Positions 1 through 53,713 of a stretch of 53,713 bases of DNA are shown one piece after another (the first letter of the stretch is position 1; every line of letters starts with the position of its first letter). The notes under the pieces were generated by a model. It was given only the letters and a program-made list of their open reading frames with translations. It was not told the origin of the DNA and made no database searches. The translations under genes and the position numbers were made by a program. The stretch comes from Kiritimatiellia bacterium (GTDB taxonomy: Bacteria; Verrucomicrobiota; Kiritimatiellia; RFP12; UBA1067), in the NCBI GenBank assembly GCA_028684935.1, contig JAQUEX010000001.1, forward strand, positions 1 through 53,713, written 5' to 3'.

Positions 1-19
1 TCATCAGCCGCGTACCGCT

Positions 20-1216
20 TTACACGTCCAGCTTGATGCCGGACTGCCGCAACACGCGTCTGACCGCGTTGAACGGCTTCTGGTCCTTGCCGGCCTTCTG
101 CTCCGCCACGAGGGCCAGATCGCCCAGCCGCCCGTTCATCGCGAGCGGCGGCCGGTTGCCGCCCGGTTCCACGCCGACCGTGTATTCGGTCTGGAACGCT
201 TCCAACTCGTCCTTGAATAGGAACGCGCGCGGACTGCGCTTCTGCTTGTCGCTCCAGCTCAGCCCCAGCTCCTGCAACCGCATCGCAAAGCACTGGGCGC
301 AGACGCCATAGCGCTTCTTCATGCGCAGCAGCAGATCCAGCGTCCACCCCTTCGGCGACACGCCCGCCTGCAGCACGGCCTTGCGCAAGGGCGCGGCCGG
401 CAGGAGAAAGCTCATCACAAAGCGACGCGCGAACTCACCCTCGTTCAGGACCTCGATTTCCGCGCCGTTCGCCACAGCCTCTTCTGCGGCGGCCGCGCTC
501 TGCTTGCGCGTGTACCAGAAGATGCGCCCCAGTTCGAAGACCACACGGGCCATCTGAAGTTCGGGCTGCTTTTTGAGCTGGCTGTTAACAAAGACAAACG
601 CGTTCCGATTGAGCGGATCATACCCGCTGAAGGTCGTGCAGCCCTCCGGCATGTCCAGAAAGATCACGCGCAAACCGGCCGTCTCAAGCAGGTCAATGTA
701 GTCGAACATCGTCGCCTGCCCGATCCCGAGCGCCTGACGCACATGCGCGGCCACCTGTTCGGCACCGGCCGTGTTGGGTGTGAACGGCACATTCAACGGA
801 ATGTCCAGCCGTCCCGAAACACCGGCCAGCACTTCCAGCTTGAGCACCGCTTCGGCCACCGTCTGACAGATGATGTGCGACGCCTTGACCGATTCCGCAT
901 CCTGATTCTCGCCCGAGTCCAACGGCGGCAACATCACCGGAGACAGGCCACCCGTGACCGACGCACTCTCCTCCCACACGTTCTTCTCTTGAAACAGATC
1001 GTCGATCCGCACATTCAACTGCTTGGCAAGCCGGTACAACACCCGCCCCGACGGCAGATGCTTGCCTTTCTCAATCCACCCGAGCGGCCCCGCCCGAATC
1101 CCGATGTCGGTGGCCAGTTGAATCTGCGAAATGCGCTGGATCTCGCGCAACTGGCGGATCCGTGCACCCACTCTCAACGCGATCTCGCGTTCAGCCTGCG
1201 TTTTGTGTTTACCCAT
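20..1216 (-). CDS. XRE-family HTH regulator fused to an ImmA/IrrE-like (COG2856-type) domain with a degenerate metal motif
   Basis: 398-aa ORF with ATG at 1216. The N-terminus 'ALRVGARIRQLREIQRISQIQLATDIGI...IEKG' is a Cro/C1-type HTH. The C-terminal half has ImmA/IrrE-like length and layout, but the position where HExxH is expected reads FELGR. Confidence 0.6.
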   Translation of the reverse strand: MGKHKTQAEREIALRVGARIRQLREIQRISQIQLATDIGIRAGPLGWIEKGKHLPSGRVLYRLAKQLNVRIDDLFQEKNVWEESASVTGGLSPVMLPPLDSGENQDAESVKASHIICQTVAEAVLKLEVLAGVSGRLDIPLNVPFTPNTAGAEQVAAHVRQALGIGQATMFDYIDLLETAGLRVIFLDMPEGCTTFSGYDPLNRNAFVFVNSQLKKQPELQMARVVFELGRIFWYTRKQSAAAAEEAVANGAEIEVLNEGEFARRFVMSFLLPAAPLRKAVLQAGVSPKGWTLDLLLRMKKRYGVCAQCFAMRLQELGLSWSDKQKRSPRAFLFKDELEAFQTEYTVGVEPGGNRPPLAMNGRLGDLALVAEQKAGKDQKPFNAVRRVLRQSGIKLDV

Positions 1217-1301
1217 GACCGACTCCTTCTGTTAAAGGTCCATCCAACTGAATCATTCTTCTGCCTGAATGTCCTCCGTTGAGCCTATAAGACAACGCCC
1301 G

Positions 1302-1339
1302 AAGGCATACCCGACGGAAACAAGCTTTAAGTATGCCTT
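1302..1339. promoter_or_regulatory. 9-bp inverted repeat AAGGCATAC-N20-GTATGCCTT in the AT-rich region upstream of the XRE gene (candidate operator)
   Basis: Perfect 9-bp arms at 1302-1310 and 1331-1339. They sit inside the only AT-rich stretch (1217-1458) between two minus-strand genes. Confidence 0.3.
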
Positions 1340-1458
1340 ATTGTGTTCACTTTCACAAGTTGATTTTATTAATGATACTTTTTTTCGTTCGACCCCTTCC
1401 GGCCGACACTGAGAAGCCGACTACGGGAAGACCATTAGCTGCCACATAGGTAATACCC

Positions 1459-2826
1459 CTAGAGTTTTCGAGCAACCATCGTTTGCCGCGCGGCGTCGCG
1501 CCCGCGCCGGTACTCAGGCGCATAGACGGCCGAATCGCGCACCACGCACCCCCCGCGCCCGACCCCGTCTTTCATGATCTGCGAGCACATGGAGCACGTG
1601 ACGCAACACTTGCCGGGAACCATGCCGCCGCCCCGCAGGATGTCGTTCGGCGCGTCGGGATAGGCAAACGCCGAACGGCCGAAGCCGATCAGGTCGCACC
1701 AGCCCTCCCGCACCAGACCGGCGGCGACCGGCGGCGCCAGATGGCGCAGCCACGACAGCGCGGCTGTGATGACCGGCGCCCCCCCGGCCGCACGCCGCAC
1801 CGATCGCACGGTCTCCTGAAACCGCACCACCCCGCGCAGCGGATCTTCCGGCGGGGGCGGGCATCCGGCCAGCGCGCGGTCATGCGGCCGGTTCAGATAG
1901 GGCTGGAAACGCGGATAGCCCATGGAGATGTTGTGAAGCGGCACACCCAGCGCGGTCAATTCGCCGATCAGCCGCAACGGCTCGGCGAGATCGGGCTGCC
2001 ACGCCCCCTCGCACGCCGCCACACCCCAGCCGTACGGATAATCCGAGGGCTCAAGCACGGTCAGCCGCGAGGCCACCCACGTCGTGCGGGCGAGCGCCTG
2101 CCGCATGTCCGACACGCAGGCCTTCAGAAACCGCGTGCGGTTTTCATACGGGCCGCCGTAACGCCCCTCGCGGCCGCGCGCGCCCAGCAGCTCGGCCACC
2201 AGATAACCGTGCACCGCCTTCATGTCCACGCCGTCAAAGCCCGCCCGCTCAGCCCGTACCGCAGTCGCCACAAACGCCTCGCGCAGCCGCTCCAGCGCGT
2301 CATCGCCGACGGGTTCCGTGACGGGCATCTCGGGCATCGCCTGCTCGAGCCGGGGATTGCGCTGCGCCGTGACCGGCGCCGGCCGGCCCTGCGGACGGCT
2401 GTAGCGGCCGCTGTGGGTCAACTGCAAGAGCAGCACGACGTCGCCGCACCCCTGCTCGCGCGCCGCGCGGCGCGTCTCATCCACCAGCCGGCGCCACACG
2501 TCGAGATTCGAGTCGGTCAGCATGAGCTGGCGCGGGCCGGAGCGGCCCTCCGGCACGACCGCCGCCGACTCGAACCAGATCAGCGCGCTGCCGCCTGCCG
2601 CAAAGCGCCGGTAACGCCGGAAGGTCAGTTCTCCCGGCGTGCCCCCGTCGTCGCCGGCATCCACACCCTCCATCGGCTGCACCACAAACCGGTTCGCCAG
2701 CCTGCGCCCCGCCACCGCCACCGGCTCGCCCAGCACCGCCAGATCGTCGCTCCACGGCAACGCCGCCCCGATCCTGGCCAACTCCGCCGACAAGTCCTCC
2801 CGCGTCTTCAAATCAAACCGTTTCAT
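1459..2826 (-). CDS. NADH:flavin oxidoreductase, Old Yellow Enzyme / 2,4-dienoyl-CoA-reductase-like family
   Basis: 'FDGVDMKAVHGYLVAELLG' is the OYE TIM-barrel signature. The C-terminus has a Cys cluster, CCVTCSMC...GGC. Start trimmed to the ATG at 2826 (MKRFDLK), because the upstream extension in the ORF track looks non-coding. Confidence 0.75.
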   Translation of the reverse strand: MKRFDLKTREDLSAELARIGAALPWSDDLAVLGEPVAVAGRRLANRFVVQPMEGVDAGDDGGTPGELTFRRYRRFAAGGSALIWFESAAVVPEGRSGPRQLMLTDSNLDVWRRLVDETRRAAREQGCGDVVLLLQLTHSGRYSRPQGRPAPVTAQRNPRLEQAMPEMPVTEPVGDDALERLREAFVATAVRAERAGFDGVDMKAVHGYLVAELLGARGREGRYGGPYENRTRFLKACVSDMRQALARTTWVASRLTVLEPSDYPYGWGVAACEGAWQPDLAEPLRLIGELTALGVPLHNISMGYPRFQPYLNRPHDRALAGCPPPPEDPLRGVVRFQETVRSVRRAAGGAPVITAALSWLRHLAPPVAAGLVREGWCDLIGFGRSAFAYPDAPNDILRGGGMVPGKCCVTCSMCSQIMKDGVGRGGCVVRDSAVYAPEYRRGRDAARQTMVARKL

Positions 2827-2890
2827 GCGCGTCGCCCTCTCCAAAAAAACAGCATTCACAGCCAGCCCTGATTGAGCGATACTGTACCAC

Positions 2891-3370
2891 ATGGATATTC
2901 CCGTCACCACCGCCATCCGCGCCCTGCGCGCCGGCAAGGCCGACTACGAGCCCTTCGTCTACGCGTATGTGGACCACGGCGGCACCGGGCGCGCCGCGAG
3001 CGAACTCGGCATCGACGAACATTTGACGGTCAAGACCATCGTGCTGGAAACGGACGCCAAGAAGCCCCTGATCGTGCTGATGCACGGCGACCGCGAGATC
3101 TCGGCCAAGCAGATGGCCCGCGTGCTCGGCGTCAAAGCCGTCACGCCCTGCACGCCGGACACGGTGACCCGCCACACGGGCTATCAGGTGGGCGGCACCA
3201 GCCCCTTCGGCACACGCAAGGCGCTGCCGGTCTACGCCGAGGCGACCCTCTTCGATCTGCCGCACCTTTACATCAACGGCGGCCGCCGCGGCCTGCTCGT
3301 CAAGATCGCGCCGGCCGTGCTCGACCGCCTGCTCCACCCGCAGCGGGTGAACGTCGCCATCAGCACATGA
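2891..3370 (+). CDS. ybaK: Cys-tRNA(Pro)/Cys-tRNA(Cys) deacylase, YbaK/EbsC family
   Basis: 159 aa. 'TVKTIVLE...PLIVLMHGDREISAKQMARVLG...GYQVGGTSPFG' matches the YbaK trans-editing domain pattern. Confidence 0.8.
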   Translation: MDIPVTTAIRALRAGKADYEPFVYAYVDHGGTGRAASELGIDEHLTVKTIVLETDAKKPLIVLMHGDREISAKQMARVLGVKAVTPCTPDTVTRHTGYQVGGTSPFGTRKALPVYAEATLFDLPHLYINGGRRGLLVKIAPAVLDRLLHPQRVNVAIST

Positions 3371-3400
3371 CCTCCTGCGTCGTGAGCCTGCGGCGCGGCG

Positions 3401-5722
3401 TCACTCCGCGCGGCTGATCTCCAGCTTGTCGATGTAGAGCGCCGCGAGCGCCGGGCTTTCGGCGTGCGCCTTCTTGTCGAAGCGCCCGGGCCCGATCCAG
3501 AAATAGTGGTCCGTCTCCGGCACCCACTCTGCCACGTCGTACCAGTGATACCCCTCGCCGACCGCCTCCACCGCGCGCGTGCAGCCGCCGCCGCAGCCGC
3601 GCCGGTTCTTGGCATCGTACACCCCGCTCCAGAACGCCTCGCCCGCCGGACCGGACTTCTTCTCGACCCGCACGCGCATGCGGATGCGGTAGCGCGCGCC
3701 GGGATCGAACGCCACCTGGCTGAAGCGCAGCGTGGTGCACCACTCGTAATGCGTGTTGGCCAGCTTCATCGCCGAGCCGTCCTCGGCCAGCGGGTCCGCC
3801 ACCGTCTCGCCCCATGTGCCGCGGTTGCCGAGCGAGAGCGCGGTGTCTTCCACTGTCGCCGTCGTCTTCGCGCCCCCAGCCGGCGGCACGCTCGGCACCG
3901 CCAGGAAGCGCCACGTTTCAACCATGCGCGCGTGCGCCTCCACGCCCTCGGAGAGGCGCATGTTCTTCGCCTCGTCGAAACGCGCCAGCAGCTCCTTCGC
4001 CAGCCGGCGGTGTTCAGCCGGCACGTCATACCGCAGCGGATCGGACGTGACCCAAACCTTCTTGGGCTCGTGCGCCGGCAGGCGCGCCAGACGCGCGGCC
4101 AGCACCGGCACCGCGCCCATGCGCACGTTGTAGAGGTGCGCGGGCGACGCCTGGACCGCCTCTTCGGCCTGCCGCCACAGCGTCTCGGCGCGCGCGTAGA
4201 ACGCATCCGGGATGACCGGGTTCTTCACATCGTCGAAGATCCGCAGCGGCGCGTTGGTCGTCACCCCGTAAAAGCCGTGCACCTCGTCGAAATACCGCCG
4301 CACCTGCGGCGCGGCCGCGCCGTAATAACCCTCGAAAAAAGTCTTCAGCAGCGGCTCGGCCGGCAGCTCGGGATTCCACAGCCACTTGGCGAGCAGCCAG
4401 CCCTTCAGCTCGGCGAAATCGGCGTGCCGCCCCTGATACGCGCCCTGCTCGAAGAGCCCGGCCACATGGTTCTCACGGAAAAAGCGCACGTTCTCCTGCA
4501 GCGCGCGCACATTGGGAAACGGCGCGACATAGGAGCGGAAATTCGTGGTGTAGTCCCAGATGAACAGCGTATTGGCGATCGCGCTCCAGCCGCGGATGTC
4601 CTCGACGAAACTGCGGTTTTCTTTAAAATCGCTGACGGCGAGCGGCCGCGCGAAATCGCATTCGATGGTGCAGAGGCGCGGCACCACGTTGCGGCGCGGC
4701 CGCACCGTCTTGGGCGGCTTGCGCGTGTACTGGTAGGCGAGTGTCTCGATCCAGACCTCCGGAAACTCCTTCTCCACCGCCTCAGCCACTTTGTTGACGA
4801 AGGTTATCAGCGTACCGGCATGCGACCCCTCGCGCTCGTCGACCGCCCGGCAGGCCGGGCAGGTGCAGGGGTTGCGCCAATCGTTCTGGCTCACGCTGAA
4901 GAGCTTCGCGCCCGGATCCTTGCGGATGCGCGCCAGCAGGCGCTCGGTGACGATCCGCAGCACGTCCGGATGGGTCAGGCAAAGTTGCGTGTGATCCTTG
5001 ATGCGGCGGCCGTTGACCTCGCTGAAATACTCCGGGTGCTCCGCGAAAAATTCCTCCGGCGGACACAGCACGTTGAAGGTGTGGCAAAAAAGCCCGCCGC
5101 CGAAGCGGAAGCTGTTGCCGCCATGCCGCGCCTGCAGCCGCATGCTGTTGCCGTTGGCCTTGTTGCGCGCCGCGAAATCGCCGTTGAACAGATCAAACCA
5201 GAACGGTTCGCGCATCGCGAAGGCGGGCTGCTGGGTCTCGTCAAGCGCCGGCACCTCCAGCGTCTCCAGCGCCGGGATGACGCTATGCCACGAGCTGAAC
5301 CAGCGGCAGCCGCCGAACCGCTCAAGCACTTCATACACGCCGTGCAGGGCACCGCGCGCCGGCCCGCCGAGGATCAGCAGATGGGGCGGCCGGCACACCA
5401 GCCGGAACCCGTCTTCGCCCAGCGCCGCCACCGCCGCCGGCGCACCGAGCGCTGCCGCCGTGTGACGCGTGTCGCCGATCAGCACCGCCCGCTCCGGCAG
5501 CGGACCCTCGTCGGTCATGATCGGCAGCGTCACGCCGGTCAGTTGCGCCGTGAACCGCTGCAGCTCCTCCGCCGCGTACACCTGCGACGGCGACGCCTGC
5601 GCCGGCCGCACCAGCGTGACAGCCGCCGGCTGGCCGCGCCGCGCCAGCGTCACCGACTGCGCCGCCAGGCCGAACGGCACCAGCAGCGCGACGAACAGAC
5701 TCCACCCAGCCCTTCTCATCAC
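3401..5722 (-). CDS. secreted DUF4838-family glycoside-hydrolase-like protein with a C-terminal beta-sandwich module
   Basis: 773 aa with a signal peptide (MMRRAGWSLFVALLVPFGLAAQS). 'GEDGFRLV...LLILGGPARGALHGVYEVLERFGGCRWF' is typical of the DUF4838 N-terminal region. Confidence 0.6.
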   Translation of the reverse strand: MMRRAGWSLFVALLVPFGLAAQSVTLARRGQPAAVTLVRPAQASPSQVYAAEELQRFTAQLTGVTLPIMTDEGPLPERAVLIGDTRHTAAALGAPAAVAALGEDGFRLVCRPPHLLILGGPARGALHGVYEVLERFGGCRWFSSWHSVIPALETLEVPALDETQQPAFAMREPFWFDLFNGDFAARNKANGNSMRLQARHGGNSFRFGGGLFCHTFNVLCPPEEFFAEHPEYFSEVNGRRIKDHTQLCLTHPDVLRIVTERLLARIRKDPGAKLFSVSQNDWRNPCTCPACRAVDEREGSHAGTLITFVNKVAEAVEKEFPEVWIETLAYQYTRKPPKTVRPRRNVVPRLCTIECDFARPLAVSDFKENRSFVEDIRGWSAIANTLFIWDYTTNFRSYVAPFPNVRALQENVRFFRENHVAGLFEQGAYQGRHADFAELKGWLLAKWLWNPELPAEPLLKTFFEGYYGAAAPQVRRYFDEVHGFYGVTTNAPLRIFDDVKNPVIPDAFYARAETLWRQAEEAVQASPAHLYNVRMGAVPVLAARLARLPAHEPKKVWVTSDPLRYDVPAEHRRLAKELLARFDEAKNMRLSEGVEAHARMVETWRFLAVPSVPPAGGAKTTATVEDTALSLGNRGTWGETVADPLAEDGSAMKLANTHYEWCTTLRFSQVAFDPGARYRIRMRVRVEKKSGPAGEAFWSGVYDAKNRRGCGGGCTRAVEAVGEGYHWYDVAEWVPETDHYFWIGPGRFDKKAHAESPALAALYIDKLEISRAE

Positions 5723-5838
5723 GTCCCCCTCCCCCCGTTATACTCTGCACAGCACACGACACGGACACGCCCCCGGTAGGGCGGTCTCGCCGAGGCGTCC
5801 TATAACTTGAACGTTTTGTCACACTTCAAGCGTAAAAC

Positions 5839-5960
5839 CGGTTAGGTTTTTCGGGTAAGCGTATTCGGTTAAGGGTGGCGAGCAAGTGTTTCATCCTACT
5901 CTCAACCGCCCGCTTAACCGTACCCTTACTCGGCTACCCTTACCCGACCCGCTTACATCG
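5839..5960. promoter_or_regulatory. array of seven 8-bp boxes (CGGKTARG x3, then the reverse complement CTTAMNCG x4) at about 13-bp spacing
   Basis: Boxes start at 5839, 5852 and 5866 (forward) and at 5913, 5925, 5939 and 5952 (reverse). They are arranged with dyad symmetry around about 5893. The array lies in the 299-bp gap upstream of the DUF4838 gene and downstream of 6022..7020. Confidence 0.4.
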
Positions 5961-6021
5961 ATTGCCATCCAACGTTCCCGAAGTTACCACCCTCGTTTGT
6001 TCCCGTTCCGCGGGCGACGGG

Positions 6022-7020
6022 CTAACCGATGCCCTGCGGCCGGCCCAGGACCGCTTCGACGCGCTGCGCCAGCCGCCGCGCGAAGTCATCCAGCTTGTCG
6101 CGCGTCCACGGGGTCACCACGACTTGCCGCGTGTCGACAAACAGCTTCTTGTCGCGGGCCTCGCTCTCTTCGCACGTCCAGAAGAGCGGCTTGCCGAGAC
6201 CGACCGCCAGGCCCGCGCCGAAAAAGGCGAGCGGCGACTGGCCGGTGAGATCCGCCACCACGATCGACGCGCGGCGCAGATCCACAATCTGCTCATCTGT
6301 GATCTTGTTGGCGTGCTCGCGGCTGTCGATGCGCACCGCCGCGTAGCCCGCGGTCTGGAGGCCGGCCGAGAGGCCCTGCGTCCAGAGCGCGTCCGCATCC
6401 TTGTCGAGCGTCAACGAGACCGCGGCCAACGGCTGCGCCGGCTGCACGCGCGCCGTGTCGAGCGCGGCCCAGCCGGCCGGCGTCAGGCGGTAGGCCAGCC
6501 CGCCGCCCTGCGGGGCCTGCGGCCCTTTGCCGCCGCGCGGCGCGGCCGCCTCCTCCTCGATCAGGCCGCGTTCAGCGAGGTAGCGCAGGCAGAAAAGCAG
6601 CTCATGCTTGTTGGCGCAGAACCCGACCGCCAGCTCGTTCGGCGTGAGCGCCACGCTCTCCGCGAGCGTCTTGGAGCGCCGCCGCAGATAGCGCAGCAGG
6701 TAGTCGCCTTTGGCCGCCACGTCCGTGTCGCGCGGCACGGCCAGTTTGGCCACCTTGTCCAGTTCCGCCCACGACTTGAAGAGATCGACGGTCACCAGCA
6801 GCCGCTCGCCCAGGATGTCCCAGGTGTTGCGGCAGAGCCCGGAGAGCAGGTGCGCCGGCGGAAAGGCCGGCGGGCTGTTCATGAGCTGCGTCTCGGCCAG
6901 CGCCTGAATCTGGTAGCGCCCGCAGCGCGGGCAGTGGATCTCGAAGGTGTTGGCGCCGGCCCCCGAATGCGTGGCATTCGGTGCGCGGCAGACCGGACAC
7001 TGTTGTGTGCGGTTATCCAT
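6022..7020 (-). CDS. Zn-ribbon + winged-helix + nucleoside 2-deoxyribosyltransferase-like (Rossmann-like) domain protein, function unknown
   Basis: 332 aa. The N-terminus has CPVC...CPRC (a zinc ribbon). The middle 'LLFCLRYLAERGLIE...YRLTPAGWAAL' looks like a wHTH. The C-terminus 'IVVADLTGQSPLAFFGAGLAVGLGKPLFW' follows the aDlT..pNV.yElG.A.alGKPv motif of NDT-like domains, but with Glu replaced by Gly. Its ATG overlaps the stop of the upstream transporter (ATGGATAA). Confidence 0.6.
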   Translation of the reverse strand: MDNRTQQCPVCRAPNATHSGAGANTFEIHCPRCGRYQIQALAETQLMNSPPAFPPAHLLSGLCRNTWDILGERLLVTVDLFKSWAELDKVAKLAVPRDTDVAAKGDYLLRYLRRRSKTLAESVALTPNELAVGFCANKHELLFCLRYLAERGLIEEEAAAPRGGKGPQAPQGGGLAYRLTPAGWAALDTARVQPAQPLAAVSLTLDKDADALWTQGLSAGLQTAGYAAVRIDSREHANKITDEQIVDLRRASIVVADLTGQSPLAFFGAGLAVGLGKPLFWTCEESEARDKKLFVDTRQVVVTPWTRDKLDDFARRLAQRVEAVLGRPQGIG

Positions 7021-8242
7021 GTTTCTTCCCCTGGACGGCAGGTTTGAAGGCTACCGCCATCAGCACGGCCAGCGCCAAAGAGATGGCCAGTGCGATCAGA
7101 TAAGGGGTCGTCCACACGTGTGCGCCGGTTTCGGCCACCACACTCTTTTTGAGCACCGCGTCAAACACAAAGTTCGAGAGGAACGTGCCCAAGCTGAACA
7201 TGATCAGACCGATGAAGCCCTGCGCTTGGCCGCGCAGCTCGGCGGGTGCCGCCGCGTCCACATACATCTGGCTGCCGACGATCAGCATGCCGAAGATCAG
7301 ACCGTGGATCAGGATGCCGGCATAATCGCCGACCTGAATCCCGCTCGACGCGCCCAGATACAACATGCCGTACCGGAAGACCAGCGCCAGCAGGCCCAGC
7401 ACCATCGCCCACTTGTACCCCACCTTCTTCAAGATGACCGGGATCAGCAGCATGAAGACCAGCTCCAGCACCTGCCCGAGGTTCATGACCCCCGTCAGAT
7501 ACTCGTAGCCGCGCTCCTTCAGATAGGTGCTGTTGTAGACGTTGTACCACTGGAACGGCACCATCGCCAGCAGGATGAGCACCGAGAACACCAAAAAGTC
7601 CGGACGCTTGAGCAGCACCAGCGCGCGCAACCCCAGCGCATCGGCCAGCGACACCTTCTGCCCCTTGGCCGGCGGCTGGGTCGGCGGCAGGAAGAAGGCC
7701 AGCACGCCGCCCATCACAGCGGCGATCGCGCCGCCCGCAAAGATATACGGGGTGCTGTCGAACTGCGCGATGCCGAATAATTTCGTGCCCACAATGCTGA
7801 AGATCGCCGCCGCGACCCAGCCCAGCGTGCCGAACACGCGGATCTGCGGGAACGCCTCGGTCGTGCTGTTCGCCATCGCAATCGTGGCGGTCAGCGACCA
7901 GGTCGGCATGTAGAACACCATCACCAGCAACAACGTCACGAACAGGGCCGCCGGCGTCTTGACCGTGTAGGCGTACGCCAGCAGCGCGGCCGCCACGAAG
8001 TTACAGAGCGCCAGTACTTTCTCGCTGTTCATCAGCCGGTCTGCGAACATACCGAAAATCGGCGAGGCCAACGCGCCGAAGCCCATGATCATGCCGCACA
8101 ATAGCGGCAAGACGCTGCCCTCCGGCGCCATCTTGGTGATGTACGGGAACATCGGAATGAACCAGACCGGAAGAATCATGAACTGCAAGAACATCATCGC
8201 GCTGAGTTTGACGCGCGTCCCCATCGGCATCGTGTTCGACAT
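7013..8242 (-). CDS. MFS nucleoside:H+ symporter family transporter (NupG/XapB-like)
   Basis: 'MSNTMPMGTRVKLSAMMFLQFMILPVWFIPMFPYI' resembles the NupG-family N-terminus, and about 12 hydrophobic segments are visible. Start trimmed to the ATG at 8242. Confidence 0.7.
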   Translation of the reverse strand: MSNTMPMGTRVKLSAMMFLQFMILPVWFIPMFPYITKMAPEGSVLPLLCGMIMGFGALASPIFGMFADRLMNSEKVLALCNFVAAALLAYAYTVKTPAALFVTLLLVMVFYMPTWSLTATIAMANSTTEAFPQIRVFGTLGWVAAAIFSIVGTKLFGIAQFDSTPYIFAGGAIAAVMGGVLAFFLPPTQPPAKGQKVSLADALGLRALVLLKRPDFLVFSVLILLAMVPFQWYNVYNSTYLKERGYEYLTGVMNLGQVLELVFMLLIPVILKKVGYKWAMVLGLLALVFRYGMLYLGASSGIQVGDYAGILIHGLIFGMLIVGSQMYVDAAAPAELRGQAQGFIGLIMFSLGTFLSNFVFDAVLKKSVVAETGAHVWTTPYLIALAISLALAVLMAVAFKPAVQGKKHG

Positions 8243-8414
8243 ACCAGCTCCCTTGTTGCGGCGCGGGCTCGCCCGGTCCGCAGAATGGCGGGCGCCCGGC
8301 GCAGGTCCTCCCCGGGACCTCCCGCACGTCGTCCGTTTTTCAACCACTTAGTGTGCGCCCATTATCAACACGCCCGCATTGAAATGTCAACGAAAACCGT
8401 GTAACCTCTCCGGC

Positions 8415-9050
8415 ATGAAACTGCTCATTACCGCAGGCCCGACGCGCGAGCATCTCGACCCCGTGCGCTTTCTCAGCAACCGGTCGTCCGGCCGGATGGG
8501 CTTCGCAGTCGCCCAAGCCGCCGTGGAGCGCGGCCATACCGTGACGCTCGTCGCCGGCCCGGTCGCGCTGCCGACCCCCGAGCACGTCTTCCGCGTCGAC
8601 GTCGTGAGCGCGCTCGACATGCTGGCGGCCGTACGCCGCCTGCTCCCCTACCAGCACGCGCTGGTGATGTGCGCGGCCGTGGCCGACTGGCGGCCGAAAA
8701 CCCAGAGCGGTGTCAAGCTCAAGAAAGCCGAGATGCCGCCGGTGATCGAGCTGGAACCCAACCCCGACATCCTCAAAACCCTGCACCCGCTCAAAGAGGG
8801 CCGGCCCTTCGTGGGCTTCGCCGCCGAAACCGGCGACCCGCTGGCCGAGGCGCAGCGCAAACTGACCAGCAAGGGGCTCGACCTGATCGTCGCGAATGAC
8901 GTCTCCCGCCCCGATGCCGGCTTTGAAGTGGACACCAACCTCGTCACCTTCCTCACCGCATCCGAGCCGCCCCGCGCCCTGCCGCTGCAGAGCAAGCTCG
9001 ATGTCGGCCGCGCCATCGTCGCCTGGCTGGAACAGTGCGCCGCCGTCTGA
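8415..9050 (+). CDS. coaB: phosphopantothenate--cysteine ligase (stand-alone CoaB domain)
   Basis: '[29 protein letters not shown]' is the CoaB half of Dfp/CoaBC. No CoaC flavoprotein domain is attached. Start trimmed to the ATG at 8415. Confidence 0.8.
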
Positions 9051-9070
9051 CCACGCCCCGCCTGCGGCGT

Positions 9071-11884
9071 TCAGCGTTCGGCGGCAGGCGCCGCCTGAGG
9101 CGTGCCGCGCGTGGCCTTGCCGTGCAGGATGCCGCGTTCGTCGAACCCAAGCGGATCGATGCACAGGAACCTGTTCCAGCCGCGCTTCTCGTCCCGCTGC
9201 TGATGATACACGTGCCAGAGCGCGCCCTTGGCGTCGGCCACGACGCAGCCGTGCCCCGGCCCGAAGACGCCGTCGCCGCGCCGGATGATCGGGTTTCCGG
9301 GATGCTTGACGAAGGGTCCGGCCGGCGACGTGGCGGTCGCGTAGCCGACCGCGTAGTCGGGCGAGTCGGCGCCGGTTCCCGAGTAGATCAGATAGTAGGT
9401 GTTCTGGCGTTTAAGCAGGAACGGACCTTCGGTGACGTGGCCGCTCGTCTTCTCCCAAGGCTCCGTGGGCCGCAGGAGTTCGACGGGGGCGCCCTCTTTT
9501 TCCAGGGGCGTGCGCATCCTCTGCACGGTGATGCGGAAACCGGGAAACTTCACGTAGTAGAGGTACAGCCGTCCGTCGTCGTCACGGAAAAGGTGCGCGT
9601 CAATGGCGTCATCGACCAGCCTGGCCCGGTCTTCAAACGGCCCCTCGGGACTTTTGGCGACGGCCACCCCGATCCGCTCCTGCACGGTGTAGTACAGATA
9701 GATCAACCCGTCATCGGGGTCAGCGTAGAGATCGGGCGCCCAGACGTTCTTCTCGCCGGGCTTGAAGACGCGCCCTTTCCGAGTCCACTGCACGAGGTCC
9801 CGCGACGTGTAGACGCGGTAGCTGATGTTGTCGCCGGTGCAGTACAGGTAATAGGTCCCGTTGTAAAAAAGCACATCGGGGTCTGCCGGCCCGATGGCGT
9901 TGATGACCGGATTCGTGTAAGTCCCCGCCCACGGAAAAAGGACGATGCGCACCTGGGTTGCCCCCATCGGCACGAGTTCCGCCGTCTGAACCTCGCCCTC
10001 CACCGCAACCGGACTCGGCGGAGGTTCAACGGCCCGCGCCGTGAGAATGTCGCGCGTGTGCCCCCAGCCGCCGAAGTCGGTTCTGAACGTCTTGACCTTC
10101 AGGGACACGGGCGCCGCGCCGGGTTCGAACGGATTCAAGGGCACGTCGCGCGTCACCACCTCGGCGTCGACACCGCCGCGTGCATTCAGCACGAGCGCGC
10201 GGTTCCAAGGCTCGGCCGCGCGGATCTCGTGGCGCGGGAACCCGTTCAGGTCGCCCACCGTGCGCGTTTCAAACGGCACCTCGTAGGACTCGACCTTCTT
10301 GTCCGCATAGGCGAGCGTGAGCGCATAGAGCAGCGGCCCCCGCGTCACCGCCGCCGCGTTCTGATCCCAGCCGGTTGAGACGCCCACGTCCATCGGGAAC
10401 CGCAACGACACCTCGTCTCCCGGTTTCCAGGCGCGGTCGACTGTGCAGAACGACCCCGGCTTGACGCCCGCCACCGCCTCGCCGTTCACCGTCACCTGCG
10501 GCGCGCGGCACCACCCGGGGATGCGCAGCTTGAGCGGAAACTTCGCCGTCCCCTCGCGGAAGGCCAGCTTCACATCCGGCCCGAACGGATAAGTCCCCGT
10601 CTCCTCGACCGTCACCCGCGCACCGCCGGCGGTCGCCGTCACCGTGCAGGGACCGTACGCTGTCGCCGCGAGACCGTTGTCCGCCGTCTTCATCCAGAGC
10701 GACTGGACGAATTTCGGCCAGGCGAAATGGAAGTTGGAGCGGCAGCAGCCAAAGCCCGCATGCGGCCCCGGACAGAGCGCTCCGACCTTGTCGCCGTTGT
10801 TCACAAACCCGTAGGGCCCGTCCACGCAGTACGGTAGGTTGAGGAGATTGTAGTAGCGCATGCCGCGCCCGTCCGGGGCCAGGGTCGCCGGGAGCGTGTT
10901 GTACGCCACCGTTTCCAGGTCGTCGCCGATGGCGGCATCGCCCCAAACACCCAGTGCGACCTGGTTGCTGAGGATGCGTTCGGCGATCGCGCAGAGTTCC
11001 GTGCCCTCCGACGCGCTGCGGCTTGAAAGCGGCTCGCTGCCGTTCACCATGCGGTCGGGCCGGCCGAAGGACGTCATGATCCAGCCTTCCGGCGCAAACG
11101 CCGCCGTGTAGGCGTCGCGGTGCCGGGGATCGCCGTCGACACGCCATTGCAGCGGCGGTGCCTTGACGCCCTGCATGAAATTGACGATATGGCTGCGGCA
11201 GCCCGCCTTCGAGGGATCGCCGCCGCGGTGATAGTAGGTGCTCCAGTCGGCGATCTGCCCGGCCAGCAGGCGGGCGAAGGCCTCCAGCTCTTTCTTGCCC
11301 GTGCGCGCGTGCAGCCAGAGGACCACGTCCAGCTCATCCGCGCCGCGGGCCATGGCCCACTTGGACTCGTCCGCCAGCGCATACCGTTGCAGTTCCTCCG
11401 CCTGAAACGCGAAGTACCGCTCCAGAAACGGCGGCACGCGCGGATCGTCCGTCGCCGCGCACCAGTCGCGCACGAGCCAGAGCGCGATCATGTTCGCCCA
11501 CCAGTTGCGCGCGCGCGGACCGAAATCGCCGTTCGGCCGCTGGCTCGCGAGGATGGCGTCCACCCAGCGCTTCGCCTTCGCCTTCAGCGCGGCGTCGTCC
11601 AGCGCCAGCGCCAGCGCCACGAGCCCCTTCGCGTAATAGGGGCCGCGCTCCCAGGCATACTGGCCGCCCCGCCCCGCACCGGTCAGCCAGTCGCTGCGGC
11701 CGATGTCGTCGTAAAGCTCCTCCGCATGCCCCGTCAGGCCGTCCCGCTGGAGTTCAAGCTGATGCCTGAGCCACGCCTGCGCCTGAACCGCGCCGTCAGG
11801 CAGCACACTCATGGCAGCCGGCCTTTGCGCCAACACAGGGAACACAGCCGAACAGACGGCCGCCAGCATCATTCTCTTCTTCAT
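9071..11884 (-). CDS. secreted GH127-like (beta-L-arabinofuranosidase, DUF1680) domain fused to a C-terminal GH43 domain
   Basis: 937 aa with a signal peptide. 'GFGCCRSNFHFAWPKF' is a GH127-type Cys motif. The C-terminus 'NPVINAIGPADPDVLFYNGTYYLYCTG...VWAPDLY...AIDAHLFRDDDGRLYLYY' is a GH43 five-bladed propeller signature. Confidence 0.75.
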   Translation of the reverse strand: MKKRMMLAAVCSAVFPVLAQRPAAMSVLPDGAVQAQAWLRHQLELQRDGLTGHAEELYDDIGRSDWLTGAGRGGQYAWERGPYYAKGLVALALALDDAALKAKAKRWVDAILASQRPNGDFGPRARNWWANMIALWLVRDWCAATDDPRVPPFLERYFAFQAEELQRYALADESKWAMARGADELDVVLWLHARTGKKELEAFARLLAGQIADWSTYYHRGGDPSKAGCRSHIVNFMQGVKAPPLQWRVDGDPRHRDAYTAAFAPEGWIMTSFGRPDRMVNGSEPLSSRSASEGTELCAIAERILSNQVALGVWGDAAIGDDLETVAYNTLPATLAPDGRGMRYYNLLNLPYCVDGPYGFVNNGDKVGALCPGPHAGFGCCRSNFHFAWPKFVQSLWMKTADNGLAATAYGPCTVTATAGGARVTVEETGTYPFGPDVKLAFREGTAKFPLKLRIPGWCRAPQVTVNGEAVAGVKPGSFCTVDRAWKPGDEVSLRFPMDVGVSTGWDQNAAAVTRGPLLYALTLAYADKKVESYEVPFETRTVGDLNGFPRHEIRAAEPWNRALVLNARGGVDAEVVTRDVPLNPFEPGAAPVSLKVKTFRTDFGGWGHTRDILTARAVEPPPSPVAVEGEVQTAELVPMGATQVRIVLFPWAGTYTNPVINAIGPADPDVLFYNGTYYLYCTGDNISYRVYTSRDLVQWTRKGRVFKPGEKNVWAPDLYADPDDGLIYLYYTVQERIGVAVAKSPEGPFEDRARLVDDAIDAHLFRDDDGRLYLYYVKFPGFRITVQRMRTPLEKEGAPVELLRPTEPWEKTSGHVTEGPFLLKRQNTYYLIYSGTGADSPDYAVGYATATSPAGPFVKHPGNPIIRRGDGVFGPGHGCVVADAKGALWHVYHQQRDEKRGWNRFLCIDPLGFDERGILHGKATRGTPQAAPAAER

Positions 11885-11956
11885 TTGAGTTTCTTGTAAA
11901 GGTTGTCAATCTCTTCGATCTTGAAGCGCGTGAGCGCCACGGAACTCTGGCGGTCG

Positions 11957-12982
11957 TCAGCGAAATGGCGCGTGTAGGTGGTGCAGACCAGCGTGCCGTC
12001 TTTCAGCAGTTCCACCCCCGGAAAAGACAGCCGCGGCCTGGCCTTCCAGTATGCCGATCACAGAATCCGTCACGAATTTCAGAAACTCAGTCTGTTTTTC
12101 AGGGTCCAGATTCTGCGGAAACCACTCCCCCCAGACGCAGAGGACCAAGCGCCCGCCTGAGGGTTTCGTCACAAAGAGGTTCCATCCCATCATGGCGTAG
12201 TGCTTGGGGGGCCGGGTCCAAAGGATATTCCCGCCTTTGCCGGCGAAGTTGTACGTCCCGGCATACCGGTTAGAATAGGGCATTGGATGCCCTGAGAAGA
12301 ATTCAACGAGGTCTTCGCTGACCGCTTCGGAAATCACTTTCTTGTCGAGCAAGCGTTCGAAGAAGCCCGCCATGTCTCTGGCTGTGCCATGTTGCGGCAA
12401 ACCCGCCGCGGCGTGGCGCCCGCCGAAAATCCGCTTGTCGAGCGTCTGCCGGAGAACAGCCTCGGATGGAAGAATGTTGCCGCTCAGCGAATCAAGGCCA
12501 AGCAGAGACGGGATGCGGTTGACGTTGACGCGGCCCAAGAACTCGGCAAGCGCGTGCGTGGCCGCATTGTCGCTCTGTCCGATCATCAGGTCTGCCGCAG
12601 CGGTCAGGGAGAGGTCCCCATGATCGGGCACCCCGATCTTCGTGCTCACGTCCAGGGATTCCTCGTGCTTCTGCCGATAAAGCTCTGTCAGACAAAAAAC
12701 CTTCACCATGCTGGCCAAGCACACGGCACGGTCGCCAAAACGTTCCGTGATCCTTCCGGTCTCGAGGTCTTTGGCAAAGAAACCCACCTCATAGGGAAGA
12801 GCGTCCAAGCATTTCGCGAGCGCCTGCGCATTCTCGATCGGTTTTGCAGGCAGTATCACCGCGACAGCGGACGACCGTTCCGGCCTGCGGGCCTTCGCAC
12901 GTGCCCAGCGCACGCTTCCCACCCCGCCGAGGCCGATTCCCACAACCAGCCCGAGGATGAGGCCTGCCGCAAATATCTTCAT
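11957..12982 (-). CDS. membrane-anchored class A beta-lactamase-like serine hydrolase, with an apparent frameshift near the 3' end
   Basis: SxxK (ASMVK), SDN (GQSDNAA) and KxG (AGKGGN) motifs occur in class A order. Start trimmed to the ATG at 12982 (MKIFAAGLILGLVV). After the C5 run at 12015-12019 the frame turns Arg/His-rich. The alternative frame runs to 11881 and overlaps the next start as ATGA. Confidence 0.6.
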   Translation of the reverse strand: MKIFAAGLILGLVVGIGLGGVGSVRWARAKARRPERSSAVAVILPAKPIENAQALAKCLDALPYEVGFFAKDLETGRITERFGDRAVCLASMVKVFCLTELYRQKHEESLDVSTKIGVPDHGDLSLTAAADLMIGQSDNAATHALAEFLGRVNVNRIPSLLGLDSLSGNILPSEAVLRQTLDKRIFGGRHAAAGLPQHGTARDMAGFFERLLDKKVISEAVSEDLVEFFSGHPMPYSNRYAGTYNFAGKGGNILWTRPPKHYAMMGWNLFVTKPSGGRLVLCVWGEWFPQNLDPEKQTEFLKFVTDSVIGILEGQAAAVFSGGGTAERRHAGLHHLHAPFR

Positions 12983-13154
12983 CGCATCTCCGTCCGCAGA
13001 AGCAACCCGGCGAGGCCGGCCCTGCATCCTCCCCCAAAGCTGAGCCACAGAAGGTTTCCGACAAACGTCATGCCCTGCTCCTTTCGGGTTGCTATCGAAA
13101 CCGTTACCTCGCAACTCTAGCATGCGGACTCTTTGTCAAGCAAGGCGTTTCGCC

Positions 13155-13432
13155 AACCGCAACGTAATCGGTTAGAGACAGGGGTGTGCGAAGATCGTGC
13201 GTTTCTGGTGAAAGGGGGGATGGCGAGACGGGAGCGCGGGCGTCCTCGCCCGCAACAACGTGTCTTGCAAAAGGCTGATGCGCACACTTACCTTGAGAAC
13301 CCAAACCGCGCATCGGAATCGCGGGCGGCCTTTCACAGAGCGGGCGGGGACGCCCACGCTCCCGACTGTGCTTCGCATCAAACACGCGCCCGACTCGCAT
13401 ACCCCCTGTCACTAACCGATTACAACCGCAAC
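13155..13432. mobile_element. MITE-like non-autonomous element: 260 bp, 21-bp terminal inverted repeats (20/21), flanked by a 9-bp direct repeat AACCGCAAC
   Basis: TIR-L is GTAATCGGTTAGAGACAGGGG at 13164-13184. TIR-R is CCCCTGTCACTAACCGATTAC at 13403-13423. AACCGCAAC lies immediately outside both ends (13155-13163 and 13424-13432). Inner 24-bp arms at 13230-13253 and 13340-13363 are also inverted (22/24). No ORF lies inside. Confidence 0.6.
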
Positions 13433-13629
13433 AGGGCCGACGCATCTTAAATTTGGCTCATAACGTCAGAACTGCGGGTGTGACATGCACCCAGTGAGTG
13501 CCATGCAGTCGGCACTGCGGCACGGTTTTTGTGGCCCCTCGTCCCCGTTCACGTTCACGTACACGACGGCCTCATCGCCTTCCCGTGACCGCGTACGGTC
13601 CCGCGACTGGCCGGAGCTTGCTCTCATCC

Positions 13630-13740
13630 AAATCGCTATCGGGATCGGGATCGTCCATTTTGAGCCGTCCCGCGCGGCTCCTCTCGCGATGGGGCCGAAA
13701 GATATTCGATCCCGATAGCGATCCCGATCCCGATTTCGAT
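13630..13740. repeat. inverted arms built from hexamer repeats (ATCGGG-type vs CCCGAT-type) around an approximately 53-bp spacer
   Basis: The left arm AAATCGCTATCGGGATCGGGATCG (13630-13653) is the reverse complement of parts of CGATCCCGATAGCGATCCCGATCCCGATTTCGAT (13707-13740). Confidence 0.55.
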
Positions 13741-13787
13741 GTCTACTCCCAACGTCAGCGTTGCGCGCGTGCTTTGAACGAAGAGTC

Positions 13788-13916
13788 GGGGGCGCGGACG
13801 GCCCCTTCCGCGATGTGAAACCTGAGGCCAAGCAGACGCGCGGTTGGCGTCTCGCCGGGGGGGCCCGGCGCGCCGTACTGACCGCCTTTCCCGCGGACGG
13901 GGCCGTCCGCGCCCCC
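13788..13916. repeat. perfect 18-bp inverted repeat GGGGGCGCGGACGGCCCC / GGGGCCGTCCGCGCCCCC with a 93-bp spacer
   Basis: Arms lie at 13788-13805 and 13899-13916 and are exact reverse complements. Confidence 0.7.
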
Positions 13917-14029
13917 ACCACCCCCCAACTCCTAAATCCTAATTCCTAAATCCTAACTCCTCCTTCCTCCTTCCTCCCTCCTCCTTTTTCCTTTCTCCCT
14001 CCTCCTTCCTCCCTTCTCCCTTCTCCCTC
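13912..14029. repeat. 118-bp G-free tract on the + strand, including 73 bp of pure pyrimidine (CT-rich, CCTCC/CCTTC units)
   Basis: Direct reading finds no G between 13912 and 14029, and only C/T from 13957 to 14029. The tract is preceded by TCCTAA-type short repeats. It lies about 90 bp upstream of the GH127 start. Confidence 0.85.
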
Positions 14030-14122
14030 GCCAATCCTCCGTTCTGATGATATTTTATCTCAATCGGAGACTGTGCGGGTGCGGCAGGCGCAAATGGCGG
14101 ACGCTGAAAGCGAAGAGTGGAA

Positions 14123-15988
14123 ATGAAAACCTATACGATTCTCGTCTGCTGTGCAGCGTTGGCGACGGCGGCGTGCGCGGGCGACGCATGGAACGCCGTG
14201 CCGGCGGACCGCATCCGCCTCGGCGGCGTGCTGGGCTGGCGCGTCGATCTGACGACGACCAACAACTTCATGCAGCTCGACCTGGAGGAGACCTTCTTCA
14301 AACCGTTTCGCGAGAAGACGGCGGCGGGCGGGTTCGTGGGGCTCGGCAAGCTCGCGGATGCGGCCGTGCATCTCGCGCGCTACTCCGGCAAGGCGGACGT
14401 GGTGGCGCGCAAGGAAGCCGTCATCCGCGCGATCCTCGAGACGCAGAGCCCGGACGGGTATCTCGGTTACCTGCGCCCCGAGAGCCGCATGAAGGCCCTC
14501 TGGGACCTGCATGACACGGGCTTTCTGCTCCAGGGCCTGATGTCCGAATACGAGGAGTACGGCGACAAGATCGCCCTCGAGGCGGCGAAACGGGGTGCGG
14601 ACTACGTGCTCGCGCACTGGAAGGACATGCCCGCGAACTGGGAGTTTGATTCCATCACCGACCGCGAGTGGACGCTCGGACTCGGCTTCGGCATCGCTCG
14701 GCTCTACGCCGCCACGAAGGACGCGCGATACCGCGACTTCCTGCTGAACGAGCGCTCGCTGAAGGAGTGGGAGCTGCCGATCGTGATCGGCCGCGGCAAG
14801 ATGTTCTACGGCCAGGCCTACGGCTATCTCGGCACGGCACTCGCGCAGTTGGAGATGCACGGGCTTGAACCCGACCCGAAGCTCCTCGGCCCGACGCTCC
14901 GCGCGCTTGACTTCATGCTGCACGGCGACGGCACGCTGGTGACCGGCACGGGCGGCATCGCGGAGTGCTGGACCAACGACCAGGACGGCGAGGGCTGCGT
15001 GGGCGAGACGTGCTTCACCGTCTACGAGCTGCTCGTTTTCGACCGCCTGATCCGCCTCGGCGCGGCGGACCTCGCGCGCACGGGCGACCTGATGGAGCGG
15101 ACGATCTACAACGCGCTTTTCGCCGCGCAGTCGCGCGACGGACGCCGGCTGCGCTACTACACGCCGCTCAACGGCGAGCGGACGTACTTCGGGCGCGACG
15201 ACTACTGCTGCCCGAACAACTACCGCCGCGGCGTCGCGCGCATCCCCCGCAACGTCTTCTACGTGAAGCGCAACGCCGTCTATGCGAACCTCTTCACGCC
15301 CTGCACGGCGAACCTCGACCTCGGGGACGTGAAGGTGGCCGTCCGCGAAGAGACGGCGTATCCGTCGGACGGCAAGATCCTCTTCACGGTCGAACCCGAA
15401 CGGCCGGCGGCGTTCAGCTTCGACGTGCGCGTGCCGCGCTGGTGCCAGGCGCCCGTCGCAAAGATCAACGGCGTGCGCGTCACCTACCCGTTCACGCCGG
15501 GGAGCGTCCTCAAGCTGCCGCGCGTGTGGCAGAAGGGCGACACGGTGGCGCTCGACTTCCCGATGGCGCTCAGGGCCGTGCGCGGACGCGGGCGCCAGAG
15601 CGGGCGCTTCTGCATGATGCGCGGCCCGCTCGTCTACGCGCTCGACACGCGGTCCGCCGCGCGGCGCCCCGGAATGAACGACCACGACAAGGGCGTGTTC
15701 GCGGGCCACCCGCACGACGTGCAGACCGTGCTCACGCTCGACCCGAGGCTCATGCGGTTCCATCCGGACGGCGAAAGCTCGGCGCGTCCGAACGGGACGA
15801 TGATCGAGGCGCGCTTCTCGACGGAGGACTGGTCTGACGGCCCTTCCGCGGACGGCCCCACGGTGCTCCTCTCCGAATACGCGGATCCGGACAACACGCT
15901 CACCTACTTCCGCACGCCCGACATCGAGGGCTGCGGCTGCGTCGACGACGAACTCTATTCCGGCGACACAAAAAAACAAACCCCATGA
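14123..15988 (+). CDS. GH127 beta-L-arabinofuranosidase family protein (DUF1680)
   Basis: Signal peptide MKTYTILVCCAALATAACAG. 'YCCPNNYRRG' is a GH127 Cys motif. The ORF-track start at 14117 is GTG; the first ATG is at 14123. Confidence 0.8.
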   Translation: MKTYTILVCCAALATAACAGDAWNAVPADRIRLGGVLGWRVDLTTTNNFMQLDLEETFFKPFREKTAAGGFVGLGKLADAAVHLARYSGKADVVARKEAVIRAILETQSPDGYLGYLRPESRMKALWDLHDTGFLLQGLMSEYEEYGDKIALEAAKRGADYVLAHWKDMPANWEFDSITDREWTLGLGFGIARLYAATKDARYRDFLLNERSLKEWELPIVIGRGKMFYGQAYGYLGTALAQLEMHGLEPDPKLLGPTLRALDFMLHGDGTLVTGTGGIAECWTNDQDGEGCVGETCFTVYELLVFDRLIRLGAADLARTGDLMERTIYNALFAAQSRDGRRLRYYTPLNGERTYFGRDDYCCPNNYRRGVARIPRNVFYVKRNAVYANLFTPCTANLDLGDVKVAVREETAYPSDGKILFTVEPERPAAFSFDVRVPRWCQAPVAKINGVRVTYPFTPGSVLKLPRVWQKGDTVALDFPMALRAVRGRGRQSGRFCMMRGPLVYALDTRSAARRPGMNDHDKGVFAGHPHDVQTVLTLDPRLMRFHPDGESSARPNGTMIEARFSTEDWSDGPSADGPTVLLSEYADPDNTLTYFRTPDIEGCGCVDDELYSGDTKKQTP

Positions 15989-16093
15989 AATACGGCTATC
16001 CGCCGCACCTGCAGGAAGATGCGGTCAAGACCGTGCTGGCCCAGGCCGAACTCGTGTGCGCGGACTGGGAGGGGTGATCGTTCACGCATCAGA

Positions 16094-16178
16094 TGGTGGG
16101 CGCGGAGGGGGTCGAACCCTCACGCCTTGCGGCACAGGAACCTAAATCCTGCGTGTATGCCAATTTCACCACGCGCCC
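16094..16178 (-). tRNA. tRNA-Leu, anticodon UAG, long variable arm, CCA encoded
   Basis: The reverse complement folds as a cloverleaf. The acceptor stem is GGGCGCG/CGCGCCC. The anticodon stem is CAGGA/TCCTG with loop TTTAGGT. There is a 13-nt variable arm, the T-arm is GAGGG-TTCGACC-CCCTC, and the 3' end is ACCA. Confidence 0.85.
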
Positions 16179-16186
16179 GTGATGCG

Positions 16187-17359
16187 TCAGTCCAGATAGT
16201 ATTTTTTGATCAGCGCCTCGAAGTGCGGATCATTCGCCACGTCGAGGATGCGCATTTCGCGCCGCGCGTTCTCCACCGAGTCGGAGGCGTGCGCGGCGTT
16301 GACCATGATGTTGGTGCCGAATTCGCGGCGGATCGAGCCGGGACGCGCCTTGGTCGGATCGGTGGCGCCCAGAATCTCGCGGATCTTGGTCACCGCCTCA
16401 AGGCCTTCGTACACGATCGCGAGACACTCCTCGGTGCCGGGCAGGGTGCGCTCTTCGGGCAGGCAGTTGGACGGGCGGCGTCCGGTCATGAACTCCACGA
16501 TGTTCTCGAACTCGCGGTCGGCGAAGAGCGGCGCCAGCGTGTCGCACAGCCCGTCGAGCGGAGCGACGTCCACCGGGAAGCCGAACTCGCGCGACAGCGC
16601 CTGCGCGGCGCGGTCCGCCGCGAATTTCTTGAAGACTTTCTTGAGCCCCTCGCGCACCGGCCCGTAGAACTCCTCGGCCTGCGCCACCGACATGGAGAAT
16701 TTCTTCACGCCCACGATGCGCAGCCCGGAGTTGGAGAGCAGGTCCATGATGTTACCGGCGCGCAGCGACGGCTGGTGCCAGTTGTCCGGCTTGAGCATTA
16801 CCAGCGTCTCTTGAGCGTCGGCACCGCCCGGCACGTCCAGCGCGCCGCGCACGATGCCGGCCTGCGACGACAGGTGCGGCAGCCACATGCGGAGGATGTC
16901 GCTGACGACCTGACGGGAAGCCCCGACCAGCACCGCCGGCTCAAAGTACTCGATCTGGTCGGTTGCCGGATTGCGCACCAGGTCGCCGTAGGTGTCGCGC
17001 ACGCTCTGTCCGCTGCACCACTGCTGGCGGATAGAGCCGGTGACCTCGAAGATCTTGCGGATCGCGTCCTCGCCCTCGAAGAGCAGCAACATCGAGCGGT
17101 GCGGGCGTCCGGTCGCGGCGTCCGGCGTATAGACGCGCCGCACGTAGGCCGAAAAGAGCGCGCACTTTTCCGGATCGCTGGGATCGTAGGTTTCCAGGTA
17201 AGTCGCGAACTGCTCGGCCAGTTCGGCCGAGGCCCCGATGATGCGCGCGCCGACCAGTTTCAGGTCGGTGCGCACCAGGTAGCGTGCGATAATGCCGCCG
17301 GTCCGCGATTTGCGGATCGGATACGGATTAATGATGACGAACGCCAGTTCCTTCGCCAT
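16187..17359 (-). CDS. tandem nucleoside-diphosphate-kinase-like protein (degenerate N-terminal NDK fold plus a C-terminal NDK domain with an insertion)
   Basis: The second domain has 'TLVMLKPDN...' and 'NAAHASDSVENARREM' (NDK catalytic His motif). The first domain 'LAFVIINPYPIRKSRTGGIIARYL' is NDK-like but lacks both KPD and the His motif. Start trimmed to the ATG at 17359, 2 nt after the cstA stop. Confidence 0.65.
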   Translation of the reverse strand: MAKELAFVIINPYPIRKSRTGGIIARYLVRTDLKLVGARIIGASAELAEQFATYLETYDPSDPEKCALFSAYVRRVYTPDAATGRPHRSMLLLFEGEDAIRKIFEVTGSIRQQWCSGQSVRDTYGDLVRNPATDQIEYFEPAVLVGASRQVVSDILRMWLPHLSSQAGIVRGALDVPGGADAQETLVMLKPDNWHQPSLRAGNIMDLLSNSGLRIVGVKKFSMSVAQAEEFYGPVREGLKKVFKKFAADRAAQALSREFGFPVDVAPLDGLCDTLAPLFADREFENIVEFMTGRRPSNCLPEERTLPGTEECLAIVYEGLEAVTKIREILGATDPTKARPGSIRREFGTNIMVNAAHASDSVENARREMRILDVANDPHFEALIKKYYLD

Positions 17360-17361
17360 GT

Positions 17362-19089
17362 CTAGTGTCCCTTTACAGGTTGTTTCACGGTCTGCCGGAT
17401 GCTGACAGCCCCCATCGCGACCAACGCGACCGACATGATAATCAAGATGCCCGTCGTCAGCGTCATCACGCCGCCGGCCCTGAAGCCGTCCGACTGCCAC
17501 ACCCGCAGGTTGCGCAGGAAGAGGGTCGCGATCGCGGCGCCGCTGGTGGCCATCATGAAAAGCATGGGCAGCAGCGTGAGCGCGAGCGGACGCTTATGGC
17601 GCAGCAGCCACAGGCTGCAGCCGAGCAGGGTCAGCGCGGCGAGCAATTGGTTGGACGACGCGAAGACCGGCCAGAGGCTCTTGGCCCCGCCACCGAGCAG
17701 CAGCCAGCCGGCGGCGGCGACCGCGACCAGCGTGGCGACGTAGCGGTTGGAGATGGCGGCACGGAACGCGGACGGCGCCGGCGCGGCTGCGGGCGGCGCG
17801 TCCTCGGGCTGTTCGCGCGGCAGGAAAAGTTCCTGCCACGTGAAGCGGGCCAGGCGCGTGGCGGTGTCGAGCGTCGTCATCAAAAAAGCGGCCAGCGCCA
17901 GCGAGATGAACACGATGCCCGCGCTGTGCGGCAGGCCGAGTTTGTCGGTAAAGCCCGCGATGCCGCCGGCGAACAGCTTGACCGCGCCCTGCGTCTTCAG
18001 CGCGGCGGCGTACTCGGCCTGGCTCATCACCCCGACCGCGATCAGCGCGATGATCGCCAAGGCGCCTTCGATCAGCATGCCGCCGTAGGCGACCGGCCGG
18101 AGGTGGCGTTCGCTGTCCACCTGCTTGGCGGTGGTGCCCGAGGCCACCAGCGCGTGGAAGCCGGAGCAGGCGCCGCAGGCCACGGTCACAAAGAGCAGCG
18201 GGATCAGCGGATCGGAGCGGCCGCTCAACGGACTCACCGCATGCCAGCCTGAAAAGGCATCGAGATTCAGGACCGGCCGCGCCACGAAGATGCCGATGAA
18301 GCCGAGCGCCATCATGGCGTAGAGCAGGTAGGAGTTCAGATAGTCGCGCGGCTGCAGCAGCAGCCACACCGGCAGCACCGAAGCCGCGAAGCAGTAGGCG
18401 AGCAGCACCACCGTCCAGATCTGCCGGGCGGTTGCCACGTCGCAGCCCAGCAGCGTGACCAGATCGAGCGGGAGGAGCGTGCCGGCATAGACGCAGGCGA
18501 AGGTCAGCGGCACGAAGATGAATGAGCCGGCCAGAATGCTCAGGCCGCCCTTGTAGACCAGACGCCCGAAAGCGACCGCCACGCCGATAAACAGCAGCGA
18601 GGCTGTGGCGACGGCCGGAATCTCGACAAAGGTTTCGGCCACGATCCGCAGGAACTCGGCCACGACCAGCACCAGCGTGAACCAGCAGAAGAAGAGGAAG
18701 AGCATGCGGCCCCAGTACCCCATCAGCGATTCGATCACCGTGCCGATCGAGCGGCCCTGATGGCGGATCGAGAGGAACATCGCGGCAAGGTCATGAACCG
18801 AGCCGATCAAGATGCAGCCCAGCACGATCCAGAGCGCCACCGCCGCCCAGCCGAACTGCGCCGCCAGGACCGGCCCGACGATCGGTCCGGCGCCGGCGAT
18901 GCTGGCGAAGTGATGGCCGAACAGGATCGCGGGGTGGGTCGGCACGTAGTCGACGCCATCGCGCAGCGTATGCGCGGGCGTCGGGCGCGCGGGGTCGACC
19001 CCGAACACCCGCTCGACGAGGCGGCCGTAGACCTGGTACGCCAGATAAAACAGCACACAGGACAGCGCGAGCAGCACGGCTCCGTTCAT
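17362..19089 (-). CDS. cstA: carbon starvation protein A family transporter
   Basis: 'VPTHPAILFGHHFASIAGAGPIVGPVLAAQFGW' is the conserved CstA N-terminal signature. The protein is polytopic. Confidence 0.85.
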   Translation of the reverse strand: MNGAVLLALSCVLFYLAYQVYGRLVERVFGVDPARPTPAHTLRDGVDYVPTHPAILFGHHFASIAGAGPIVGPVLAAQFGWAAVALWIVLGCILIGSVHDLAAMFLSIRHQGRSIGTVIESLMGYWGRMLFLFFCWFTLVLVVAEFLRIVAETFVEIPAVATASLLFIGVAVAFGRLVYKGGLSILAGSFIFVPLTFACVYAGTLLPLDLVTLLGCDVATARQIWTVVLLAYCFAASVLPVWLLLQPRDYLNSYLLYAMMALGFIGIFVARPVLNLDAFSGWHAVSPLSGRSDPLIPLLFVTVACGACSGFHALVASGTTAKQVDSERHLRPVAYGGMLIEGALAIIALIAVGVMSQAEYAAALKTQGAVKLFAGGIAGFTDKLGLPHSAGIVFISLALAAFLMTTLDTATRLARFTWQELFLPREQPEDAPPAAAPAPSAFRAAISNRYVATLVAVAAAGWLLLGGGAKSLWPVFASSNQLLAALTLLGCSLWLLRHKRPLALTLLPMLFMMATSGAAIATLFLRNLRVWQSDGFRAGGVMTLTTGILIIMSVALVAMGAVSIRQTVKQPVKGH

Positions 19090-19589
19090 GGCGAGTCTCC
19101 CTTGCGTGGCGGAAAGGGGCTCAGCTTAGCGCTTTGGAAGAGCGGTGTCAACGAAAGCCGCCTGAGCCATGCCAGTTCGCGGCGGCGCATGCGGGCGCGT
19201 TCGCGCGGCGTGGCGTCGGCCGCGCCGGTCAGATGGTCGCAGCCGTGCGCCAGATAGAGGGCGAGCTCGCGGTCGGCCGACCACCCGGCGCGGCGCGGCG
19301 CGGCGCGCCGGGCGAGCGCGACATTCACGAACAGCTCGCCGACCAGGCCGCCGTCTTCGCCGGGGATCGGCTCGTAGCGCTGCGTGATCACATCCGTGGT
19401 GCCCTCGTGGCCCAGGACCGCCTGGTTGACGGACGCGATGCCGGCGTCGTCCAGCAGGTGGACCGTCACCTCCTGCCACGGCCGCTCTGCGGGCGTGCGG
19501 GCCAGCCCCGCGAGGTCGCGCACCAACCGCCGCAGCGCCGACGTGTCGACGTCAAAGCGGCGTTGTGCATGACAGATGGCGACTCGCAT
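19086..19589 (-). CDS. ybeY: rRNA maturation endoribonuclease YbeY
   Basis: 'LYLAHGCDHLTG' is the YbeY HGxxHLxG zinc motif. Its stop overlaps the cstA start (ATGA). Confidence 0.8.
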   Translation of the reverse strand: MRVAICHAQRRFDVDTSALRRLVRDLAGLARTPAERPWQEVTVHLLDDAGIASVNQAVLGHEGTTDVITQRYEPIPGEDGGLVGELFVNVALARRAAPRRAGWSADRELALYLAHGCDHLTGAADATPRERARMRRRELAWLRRLSLTPLFQSAKLSPFPPRKGDSP

Positions 19590-19602
19590 GACCGGCTTCC
19601 CT

Positions 19603-19665
19603 GAAAAGCAAAGATTTAGGACGCGGGCGGAAGAAGATCTCCTCCGCGCATCCGCATCCTAAATC
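19603..19665 (-). terminator. candidate rho-independent terminator after rplS
   Basis: On the minus strand, GATTTAGGATGCGG...CCGCGTCCTAAATC (13/14 bp stem) is followed by TTTGCTTTT. Confidence 0.45.
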
Positions 19666-19714
19666 CAGACGGCACAGCTCACACCGCGCCGGACGAGTGC
19701 CGGCGCGCGGGTTC

Positions 19715-20077
19715 TCACGCCTCGCGCAGGCGGGCCTTCTTGCCCGTGAGGTTGCGCAGGTAGTAGAGTTTGGCGCGGCGCACGCGGGCGGAACGCTCCA
19801 CCTCGACGCGGTCAATATACGGCGAATTCAGCGGGAAGACTTTTTCCACGCCCACGCCGTACGAGATACGGCGGACCGTGAAGGTCGCGGTATTGCCTGT
19901 GCCATTGTCACGGGCGATGACGGTGCCGGCAAACGCCTGCACACGCTCTTTATCGCCCTCCTTGATCTTCACAAAGACCTTGACGCTGTCGCCCACCTTG
20001 AACGCCGGGGCGCTCTTGCCGGCATTCGCCTTGGCAACCTGCTCGGCATTGATCTTATCAATCGCTTTCGCAATCAT
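19715..20077 (-). CDS. rplS: 50S ribosomal protein L19
   Basis: '[30 protein letters not shown]...[21 protein letters not shown]' is a canonical L19 sequence. Start trimmed to the ATG at 20077. Confidence 0.9.
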
Positions 20078-20113
20078 CTCACTTCTCCAACTATGCTCAC
20101 GCACTACAATGAA

Positions 20114-20800
20114 CTAACGCACCAACAAATCCGGCCGCCGTTTCGCCGTCCTGTCCAACGCCTGCCGCTCGCGCCAGGCCTCCACCTCGGCATGGTTGCC
20201 GTTCTGCAACACCGCCGGCACCGCCATCCCTCGATACACCGGCGGGCGCGTGTACTGCGGGTACTCCAGACGGTCCCCGCTAAAGGACTCGTCCTGCGTC
20301 GCCGCCTCGCCGCCGCCCAGCACGCCGGGCAACAACCGCACCACCGCATCGACCACCACCGCCGCAGGCAGGACCCCGTTGGTGAGCACGTAGTCGCCGA
20401 TCGACAGCTCGTCCGTCACCAGCGCCGCGCGCACGCGGTCGTCAATGCCTTCATAGTGGCCGCAGACAAAGATCAGGTGACGGGCTTTCGCCAGCCGCCG
20501 AGCTTCCGCCTGCCGGAACGTCACGCCGGACGGGGTCATCAGGATCACCCGCGCACCCGGCGTACGCACCGCTTCGATCGCCTCGAACCACAGCTCCGGC
20601 TTCATGATCATGCCGGGGCCGCCGCCGTACGGACGATCGTCTGCCGTGCGCCGGGCGTCGCGCGCGAAGTCACGCAGATCCACCGTCCGAAAAACAACCG
20701 CACCTTGCCGCGCCGCCCGCCGCAGCATGCTCTCCTCGAGAAACCCGCGGAGCATGCCGGGAAACACGGTCAGCACATCGATCTGCAGGGGTTCACCCAT
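20114..20800 (-). CDS. trmD: tRNA (guanine37-N1)-methyltransferase
   Basis: 'IDVLTVFPGM...DDRPYGGGPGMIMKPE...CGHYEGIDDRV' are TrmD motifs. Confidence 0.9.
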   Translation of the reverse strand: MGEPLQIDVLTVFPGMLRGFLEESMLRRAARQGAVVFRTVDLRDFARDARRTADDRPYGGGPGMIMKPELWFEAIEAVRTPGARVILMTPSGVTFRQAEARRLAKARHLIFVCGHYEGIDDRVRAALVTDELSIGDYVLTNGVLPAAVVVDAVVRLLPGVLGGGEAATQDESFSGDRLEYPQYTRPPVYRGMAVPAVLQNGNHAEVEAWRERQALDRTAKRRPDLLVR

Positions 20801-20819
20801 ACCGACCGCCGCGCGATCC

Positions 20820-21080
20820 TTACACCGCCGCCGTCTGGACCGCGGCCTTCTTAGCCTTGCGGACCATGCTCGCCACGGTCTCGCTCATCTGAGCGCCCTT
20901 GGACTGCCAATGCGCGACGCGCTCCAGATCCAGCTTGAAATTCTCGCCTTCACGCTTGGGCTCATACCAGCCCAGAATCTCAAGAAACTTGCCATCGCGG
21001 GGCGAACGTTCGTCCGCCGCCACCACGCGATACGACGCGTTGTTGTTGCAGCCTGTCCTGCGAAGTCTGATTTTGACCAT
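20820..21080 (-). CDS. rpsP: 30S ribosomal protein S16
   Basis: 'MVKIRLRRTG...YRVVAADERSPRDGKFLEILGWYEP' is canonical S16, with a GGAGGAGAAA SD upstream. Confidence 0.9.
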   Translation of the reverse strand: MVKIRLRRTGCNNNASYRVVAADERSPRDGKFLEILGWYEPKREGENFKLDLERVAHWQSKGAQMSETVASMVRKAKKAAVQTAAV

Positions 21081-21142
21081 TTTCTCCTCCGTGAAACGCG
21101 ATACATTACCAACACCGCGCCCCGCGTGGCAAGCGGGATTTT

Positions 21143-23809
21143 TCAGTCGGCCTTCTTTTTCGCGCGCGGTGCGCGCTTTTTCGAGCCTGCGGCGGGCTTT
21201 TTAGGCGCGCCGGCCGTTGTTGTCTCTGTTTTCTCCGGGGACGGCACCGCCGTCTCCTGCGCGGTCGGCGTGCGCAGCGGCAGCTCGTCCCGCATGCGGA
21301 ACGCGAGCCCCTGCCCCTCCCCGGCCACGCCAATCTCGATCACGCCTGCGGTCAGCACGCCGCGCAGCAGCTCCTCGGCCAGCCGGTCCTCCAGATACCG
21401 CTCGACGGTGCGCCGCAGCGGCCGCGCACCCAGGGCGGGATCGAAGCCTTTGCCGACCAGAAACTCGGTGGCGGCCGTGTCCGGCTCCAGCGTGATCGCT
21501 TTGGCCGCGAGCCGCTCCCGCAGCTTGGCCAGCTCGATGTCGAGAATCTTGACGACATCCGCCTTGTCGAGCTTGCGGAAGACGATGATATCGTCAAACC
21601 GGTTCAGCAGCTCCGGCTTGAAAATCTGTTTGGCCGCGTTGATCATGCGGTCACGCAGCCGGCCGTAGTCCTCCTGCGTTGACTCATGCGCAAAGCCCAG
21701 GCCCTGCCCCTGCTTGCTCGTGTCGAAGCCGAGGTTGGAGGTCAGGATCACCACCGTGTTGCGGAAATCGACCTGCCGCCCCAGGCTGTCGGTGAGCCGC
21801 CCCTCCTCCAGAAGCTGCAGCAGCATATTCATCACGTCCGGGTGCGCCTTTTCCACCTCGTCGAAAAGCACCACGCTGTACGGCCGGCGCCGCACGCGCT
21901 CGGTGAGCTGTCCGCCCTCTTCGTGGCCGATGTAGCCGGGCGGCGAGCCGATCAGCCGCGAGACCGTGAACTTTTCCATGTACTCCGACATGTCGATCTG
22001 GATCAGCGCCTTCTCGTCGCCAAACATCTTTTCGGCCAGCGCCTTGGCCAGCAAGGTCTTGCCCACGCCGGTGGGGCCCAGAAAGATGAACGAGCCGATC
22101 GGCCGCTTGGGATCCTTGAGGTCGGCCCGCGAACGCCGCAGCGCGCGCGCCACCGCCTGGATCGCCGGGGCCTGGCCCACGACCGCCTCCTGCAGCTCCT
22201 GCTCAATATTGAGCATGCGCGCCAGTTCGGTCTCGCTCATGCGTTTGATCGGCACGCCGGTGATGTGCGCCACCGTTTCGGTCACGTCGTCGACCGTCAC
22301 CGGCTGGGATTTCTCGCTGTGCTCGGCCTTCCACGCCGCCACCACGGCGTCCAGCTCCTGCTTGGCCTTGCGCTCTTCGTCGCGCAGCGCCGCCGCCTCT
22401 TCGAAATGCTGATCGCGGATGGCCGCGTCTTTGCGCTGGCCCATCTCGCGGATGCTCCGCTCGAAGTCGCGCACGTCCGGCGGCCGCGCCGACACCCGCA
22501 TGCGCACCCGCGCGCCGGACTCGTCGATCGCGTCGATCGCCTTGTCCGGCAACTGCCGGCCGGGCTGGTAGCGCGCGGTCAGCTTCGCAGCCGCCTCCAG
22601 CGCCCCGGGCTCGTACAGCACGTTGTGGTGCGCCTCGTAGCGCGGCGCGATGCCGCGCAGGATCGACACCGTCTCCTCGACGGTCGGCTCTTCGACGCGC
22701 ACGGTCTGGAAACGGCGCTCCAGCGCGGCATCCTTCTCGATCGATTTGCGGTATTCGCTGAGCGTCGTCGCGCCGATGCACTGCAGCTCGCCGCGCGCCA
22801 GCGCGGGCTTGATGATGTTGGCGGCGTCCATGGCGCCCTCGGCCCCGCCGGCCCCCACGATGGTGTGCAGCTCGTCCAGGAACAGAATCACGTTCTTCTC
22901 GCGCCGGATCTCGTCCACCACCGCCTTGATGCGCTCTTCAAACTGGCCGCGGTACTTGGTGCCGGCCACCATCAGGGCCATGTCGAGCGCGATCACGCGC
23001 TTGCCGAGCATGCGCTCCGGCACATCGCCGTTGACGATCGCATGCGCCAGACCCTCGACCACCGCGGTCTTGCCGACGCCGGCCTCGCCCAGCAGCGCCG
23101 CGTTGTTCTTGGAGCGGCGGCTGAGGATCTGGATCACGCGTTCCAGTTCGTTGCGGCGGCCGACCACCGGGTCCAGCTCGCCCTGTTTCGCCAGCTCGGT
23201 CAAGTCGCGGCCGAACGCGTTCAGCGCCGGCGTCTTGGACTTCACCTCTTTTTTCGCGCCCGCCAAGGGCGGCGCACCCGATGGCGGGGCCTCCTGCATC
23301 GGCCCCTGCCGCTCCTCCTCGCGGTCGGCAGGGTCAAACCCGTCCTCCTCCTCGTCCGCCTCCTCCATCGCCTCCAGGCAGCGGCGAACCCCGTCTAAGA
23401 CCTCGTCGATCCGGACATTCAACGACTGCAAGACCTGCGCGGCCACGCCCTCGCCTTCGCGCAGCAGCGCCAGCAACAAGTGTTCGGTGCCCACCATCTG
23501 CTGCTGCATCGACTGGGCCTCGGAGACCGCCAGTTGCAGCACCTTCTTGGTGCGCGGCGTGTAAGGCAGCTCGCCCTTGGTCTTGGTGTCGCCGCCAAAG
23601 CCGACCATGCGCTCGACCGCGATGCGCACGTCATCCAGCGACACCCCGAGTTCCTCCAACACCTCAACCGCCACGCCCTCGCCCAGCGCCACCAGTCCCA
23701 GCAGCAGATGCTCGGTGCCGATGTAGGGGTGGTTGAAGCGCTCGGCCTCGCGCGCCGCCAACTGCAACGCGCGCTGCGCACGCTCCGTAAAATGACCGAA
23801 TCCGTTCAT
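21143..23809 (-). CDS. clpC: ATP-dependent Clp protease ATP-binding subunit ClpC, with a Lys-rich C-terminal tail
   Basis: It has N-terminal Clp repeats ([33 protein letters not shown]), two AAA+ modules ([16 protein letters not shown]) and a UVR-like '[11 protein letters not shown]' linker. The last 50 aa or so are Lys/Ala/Pro-rich. Confidence 0.85.
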
Positions 23810-23818
23810 ATCGCCTCC

Positions 23819-24874
23819 TCAACACTTCAATTTCACGCGGGCCACCTTGCGGCTCAACAACTCCGCCCGCATCTCATCACGCTCGTCGGATGTCATGGAC
23901 GTTCCCAGGCCCTTCTGCAGATGGCCCGGCTGCATCATCAGGATCAGCGCATCCACATCCGACACCTTCAGGCGCGTGCAAAGCCCCATCGCCGCCCCCA
24001 GCCGCAACGCCGAGAGAAATTCCAGTGCCTCGGCCGTCGCCAACAGACGCGCGTTCTGCAGGACGCTCAGCGAACGCGCCAGACAGTCGACCAGCACCAG
24101 CGGCGTCTCCTGCAGCAGCCGCACGCGCGCGTTGTGCTCCTGGCGCACCACTTCGGAGCAGATGCGCGTCACGCGGCGGATGATCCCCTCCTCGTCGGTC
24201 CCCAGCGTGTCCATGTTCGAGACCTGATAAATCTGCCCGGCCGCCTCGGACCCCTCGCCGCCAATGCCGCGCACCAGCAACCGCATCCGTTCCAGACCGC
24301 GCACGACCGGCTCGATCTCGCCCAGCAGGCTCAAGCCCAGCAGGTGCAGCATGACGCCCGCGCGCAGACCGGTGCCGACATTGCTGGGGCAGGCGGTCAA
24401 ATAGCCCAGCCGCGGCGACCACGCGTAGGCGAGGTGGCGCTCCAGACCGGAGTCCAGAGCATCCGCGCGCCGCCACGCGCCCAGGATATCCAGCCCCTGC
24501 GCGAAACCCTGGATGCGCAGATGGTCCTCTTCGTTGACCATCACGCAGACCGAGCCGTCCTTGGCCACCGCCACGCCGCCGCCCGCCGCCCGCTCCAGCA
24601 GCTCTTTACTGATCAGGTGCGATTCGCACAGCATGTCGCGATCCTGCTCCTCGACCCCCGCCACCGGCGTGACCCGCAACTCGGGCGCTTCAACGCTCAA
24701 CGCTTCGCGCACGACGGCCAGGACCCGTTCGCGGTCACGTTCAGTCGCCCAGTCCGGAAACCGTTCGCCCGCCAGATTGCGTGCCAGCCGCACGCGGCAA
24801 CTCATCGCGATCGTCGCCGCCAGCTCTGGCAGCGCGGGGTGCGGTGCGGCTTGCGCCGCCGAAGTCAACATCAT
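23819..24874 (-). CDS. mcsB: protein arginine kinase McsB (ATP:guanido phosphotransferase)
   Basis: 'LTACPSNVGTGLRAGVMLHL' is a phosphagen-kinase signature. Its ATG overlaps the mcsA stop (ATGA). Confidence 0.85.
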   Translation of the reverse strand: MMLTSAAQAAPHPALPELAATIAMSCRVRLARNLAGERFPDWATERDRERVLAVVREALSVEAPELRVTPVAGVEEQDRDMLCESHLISKELLERAAGGGVAVAKDGSVCVMVNEEDHLRIQGFAQGLDILGAWRRADALDSGLERHLAYAWSPRLGYLTACPSNVGTGLRAGVMLHLLGLSLLGEIEPVVRGLERMRLLVRGIGGEGSEAAGQIYQVSNMDTLGTDEEGIIRRVTRICSEVVRQEHNARVRLLQETPLVLVDCLARSLSVLQNARLLATAEALEFLSALRLGAAMGLCTRLKVSDVDALILMMQPGHLQKGLGTSMTSDERDEMRAELLSRKVARVKLKC

Positions 24875-25410
24875 GCCGGGCCTCCCTTCGACGTGTCGGG
24901 CTCGGGCAGGCGGAGCAGCTCGTCGCGCAGCGCGATCGCCTCCTCATAGCGCTGCTCCTTGACCGCTTGCGCCAGGCGCACCTCAAGCTGCCGGCGCTGC
25001 CACAGGGCCTGCGCCCGCTGCGGGACCTTGCCGACATGCTGCGCGGCGCGGTGCAGATCAAAAATCGCCGCATCCAGCTCTTTGGCGAAGGCCTCGTAAC
25101 ACGCCGGACACCCCAGACGCGACTGCTTCCGGTATTCATGACGCAGGATGCCACAGGCCGGGCACGCCGGCTCGGCACGATTCATGGCGCGCCCTACGAT
25201 CTCAAACGCCGCGTCGAGGATCATGCCCATCAACGGCACCGTCCCCATCCCGCCCGCAACAGGCTGCTCAGCGGCCACGTCGGGCGGTGCCGCAGAAACC
25301 GTCTCCTGCCGGGCGCAGCCCTGGCAGACATACAGCTCCTGAACCTCGCCTTCGACCTCGCGCCGGATCGCGGTTTCCGCGTCCGCTTTATGACACAGTT
25401 CACATTTCAT
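24871..25410 (-). CDS. mcsA: McsA-like zinc-finger / UVR-motif activator of McsB
   Basis: Paired CxxC motifs (MKCELCHK..., CQGC, CPAC, CPAC) plus a C-terminal 'YEEAIALRDEL' UVR motif. Start trimmed to the ATG at 25410. Confidence 0.75.
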   Translation of the reverse strand: MKCELCHKADAETAIRREVEGEVQELYVCQGCARQETVSAAPPDVAAEQPVAGGMGTVPLMGMILDAAFEIVGRAMNRAEPACPACGILRHEYRKQSRLGCPACYEAFAKELDAAIFDLHRAAQHVGKVPQRAQALWQRRQLEVRLAQAVKEQRYEEAIALRDELLRLPEPDTSKGGPA

Positions 25411-25444
25411 CTTATCCGTCCAAACCGTAAATGAGAACTGTAGC

Positions 25445-25472
25445 AAAAATCGGCGCGGGCCGCAAATGCGCC
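25445..25472 (-). terminator. weak candidate terminator after the DUF1080 gene
   Basis: Minus-strand GGCGC-N11-GCGCC is followed by GATTTTT, immediately after the stop at 25473. Confidence 0.3.
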
Positions 25473-26768
25473 TCAGAGTTCGCGAATGTAGATGTTCTTG
25501 AACTCGATCGGGTCGCCGTGGCACTGCAGCTCGATCTGCTCTTTGGGGAAGATCGGCTGGCTGCGGTCCCAATAGTTCTCCAGCACGGTGTTGTCCACGA
25601 CCAGCGTGCCGTTCAGCTTGACCGTCACCGTGTCGCCGACCATCTTGATGTAGAAGGTGTTCCAGTCGCCGATCTGGCGGTCGGCGATCGCGAGCGCCTG
25701 GCTCGGGTTTTTCTTGTTGTTGTACAGGCCGCCGGACCCGATCTTCCACTGGTTGTGCGGGTCCCAGATCTGGACCTGCGGCGAACCGCGCAGATAAAGC
25801 CCGCTGTCGCCGCGCACGGTCAACAGCCGCCAGTCGACCCACATCTCGAAATCGCCGTAATCCTTGGCCGTGGCCAGGCTGTACCCCTTGCCGTTAAAAT
25901 AGAGCGTGCCGCCGTCACGCACGTGCCAGCTTGCGCGCATCTCCTCGTCGGCCTTCGCCTGCATCTCGGCCCGTTTTTCCGGCGCGGCTTTCTGGCGAAC
26001 CAGCGGGTTGTCAAATTTTTCGGCGCGGGTCACGCCCTTCCAGTTCGTCAGGTCCTTGCCGTTGAAGAGCGCGGTGAATCCCGCCGGCGGCGTGTTGTCG
26101 GTCGGCTTCACCACCGGGTAGTCGGCCGGAACCTCTTTGATGCGGATGTTGCGCCAGTCCACGCGCGTGCCGTGTCCCAGCCAGCCGATGTGCCCCTTAG
26201 GATTGTGCAAGCCGGGATGCGCCTTCTTGTCCAACGTCTCTTTGACGGTGGCGAGATCGGCGTCCACGATCACCTCGCCGTTCAGGATCACCGTGATCTT
26301 CGAGCCGATCGCGCGGACCTCTTGGACGTTCCACTGACCGACCTTTTTCTGGAAACCGCGTTTGGCCGGCACCACGCCGTAGATTGATCCGTGATACTGA
26401 TACGGCTGCAGTTTGGTGTACTGCGACCCCGAATCATCGAGAATCTGCAGCTCCATCGCGTTATAGGCGGCATCCCCTTGCAGCGGCGCACGGATGCCCA
26501 GCCCGTTGTTGGAGTTGGTGTACAGCAGGAAGTCAAAACGCAGAATGAAGTTGTCGTACGCTTTGGCGGTCATCAGCTTGCCGCCTTTTTTCGGGTCACA
26601 GTAGAGCACGCCGTCCTCCACCTTGTAGCCGTCGGTCGCGCCGACCCAACCGGTCAGATCCTTGCCGTTGAACAGCGAGACAAAACCCTCCTCGAGAGCC
26701 GGCCCGTCCGCACGCAAAAACAGAACGCCCGTCAGCGCGACCGCGCACGCCGTTAAAAGATGCTTCAT
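25473..26768 (-). CDS. secreted protein with two DUF1080 (3-keto-disaccharide hydrolase-like) domains
   Basis: Signal peptide. Two copies of the 'FxxLFNGKDLTGW...W.VEDG' opening and the '...FKNIxIxEL' ending typical of DUF1080. Confidence 0.75.
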   Translation of the reverse strand: MKHLLTACAVALTGVLFLRADGPALEEGFVSLFNGKDLTGWVGATDGYKVEDGVLYCDPKKGGKLMTAKAYDNFILRFDFLLYTNSNNGLGIRAPLQGDAAYNAMELQILDDSGSQYTKLQPYQYHGSIYGVVPAKRGFQKKVGQWNVQEVRAIGSKITVILNGEVIVDADLATVKETLDKKAHPGLHNPKGHIGWLGHGTRVDWRNIRIKEVPADYPVVKPTDNTPPAGFTALFNGKDLTNWKGVTRAEKFDNPLVRQKAAPEKRAEMQAKADEEMRASWHVRDGGTLYFNGKGYSLATAKDYGDFEMWVDWRLLTVRGDSGLYLRGSPQVQIWDPHNQWKIGSGGLYNNKKNPSQALAIADRQIGDWNTFYIKMVGDTVTVKLNGTLVVDNTVLENYWDRSQPIFPKEQIELQCHGDPIEFKNIYIREL

Positions 26769-26884
26769 TGTTTGTGCCCCTTTTTCGTTTTACCGGCAGG
26801 AATCCCTGCCCATCACTATTCCTCCCTGTATTTAAATCGAATGCCCGCGGAAAAGCAATCCGCGTTTTTTCAGCAATGCTTTCC

Positions 26885-28369
26885 TCACGCGAAAGGATTC
26901 TCTGCCGGATACCGCACGCCTTCCGGCAGCGGCGTGTCGATGCCGTCCACGCCCAGCAGCTTGACTGCCTCGAACAGCGCGCGCCCGGCGTGCGCGAATC
27001 CGAAGCCGCCGTGATGCGGGAAATGCCGGCCGATCAGCACGTGGCGGTAGAAGCGCGCGAAATCGCGGATGCCCATGATGCCGATCCCGCCGAACGAGCA
27101 GGGGTCGATGTCGAGGATCTCGCCCTCCGCGAGATAACTCACCAGCTCGCCGTCGGCATTGGCCTGCAGCCGGAACATCGTGGCCGGCCCGGGTCTGAGC
27201 GGGCCTTCGAGCGTGCCGCGCGTGATGTCCGGTGCCTGGCCGCCCTCCATCAGGCGGTTCATGATAAGCTGGAACTTCATCGAACAGCTCTTCATGCAGG
27301 AGCTGCACGTGTTGCCGCAGTGGAAACCCATGAAGAGGTCCTTGGGGGGAACGCCCTTGAGGTTCTTGCCCTTGATCACGTCGGCCGGCACGGAGTTGTT
27401 GATGTCGAGCAGGGTGGCGGGCAGTCCCGTCGCGCACTGCAGCATGTACTCGGAGAGCGCGCCGTAGAGGTCCACCTCGCAGGCGACCGGAATGCCGCGC
27501 CCCGCAAGGCGGCTGTTGACGTAGCAGGGCACGAAACCGAACGCACCCTCAAACGACGGCCAGCACTTGTTCGCGAAAACGCCGTAGGATGACGCGCCGA
27601 GATTCGCCTCGTAAAACTTCATCAGGGTCAGCTCATATTGCGCGAGACGCGGCAGCAGGTCCGGCCAGCGGCAGCCCGCGCCCAGCTCTTTCGCCATGTC
27701 GGCAGCGATCGCGGCGATCGCCTTCTTCTCTTTCGCGGCCTCCTTGAAGGCCACCAGCAGGTCCAGCTCGGAGTTTTCCATCACGGACACGCCGAGATCA
27801 TAAAGCGGCTGGATCGGGGCGTTGCACGCCATGAAATCCTGCGGCCGCGGACCGAAACCGAAGATCTTGAGGGCCGTCACGCCGACCACCGTGCGGGCGA
27901 TCGGAACGAACGCGCCGATTGTCTGCGCGAGATCCTTCGGCAGCCCCACGGGATACTGCGGAATGTGCACGGCGAGGCGGCGCAGTCCGATGTTGTACGA
28001 GCAGTTCAGCAGGCCGCACAGCGCGTCGCCGCGGTCGTTCGCAAGGACGGCCTTGTTCTCTTCGGCCGCGGCCACGGCCATACAGGGGCCGGGGAACTCC
28101 TGCAGGAACAGCGCGGTCGGCGCCTCCGGGCCGAAATTGCCCAGGTAAGCGACGGCCGCGTTGCATCCTGCCGCAACCAGCTCGTCGCACGCGGCCAGCG
28201 CCTGCGCCTCGTTCTCGACGATCACCGTCGAGGCGACCGCAAGCACCTTCTGCTTCTTCAATTCTGCCATCAGCGCGTCCAGGCGCTTCTGCGTCAGCGA
28301 GGCGGGGAAACAGTCCCGCGACACGCCGACGATCCCGATCTTGATCTCAGGCACATTCGTCAGACTCAT
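26885..28369 (-). CDS. L-fucose/L-arabinose isomerase-family sugar isomerase (candidate L-arabinose isomerase of this operon)
   Basis: 494 aa. The N-terminus 'IKIGIVGVSRDCFP...' and overall length fit the FucI-like family rather than classical AraA. It is the last gene after araB-araD. Start trimmed to the ATG at 28369, which has an SD. Confidence 0.6.
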   Translation of the reverse strand: MSLTNVPEIKIGIVGVSRDCFPASLTQKRLDALMAELKKQKVLAVASTVIVENEAQALAACDELVAAGCNAAVAYLGNFGPEAPTALFLQEFPGPCMAVAAAEENKAVLANDRGDALCGLLNCSYNIGLRRLAVHIPQYPVGLPKDLAQTIGAFVPIARTVVGVTALKIFGFGPRPQDFMACNAPIQPLYDLGVSVMENSELDLLVAFKEAAKEKKAIAAIAADMAKELGAGCRWPDLLPRLAQYELTLMKFYEANLGASSYGVFANKCWPSFEGAFGFVPCYVNSRLAGRGIPVACEVDLYGALSEYMLQCATGLPATLLDINNSVPADVIKGKNLKGVPPKDLFMGFHCGNTCSSCMKSCSMKFQLIMNRLMEGGQAPDITRGTLEGPLRPGPATMFRLQANADGELVSYLAEGEILDIDPCSFGGIGIMGIRDFARFYRHVLIGRHFPHHGGFGFAHAGRALFEAVKLLGVDGIDTPLPEGVRYPAENPFA

Positions 28370-28424
28370 CGTTCTCTCCTTTGTCCTTGCACAGTCCTTG
28401 TTTGATTTCGGGAAGTCCCGTTGG

Positions 28425-29123
28425 TTATCGGTCGGTTCCCTGACCATAATAAGCGCCGGGACCGTGTTTACGTCCGTAATGTTTGTCGAGCAGATAGCCG
28501 GGCAGCGGGACGGCCTCAGGGCGGAGCGCAACGGTCGCGGCGGCCATCTGCGCGATCGCCTCTAGCGCGACCGCGTTCTCGACCGCCTTCAAGGGATCGG
28601 GCCCCCAAACGAAGGGACCGTGCCCCGCCGCCAGCACGCCGGGAACCGCATCGGGATCCAGACCGCGGAAGTGCTCGACGATCAGCAGGCCGATATGACG
28701 CTCATACTGTTCGCGCACCTCCTCCTCCGTCGGCATCCGCACGACGGGGACCGCGCCGTGGAAATGGTCGGCGTGCGTCGTGCCGAAACACGGAATCTCG
28801 CGCCCTGCCTGCGCGAAGGCCGTGGCGGCCGCGCTGTGCGTGTGCACCACGCCGCCGACGTTCGGGAAGGCCTTGTACAGGACCGCGTGGGTCGGCGTGT
28901 CGGAAGAAGGCGCGTAACGTCCCTCGACCACCCTCTCGTCGAGATCGGTCACCGTCATCGCCTCGGGCGTCAGCTCGTCATACGGCACGCCGCTGGGCTT
29001 GATCACCATGAGGCCGCGCGCACGGTCGATGCCGCTGACGTTGCCCCACGTGAGCGTCACCAAGCCGTGCCGCACCAGCGCAAGGTTGGCGTCGCAGACG
29101 ATTGCTTTGAGTGCATCGAGCAT
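28425..29123 (-). CDS. araD: L-ribulose-5-phosphate 4-epimerase
   Basis: 'TWGNVSGIDRARGLMVIKPSGVPYDELT...SDTPTHAVLYKAFPNVGGVVHTHS' is a class II aldolase/AraD signature. Confidence 0.85.
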   Translation of the reverse strand: MLDALKAIVCDANLALVRHGLVTLTWGNVSGIDRARGLMVIKPSGVPYDELTPEAMTVTDLDERVVEGRYAPSSDTPTHAVLYKAFPNVGGVVHTHSAAATAFAQAGREIPCFGTTHADHFHGAVPVVRMPTEEEVREQYERHIGLLIVEHFRGLDPDAVPGVLAAGHGPFVWGPDPLKAVENAVALEAIAQMAAATVALRPEAVPLPGYLLDKHYGRKHGPGAYYGQGTDR

Positions 29124-29204
29124 ATTTGTTCCCTTGAAAGAATCGAAGAAATCGATTCAATCGCATCATTCGCATCCGTCGATTCCCTCGACCGGCCTGC
29201 CCCC

Positions 29205-30887
29205 TTACCGCTGCCGTTCCCGGAGCGCGATCAGCTCTTTCATGACAGTGGCCATTCCGCCGCTCCACGCGGCGGTTCCGAAGCCGTCGTGAAGCTGCCG
29301 GTACAACGTGAACAGCTCGGCGTAAACCGCCGCGTTCGCCGCAATCGGCCGGTAAACCCGCTCGCGCACGCGGCAAACCTTGGCCTGCGCCGTTTCGATA
29401 TCGGGGAACGCACCCGCCGCGACCGCGCCGAAGAGCGCCGCGCCCAACGCGCAGGTCTGGTCCGACGCCGCCACCGCCATCGGCATGTTCAGCACGTCGG
29501 CGTAGACTTGCATCAGGAACGGGCTCTTGACCGCCAAGCCGCCGCAGGTGATGACCTGTTCCACCGGCACGCCGTACGCGCGCACGCGGTCCACAATCAT
29601 GCGCGCCCCGAAGGCCGTGGCCTCCACGAGCGCGCGGTAAATCTCCGCCGCAGTCGTGTGCAGGGTCTGTCCGAGCAGCAGGCCGGAAAGCCGCACATCC
29701 GTCAGTACGCAGCGGTTGCCGTTATTCCAGTCAAGCGCCAGCAGCCCGCTCTCGCCCGGCTTGAACCCGGCGGCGGCCTGATCCAGCGCCACGAATTTCT
29801 CCCCCTGGGAGGCTCCGTAGGTGTCCGGCACCAGATGGTTCACGAACCAGAGGAAAATATCGCCCACCGCCGACTGTCCGGCTTCGATGCCGATGTAGCC
29901 GGGCATCACGGAGCCGTCCACGATGCCGCACACGCCGGGAATGTCTTGCAGCGGGCGGTCGTTTGGGGCGACCAAAAGGTCGCAGGTGCTGGTGCCGAGG
30001 ATCTTCGCCAGCTTGCCGGCGGCGCAGCCGGCGCCGACCGCGCCCATGTGGGCGTCGAACGCGCCGACCGCCACGGCGATGCCGGCGGGCAGCCCGAGCG
30101 TGTCCGCCCACCCGGCGCAAAGCCCGCCCGCCTTGACGTCGGCGGTATGGGCGGTCGTATAGAGGCGGTCGCGCAGGTCGGCCAGCGCGGGGTCCAGCGC
30201 CGCCAGAAACGCTTTGTCCGGCAGGCCGCCCCATGTTTCCGCGTACATCGCCTTGTGTCCGGCTGCGCAGACGCCGCGTTTGAGCGCGAGCGGATCCTCG
30301 ACGCCCGTGAGCAACGCCGGGATCCAGTCGCATAATTCGACAAAGCTGAACGCGGCTTCAAACACGCGCGGCGCCGCGCGCTTGAGATGCAGGATTTTCG
30401 CCCAGAACCATTCGGACGAGTAGGTGCCGCCGCACTTGGCGAGATACGCTGGGCGCAGGACGCGGGCCAACGCCGTGATCTCGGCCGCCTCGGCGTGGCT
30501 CGTATGGTCCTTCCAAAGCCAGGCCTGCGCATCGGGGTTGTCCTTGAATCCGGGACGCAGCGCCAGCGGCGTGCCGCAACGGTCCACAGGCATCGGCGTC
30601 GAGCCGGTCGTGTCGACCCCGATACCCACCACCGCGTCGGGCGAGAAGGCCGGATCGGCGACGCGCGCCTTTTTCAGGCCTTCGACAACGATCGCGATCA
30701 GGCCGTCGCGATAGTCGGCCGGATTCTGGCGCGCGACATTCGGGTCGCGCGGGTCGACGATCACTCCCTGTAGCCCCGAGGGGTAATTGTAGACGTGCGA
30801 GGCGACCTCCGCGCCGTTGTCGAGGTTGACGATCAGCGAGCGGCACGAGTTGGTGCCGTAGTCCAAACCGATTGCGTAACGGGTCAT
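29205..30887 (-). CDS. araB: ribulokinase
   Basis: 560 aa. The FGGY kinase N-terminus 'YAIGLDYGTNSCRSLIV' and overall AraB length and layout. Confidence 0.85.
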   Translation of the reverse strand: MTRYAIGLDYGTNSCRSLIVNLDNGAEVASHVYNYPSGLQGVIVDPRDPNVARQNPADYRDGLIAIVVEGLKKARVADPAFSPDAVVGIGVDTTGSTPMPVDRCGTPLALRPGFKDNPDAQAWLWKDHTSHAEAAEITALARVLRPAYLAKCGGTYSSEWFWAKILHLKRAAPRVFEAAFSFVELCDWIPALLTGVEDPLALKRGVCAAGHKAMYAETWGGLPDKAFLAALDPALADLRDRLYTTAHTADVKAGGLCAGWADTLGLPAGIAVAVGAFDAHMGAVGAGCAAGKLAKILGTSTCDLLVAPNDRPLQDIPGVCGIVDGSVMPGYIGIEAGQSAVGDIFLWFVNHLVPDTYGASQGEKFVALDQAAAGFKPGESGLLALDWNNGNRCVLTDVRLSGLLLGQTLHTTAAEIYRALVEATAFGARMIVDRVRAYGVPVEQVITCGGLAVKSPFLMQVYADVLNMPMAVAASDQTCALGAALFGAVAAGAFPDIETAQAKVCRVRERVYRPIAANAAVYAELFTLYRQLHDGFGTAAWSGGMATVMKELIALRERQR

Positions 30888-30923
30888 CTCCTCACTCCCT
30901 TCCTTTCGCCCCCCTGCCGCCGT

Positions 30924-33425
30924 TTACTCCGCCTTGATTCTGAGGATCGTGAGCGAATGCGCGGGAAGTGTCACGTGCGAAACCGCGCCCGGAATGTCAA
31001 GCGCGTCCTCTTTCGGCGCGATCTTGTGAGGCTCTTCCATCGTGTTCACATCATCCGGACGGCCGGCCAGCGTGATGCGCCGTGCCTTTTGCGCCTTCAC
31101 GTTGGCCCCCGCCAGACTGAGCGCGAGCGTCAACGGGGCGTTGTGCGGATTGACGCCCTTCACCACGATCTCGCCCGCCGTCCCGTCCCGGCCGGCCACG
31201 AGATAGGCGCGCGCCGCCTGCCCGTTCGGCAGCCGTTGATCGAAGAGCGGCTGGCCGTCGAGCCAGGCACGCACACGCTCGCCGTCAAGCTGGAGCTTGA
31301 TCGCGTACCAGCGCCCGGTCTCGATCGAACCGGGCTGGCGGACGACCGGATTCTGCCCGTTCTGCTCGATGCCGTGTTGCTTGTTGCCCCAGCCGCCGAG
31401 GTTCAGGTGAACCGTCTTGTCGCGCTGGTCGCGGACGCGGATGATGAAGCCCTCCTTGCCCGACAGTTTGCGGGCGTTGAGTTCAAGGGTGTAGTTGTCC
31501 CATGGCGCGCCCGCGATGAAGCTGGACACGGTCTCCCGCACCGTCTCGTCGGATTGGCGCAGCGCACCGTCCTTGACCGACCATGCGCCCTCCTTCGACT
31601 TCGACCAGCCCTTTGTTCCCGCCTTCGGGTCAAACGCATAGAGGGCCTCACCGCCGCGCGTGACGCGGATGTCCTTGAACTCGGCGGCCGTCTCCCACGT
31701 GTGCAGCCCGATCGTCCCCGCCGGCGGCAGCGGCGCGAGATTATCCGACACCTCCACGGGCAGCAAGACATCCGGCAGGTTGTTCATGAACAGCTTCTGC
31801 ACGTGGTATGAGGGCGTGCCGAAGGCGCGCGTGTTATCGAACCAGATGAGATCGATGTTCCACTGCGTGCGGCCGATCTTGTTGAAGAGCGGCGCGTACG
31901 CGGCCATGCGCACCACGTCGGAGTTGCGCTCGAAGCCGGTCATTGCCGCCGCTTCGCACAGCGCGGCAAGCAGGTTGTTCTTGCGGTCGCGCGTGTGGCA
32001 GGCATATTCGCCGACATAGACCTTGGGCCCATTGCGGTCATAGCGGTCATAGCGCGTGGCCTGAGCCAGGAACCATTCCGGAGGCTTGTAGAAATGTTCA
32101 TCGACCAGTTCCGCCTGCATCTCCGGCAGCCGGCGCCACGCCAGTTCGAACATCGGTCCCTCCGGCGCGGCGCCGGCGGAGGAGATGATCGCGATCTCGG
32201 GATGCTTGGCTTTGACCGCCTGTGCGATGATCGCGTAGCGGTCGAGGAAGGGCGTGTCCCAGTTTTCGTTGCCGATGCCGACGTACTTGAGATTGAACGG
32301 CGCGGGGTGGCCCATCTCGGCGCGCACGCGGCCCCACGGCGTGTCCGGCGCGCCGTTAGCGAATTCGATCAGGTCGAGCGCGTCACGGACTACCAGGTCG
32401 AGGCTGTCGAGCGGCAGGCACTCCAGCGGTTTGCGGAACTGGCAGGTCATACCCGCCGCCAAGATCGGCAGCGGCTCGGCACCGAGATCCTCGGCCATTT
32501 GAAAGTACTCGTAGTAACCCAGGCCGTGGCTCTGCCAATACCCCCAGCGGTTGTGGTTCAGCGCGCGGCGTTCCAGCGGTCCGACCGTGCGTTTCCAGTG
32601 GTAAAGCGTCTCGAAGTTATACCCTTCCACCACGCAGCCGCCGGGAAAGCGCAGCGTCGCGGGTTTCATCTCCGCCAGCATCTCCATCAGGTCTTTGCGG
32701 AGCCCGTTCTTGCGGCCCTTGTAGGTGTCTTGCGGGAAGAGTGAGACCAGATCGAGATCCACGGTTCCGTGCGCGTCGAGCAGCACCGCGAGCCGCGCGT
32801 TCGTCACTGTCGCGGTCGGCGCGAAGAGCGCCTCGTAACGTGCCCAAGGCGCAGGTGGCGGCGGGTCCAGCGGCGAGACGGCCTGTCCGTCTGGGCACGC
32901 TGTCTTCCAGGCCTCTTTCACGATGCGGAACGCGGCCAGCGGCTGCCGTTGTGCATCTTCCAGCCGCACGGTGAGCCCGCCCGCATAGCCGGCGTGACGG
33001 CGCGCGTAGAAGGAGAGCGCGTACGTTTTGCCCTGCTGCACCGCCATGCCGCCGAAACCGTCATTGGCCACGCCCGCGCCTTCTCCCGGCGCATAACACT
33101 CGACGCGCAGATACTGGAAGGTGTTGGGATGCACCGGATCGGCCCCTTGCAGCGAGATCCTCCCCATCGCCGCGCCGCGCCACTCTCGCGTCCATCCGTC
33201 CGGCTCCTGCGTGCGCCAGTCGAATCCCCGGTTCGCGATCAGTTCCGGATAGAGTCCGCCGTCGGCCGCATCATTGATGTCCTCGAAAAAGATGCCGTAG
33301 AGTGTCCGCGGGATCGCGTGACCCGGACGGTCCGCGCGCACGGTCACGGCCAGCGGCTCTTGCTGCGCACGGACTCCTGCTGCCGCAACCACAAACATAA
33401 CGAAGCCGATTCGCACCGTTCTCAT
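30924..33425 (-). CDS. secreted GH51 alpha-L-arabinofuranosidase with a C-terminal ConA-like/DUF1080-like module
   Basis: 'LRFPGGCVVEGYNF' and 'KYVGIGNENW' are GH51 catalytic-region motifs, followed by an extra lectin-like domain of about 200 aa. Start trimmed to the ATG at 33425 (MRTVRIGFVMFVVAAAG). Confidence 0.75.
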   Translation of the reverse strand: MRTVRIGFVMFVVAAAGVRAQQEPLAVTVRADRPGHAIPRTLYGIFFEDINDAADGGLYPELIANRGFDWRTQEPDGWTREWRGAAMGRISLQGADPVHPNTFQYLRVECYAPGEGAGVANDGFGGMAVQQGKTYALSFYARRHAGYAGGLTVRLEDAQRQPLAAFRIVKEAWKTACPDGQAVSPLDPPPPAPWARYEALFAPTATVTNARLAVLLDAHGTVDLDLVSLFPQDTYKGRKNGLRKDLMEMLAEMKPATLRFPGGCVVEGYNFETLYHWKRTVGPLERRALNHNRWGYWQSHGLGYYEYFQMAEDLGAEPLPILAAGMTCQFRKPLECLPLDSLDLVVRDALDLIEFANGAPDTPWGRVRAEMGHPAPFNLKYVGIGNENWDTPFLDRYAIIAQAVKAKHPEIAIISSAGAAPEGPMFELAWRRLPEMQAELVDEHFYKPPEWFLAQATRYDRYDRNGPKVYVGEYACHTRDRKNNLLAALCEAAAMTGFERNSDVVRMAAYAPLFNKIGRTQWNIDLIWFDNTRAFGTPSYHVQKLFMNNLPDVLLPVEVSDNLAPLPPAGTIGLHTWETAAEFKDIRVTRGGEALYAFDPKAGTKGWSKSKEGAWSVKDGALRQSDETVRETVSSFIAGAPWDNYTLELNARKLSGKEGFIIRVRDQRDKTVHLNLGGWGNKQHGIEQNGQNPVVRQPGSIETGRWYAIKLQLDGERVRAWLDGQPLFDQRLPNGQAARAYLVAGRDGTAGEIVVKGVNPHNAPLTLALSLAGANVKAQKARRITLAGRPDDVNTMEEPHKIAPKEDALDIPGAVSHVTLPAHSLTILRIKAE

Positions 33426-33440
33426 TCTATGCCTCCCTCC

Positions 33441-33496
33441 GTTGCCGATTGCCCATTGCCCATTGCCCATTGCCCATTACCTACGGCCCATTGCCC
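33441..33496. repeat. heptanucleotide tandem repeat (ATTGCCC), 4 perfect units within about 8 units
   Basis: The units read GTTGCCG ATTGCCC x4 ATTACCT ACGGCCC ATTGCCC. They fill the gap between the SSS transporter stop (33498) and the GH51 start (33425). Confidence 0.85.
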
Positions 33497-33497
33497 C

Positions 33498-35222
33498 TCA
33501 CCGCAACCACGTCCAGAAATACGCATAGGCGGTGAGCACCAGGCCCACCACGACGCACGACGCGATCACATCCACCCGATTCCAGCTCGCCCGGTTTTCG
33601 CGGCGGTACGCCGTGTCGAGCGTGCTGAAGCAAAGCCCGCTGATCGCGGCGGGGTCGGGCGCGGGCGCGGTCAGCGAAGCCGCCACCACCACCGCCACGC
33701 TGACGGCCAGCAACAGTCCCGAAAAATAAAAGTCCTGGAACGTCGCGATCCGCGTCAACAACGCCGCAGGATCACCCGTCCGGCAGAGCGCGTTGACGGT
33801 GAGTTTGGACATGCCGATCACGAAGCCCGCCGAAAGGCCCCAGACCGCGCCGCGCAGATTGCAGCGCTTCCAGCACAGGCCGAGCAGAAAGACCGCGACG
33901 ATCGGCGGCGCGAGAAAGCTCTGCACCGATTGAATGTACTGGTACAGGCCGCCGCCGGAAACCGCTTTCATGATCGGCAGCCAGACCAGGCCCAACGTCG
34001 TCATCACGACCGTGGTCAACCGCCCGACGTGCACCAGCCACTTCTCCGAAACGCCGACATGCAGCTTCTTGTAGACGTCGACCGTGAAGAGCGTCGCCAC
34101 CGAGTTGAAGAGGCTCGCGAGCGAACTCATCAGCGCGGCCACAAGCCCCGCCACGACCAGGCCGCGGAAACCGGCCGGCAGCAGCGCGGTCACCAGCGTC
34201 GGGAAAACTTTATCGCCATCGACGGCCCCCGCCGAGTCGAGTGGAATCTGAATGATGCCGTGCTGGTGCAGGGCATATCCCAGCATGCCGGGTATCAGGA
34301 AGATAAAAACCGGCGTGAGCTTGAGAAAACCGCCCCACAGTGCGCCGCGGCGGGCGTGTGTCAGGTTGCGCGCCGAAAGCGTGCGCTGGATAATGAACTG
34401 ATCCGTGCACCAATACCAGACACCGACCGTCACCGATGCGACCACCACGCCCAGCCACGGCAGCGTCGGATGCGAAAGCGGGTGCCAGAGCGAGAAGGCG
34501 TCAACCACGGCGGGGGAGTCTTTGAGCGTCGCCTTCAGCACCCCCCACCCGTCCAGCACGCCCCCTTGCGGGAGCGTGCCCCCCAGTTTGGTGAGCGCGA
34601 AAAATGTCACGGAGAGCGAGCCCGTCAGAATGATGCCGGTCTGCACGAGGTCGGTATAGACCACCGCCAGCAGCCCCCCGAACGACGCGTAAACGCCGGC
34701 CAGCGTCACCGTCGTGAACGCCCCGATCCAGAACGAGCTGACCGTATGGCCCGCGATGTTCAGCGACAGCTCAGGCAACATCACCTCGAAGAAGAGCGCG
34801 CCGGCGAAGACCGTCACCGAGATCTTGGTCAGCACGTACGCGGCCAGCGACACGAGCGAGAGAATCCAGCGCGCGCGCGCGCCGAAGCGCCGCTCCAAAA
34901 ACTCCGGCATGGTCTGCACGCCGGACGTGTAGTAGAAGGGCAGGAAGACCCAGGCCATCAGCACCAGCACCCAAGCATGAAACTCCCAGTGCGCCATGCT
35001 GAGCCCGGTCCGCGCGCCCTGCCCCGCCAGACCGATCACGTGCTCCGAACCGATGTTCGCAGCGAAAATCGACGCGCCGATCGCCAGCCAGCCCACGCTG
35101 CGTCCGCCGAGGAAGAAATCCTCGGATGTGTCCTGCCTGCGCCGGGTCAAGACCACGACGGCCGCCAGCACGGCAAAGTAACCCAGAATCACAAGCCAAT
35201 CCAACGGAGCCATGATGGTCAT
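33498..35222 (-). CDS. sodium:solute symporter (SSS/SGLT family)
   Basis: 'FFLGGRSVGWLAIGASIFAANIGSEHVIGLAGQG' is an SSS-family signature. The protein is polytopic, 574 aa. Confidence 0.8.
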   Translation of the reverse strand: MTIMAPLDWLVILGYFAVLAAVVVLTRRRQDTSEDFFLGGRSVGWLAIGASIFAANIGSEHVIGLAGQGARTGLSMAHWEFHAWVLVLMAWVFLPFYYTSGVQTMPEFLERRFGARARWILSLVSLAAYVLTKISVTVFAGALFFEVMLPELSLNIAGHTVSSFWIGAFTTVTLAGVYASFGGLLAVVYTDLVQTGIILTGSLSVTFFALTKLGGTLPQGGVLDGWGVLKATLKDSPAVVDAFSLWHPLSHPTLPWLGVVVASVTVGVWYWCTDQFIIQRTLSARNLTHARRGALWGGFLKLTPVFIFLIPGMLGYALHQHGIIQIPLDSAGAVDGDKVFPTLVTALLPAGFRGLVVAGLVAALMSSLASLFNSVATLFTVDVYKKLHVGVSEKWLVHVGRLTTVVMTTLGLVWLPIMKAVSGGGLYQYIQSVQSFLAPPIVAVFLLGLCWKRCNLRGAVWGLSAGFVIGMSKLTVNALCRTGDPAALLTRIATFQDFYFSGLLLAVSVAVVVAASLTAPAPDPAAISGLCFSTLDTAYRRENRASWNRVDVIASCVVVGLVLTAYAYFWTWLR

Positions 35223-35436
35223 AAGGTGCTCTTCCCCTTGGTGAGATTCATTTACGGGGACACTTTAACGCCAGACCGTCAGACGTCTCAATTGCATTTC
35301 CTGCAAACCCGATTGTAATTATGGCACTCCGCGATGATTTCGTGCGCGGCGTCCGAGCCTCCGCGGGCCGCGCCGTAGCCGCTCTTTTTGAACGTGTCGC
35401 AATAGACCAGCCAGCGATCGAAGTGTAGGACTAAGC

Positions 35437-35561
35437 GTAAACGATGAAGTGTTTGGCCGCCTGATCCAACGGCTTTTTCTGGCAAAACTGAATCGCACCT
35501 GCGGGGTGGGCGGGGTGGCTAATCGCACGCTTGACCTCACACTTAACACTTAGTCGTTTAC
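35437..35561. promoter_or_regulatory. 17-bp inverted repeat pair (15/17) plus direct repeats in the promoter region of the arabinose operon
   Basis: GTAAACGATGAAGTGTT (35437-35453) pairs with the reverse complement of AACACTTAGTCGTTTAC (35545-35561). AATCGCAC occurs twice (35491, 35521). GGGGTGG GC GGGGTGG lies in between. The region has low GC for this window. Confidence 0.35.
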
Positions 35562-35577
35562 ACGTAATCGGATACAC

Positions 35578-36759
35578 TTACCGGAAATGGCGGTGCCGGT
35601 AGGCGGCGGGCGGCAGACCGAACTCGCCGCAAAAGAGGCGGTTGAAGTACTGCGGGGAGGAGAAGCCCGCGAGCCGGGCGACCTCTGAGGCAGGGTAGTC
35701 GGTTTCCGACAGAAGCCGGCAGGCCTCGCGCATGCGCAATCGCGCGATCTCTTGATGGACCGTATGGCCGATCGCGTGGACAAACGCCCGTTCCACTTGC
35801 GTATGCGAACGGCCCACATGCCGGATCACCTCTTCCGCGTTGACGCCTGCAGGGATCTCTTTGCGGATGAAGCGCAACGCATCGGCCAGCCACTGCGGCT
35901 CGACGGGGTCGGTCGCAGTCGAGGCGCGCTCCACGATGCGCGAAGGCGCGATCAGCGCGCGCCGTACCGCGCGGCCCGCGCGCGTCAGCCGCTCATGCAG
36001 CATCGCGGCGCCGGTCCAGCCGATCTGATGCGCATCCGGATCGACGCTCGTCAGCATGGGATACGCGAACCCGCAGAGAATGCGGTCATTGTCCACGCCC
36101 ATCACCGCCACATCGCGCGGAACATCCAGCCCGAGTTCTTTGCAGACCGAGATCACCTGATAGGCGCGGATGTCGTGACAGCAGAGGATCGCAGTCGGCA
36201 AGGGCAGCGTCTTCAGCCAGCGCGCCAGACGCCTGCTGTCCGGCGGGTCGCCGTATGCCTCCGCCTGCAGGATCAGCTTGCCGAGGAAGTCCGGCTTGAA
36301 GCGGGTCGCTTCATAGATCGAACACGCGAACCCTGCCTGTTCGGCCGTCTCTTTGAACGCCGCGCCGCGCAGATTGGAGAAGGGCGCGGAGTGGTAGCCG
36401 CAGAAGGCGAAATGGCGGAAGCGGCGCTCGATGAACCATGCGGCGGCCATCCGTCCGATCGCCCCGTGATCCGCGTCGACCGTCGCGATCCGGGGATACT
36501 CGCGCCAGCGGTAGAGGTCCACCACCGGGACGCCCAGTTTAGACAACGCGCCGGCCATCTCGTCATCCGGAATGCGCGCGATCACGCCGTCCACTTTGCC
36601 CGCGATCCCGGCGATGTCTTTCTTCCACGACTCGCCGCCGCCTTTGAACATCCAGTTCCCGTTGCTCTGCGCAAAATCGGCAATCCCCTCGCAGAGCCCC
36701 CTGCCGTACCCGCGCGAGGTCTCGACAAACACAGCCACCCTGTAGGATTGCTGCGTCAT
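35578..36759 (-). CDS. XylR-type regulator (LacI-like sugar-binding fold plus C-terminal AraC-type HTH)
   Basis: N-terminus 'YRVAVFVETSRGYGRGLCEGIADFA'; C-terminus 'EACRLLSETDYPASEVARLAGFSSPQYFNRLFCGEFGLPPAAYR'. The ORF-track start at 36762 is GTG; the ATG at 36759 abuts/overlaps the stop of the upstream gene. Confidence 0.75.
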   Translation of the reverse strand: MTQQSYRVAVFVETSRGYGRGLCEGIADFAQSNGNWMFKGGGESWKKDIAGIAGKVDGVIARIPDDEMAGALSKLGVPVVDLYRWREYPRIATVDADHGAIGRMAAAWFIERRFRHFAFCGYHSAPFSNLRGAAFKETAEQAGFACSIYEATRFKPDFLGKLILQAEAYGDPPDSRRLARWLKTLPLPTAILCCHDIRAYQVISVCKELGLDVPRDVAVMGVDNDRILCGFAYPMLTSVDPDAHQIGWTGAAMLHERLTRAGRAVRRALIAPSRIVERASTATDPVEPQWLADALRFIRKEIPAGVNAEEVIRHVGRSHTQVERAFVHAIGHTVHQEIARLRMREACRLLSETDYPASEVARLAGFSSPQYFNRLFCGEFGLPPAAYRHRHFR

Positions 36760-38042
36760 CACCCCTGCTTGTCAACGTGGAACACGCGCCGCGCCTTGCC
36801 GTCGCTGCGGGGCAGCGTGCCGGGCTTGAAGACGTCGCCTTTGGGACTGAACCCGAGCCGCTCCTTCAACTGCTTCTCGACCATGTAACCCGTCACGCCC
36901 TCCTGCGCCTCGACGTTGATGCGCACGTCGGTCACGCCGTGGTCGTTCTCCAGGATGATTTGGTATTCGGGCAGCACGCCGGGAATCTCCATCAAGGCCT
37001 GCTCCACCTGTTTCGGGAAGAAGTTCACGCCCTTGACGATCAGCATGTCGTCGCAGCGCCCCACGATACGGTCGATGCGCAGGCTGGTGCGGCCGCAGGC
37101 GCAGCGCTCGCGGCTCACCACGCGCGTCAGATCGCGCGTGCGGTAACGGATCACGGGGATCGCCTCGCGCGTCAGCGACGTGAAGATCACCTCGCCCACC
37201 GCGCCGTCCGGCAGCGGCGCGCCGGTCACGGGGTCCACGATCTCGGTGAGGTACTGATCCTCCCACACGTGGATGCCGCAGCGCGCCTCGCAATCCATGC
37301 CGGTCGTGCCCACGCCGCCGGTCTCGGTCATGCCGTAGATATCGAACGCCTTGATGCCGAGGCGCGCCTCGACCCGGTTGCGCATCTCGTCGGAGAACGA
37401 CTCCGCGCCGAAGATGCCGATCTTGAGGTCGGGCAGTTCCCAGCCCTTCTCGTCGAGCATCTCGATGATCCGCGCCGAATACGAGACCACCGCGCCCATG
37501 CCCTTGACCTTGAAATCGCGCATCAGCATGATCTGCCGCGCGGTGTTGCCGGAACTGGCCGGCACGGTGAAGAGCCCCGCCCGCCGCGCGCCGTGGTAAA
37601 AGCCGAAGCCGCCGTTGAAGAGCCCGAAGGTCGGCATGATCTGAATCACGTCGCCGGGCTGCAGGCCGGCCATGATCTGGCAGCGCGCCATGCACTCCGC
37701 CCACTGCGCCAGATCCGCCTCGGTATAGGCCATCACCACCGGCGTGCCGGTCGAGCCGGAACTCATGTGCATCTCGCGGATCGACCCGCGCGGCATGCAG
37801 AGCATGTTGAGCGGATACTGGTCGCGGAAATCATCCTTGGTCAGGAATGGCAGCTCCTGAATATCCTCAAGCTCGCGGATGTCCCCCGGCTCGACACTGA
37901 CCTCGGCCAGCTTACGACGGTAGAACTCGTTGTTCGCCCACACATGCTTGACCGTCCACTGGAGGCCCTTCAACTGCACCGCCGCCAGCTCGTCGCGGCT
38001 CAGGGTCTCCGCGCGCTCGTTCCAATACCGGAGTCTGTTCAT
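36759..38042 (-). CDS. phenylacetate--CoA ligase family adenylate-forming enzyme (PaaK-like)
   Basis: 'LPFLTKDDFRDQYPLNMLCMP...MHMSSGSTGTPVVMAYT' is a PaaK/F390-synthetase signature. The ORF-track start at 38048 is TTG; the first ATG is at 38042. Confidence 0.8.
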   Translation of the reverse strand: MNRLRYWNERAETLSRDELAAVQLKGLQWTVKHVWANNEFYRRKLAEVSVEPGDIRELEDIQELPFLTKDDFRDQYPLNMLCMPRGSIREMHMSSGSTGTPVVMAYTEADLAQWAECMARCQIMAGLQPGDVIQIMPTFGLFNGGFGFYHGARRAGLFTVPASSGNTARQIMLMRDFKVKGMGAVVSYSARIIEMLDEKGWELPDLKIGIFGAESFSDEMRNRVEARLGIKAFDIYGMTETGGVGTTGMDCEARCGIHVWEDQYLTEIVDPVTGAPLPDGAVGEVIFTSLTREAIPVIRYRTRDLTRVVSRERCACGRTSLRIDRIVGRCDDMLIVKGVNFFPKQVEQALMEIPGVLPEYQIILENDHGVTDVRINVEAQEGVTGYMVEKQLKERLGFSPKGDVFKPGTLPRSDGKARRVFHVDKQG

Positions 38043-38145
38043 GCTCAATCCTCGGATCCTGCCGGCTGTGCCGGCCTCTGCGTGTTACGATGAATAGAAA
38101 CCACTCTAGCGTTTTGCCCCCACCTCCGGCAACCTCAATCTACAC

Positions 38146-38163
38146 TCCATGGCCTGCCGTGGA
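38146..38163. repeat. REP-like imperfect palindrome TCCATGGCCTGCCGTGGA just downstream of the RAYT-DprA ORF
   Basis: Eight of nine positions pair, counting one G:T. It shares the GCCGTGG half-site with the palindromes at 38379-38400 and 39111-39276. Confidence 0.45.
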
Positions 38164-38179
38164 GATATCGACGACGCGG

Positions 38180-39301
38180 TCACAGGTAGACGATCTGCTT
38201 GTCCGGGTCGGCCTCGTGGAGGATACAGGCAAGCATACCGTCTGGATTCAGGTGACCGACTACCGCACGGTCGCAGTGCGCGAGCACGTACTGGTTACAC
38301 CAGGCAGCGCGGCGGGCACTGGGCGCCTCAACAGCGGTCTCGAAGGGAGATAGCAATAACAACCGGCCCTCTTCAATAGCAACACGGCATGCCGTGTTGC
38401 CCTGGAGGATGTCGAGGCCAGCGGGCACCACCCAAATCATGGGGCGTTTGTGGGTCAGACCGGCTCGGAACACGGCGCGCTCCATAGGCGAGAGGAAGCC
38501 GGACATGACCGCCTCACCAGACTTGAGCGGCAAACTGCCATGTAAAGAGGCCTCACCACGCGAAGCCAGAAACCCCACCTTGGGCATATTCAAAAGCGCC
38601 TTATTGCCCAGGCATATAGGCTCGACACCTTGCGCGACGACCGCGTAATTCTCGGGGTTGTCGCGGATGTACGCGCGGATGTTGGCGCGGGCTGCCTCAT
38701 CACGCGCCCGGACTTCGTAGAAACGGCTTTGCCATACGCTTTGGCCCAGAGCCTTCGACACAGCGGCCTTGTATGACCGAACGATGGTCGGCACCGAACC
38801 TGCCACCGGCTTGCCAAACGCTTCACGGCGTGCCGTGTAGCCTCTGATGTCCCAGTCTGCGGTCGTGAGTTGAAGAAGACCATGCACATGGTTGGGCATG
38901 ATGACATACTCGTCCACGACGGCGCGCGGGAAATGCGCCGGGATTTCGCGCAAGAAGGCGTCAGCGTGCCGGCCCGCGTCGTTCAGGTGCATTCGCCCGT
39001 TGACGATGGTCCCGAACACCGACCGCATGTTCTGCGTGCAAAGCGTCAGGAAATACCAGCCCGGACTGGTAAAGTCCCAGCCCTGCATTCTCAGATGCTT
39101 CTTCTGTGGAGCCACGGCATGCCGCAAGGGTGTCGATGGCGCCACGGCATGCCGCAAGGGTGTCGATGGCGCCACGGCATGCCGCAAGGGTGTCGATGGC
39201 GCCACGGCATGCCGCAAGGGTGTCGATGGCGCCACGGCATGCCGCAAGGGTGTCGATGGCGCCACGGCATGCCGTGGTGTTATGGATGACGAGTCTCTCA
39301 T
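38180..39301 (-). CDS. fusion protein: N-terminal decapeptide repeats + RAYT/IS200-like Y1 HUH transposase domain + DprA-like Rossmann domain
   Basis: The ATG at 39301 overlaps the uvrA stop (ATGA). 'VIMPNHVHGLLQL' is the HUH motif and 'VWQSRFYEVRARDE' holds the catalytic Tyr. The C-terminal 'GNKALLNMPKVGFLASRG...SGFLSPMERAVFRAGL...IWVVPAGLD...GRLLLLSPF...RRAAWCNQYVLAHCDRAVVGHLNPDG' parallels the DprA core motifs. The first ~200 aa of the 573-aa track ORF lie out of frame over uvrA and were discarded. An alternative internal start is the ATG at 39088. Confidence 0.65.
   Translation of the reverse strand: MRDSSSITPRHAVAPSTPLRHAVAPSTPLRHAVAPSTPLRHAVAPSTPLRHAVAPSTPLRHAVAPQKKHLRMQGWDFTSPGWYFLTLCTQNMRSVFGTIVNGRMHLNDAGRHADAFLREIPAHFPRAVVDEYVIMPNHVHGLLQLTTADWDIRGYTARREAFGKPVAGSVPTIVRSYKAAVSKALGQSVWQSRFYEVRARDEAARANIRAYIRDNPENYAVVAQGVEPICLGNKALLNMPKVGFLASRGEASLHGSLPLKSGEAVMSGFLSPMERAVFRAGLTHKRPMIWVVPAGLDILQGNTACRVAIEEGRLLLLSPFETAVEAPSARRAAWCNQYVLAHCDRAVVGHLNPDGMLACILHEADPDKQIVYL
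39111..39274. repeat. 30-bp tandem repeat, 5 perfect copies plus a partial sixth, each containing the palindrome CGGCATGCCG
   Basis: GCCACGGCATGCCGCAAGGGTGTCGATGGC repeats at 39111, 39141, 39171, 39201 and 39231. The copy at 39261 starts identically and completes a perfect 16-bp palindrome, CCACGGCATGCCGTGG (39262-39277). In frame on the minus strand the array encodes (RHAVAPSTPL)x5. Confidence 0.95.
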
Positions 39302-42132
39302 GTTCCGAGCACGGCCCGCAGGAAGCGGCCGGTGTGCGAGTCGGGGCAGGCGGCGACCGCCTCGGGCGTGCCGGTGACGACCAGCCGCCCGCCCTCGTCG
39401 CCGCCGCCGGGGCCAAGGTCGATGACGACATCGGCGCACTTGATGATGTCGAGGTTGTGCTCGATCACCACGACGGTGTTGCCGGACTCGCGCAGGCGCA
39501 GCAGCAGGTCGAGCAGCTTGTGCACGTCCGCGAAGTGCAGGCCAGTGGTCGGCTCGTCCAGCAGGTAGAGCGTCTTGCCGGTCGCGCGCTTGGACAGCTC
39601 GGCCGACAGCTTGATGCGCTGCGCCTCGCCGCCCGACAGCGTGGTCGAGGACTGGCCGAGATGCACGTAGCCGAGGCCGACCTCCGAGAGCGTGCGCAGC
39701 TTGTTGGCGATCTGCGGCACCGGCGCGAAGAACTCCAGCGCGTCCTCCACCGTCAGGTCCAGCACCTCGGCGATCGTCTTGCCGCCGTACCGGATCTCGA
39801 GCGTCTCTTTGTTGTAGCGCAGGCCGCCGCACTGTTCGCACGGCACGTAGATGTCCGGCAGGAAGTGCATCTCCAGACAGCGCATGCCGTCGCCCTTGCA
39901 CACCTCGCAGCGCCCGCCCTTGACGTTGAAGCTGAAGCGCCCCGGCCCGTAGCCGCGCACCTTCGCGGCGGGCGTGGCCGCGAACAATTCGCGGATCGGC
40001 GTGAAGGCGCCGGTATAGGTGACGGGATTGCTGCGCGGCGTGCGCCCGATCGGGCTCTGGTCGATCTCGATGACCTTGTCGAGCAGTTCGATGCCGGTGA
40101 TTTTCTTAAAAGCGCCGGGCCGCTCCTTGGAGCCGTAGAAGTGGCGGAACAGATGGTTCTTGAGGATGTCGCTCACCAGCGTGGACTTGCCCGAGCCGGA
40201 CACGCCGGTCACGCAGACCAGACAGCCGAGCGGGATCTGGACATCGATGTTCTTGAGGTTGTTTTCGGAAGCACCCGTGATTTTAAGGCGCGCCTTGCCC
40301 GGTTTGACGCGCGCCGCGGGCACCTCGATGCGCGTCCGCCCCGACAGATAGGCCGCCGTCTGCGAACGCCCGCACGCCAGCAGCCCCGCCAGCGCGCCCT
40401 GATACACCACTTCGCCGCCCTGGCGCCCGGCGCCGGGCCCCATGTCCACGATGTAGTCCGCCGAGCGGATCATCTCTTCGTCATGCTCGACGATCACCAC
40501 GGTGTTGCCGCGCCGCTGGAGCTGGTGCAGCATGTCGATCAGCCGCTCGTTGTCGCGCGGGTGCAGGCCGATGGTCGGCTCGTCCAGCACATAGAGCACG
40601 CCGACCAGACCGGAGCCGATCTGCGTCGCCAGTCGGATGCGCTGCATCTCGCCGCCCGAGAGGGTCGAACTTTCGCGGTCGAGCGAGAGGTAATCGAGCC
40701 CCACGTCGTGCAGAAACTTCAGGCGCCGGCGGATCTCTTTCAGCACCTCTGCCACGGCCGCCGCATCGGCGGGGGGCAGCGCGAGCGCGTCGAAAAAGGC
40801 CACGCCCTGCTTGACCGTCATGGCCATGACCGCCACGATCGAACGCCCCGCCACGGTGCAGGCGCGCGCCTCCGGCCGCAGCCGCGCGCCGCGGCAGTCA
40901 GGGCAGAGCTGCCGGCTCATGTACTGCCGCAGCTTCTCGCGCACCTCGTCGAACTCCGACTCGCTGTAACGCCGCGTCAGGCTCGGCAGCACGCCTTCAT
41001 AGGGCTTCTCGGTCTTGCGCCACGCGCCGCGCATCCAGAAGCGCAACGTGACCGGCTCGTCGCCGGAGCCGTGCAGCAGCACCTGGCGGAACGCCTCCGG
41101 CAGTTCGCTGTAGGGCGTGTCCATGTCGATCCCGTATGCCGCGGCCACCGCCTTGAGCAGGTGCTTGTAGTACACCACCATGCGGAAGCCGCCGTGCCGC
41201 CAGGCGTGGATCGCGCCCTCGGCCAACGACAGCGATTTGTCCGGCACCACGAGGTCCTCGTCAAAGACCAACTGCGCGCCGAGGCCCGCGCAGGTCGGGC
41301 AGGCGCCGAACGGGCTGTTGAAGGAGAACGCGCGCGGCTTCAGCTCTTCAAAACTGAGCGCGCAGTCCGGGCAGGCGTTCTTTTCCGAAAAGAGTTCTTC
41401 GCGCGCGTCGCCCTCCCCGGGCATGCTCTGCACGCGGACCAGGCCCTCGCCCTGCTTGAGCGCCAGTTCGACCGAATCGGTCAGGCGCCGCCGCACACCC
41501 TCCCCGACGACCAGCCGGTCCACGACCGCCTCGAGGGTGTGCGCTTTGTTTTTGTCGAGGCGCGGCACATCCTCGAGCGCCAGCATCTCGCCGTCCACGC
41601 GCACGCGCACAAATCCCTGGCGGCGGACGGATTCAAACACCTCTTCATGGCGACCTTTGCGGCCGCGTACCAGCGGCGCGAGCACCACCAGTCGGGTGCC
41701 GGCCGGCTGCGCCAGCAGATGATCGACGATCTGCTCCGCGCTCTGCCGCTGCACCGGCTTGCCGCAGCTCGGGCAGTGCGCGCGGCCGACGCTGCCGTAG
41801 AGCAGGCGCAGGTAGTCGTGAATCTCGGTCACGGTCGCCACGATCGAGCGCGGATTCCCGCCCGAGGTGCGCTGCTCGATCGAGATCGCGGGCGAGAGCC
41901 CTTCGATGTGGTCGACCTCCGGCTTCTGCATCTGGTCGAGAAACTGCCGCGCGTAGGCGGAGAGGCTCTCGACATAGCGCCGCTGGCCTTCGGCGTAGAG
42001 GGTGTCGAACGCGAGCGACGACTTGCCGGAGCCGCTCAGGCCGGTCACCACGGTCAGCGAATCTCGCGGGATACGCACATCCACGTTTTTCAGGTTGTGC
42101 TGCCGCGCGCCAGAGATGATGATGTCAGACAT
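39298..42132 (-). CDS. uvrA: excinuclease ABC subunit A
   Basis: '[53 protein letters not shown]' is a canonical UvrA N-terminus, 944 aa, with two ABC modules. Start trimmed to the ATG at 42132, because the track ORF extension overlaps dsbD. Confidence 0.9.
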
Positions 42133-42149
42133 TTTCAGTTTACGGCACT

Positions 42150-43766
42150 TCACGGAACAGGTTGCAGCACGACGAAACCGGGCAGCCCGCGGATGCCGAA
42201 GGCGTCGAGCATCTCCTTGGCCGGGCTCCGCTCCGGCCGCTCGGCCTGCACCTTGACCACGACGTAGCGCGCGAGCCGCTGTTTGACCCGCTCTTCCTGG
42301 AAGGTGGTCTTCTCCATGACCGCGCAGTTCTTGCACCAGGTGGCCCAGAAATCGACAAAGAGCGGCTTGCCTTCGCGCCGCGCCTGCTCGACCTTGGCCT
42401 CCCACGCCGCCCGGTCGCCCGCCGCGATCGAGCCGTCGCGCGCCGCCTGCGCGGCCGGCATGAAACCGACCGCCGCCAGATAAAAGTAGTAGGCCGCCAG
42501 CAGCGCCAGCAGCACGCCGAACGCCTGTTTCACGCGTACCATCCACATGCCGGGGCTGGGCAGCACCGAGAGGCCCGCGCCGGCGAAGGGCCAGGGCAGC
42601 GCCATGCCGAGGCCCAGCACGAACGGCAGGAACTGTGCGCCGCGCGCGCCGCCGGCATAGAGCGAGCCGGCCAGCAGCAGCACGGCCAGCACCACCGGCG
42701 CGACGCACGCGCCGGCCAGCAGCGCCGAGAGGGCTCCGGCCGAGAAGGCCGCCAGCGCGCCCTGCCGCGCGCCGCCGCTGGTCTTCGGCGTCACGAAACG
42801 CGCGAAATCGATCACAAACACATCAAAGAGCGCCAGCGTCAGCGCCGCGAAGACCAGGCCAATCGTGAGGCTGAACCAGGGCGACGCCTGCAGCGCGCCG
42901 AAAAAGAGCCCGCTGCGCAGGATGACCCAGCCCAAACCGCCATAGACCAGCACGATGCCCGCGCCATAGGCCGCGCCGAGCCCGAAGCCGCGGCCGCGCG
43001 TGCCGGCACCGGCGCCGAGGATCGCCAGGTTGATCGGGATCATCGGCAGCACGCAGGGCGTGAGGTTAAGCAGCACGCCGCCGAGCAGCACCAGCAGCAG
43101 CGTCAGAAACAGGCCGTGCGCGTGAAAGAAGGCGACCGGATCGCTCAGGAAACCGGCCAATCCCGCGCGCGACGCGCCGGCAGCGGGCTCCCGGCCGTCG
43201 GCCTGGTCCAGAAACGCGAGGAAATCGCCGGCCTTCATATAGCCGCCGCCCGCGGTCATCGCGAACCCGCCCGTCCACGCGCCGGCCGTTTCCGCCACAA
43301 GCGGGGCACCGGAAGCCGCCGCGGGCGCCGCGACAAAGCGGCCGGACGCCGCGTCGTAACGGAAGGCATGCTCCTCCGGCATGAAGCACACCGCATCGTC
43401 GCAGCCCTGGTAGGCGACCGTCAGCGCGGTGCCGTCGCGCAGCGGCGCGACGCGCCAGAGCGATTCGAAGGTACGCGCATAGACACCGACCTGCTGTGAG
43501 GGGTTGACCGGATCGGGCTTCTGCTCGGGGGCCGGCACGTTCAGAGGTGCGGCCGAGACCTTGAACGTTTCGGCGTAAATCAAGTGGTTGGACGGCACGC
43601 TCAGCGTGATCCGCACCTCAGCCTGTTCGTCCGCGAGCGCCAGGCGTTCGACTTTCAGACCGAACGGCGATTGCGCGTGCGCGGCGGCGGCGGCGGCCGC
43701 GCACACCCACAGCGCGACTCCGCAATGGATGCGGCGGGACCAACCAATCAGGGCGTGCGGATTCAT
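42150..43766 (-). CDS. dsbD: thiol:disulfide interchange protein DsbD-like (N-terminal domain + transmembrane core + C-terminal thioredoxin)
   Basis: Signal peptide, a central polytopic CcdA-like core and a C-terminal '[16 protein letters not shown]' thioredoxin CxxC motif. Confidence 0.8.
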
Positions 43767-43777
43767 CGGGACCTCCT

Positions 43778-44959
43778 TTATGCGTGTTGCGCGACTTCCG
43801 CCAGCGCGCGGCCGGCGGCGCGGCAGGCTTCCAGCGTTACGGCATCCGGCGCGAAGCGGCAGGCGAGCGGCTCGCGCACCGGTTTCATCTGCATGGCCTC
43901 CAGATAGCGCGCGGCCTCTTCGGAGCCTTTCGCGGCCCAGCCGTGAGAGCCGAACGCGAAGCCCGCCTTGCCCAGCGGCTTGAGCCCGCGCAGATAGGTC
44001 AGCGTCGCGGCCATGCGCGGCATGATCCCCATGTTGAGCGTGGCCGACCCCGCCGCGAACGCCGCGCAGTCCATCACCTCGGTGACGATCTGCGTGTCAT
44101 GCGTAGCGTCCACATTGATGAGCTTGACCTCGACCGGCAATTCTTGGGCACCCGCCGCCACGGCCTCGGCCATCACTCGCGTGCTGCCCCACATGCTGCA
44201 GTAGGCGACCACGACCTTGCGGGCGGGCTTGCAGACCATCCACGCCTGATACGCGGCGAGGATCGTGTCAAAGTGGCTGCGCCAGATCACGCCGTGGCTC
44301 GGGGCCACCATCTTGAGCGTCAGGCCGCCCAAGCGCGCGAGGGCCGTGGCCACCGGCCGGCCGTAGGGCAGCACGATGTTGGCGTAGTAGGTCTTTGCCT
44401 CCTGCATCACCTCGCACAGATCCGACTCATCGTCAAAGCGGAACCCCGACGCGTAATGCTGGCCAAAGGCGTCCATCGAGAAGAGGATGCCCTCCTCGAC
44501 CAGATAGGTGACCATCGACTCGGGCCAATGAACCATCGGCGTGTCGAAGAACTGGAGCGTCCGGCTGCCCAGAGAGAGCGTTTCGGTGTCCGCGACCACC
44601 TGAACCTTCCAGTCGCGGGTGTCATAATGGCGGGCCAGCGCGTCCTTGCACTTGGCGTTGCAAAGCAGCGTCGCGCTGGGGCAGGCGCGCATCACGGACG
44701 GCAGGCCGCCCGAGTGGTCCGGCTCGGCATGGTTGCAGACGATGTAATCGACCTTCTCCAGCGGCACGTGCGACTGGATCTGCTGCAGCAGTTCCGCGAC
44801 ATACGGCGCCTTGACCGCATCGATCAGCGCCGTTTTTTCGTCTACGACCAGATAGGCGTTGTAGGTCGAGCCCCGCCCGGTCTTATACCCGTGAAAATCG
44901 CGCACCGCCCAGTCGATCATCCCGGTCCAAAAAACGTTGTCAGCAAGTTTCGTATTCAT
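43778..44959 (-). CDS. flavodiiron protein (A-type flavoprotein: metallo-beta-lactamase-like + flavodoxin domains)
   Basis: 'YLVVDEKTALIDAV...VDYIVCNHAEPDHSGGL' is the diiron site motif, and the C-terminus is flavodoxin-like ('VVVAYCSMWGSTRVMAEAV'). Confidence 0.8.
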   Translation of the reverse strand: MNTKLADNVFWTGMIDWAVRDFHGYKTGRGSTYNAYLVVDEKTALIDAVKAPYVAELLQQIQSHVPLEKVDYIVCNHAEPDHSGGLPSVMRACPSATLLCNAKCKDALARHYDTRDWKVQVVADTETLSLGSRTLQFFDTPMVHWPESMVTYLVEEGILFSMDAFGQHYASGFRFDDESDLCEVMQEAKTYYANIVLPYGRPVATALARLGGLTLKMVAPSHGVIWRSHFDTILAAYQAWMVCKPARKVVVAYCSMWGSTRVMAEAVAAGAQELPVEVKLINVDATHDTQIVTEVMDCAAFAAGSATLNMGIMPRMAATLTYLRGLKPLGKAGFAFGSHGWAAKGSEEAARYLEAMQMKPVREPLACRFAPDAVTLEACRAAGRALAEVAQHA

Positions 44960-45001
44960 GTGGCGTCTCTCCCGATCAAAAAAATGGAGCCTTCAGGATA
45001 A

Positions 45002-45033
45002 CTTTTTGAGGCTGCGGATGCCACCTCAAAAAG
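45002..45033 (-). terminator. 10-bp perfect hairpin immediately after the HprK-like gene (candidate terminator/insulator)
   Basis: CTTTTTGAGG (45002-45011) and CCTCAAAAAG (45024-45033) flank a 12-nt loop. A T7 run on the minus strand lies about 20 nt further downstream. Confidence 0.4.
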
Positions 45034-45036
45034 GCT

Positions 45037-45900
45037 TCAGCGCGGCAGGTCGCGGCAGACAGCCTCGACCGCCGACACGTCGGGCCGGAACCGCAGCAAG
45101 GCGACCGGCACCTCGCGGATCACCGTTTCCAGCGTCTGGATCAGGGGATCAAAGAACGCCTGATCCATCCACGGCACCAGTGCCACATCCAGCAGCCGCA
45201 GCACCGCCTCGCGGGTGGTCAGGGGCAGGATCTCCTGCGCGGAGCCATGCTCAATGAAGTAGATCTTTTTCAGCGGGGCCGACTCCTTCGCGACAAAGCC
45301 GCCCGAACTGGGCCACGGCGAGCCGTACACCCTGAACCCGCCCCCGTCGCGTCGAAGAAGCGGACGCTCATCCGTCAGGACCGTCCGGCCACACTGGTGG
45401 AACAACCGCGAAATCGTGCTCTTACCCCGGCCAGACGGCCCCGTGCAGATAATGCCCGAGCCGTCAATCACCTGCGCCGAACCGTGCAGAACCAGACCGC
45501 CGAGCGGCAGCAGGCGCAGCACCAGCGCCAGAATAGCCACGATGCCGAAGGTCCCGTACGCCTCATTGCGATACATCTCCGTAAAGGCGGTGGGATGCCA
45601 CTCGAACCGGAGATGCTCAAACGGCGCACGGCCCGTCATCCGCCACATGACTTCACCGGTCGGATTGGCGCCCATGAGGCAGGCCTCGCCGTCCCGCTGC
45701 TCGAAATGCCACGCGCCGCGGGCGCGCGCCCGACAGAGTTCAGGGTTTTCGCCGCTGCACGCAACGGTGCAACGCACGTCGGCAGGCAATGCGGTATCCG
45801 CGAGAAAAGGGAGATAATGGGGGTTGAAATCGTCCGCTGTCAGGCACGTAAATATAAAACGCACGCCTGCCAGATCACAGGTAAACGGGTTTTGCGGCAT
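45037..45900 (-). CDS. HPr-kinase-C-terminal-like P-loop protein (HprK-related kinase family), N-terminal domain unknown
   Basis: 'LVLHGSAQVIDGSGIICTGPSGRGKSTISRLF' matches the lHg..v...g.GvLi.G.SG.GKSt motif of the HprK C-terminal domain. 287 aa. Confidence 0.6.
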   Translation of the reverse strand: MPQNPFTCDLAGVRFIFTCLTADDFNPHYLPFLADTALPADVRCTVACSGENPELCRARARGAWHFEQRDGEACLMGANPTGEVMWRMTGRAPFEHLRFEWHPTAFTEMYRNEAYGTFGIVAILALVLRLLPLGGLVLHGSAQVIDGSGIICTGPSGRGKSTISRLFHQCGRTVLTDERPLLRRDGGGFRVYGSPWPSSGGFVAKESAPLKKIYFIEHGSAQEILPLTTREAVLRLLDVALVPWMDQAFFDPLIQTLETVIREVPVALLRFRPDVSAVEAVCRDLPR

Positions 45901-45934
45901 GAGTGCAATTCAGCATTCGCCCGGCTCGAAGCAC

Positions 45935-46078
45935 TTATTTCACATTGCCGGAATTGATGCCGAGCGTCCCGATCTGCTCAGCCTTGAAGGTGCCGCCCAC
46001 GCCGAGCTTCACCTCGCTGGCATCCGCCACCTCAAACCGTTTTTTCGATGTCTTCGCGAAAGCGTCAGATTTGGCCAT
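45935..46078 (-). CDS. small 47-aa peptide gene, missed by the ORF track
   Basis: The sequence is MAKSDAFAKTSKKRFEVADASEVKLGVGGTFKAEQIGTLGINSGNVK. A strong SD (AAAGAGGTGGAAC) precedes the ATG at 46078. Third-position GC bias is largely genome-like. It ends 34 nt before the HprK-like start. Confidence 0.5.
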   Translation of the reverse strand: MAKSDAFAKTSKKRFEVADASEVKLGVGGTFKAEQIGTLGINSGNVK

Positions 46079-46201
46079 GTTCCACCTCTTTTAAAGAATC
46101 TAAACCGGAGTTTACGCGGAATCCGTGCCGCCTGTCAACCCCTGATTGAGAAATTCGCAAGATCGACAAATAAGGCCCTGAAACGGTATAGTGACTGATT
46201 T

Positions 46202-47149
46202 ATGGGGGGTGGTGTGATCAGGCTTGGGCTGTGCTGCAAATTTCATCGCGAACCGATCGCGTTCAAGACCACGACGGCCGCCGCGCTGGCCCGCCTGCCG
46301 CGCGCGCGGCAGCTTGACAAACTGGCGGCGCTGGCGCTGGCCAACGCCGACGCCCTGCAGCGCGCGCTGGCCTACTGTGCCGATCACGGGATCGGCGCGT
46401 TCCGCGTCAACAGCCAGATCCTGCCCGTCAAAACCCACCCGCAACAGGGGTATGCGGTCGGCGACCTGCCGGAGAGCGGGGCCATTGTGGCGGCTTTCGA
46501 GGCGTGCGGACGCTTCGCGCGCCGGCATGGCCTGCGGCTGACCTTCCACCCGGACCAGTTCATCCTGTTGAGCGCGCCCGACCCCGAAATCGTACGCAGG
46601 TCGGTCCTGGACCTGATCTACCAGACGGAGGTCGCCGACTGGATCTGTGCCGACGTGATCAACATCCATGCGGGCGGCGGGTACGGCGACAAACCGGCCG
46701 CGCTGGCGCGGCTCGCGGCCGCCTTGGCGTCGCTTCCCGTCGCCGTGCGCGCGCGGCTGACGCTGGAGAACGACGACCGCATCTACACGCCGGCCGACCT
46801 GCTGCCTTTCTGCGAGACGACCGGGACCCCGTTCGTTTACGACGTCCACCACCACCGCTGCCTGCCGGACGGGCTCACTGTGTCGGCCGTCACGGCGCGC
46901 GCACGAGCAACGTGGGACCGCGAGCCGCTCCTGCACGTCTCCTCCCCCAAAGAGGGCTACGGCAGCCGCCGGCCCGGTCCGCACCACGACTTCATCGACC
47001 CGGATGATTTTCCTGAAGAGTGGCGCGCGCTGGATGCGACGGTCGAGGTTGAGGCCAAGGCCAAGGAGGTTGCCATCGAACGTCTGCAGGCGGCGCTTGC
47101 CGCCCGCGGCGTGCCGCTCACAGCCCCAGGCTCTCGGCCACCCGCGTGA
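46202..47149 (+). CDS. uvdE: UV damage endonuclease UvdE/UvsE
   Basis: 'IRLGLCCKF...IAFKTTT...' at the N-terminus and 'VINIHAGG...RLTLENDD...FVYDVHHH' are UvdE TIM-barrel motifs. Confidence 0.8.
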   Translation: MGGGVIRLGLCCKFHREPIAFKTTTAAALARLPRARQLDKLAALALANADALQRALAYCADHGIGAFRVNSQILPVKTHPQQGYAVGDLPESGAIVAAFEACGRFARRHGLRLTFHPDQFILLSAPDPEIVRRSVLDLIYQTEVADWICADVINIHAGGGYGDKPAALARLAAALASLPVAVRARLTLENDDRIYTPADLLPFCETTGTPFVYDVHHHRCLPDGLTVSAVTARARATWDREPLLHVSSPKEGYGSRRPGPHHDFIDPDDFPEEWRALDATVEVEAKAKEVAIERLQAALAARGVPLTAPGSRPPA

Positions 47150-48092
47150 AATCGGCCGGCGGCGGCGCGCGGAAATCGAGCGCGACACCGCTCACCGGAT
47201 GCGCGAACGCCAGGTGCGCCGCATGCAGCATCTGCCGGCGCGGCGGCTGCGGCAAGCGCCGGTCCGCCGCCGGCCGCCCGTACAGCGCGTCCCCGACCAG
47301 CGGGCATCCCAGCGCCTGCATGTGCACGCGGATCTGGTGCGTGCGTCCGGTCTCGATGCGACAACGCACCCAAGTGACGCCTTCCCCCAAGCGCCGCACC
47401 ACCGTGTAGTGCGTGACCGCCTGCCGCCCGTTGGCGCGCACCACGGCCATGCGTTTGCGCTCCACCGGATGCCGGCCGATCAGCCCGCTCACGGTGCCCG
47501 TCTCGCGCGGCGGCGCGCCGTGCACAAGCGCCTCGTACTCCTTGGTGATGCCCCCGGTCTGAAACAGCCGCACCAGCCCGGCCATCGCCGCATCGTTCTT
47601 CGCGACAACCAGCAGCCCTGAGGTCTCTTTGTCCAGCCGGTGCACGATGCCCGGACGCTCCACGCCGCCGACCCCGCCGAGGTCGCGGCAATGGTGCAGC
47701 AGCGCGTTGACCAAGGTGCCGTCCGCATGCCCCGGCGCGGGATGCACCACCAGCCCGGCCGGCTTGTTGAGCACCAGCAGATCACGGTCCTCGTAAAGGA
47801 TGTCGAGCGGGATCGCCTGCGGCTGCGGCACGGCCGGCTGCGGCGCGGGCACGTCGATCGCGAAGGCCTGTCCGGCCTTGACCGGCGCGTTGGCTTTGAC
47901 CGGCCCGCCCGCACACGTCACCCGCCCCTCCTTGATCAACGCCTGAATGCGCGCGCGAGAGAGGCCGGCCGCCTGCGCGGCCAGCCAGGCATCAAGCCGG
48001 CCGGTCGCGCCTTCCGGCACCGTGAAGGACCAGACGGAACCGTTGTCGGTCTCCGCCTCGTCCCCCGCGTTATCCCAAAGATCTTCTTGCAT
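47118..48092 (-). CDS. rluD: RluA-family 23S rRNA pseudouridine synthase (RluD-like) with an N-terminal S4 domain
   Basis: 'RLDAWLA...SRARIQALIKEGRV' is the S4 domain. 'LLVLNKPAGLVVHP' and 'GIVHRLDKETSGLLVVAKN' are the catalytic Asp motif. Confidence 0.8.
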   Translation of the reverse strand: MQEDLWDNAGDEAETDNGSVWSFTVPEGATGRLDAWLAAQAAGLSRARIQALIKEGRVTCAGGPVKANAPVKAGQAFAIDVPAPQPAVPQPQAIPLDILYEDRDLLVLNKPAGLVVHPAPGHADGTLVNALLHHCRDLGGVGGVERPGIVHRLDKETSGLLVVAKNDAAMAGLVRLFQTGGITKEYEALVHGAPPRETGTVSGLIGRHPVERKRMAVVRANGRQAVTHYTVVRRLGEGVTWVRCRIETGRTHQIRVHMQALGCPLVGDALYGRPAADRRLPQPPRRQMLHAAHLAFAHPVSGVALDFRAPPPADFTRVAESLGL

Positions 48093-48108
48093 GGGAGGTC
48101 ACCCTGCC

Positions 48109-49236
48109 TCACGACTGCGGACGGAACGTCAACAGGAACCCGCCGTCCCGCGCCAGATCCAGCGCCACGCGCACATCCGGCGCCTGCGCCGCGAATGTCT
48201 CTTGAACAACCGCTCCGGCTTCGCCAGCGATCGGGTCGCGCAGGATCTCGACCGTATAATGCGGCGCGCGCCATTCGGCCGGTGTGCGCAGCCAGAGATC
48301 TTCAACGCGCACCGTCAGCGTCTTCGCCGCAGCGGTGATCCCGGCAACCCGCCACACCGCGCCCTGCCTGCGCGCGCCCACCGCGAACTCGCCGGGCTCG
48401 CCCCGCATCATCCAGAAGGCGTCGCAGGCGGCTTCGCGGTCGATCAGCGTCTCGAACGCCGCGCGGTACGCGGGCGTGAGCGCCGCGCCGAACGCGGGCG
48501 CCGGCAGCGCGTTCCGCGTAAACGGCACCGTGAGAAACAGATGGTCGCAGCCCTGCCGGCCGTCCGCAACGTTCAGCGCCGCGACAGACGCCAGCGCTGC
48601 GAACCGGCGCTCCGCCAGGTCGCCCGGCCGGTCAAAGAAAACCACATGCCGCTCCAGGCCGTGCCGCCAGAAAGCGACCCCTTTGCCGTCCGGCGTGAAA
48701 AGCACCTGCGGAAGAGGGCCAGCGATCAGAGGCCGGAGGTCAGAGGTCGGCCCGGCACCCGGATCATTGGGGGGCAGCCTTTGAGCGTTGAACATTGAAC
48801 GTTGAGCGTTGGGCGTTGCCTCAGGCCCCAGCAGCACAGAGCCGACCGGGAAGCGCGTGACGCCGATGTCTTCGGCGTCCGGACGGCGTTTGCGCGGCTG
48901 ACGGACGGCGCAGAACGCGCTCAGGTCCGTCACGCGCAGCGTGAGTTCCAACTCGCGGCCGTCGCGCGCCGCGAAGCGCGCGACCAGCGAGCGCCCCGGT
49001 CCGAGGCCGGTCTGCGGCCGGTGGCGGGAAACCTTCACCAAGCTCAGGCCGTAGCCGAGGGGCCCGTCCCCGGTCATCAGGCCGGCAGTCGACGTGTCCA
49101 CCACGGCGCAGCCGTCAACCCACACGCGCCACACCGGACACGCGGGATAGACGGTCGATCCGATCCACACCGTCTCCACAGCCACTTCGGCGCGCACGCG
49201 ACCGGCGGGCGAGAAGAGTGTTTGGGGCTCGGCCAC
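48109..49236 (-). CDS. hypothetical beta-rich protein; start uncertain (GTG at 49236 proposed)
   Basis: This is the only non-Arg-rich frame across the interval. The N-terminal part of the 424-aa track ORF overlaps rpsA and was trimmed. It has no signal peptide. A faint resemblance to GH97 N- and C-terminal beta-sandwich regions is not firm enough to call. Confidence 0.4.
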   Translation of the reverse strand: MAEPQTLFSPAGRVRAEVAVETVWIGSTVYPACPVWRVWVDGCAVVDTSTAGLMTGDGPLGYGLSLVKVSRHRPQTGLGPGRSLVARFAARDGRELELTLRVTDLSAFCAVRQPRKRRPDAEDIGVTRFPVGSVLLGPEATPNAQRSMFNAQRLPPNDPGAGPTSDLRPLIAGPLPQVLFTPDGKGVAFWRHGLERHVVFFDRPGDLAERRFAALASVAALNVADGRQGCDHLFLTVPFTRNALPAPAFGAALTPAYRAAFETLIDREAACDAFWMMRGEPGEFAVGARRQGAVWRVAGITAAAKTLTVRVEDLWLRTPAEWRAPHYTVEILRDPIAGEAGAVVQETFAAQAPDVRVALDLARDGGFLLTFRPQS

Positions 49237-49265
49237 GGCAGCGCCTTTCGTTTGATCCGCCGATG

Positions 49266-50708
49266 CTACAGCTTCAGGTTCGCGAAGGCGTCGCCAAGCG
49301 AACCGAGTCCGCCGCCGCCCTTGTTGCTCGCGAGCCAAGTCGAAACGTCGTCCTCCGCCTCGCCGCCGCCGCGCGTCTCCCATTTAACCGGCAGCGTGAG
49401 CGAGATGCGGTCGCCCTCGACCGACTTGACCACCACCTCGATCTTGCTTGACGGCGGGAACTGGCGCTCCAGTTTCGCGGCCGGATTGCCGCCCTTGGGG
49501 ATGTCGGTCTCGCTGATGTGCAGCAGGCCGGTCTTCTCCTCCGAAAGGCGGACGAAGAGCCCGAAGGGCTGGATCGACTCGACGATGCCCTCGACCTTCG
49601 CGCCTTCGGCCAGTTCGCCGGGCTGCAGCGCTTTGACGCGCTCATCCACCGGCCGCAGGCTGAACCGGCGGCGCTCGAGGTCCACGCTGTCAACCTGCAG
49701 CAGCAGCTCCTGGCCTTCGGTCACGACTTCGCGTGCGGACATCAGACGCCGGCCGCCGCCCAGCTTGCCGATCGGAATCAGGCCCTCGACGCCGGGAATG
49801 AGCTGGGCGAACGCGCCGAAGCGCTCGAGTTTCGTGATCGTGCCCACAAAGGTCGTGCCTTGCGGGAAACGCGCCACCGCGTCGTTCCAGGGATCGCCCT
49901 GCGCGCCGCGCAGGCTGAGCGAGATGCGGTTGCGCGCCCAGTCCAAATCCTTGATCTGCACGTCGACCCGGTCGCCCGCCTTGACCACATCCTCAGGCTT
50001 CACGTCGCGGCCCCAGGCGATCTCCTTGAGCGGGATCAAGCCCTCCGCGCCGCCGAGTTCGACAAACACGCCGAACTCCACGATGCGCGTGACCGTGCCG
50101 GTGGCGACCATGCCGACATAGAGGTCGGCCACCAGTTCTTCGCGCTGCGCCTCGCGCTCTTTCTCCAGCAGGGCGCGGCGGCTGACGATCACGTTGGGGC
50201 CGCGTTCGTCGTCGCCGTATTCCGTGATCAGGAAGTTGAAAGTGTGACCGATATACTCGGCACCCTCCTGACGGAAGAGATTGATCTGCGAGAAGGGGCA
50301 GAAGGCGCGCTTGCCGGCGACCGTCACCTCATAGCCGCCGTTGATCTCCTTTTCGACGCGCCCTTCAACCGGCATCTGGCGCTGATAGGCGTCCGCCAGC
50401 GACCGGTCGACCACCTGCTTGGCATTGATGCTGCCGGAAAAGAGGAACGCGCCGTTCTGCATGCCGGCGAAAATCACCTCGACGGTGTCGCCGACCGCGC
50501 AGCGCAGCGTGCCGTCTTCAAGGGTCATGTCCGCGAGCGGGACCAGCCCCTCGCGCTTCGCGTTGACATCCAGCGTCACATACTGGTTGTTGATGTTGCT
50601 GACCGTCCCGCGCACCCGGTCCCCCGGGTTGAACCCCTTGTGATAGGTGCTCAACTGCGCACTCAACAACGACTCGAAATCCGCCATCGACACTTTTTTA
50701 TCGCTCAT
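49266..50708 (-). CDS. rpsA: 30S ribosomal protein S1
   Basis: Repeated S1 OB-fold motifs (GDRVRGTV..., GTVTRIVEFGVFVEL, GTITKLERFGAFAQL, VEGIVESIQPFGLFVRL). Start trimmed to the ATG at 50708. Confidence 0.85.
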   Translation of the reverse strand: MSDKKVSMADFESLLSAQLSTYHKGFNPGDRVRGTVSNINNQYVTLDVNAKREGLVPLADMTLEDGTLRCAVGDTVEVIFAGMQNGAFLFSGSINAKQVVDRSLADAYQRQMPVEGRVEKEINGGYEVTVAGKRAFCPFSQINLFRQEGAEYIGHTFNFLITEYGDDERGPNVIVSRRALLEKEREAQREELVADLYVGMVATGTVTRIVEFGVFVELGGAEGLIPLKEIAWGRDVKPEDVVKAGDRVDVQIKDLDWARNRISLSLRGAQGDPWNDAVARFPQGTTFVGTITKLERFGAFAQLIPGVEGLIPIGKLGGGRRLMSAREVVTEGQELLLQVDSVDLERRRFSLRPVDERVKALQPGELAEGAKVEGIVESIQPFGLFVRLSEEKTGLLHISETDIPKGGNPAAKLERQFPPSSKIEVVVKSVEGDRISLTLPVKWETRGGGEAEDDVSTWLASNKGGGGLGSLGDAFANLKL

Positions 50709-50858
50709 CTTTTGCTCCAGAAAGAGGGATAGGATACGCCATTCGGCCGTAGACATGCAATCCGTAAGGTGGCGTCTTTTCCGCCTTGCCCGGCACCGCA
50801 TTCCATGCCAAACTTACGCCTCGACGGTTATGATTCAACCAGAGGGAGATCGGGCAGT

Positions 50859-51926
50859 ATGAACGTTTTGGCATATATCGGTTGTTACACGGATGAGAAA
50901 AAGACGGGCATCCATATCTTTGATGCCGACACAGAGAGCGGCGCGTTCCGTCCGGTCGGCTGTGTGGCAGGCATTGAAAACGCGATCTACCTCACCCTCA
51001 ATAAGGCCCGGACACGCCTGTATGCCGGGCTCGGCCTGCCTGCGCTGGGCGCACCCGGCAAGAACGGCGCCGTGGCCGCTTATGCCATCCAAGGCGACAC
51101 CCTGCTGCCGCTCAACCACAAGCCGATCGGCGTGACGCCGCCCTGCTACGTCGCGCTCGACCCCGCCGAGCGGGCCCTGGTCTTCGCCGAATACACGAAT
51201 GCCGTCTCGGGTGTCTTCGAACTGGACGCCGACGGACGGCTCGCCGACACGCCGCCCGCGACCGTGACGCACACCGGCCGCGGACCGGACCCCAAACGCC
51301 AGGAAAAGGCGCACGCCCACTGCGCCGAAGTCTCGCCGGACGGACGGCACCTGTGCGTCTGCGATCTCGGCATCGACCGGGTCAAGGTGTACGATTTCCC
51401 TGCGCGCGCGGCGGGACTCAAAGAACGCCCCGCGCTCGCCATCGCCAGCGCCGGCGGCGCTGGCCCGCGCCACCTCCTCTTCCACCCGAACCGCAGGACC
51501 GCCTACCTGCTGCACGAACTGAACAACACGATCTCGTCGTTCCTCTACACCGGCGATGCCTTCGTCCACGTTCAGACGATCGCCATGCTGCCGCCTGACT
51601 TCACCGAATACAGCAAAGCCTCCGCCCTCAAGCTTTCGGCGGACGGACAACGCCTTTTCGGCTCAAACCGCGGCCACGACAGCATCGCGGCCTACGACAT
51701 CGACCCCGAAACCGGCAAGATGTCCCTGCTGGCCATCTCCCGGCTGGCCGGCGCCTCGCCGCGCGATTTTGAATTCATGCCCGGCGAGAAGTTTGTGCTG
51801 CTCGGCCACGAAAACTCGAACGCGCTCATGTCTTACGCCTACGACCGGGCGACCGGGCGCTTTACGCCGGCCCACGGGCCGTTTGCGCTGTACCGCCCGG
51901 TCTATGTCAAATTCGGCACGCCTTGA
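50859..51926 (+). CDS. pgl: lactonase, 7-bladed beta-propeller (6-phosphogluconolactonase-like)
   Basis: 'YIGCYTDEK...GIHIF' at the N-terminus and 'AHCAEVSPDGRHLCVCDLGIDRVKVYDF', 'PRHLLFHPN', 'SNRGHDSIAAYDI' are typical of the YbhE/Pgl lactonase family. Start trimmed to the ATG at 50859. Confidence 0.7.
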   Translation: MNVLAYIGCYTDEKKTGIHIFDADTESGAFRPVGCVAGIENAIYLTLNKARTRLYAGLGLPALGAPGKNGAVAAYAIQGDTLLPLNHKPIGVTPPCYVALDPAERALVFAEYTNAVSGVFELDADGRLADTPPATVTHTGRGPDPKRQEKAHAHCAEVSPDGRHLCVCDLGIDRVKVYDFPARAAGLKERPALAIASAGGAGPRHLLFHPNRRTAYLLHELNNTISSFLYTGDAFVHVQTIAMLPPDFTEYSKASALKLSADGQRLFGSNRGHDSIAAYDIDPETGKMSLLAISRLAGASPRDFEFMPGEKFVLLGHENSNALMSYAYDRATGRFTPAHGPFALYRPVYVKFGTP

Positions 51927-52061
51927 CTATCCGGGGCGACTGTGTTTCACTAGTCCGTCTGATTTCTCCTCCCGCCCGCACCTCTGTGACGGGCGCGGCC
52001 GGGGGTTTTGAACCGCGGCCTTTCTGTTGCGCCGCCGACAGATAAAAAGGAAGCTTACACG

Positions 52062-52712
52062 ATGTTTAGCAAGAAAAAGAACCCTGACCCTGACGCCACA
52101 GCCAGCCCCGTGACGCCCGAGCCGGACGAGACGCCGGCGACGGAAGCCGCGGGCGGCGAAGCCGACACCGCCGCCCCTGCAGAGTCCTCGGACCGCGCCG
52201 CGCAGGCGGACGCGCCGGCCGAACCCACCGCCCCGGACGCGCAGGAACTGCTGCTCCTGAAAGACCGCTACGCGCGCCTGATGGCCGATTTCGACAACTA
52301 TCGCAAGCGCCAACTCCGCGAACGCGAAGATTGGATCAAACGCGCCAACGAGGAGCTGCTCGGTGACCTGCTCCCGGTGATCGACCACCTCGAGCTGGCG
52401 CTGGCCCAGGCGACCGACCCCGCATCGCCGTTTGTCGTGGGTGTCAAGCTGGTCTACGACCAGTTTCTCGCCCTGCTCGACCGCCACGGCATGGTGCCGC
52501 TGGACGCGAAGGGCGAGCCCTTCGACCCCTCCTACCACGAAGCCCTCTCCCAAATGAATTCCGCCACGGTCCCGGCCAACATCGTCATGGACCAGTTCCG
52601 CCGCGGCTGGCTGCTCGGCGGACGCCTGCTGCGCCCCGCGCAGGTCATCGTCTCCGCCGGCGCGCCCGACCCCGTGATCGCCGACAACGAACCGTCTAAC
52701 GTAACGGACTAA
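52062..52712 (+). CDS. grpE: nucleotide exchange factor GrpE
   Basis: 'LKDRYARLMADFDNYRKRQLRE...LLPVIDHLELAL' is a GrpE signature. Start trimmed to the ATG at 52062, which has an AAAAAGGAAG SD. Confidence 0.85.
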   Translation: MFSKKKNPDPDATASPVTPEPDETPATEAAGGEADTAAPAESSDRAAQADAPAEPTAPDAQELLLLKDRYARLMADFDNYRKRQLREREDWIKRANEELLGDLLPVIDHLELALAQATDPASPFVVGVKLVYDQFLALLDRHGMVPLDAKGEPFDPSYHEALSQMNSATVPANIVMDQFRRGWLLGGRLLRPAQVIVSAGAPDPVIADNEPSNVTD

Positions 52713-52751
52713 CCCGAACCCGGACGCTCCCTTAGCCCCCCCTTCCGCTAT

Positions 52752-53713
52752 ATGGCTACCAAACGCGACTATTACGACGTGCTCGGCATCGGCAAAACCG
52801 CGAGCGCCGATGAGATAAAAAAGGCCTACCGCAAGCTGGCCATGCAGTACCACCCGGACCGCAATGCCGACAATAAAGAGGCGGCCGAAAAATTCAAAGA
52901 GGTGTGCGAAGCGTACGAAGTGCTGAGCGACACCGACAAGCGCCACCGCTACGATCAGTACGGGCACGCCGGCATGAAGTCGGCCTTCGGCCCCGGCGGG
53001 TTCGACTTCGGGCGCGATTTCTCACACATGCAGGATATCGACCTGCAAGACATCCTCGGCAGCTTCTTCGGCGGCGGTTTCGGCGACATCTTCGGCGGCG
53101 GAGGCGGCCGCAGCCGCCGTTCCCGCAACCCGGACGCCGCTCAACGCGGCGACGACCTGCGCTTTGACCTCGAGATTGACCTCGAGGAGGCGATCTTCGG
53201 CTCCGAACGCGAGGTGGACCTGAACATCAATGACGCCTGCCCGACCTGCCGCGGCACCGGTGCCGCCTCCGGGTCCGCGCGCGAGACCTGCCGCCAGTGC
53301 GGCGGACACGGCGTCGTGATCGTCGGCGGCGGCTTCATCCAGATGCGCCAGACCTGCCCGGTCTGTCACGGCGAAGGCACGATCATCCGCAACCCCTGCA
53401 AGAGCTGCGGCGGCGCCGGCCGCGTCAAAACCCCGCGCCACATCGCCCTGCGCATCCCCAAGGGGGTCGAAACCGGCTCGCGCCTGCGCCTCGCCGGCAA
53501 GGGCGAGAGCGGTCTGCGCGGTGGCGAAGCCGGCGACCTCTACGTGGTGCTGCACGTGCGCGACCACGAGCTGTTCCAGCGGCAGGATGACGATTTGGCG
53601 TGCACGGTCCATGTCTCCCCCCTGCTCGCCGCGCTGGGCGGGGAGATGGAAGTCCCCACGCCCGACGGCCACGCCCGCATCCGCCTCCCGGCCGGCACGC
53701 CCAACGGCAAGGT
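52752..53713 (+). CDS. dnaJ: molecular chaperone DnaJ (3' end outside the window)
   Basis: J domain '[35 protein letters not shown]', a Gly-rich linker and CxxCxGxG zinc-finger repeats ([32 protein letters not shown]). There is no stop before 53713. Confidence 0.9.

Follow-up and report, generated by a model that had tools for sequence, protein, structure and literature searches.

The window, i.e., the whole 53.7-kb stretch of DNA that was analyzed (53,713 nt), contains a RAYT-DprA-like gene between uvrA and paaK, together with a set of REP-like palindromes. The features of the locus are as follows.

36759-38048, minus strand: paaK, encoding a PaaK-like phenylacetate-CoA ligase; downstream neighbor, outside the element
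38146-38163, no strand assigned: degenerate REP unit, 17 nt past the stop codon; right boundary of the present/absent segment
38180-39301, minus strand: RAYT-DprA-like ORF, 373 codons plus a stop codon at 38182-38180
38183-38626, minus strand: DprA-like (SLOG/DNA_processg_A-type) Rossmann domain, residues 226-373 (148 aa), assigned from Foldseek, PsyrA, and transitive PF02481 matches
38302-38294, minus strand: W334-C335-N336 motif, counterpart of ssDNA motif 2
38379-38400, no strand assigned: 22-nt perfect palindrome GCAACACGGCATGCCGTGTTGC inside the DprA-like domain
38566-38558, minus strand: A246-S247-R248 motif, counterpart of ssDNA motif 1
38636-39088, minus strand: Y1 HUH nuclease domain, residues ~72-222, TnpA-REP subclass 2.4 type
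38671-38669, minus strand: predicted catalytic Tyr211 in YIRDNP (class-2 signature Y---NP)
38824-38837, no strand assigned: degenerate REP core CACGGCACGCCGTG (coding strand), in frame, encoding TARR
38890-38882, minus strand: HUH motif H138-V139-H140, invariant in alignments of 20 and 41 sequences
39107-39277, minus strand: in-frame REP array in the N-terminal leader, 30-nt unit in 5.6 copies
39298-42132, minus strand: uvrA, 944 aa, NCBIfam UvrA equivalog

The product of the upstream gene was identified as UvrA by a score of 1452 bits against a cut-off of 1147 (NCBIfam NF001503). The paaK product matched NCBIfam TIGR02155 at 5.8e-125, under the cut-off of that model, and the gene, whose homologs are 96-98% identical, was used as a synteny anchor. 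As the initial annotation had described, the uvrA stop codon TGA (39300-39298) overlaps an ATG (39301-39299) as ATGA, and this ATG opens a 373-codon frame with a stop ending at 38180. Judging from the sequence, this ATG is likely the start codon. An ATG overlapping the stop of the upstream gene was seen again in homologs with other gene contexts, and the leader peptide M..S.S(I/L)(T/A)PRHAV is conserved among homologs in differing contexts. M72 (39088), which was favored at first as the start, was rejected: the P-N-R-Q-S-I-R sequence upstream of it is kept in distant homologs, some of which have no Met at that position, and the overlapping ATG and the leader peptide recur. Alternative starts may be provided by GTG and TTG codons that lie in frame within the array. 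The protein is 373 aa long (302 aa if counted from M72), and the GC content of its gene is 61%, compared with 65-68% in the neighboring genes. Neither a second copy of the gene nor tnpB was found in the window. An assembly chimera joining two genes was rejected because more than 120 full-length homologs have both domains. The start codon overlaps the uvrA stop; therefore, the gene is probably co-transcribed and translationally coupled with uvrA.

Profile, fold, and motif evidence agreed with the earlier assignment of the N-terminal domain to the RAYT/TnpA-REP-type Y1 HUH nucleases. The NCBIfam model REP_Tyr_transpos matched at 1.8e-12 (47.4 bits, below the cut-off of 80), and the Pfam Y1_Tnp score of 17.2 was likewise below its cut-off of 23. 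The top sequence-profile match in PDB was the E. coli TnpA-REP (YafM), 4er8, which Foldseek matched as well, with E 3.5e-6 and an rmsd of 3.0 across 141 columns; the Foldseek matches of the domain also included the IS608 and ISDra2 TnpA proteins. The HUH motif claimed in the initial annotation was located at H138-V139-H140 and is invariant in homologs. Residues N137-H138-V139-H140 read as the NH[IFV]H motif of subclass 2.4, with both His residues invariant, and W190-Q191 as its W motif WQ. The catalytic Tyr motif of class 2 is defined as Y---NP (PMC6006769), and Y211, N215, and P216 are invariant across the homologs. The stretch Y211-I-R-D-N-P216 fits YIxNNP at five of six positions, Asp replacing the first Asn. 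The Tyr of RFYEVR, previously taken as catalytic, had to be reassigned: 'WQSRFYEVRARDE' is the conserved W motif and aligns with WQPRFWEHAIRN of the E. coli TnpA-REP, whereas the predicted catalytic Tyr is Y211.

No direct Pfam or NCBIfam match to DprA was found for the whole protein or for its C-terminal 153 aa; the assignment therefore had to come from a predicted structure and from transitive profile matches. The top eight Foldseek matches for the domain model were ShosA and DprA alone (TMq 0.55-0.65, probability 1.0). In addition, a profile search against PDB gave the DprA structure 3uqz at E 0.017, and the PADLOC model of PsyrA matched the C-terminal domain at 3.5e-5. The domain profile found stand-alone 150-aa proteins (E 1e-15 to 1e-21), which are themselves PF02481 matches; one of them, P0382, exceeds the PF02481 gathering score (34.3 vs. 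29.6 bits). Via these intermediates, the domain covers roughly positions 33-173 of the Pfam profile, which has 212 positions. According to the predicted structure, residues 226-373 are a DprA-type Rossmann fold. Thus, the earlier claim of a DprA-like C-terminal domain is backed by fold and transitive profile homology, but the relationship extends to the fold and not to orthology with DprA, since the domain is a truncated Rossmann core, the SAM and C-terminal winged-helix domains are absent, and motif 2 carries a Cys. The ssDNA motif 1 (G-S/T/A-R) reads A246-S247-R248 and aligns to GSR of 3uqz; Gly is replaced by Ala, and S247 and R248 are invariant. At the position of ssDNA motif 2 (F/L/Y-x-x-R-N/D), the sequence A-A-W334-C335-N336 departs from the pattern, with the Arg replaced by an invariant Cys335 and the Asn retained. 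The Rossmann domains of DprA and ShosA bind ssDNA, and DprA loads RecA. Given the Cys in place of the motif-2 Arg, ssDNA binding by the domain studied here is therefore not assured. No toxin partner like ShosT or PsyrT was found near the gene. The addition of a DprA-like domain to a RAYT is what looks new and is apparently undescribed: the initial annotation did not recognize the combination as a described one, and a literature search for RAYT/IS200 fusions with DprA or SLOG retrieved nothing relevant and no paper describing it.

The window contains seven copies of the core CGGCATGCCG, all of them within 38385-39274; the expected count was 0.41 (shuffle mean), and 0 of 100 shuffles reached seven. 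As no other member of the palindrome family was present in the remaining ~52.6 kb, its confinement to the locus, noted previously for the window, was upheld, and classical genome-wide REP spreading is therefore not evident from the window. The consensus REP unit is CATCCATA-n3-4-CCA CGGCATGCCG TGG. The 5' flank is common to the units, and the stems vary yet remain complementary. The 5' GT[AG]G foot is absent: the units read CATCCATAnnnnCCACGGCATGCCGTGG, and GTGG forms the palindrome 3' end only. In the leader array, TRF detected 5.6 copies of a 30-nt unit at 39107-39274 with a 99% match; the "six tandem copies" reported earlier at the 5' end are correct as six CGGCATGCCG cores, although not as six repeat units. 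The first unit contains the full palindrome CCACGGCATGCCGTGG (39262-39277) with the 5' flank TCATCCATA. Folded as ssDNA, the array reached -47 kcal/mol (z -4.5), and an Rfam scan of it gave chance matches only, all sub-threshold.

The copies previously placed inside the coding sequence (38379-38400 and 38824-38837) and past the stop codon (38146-38163) were recovered as well. The palindrome GCAACACGGCATGCCGTGTTGC encodes the residues NTACRV, where a helix begins, and forms an ssDNA hairpin of -10.5 kcal/mol (z -3.6). The codons flanking this palindrome covary as reverse complements at 68 of the 82 homolog sites (shuffle mean 26.8, shuffle maximum 39). The 38824-38837 core sits in a loop (pLDDT ~51) that connects the HUH strand to the helix after it, at the place of the beta3:alphaC insertion of subclass 2.4. 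The leader array and the copy past the stop flank the gene in the REPtron-like setting that had been proposed, and the REP units on both sides lie on the same strand in direct orientation. A metagenome scan for CCACGGCATGCCGTGG returned at least 120 loci; among the matches listed, two carry the gene, one more resembles a neighboring copy, and the others are unrelated terminators, coding matches, and another, GTAGGG-footed REP family. The matches listed therefore say little about dispersal.

The two-domain architecture is conserved in ~700 proteins from MAGs of Kiritimatiellia, Lentisphaeria, and Verrucomicrobia. In all two-domain homologs examined, the post-HUH loop contains a palindrome of 20-32 nt that is specific to the lineage, and REP copies are found ~30-40 nt past the stop codon in homologs. 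Of the 41 single-domain relatives, 33 also have a perfect palindrome, located at +218 to +269 nt; GTAGGGGCACGGCATGCCGTGCCCCTAC, with the same core as in the window, is a frequent form, and these relatives do carry GTAG...CTAC. In-frame REP copies in the transposase gene, inserted between HuH and Y, are a published hallmark of TnpA-REP subclass 2.4 (Quentin et al., 2018; PMC6006769); thus, such intragenic copies are no novelty and already define that subclass. In the close clade, the density of REP cores was 35 per 12.2 kb at the gene vs. 3 per 168.5 kb in the flanks. The copy number of the array varies between 95%-identical relatives, the leaders of L087 and L088 having two cores only vs. six in the window. 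A similar array (5 x 30 nt) is present in L212, and a tandem-repeat search in L001 and L004 detected no arrays, so that not all homologs have one. Some copies of the gene have decayed or lost internal segments (e.g., P0172 and P0193), and the sole genome with two copies harbors divergent paralogs. Mosaic alleles were seen among the homologs.

A comparison with three related loci (L218-L220) revealed the arrangement uvrA, one solo REP, and paaK (96% identical), with the gene absent. In L218, a single hybrid REP combines the left flank of the 39277-39262 unit with the right flank of the 38146-38163 copy, and the present/absent breakpoints in L218-L220 fall within the REP. The solo REP in L218 is compatible both with a deletion product and with a pre-insertion site. 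The gene is bounded by directly repeated REPs, and therefore the cassette could be lost or gained.

On balance, we favor with moderate confidence the interpretation of the locus as a REPtron, in which a subclass 2.4 RAYT with its cognate palindromes gained a DprA-like domain in a lineage within Kiritimatiellia, Lentisphaeria, and Verrucomicrobia; it would act on hairpins as a cassette, and its placement next to uvrA would be incidental. The Y1 domain would recognize a REP unit folded as a hairpin on ssDNA and would cut and rejoin beside the hairpin by means of Tyr211 and a metal bound at the HUH motif. The single strand would be held by the DprA-like domain, which, like DprA and ShosA, may also bring in RecA or other proteins of recombination. 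REP units would accumulate in and around their own gene because the enzyme acts mostly in cis, and they would be retained only at places where the frame is preserved, namely the leader, the post-HUH loop, the start of a helix in the DprA-like domain, and the position just past the stop. Exchange from REP to REP could account for the loss or gain of the whole cassette. Against a purely cis-acting cassette, the location of ~half of the homolog loci inside defense systems could mean a host function. The missing GTAG foot, the absence of further REP copies from the rest of the window, and the Cys in place of the motif-2 Arg also weigh against the favored interpretation.

The corresponding alternative, which we consider possible but unlikely, is that the fusion protein serves anti-phage systems such as Hma and type I R-M, either as a functional part or as a module embedded in them. 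It may, for example, detect or cleave the ssDNA of invading replicons where this forms hairpins, the DprA-like part being an ssDNA sensor or an antitoxin-like module as in ShosA/PsyrA, and the copy at uvrA would then be a displaced instance. The gene is located directly after hmaA in seven loci (L004, L007, L008, L009, L089, L093, and L212), where the start and stop codons usually overlap (HmaA PADLOC 3e-153). Type I R-M contexts were found in L016 (Methylase_S upstream) and L215 (between hsdS and hsdM), and in L217 the gene follows an MmeI_N fragment. The best matches of the C-terminal domain are the defense proteins ShosA and PsyrA, and genes embedded in Hma are often defense genes (bioRxiv 10.1101/2024.01.29.577857). 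However, the surroundings of ~half of the loci are housekeeping genes (uvrA, gmk, ilvD/dnaE, and those of an aminoacyl-tRNA synthetase and a hydrogenase), and no conserved partner gene besides hmaA was found. Mobile elements also gather in defense islands, and ~3% of the Hma-embedded genes are mobility-associated (bioRxiv 10.1101/2024.01.29.577857). In L004, another RAYT lies in frame within hmaB with its own REPs on both sides, which looks like an invasion rather than a function.

Another variant, which appears quite improbable to us, is a hairpin-guided recombination module. In it, the Y1 domain would nick REPs, the DprA-like domain would load RecA or a strand-exchange factor, and REP-bounded segments, including the protein's own domains and the neighboring Hma and type I R-M genes, would be shuffled as a programmed process that reshapes defense islands.

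We regard as very improbable a mainly regulatory role of the palindromes, as mRNA hairpins or dimer-binding operators and not as recombination substrates, in which the protein or an HTH domain of a neighbor could control translation, upstream read-through, or transcript stability. The hairpins do occupy the translation start, the interior of the ORF, and the position just after the stop, and their stems covary. IS200 offers a precedent, since its hairpins block read-through and hide its ribosome-binding site. Di Nocera et al. argue that many REPs are RNA elements. Loop-less perfect palindromes are identical on both strands and therefore favor neither the RNA nor the DNA reading. However, the changes in copy number, the tandem expansion, the REP-bounded deletion, and the mosaic alleles point to activity at the DNA level, and the invariant catalytic residues would be needless for a pure binding role.

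The idea of the initial annotation that a domesticated ssDNA-processing enzyme works with UvrA in repair from within a uvrA operon draws on the real ATGA overlap and on several further observations. Between the two genes, no promoter-like or terminator-like site was predicted; different last codons are seen in uvrA (ACA, GCA, or GTA), with the A that forms the ATG retained; and REPs have been reported in DNA-repair genes, both uvrA genes of Opitutus terrae among them (PMC3733652). Nevertheless, we consider it extremely unlikely: adjacency to uvrA is limited to the lineage of the window, L087, and L088 (among the 15 two-domain loci screened, to the window and its 95% relative), the other homologs follow other genes (such as hmaA, hsdS, and gmk) with no uvrA or paaK linkage found at their loci, no uvrB, uvrC, or other repair gene was linked at any locus, and L218-L220 retain uvrA-REP-paaK without the gene. 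Thus, coupling to uvrA is not a rule, and the position beside it is incidental, with no functional partnership.

The benefit of RAYTs to their hosts and the spread of REPs have been described as open questions (PMC6006769, discussion). The conserved RAYT-DprA fusion makes the idea of nucleases working on ssDNA with recombination mediators concrete and testable, and it offers a compact natural system with the enzyme and its substrates within 1.2 kb. Close relatives differ in the presence of the gene, which is direct evidence of its gain or loss as a REP-bounded segment, and its recurrent, codon-overlapping place behind the Hma helicase gene ties REPtrons to defense-island dynamics. If the function is merely selfish, the cassette is still a tidy extension of a known subclass.

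Comparison with known systems placed the REPtron closest to TnpA-REP subclass 2.4, which corresponds to Bertels group 4 (Quentin, Siguier, Chandler and Fichant, 2018; PMC6006769). The motifs NHVH, WQ, and YIRDNP resemble NH[IFV]H, WQ, and Y-I-x-N-N-P of that subclass; the variable beta3-alphaC insertion with an in-frame REP, the flanking of the gene by REPs, and the few copies per genome are also shared. With single-domain members of many phyla that have the same CACGGCATGCCGTG core, the N-terminal domain shares 33-48% identity. Members of subclass 2.4 are described as lacking a tail domain, their median length being 194 aa, whereas the protein has an added 148-aa DprA-like domain that is conserved in the family. 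In addition, the GTAG foot is missing and the 5' flank CATCCATA is found instead, extra in-frame REPs are present in the leader and in the added domain, the REPs appear local rather than dispersed, and the NCBIfam and Pfam scores are under the cut-offs.

The E. coli TnpA-REP (YafM, 4er8) has the same fold and the HUH and Y---NP motifs in common, and it is described as binding and cleaving REP hairpins on ssDNA (PMC3479197; PMC8266576). However, it belongs to subclass 2.2, is a single-domain protein of 165 aa without intragenic REPs, and has cognate REPs dispersed in hundreds of copies. With IS200/IS605 TnpA, the Y1 HUH fold and the subterminal same-strand hairpins on both sides of the gene are shared, whereas Y---Q, near-identical copies, and a frequent tnpB contrast with Y---NP, no multiple identical copies, and no tnpB here; moreover, the empty site keeps one hairpin. 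The C-terminal domain shares its fold with DprA, ShosA, and PsyrA, and its counterpart of motif 1 reads A-S-R, with Ala for Gly, but it is truncated, lacks the SAM and winged-helix domains, has Cys in place of Arg, and has no direct Pfam match. A precedent for the architecture is TnpA-Y1 subclass 2.1 ("TIRYT"), in which a RAYT-type Y1 core is followed by a C-terminal Bac_DnaA_C or HTH domain; this nucleic acid-binding domain is thought to target the enzyme. In subclass 2.1, however, the HTH binds dsDNA and the genes are without flanking REPs, whereas the domain added here is of an ssDNA-binding fold type and REPs are abundant at the gene.

The gene lying between uvrA and paaK is best interpreted as a REPtron (a TnpA-REP gene plus its cognate REPs) belonging to the known subclass 2.4, with a DprA-like domain gained in addition. 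The locus has the following features:

39300-39298, minus strand: stop codon TGA of uvrA (944 aa; NCBIfam UvrA equivalog, 1452 bits)
39301-39299 (ATG) to 38182-38180 (stop), minus strand: two-domain ORF, 373 codons
39107-39274: tandem array, 30-nt unit x 5.6, 99% matches (Tandem Repeats Finder)
38379-38400: perfect palindrome of 22 nt, centred on an internal CGGCATGCCG copy
38824-38837 and 38146-38163: degenerate palindrome copies

Profile searches bore out the Y1 HUH domain proposed in the initial annotation: residues ~72-222 matched NCBIfam REP_Tyr_transpos (E 1.8e-12, under the model cut-off) and, weakly, Pfam Y1_Tnp. In the AlphaFold model (mean pLDDT 81.8), the N-terminal domain resembled TnpA-REP of E. 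coli (4er8) and the transposases of IS608 and ISDra2. The catalytic residues are intact, with H138, H140, and Y211 invariant in the alignment of homologues. Class-2 enzymes carry their nucleophile in a Y---NP motif (PMC6006769), which in this protein reads YIRDNP; the profile alignment and this definition showed that WQSRFYEVR, earlier read as the Tyr motif, is the conserved W motif.

The final 148 residues had no direct match in Pfam or NCBIfam. When the family profile was compared with the PDB, DprA 3uqz ranked second (E 0.017), and PADLOC PsyrA was also matched (E 3.5e-5). The C-terminal domain was modelled separately (pTM 0.78), and its only convincing structural neighbours were ShosA and DprA (top 8, TMq 0.55-0.65). 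Against 1.84 billion representatives, a profile search recovered stand-alone proteins of 150-160 aa at E 1e-15 to 1e-21; these match PF02481 themselves, one exceeding the gathering score. Of the two ssDNA-binding motifs defined in H. pylori DprA (PMC3950713), motif 1 is retained in the fused domain as A-S-R, whereas motif 2 is W-C-N, with an invariant Cys where DprA has Arg. The kinship in fold and profile, combined with the altered motif 2, therefore identifies the domain as DprA-like and not as a DprA orthologue; the initial assignment holds through the structural match and the transitive link to PF02481, but not as a direct family match or as orthology. The nearest relatives of the fused domain are “mini-DprA” stand-alone proteins of 150-165 aa (P0380, P0382, P0397, P0405, P0416, and P0423), and P0380 has the W-C-N motif in common with it. 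In the 439-aa protein P0485, a mini-DprA-type domain is fused to a radical SAM domain.

Searching 5.8 billion proteins retrieved 770 matches, including no fewer than 120 full-length proteins with the two domains (50-95% identity), and the C-terminal profile gave 661 matches, all apparently the same fusion or its fragments. The named sources were MAGs of Kiritimatiellia, Lentisphaeria, Victivallales, and Verrucomicrobiota, and the database labels were “REP element-mobilizing transposase RayT” or hypothetical. Among GTDB species representatives, the two-domain form was present at 11 loci and the N-terminal domain alone at many more, in other phyla. Given the full-length homologues, the architecture is real and conserved, and an assembly artefact joining two genes was excluded.

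The ORF, its overlap with uvrA, and the restriction of the palindromes to the locus, all noted initially, were recovered by ORF reading, repeat finding, and pattern counts. The ATG of the gene and the uvrA stop share bases as ATGA; the final uvrA codon was ACA, GCA, or GTA across three relatives, and the A of the ATG was always retained. A start ATG overlapping the preceding stop was found behind uvrA in the window and the related locus L087, behind the helicase gene hmaA of the Hma defence system in L007, L008, L009, L093, and L212, and also in L011. The upstream gene in L011 we take, from its C-terminal sequence alone, to be HsdS-like. In five loci, the start ATG lay 32 nt from the first REP centre, and the leader peptides encoded there were similar. 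In the alignment, distant homologues kept L-P-N-R-Q-S-I-R ahead of the “MQGW” methionine, which was itself missing in some; this argues that translation must start further upstream, and GTG or TTG codons internal to the array could conceivably serve as alternative starts. No promoter-like or terminator-like sites were predicted between uvrA and the gene, and co-transcription of the two is plausible.

The 53.7-kb window contained seven copies of the decamer CGGCATGCCG, six within the tandem array and one at 38385-38394 (mean in shuffles 0.41; 0 of 100 shuffles reached seven), and no further members of the palindrome family were found elsewhere in the window. The copy number varied among relatives (six cores in the window versus two in relatives at 95% identity; five 30-nt units in L212, two in L009); the window array is thus a recent in-frame expansion within the translated leader. 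A 24-nt segment, CAGAGGCCGGCACAGCCGGCAGGA (38057-38080), containing a small inverted repeat, sits in the gap between the gene and paaK; a similar form is present in L218, and it is missing from L087 and L088.

Several observations indicate that the hairpins matter as nucleic acid. The REP units had a common 5' flank (consensus CATCCATA) followed by 3-4 nt and the stem, and the outer stems varied between copies yet remained complementary. Around the C-terminal “TACR” site, flanking residue pairs were encodable by reverse-complement codons at 68 of 82 sites, whereas 2000 shuffles averaged 26.8 such sites and never exceeded 39; the common covarying pairs were D/V, N/V, L/E, and I/D. Predicted ssDNA folding gave -10.5 kcal/mol (z -3.6) for the 22-nt palindrome and -47 kcal/mol (z -4.5) for the tandem array. 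Across ten close-clade loci, the 12.2 kb at the gene contained 35 REP cores, versus 3 in 168.5 kb of flanks.

Within the close clade, the core of the window occupied four conserved places: the N-terminal leader, the loop after HUH, the helix start of the DprA-like domain, and ~30-40 nt beyond the stop. Distant two-domain homologues had other perfect palindromes of 20-32 nt in the post-HUH loop and sometimes also in the C-terminal domain. Single-domain relatives were sampled from Chloroflexi, Cyanobacteria, Bacteroidota, Nitrospira, and others, and in 33 of the 41 a perfect palindrome lay between +218 and +269 nt. This was often GTAGGGGCACGGCATGCCGTGCCCCTAC, which has the core CACGGCATGCCGTG in common with the window, and further copies flanked the gene. 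In-frame tandem expansions of REP-derived units were seen in the DprA-like domain in L017 (8677-8740; 18-nt spacing, beside a run of N) and in P0061, P0063 (“ACREGMEE” x3), and P0082, and “SITACRDATE” inserts in another loop of some homologues. A GTAG-footed “double-foot” REP, GTAGGGCCACGGCATGCCGTGGCCCTAC, with a core identical to that of the window palindrome, was present on the unrelated metagenome contigs L102, L121, L164, L198, L202 (two copies), and L208; no homologue of the gene lay beside it on the stretches fetched.

The gene was polymorphic for presence among close relatives. In L218-L220 the order is gyrA-uvrA-(140 nt)-paaK with no gene between, and PaaK is 96% identical to that of the window. 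The window and L218 aligned in two pieces overlapping on a single REP, whose left half continues the first REP of the window (39277-39262) and whose right half continues the degenerate post-stop REP (38163-38146). Directly repeated REP units thus delimit the ~1.1-kb gene, and close relatives differ for it by an event with breakpoints inside these units, either a deletion or a REP-targeted insertion. Signs of DNA-level turnover were also seen in internally deleted and truncated copies, in a lower GC content (61% versus 65-68% in the neighbours), and in a mosaic allele. Relative to the 95%-identical L087, the Y1 part (38654-39080) differs by ~15% (66 mismatches in ~430 nt) and the DprA-like part with the downstream flank (38040-38650) by ~1.3%, which suggests a recombination event that swapped the nuclease domain. 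Clean internal deletions were found in P0193 (187 aa), where MPNH is joined straight to the DprA-like domain, and in P0172 (223 aa), which is without the loop and helix after HUH; recombination between internal repeats would account for both.

The Y1 domain would cleave and rejoin DNA specifically at the hairpins, as E. coli TnpA-REP does, and the added domain may bind ssDNA or recruit recombination proteins in the manner of DprA and ShosA. The main alternative is a role in host defence, which the similarity of the C-terminal domain to ShosA and PsyrA and the embedding of the gene in Hma and R-M loci suggest. At seven loci, the gene was directly 3' of a 1200-aa HTH-SNF2-NOV_C helicase (HmaA, E 3e-153), at several of them with HmaB or DUF499, kinase, Schlafen-like, and CBASS genes nearby; other loci were inside type I R-M systems or behind an MmeI fragment, gmk, metabolic genes, or a gene for an aminoacyl-tRNA synthetase. 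A partnership with uvrA in repair, the initial reading, is poorly supported, as uvrA adjacency was seen, among the loci screened, only in the window and a near-identical relative.

Some neighbouring genes had features of their own. In L217 (6456-8035), the start of the homologue P0108 coincides with the stop codon that ends a 181-aa ORF with an MmeI_N domain only, possibly the trace of a truncated type IIL restriction-modification gene. Within the DUF1156/HmaB methyltransferase ORF of L004 (10869-15014; product residues ~330-520), a different RAYT-type Y1 gene (…RLPHWTQPGTAFFVTF…MPNHVHALV…YIMNNP) lies in frame, with copies of a hairpin family of its own, GGCAA[GC]CGggaCG[GC]TTGCC, which encodes GNRDGCPTL, on its flanks; this has the look of an entire REPtron inserted in frame into a defence gene. 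Downstream of paaK in the window (29205-36762) lies what we take, from translations alone, to be an arabinose-type utilisation cluster, presumably with a ribulokinase-like protein, a GH51-like arabinofuranosidase, a sodium:solute symporter, and an AraC/XylR-type regulator.

REPs “decorating” repair genes, Verrucomicrobial uvrA included, are already known (PMC3733652), as are REPs within a RAYT gene (PMC6006769). The literature searched contained neither a DprA-like tail on a subclass 2.4 enzyme, in agreement with the initial view that the fusion had not been described, nor REP copies inside such a tail or in a translated leader, recurrent placement behind hmaA, or a solo-REP empty site. Subclass 2.4 of TnpA-Y1 is defined by NH[IFV]H, WQ, and YIxNNP with a variable beta3:alphaC insertion, and in-frame REP insertions inside the tnpA-REP gene are its “remarkable and unique feature”; no tail domain is listed, and DprA is never mentioned (Quentin et al., 2018, PMC6006769). 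The window protein fits this subclass with NHVH, WQ, and YIRDNP, and the intragenic palindromes of the family in the loop after HUH are exactly as published. However, the family differs from the described subclass in its DprA-like tail and, unlike the dispersed classical REPs, its REPs are local to the gene, as judged from the window and the flanks of the ten close-clade loci.
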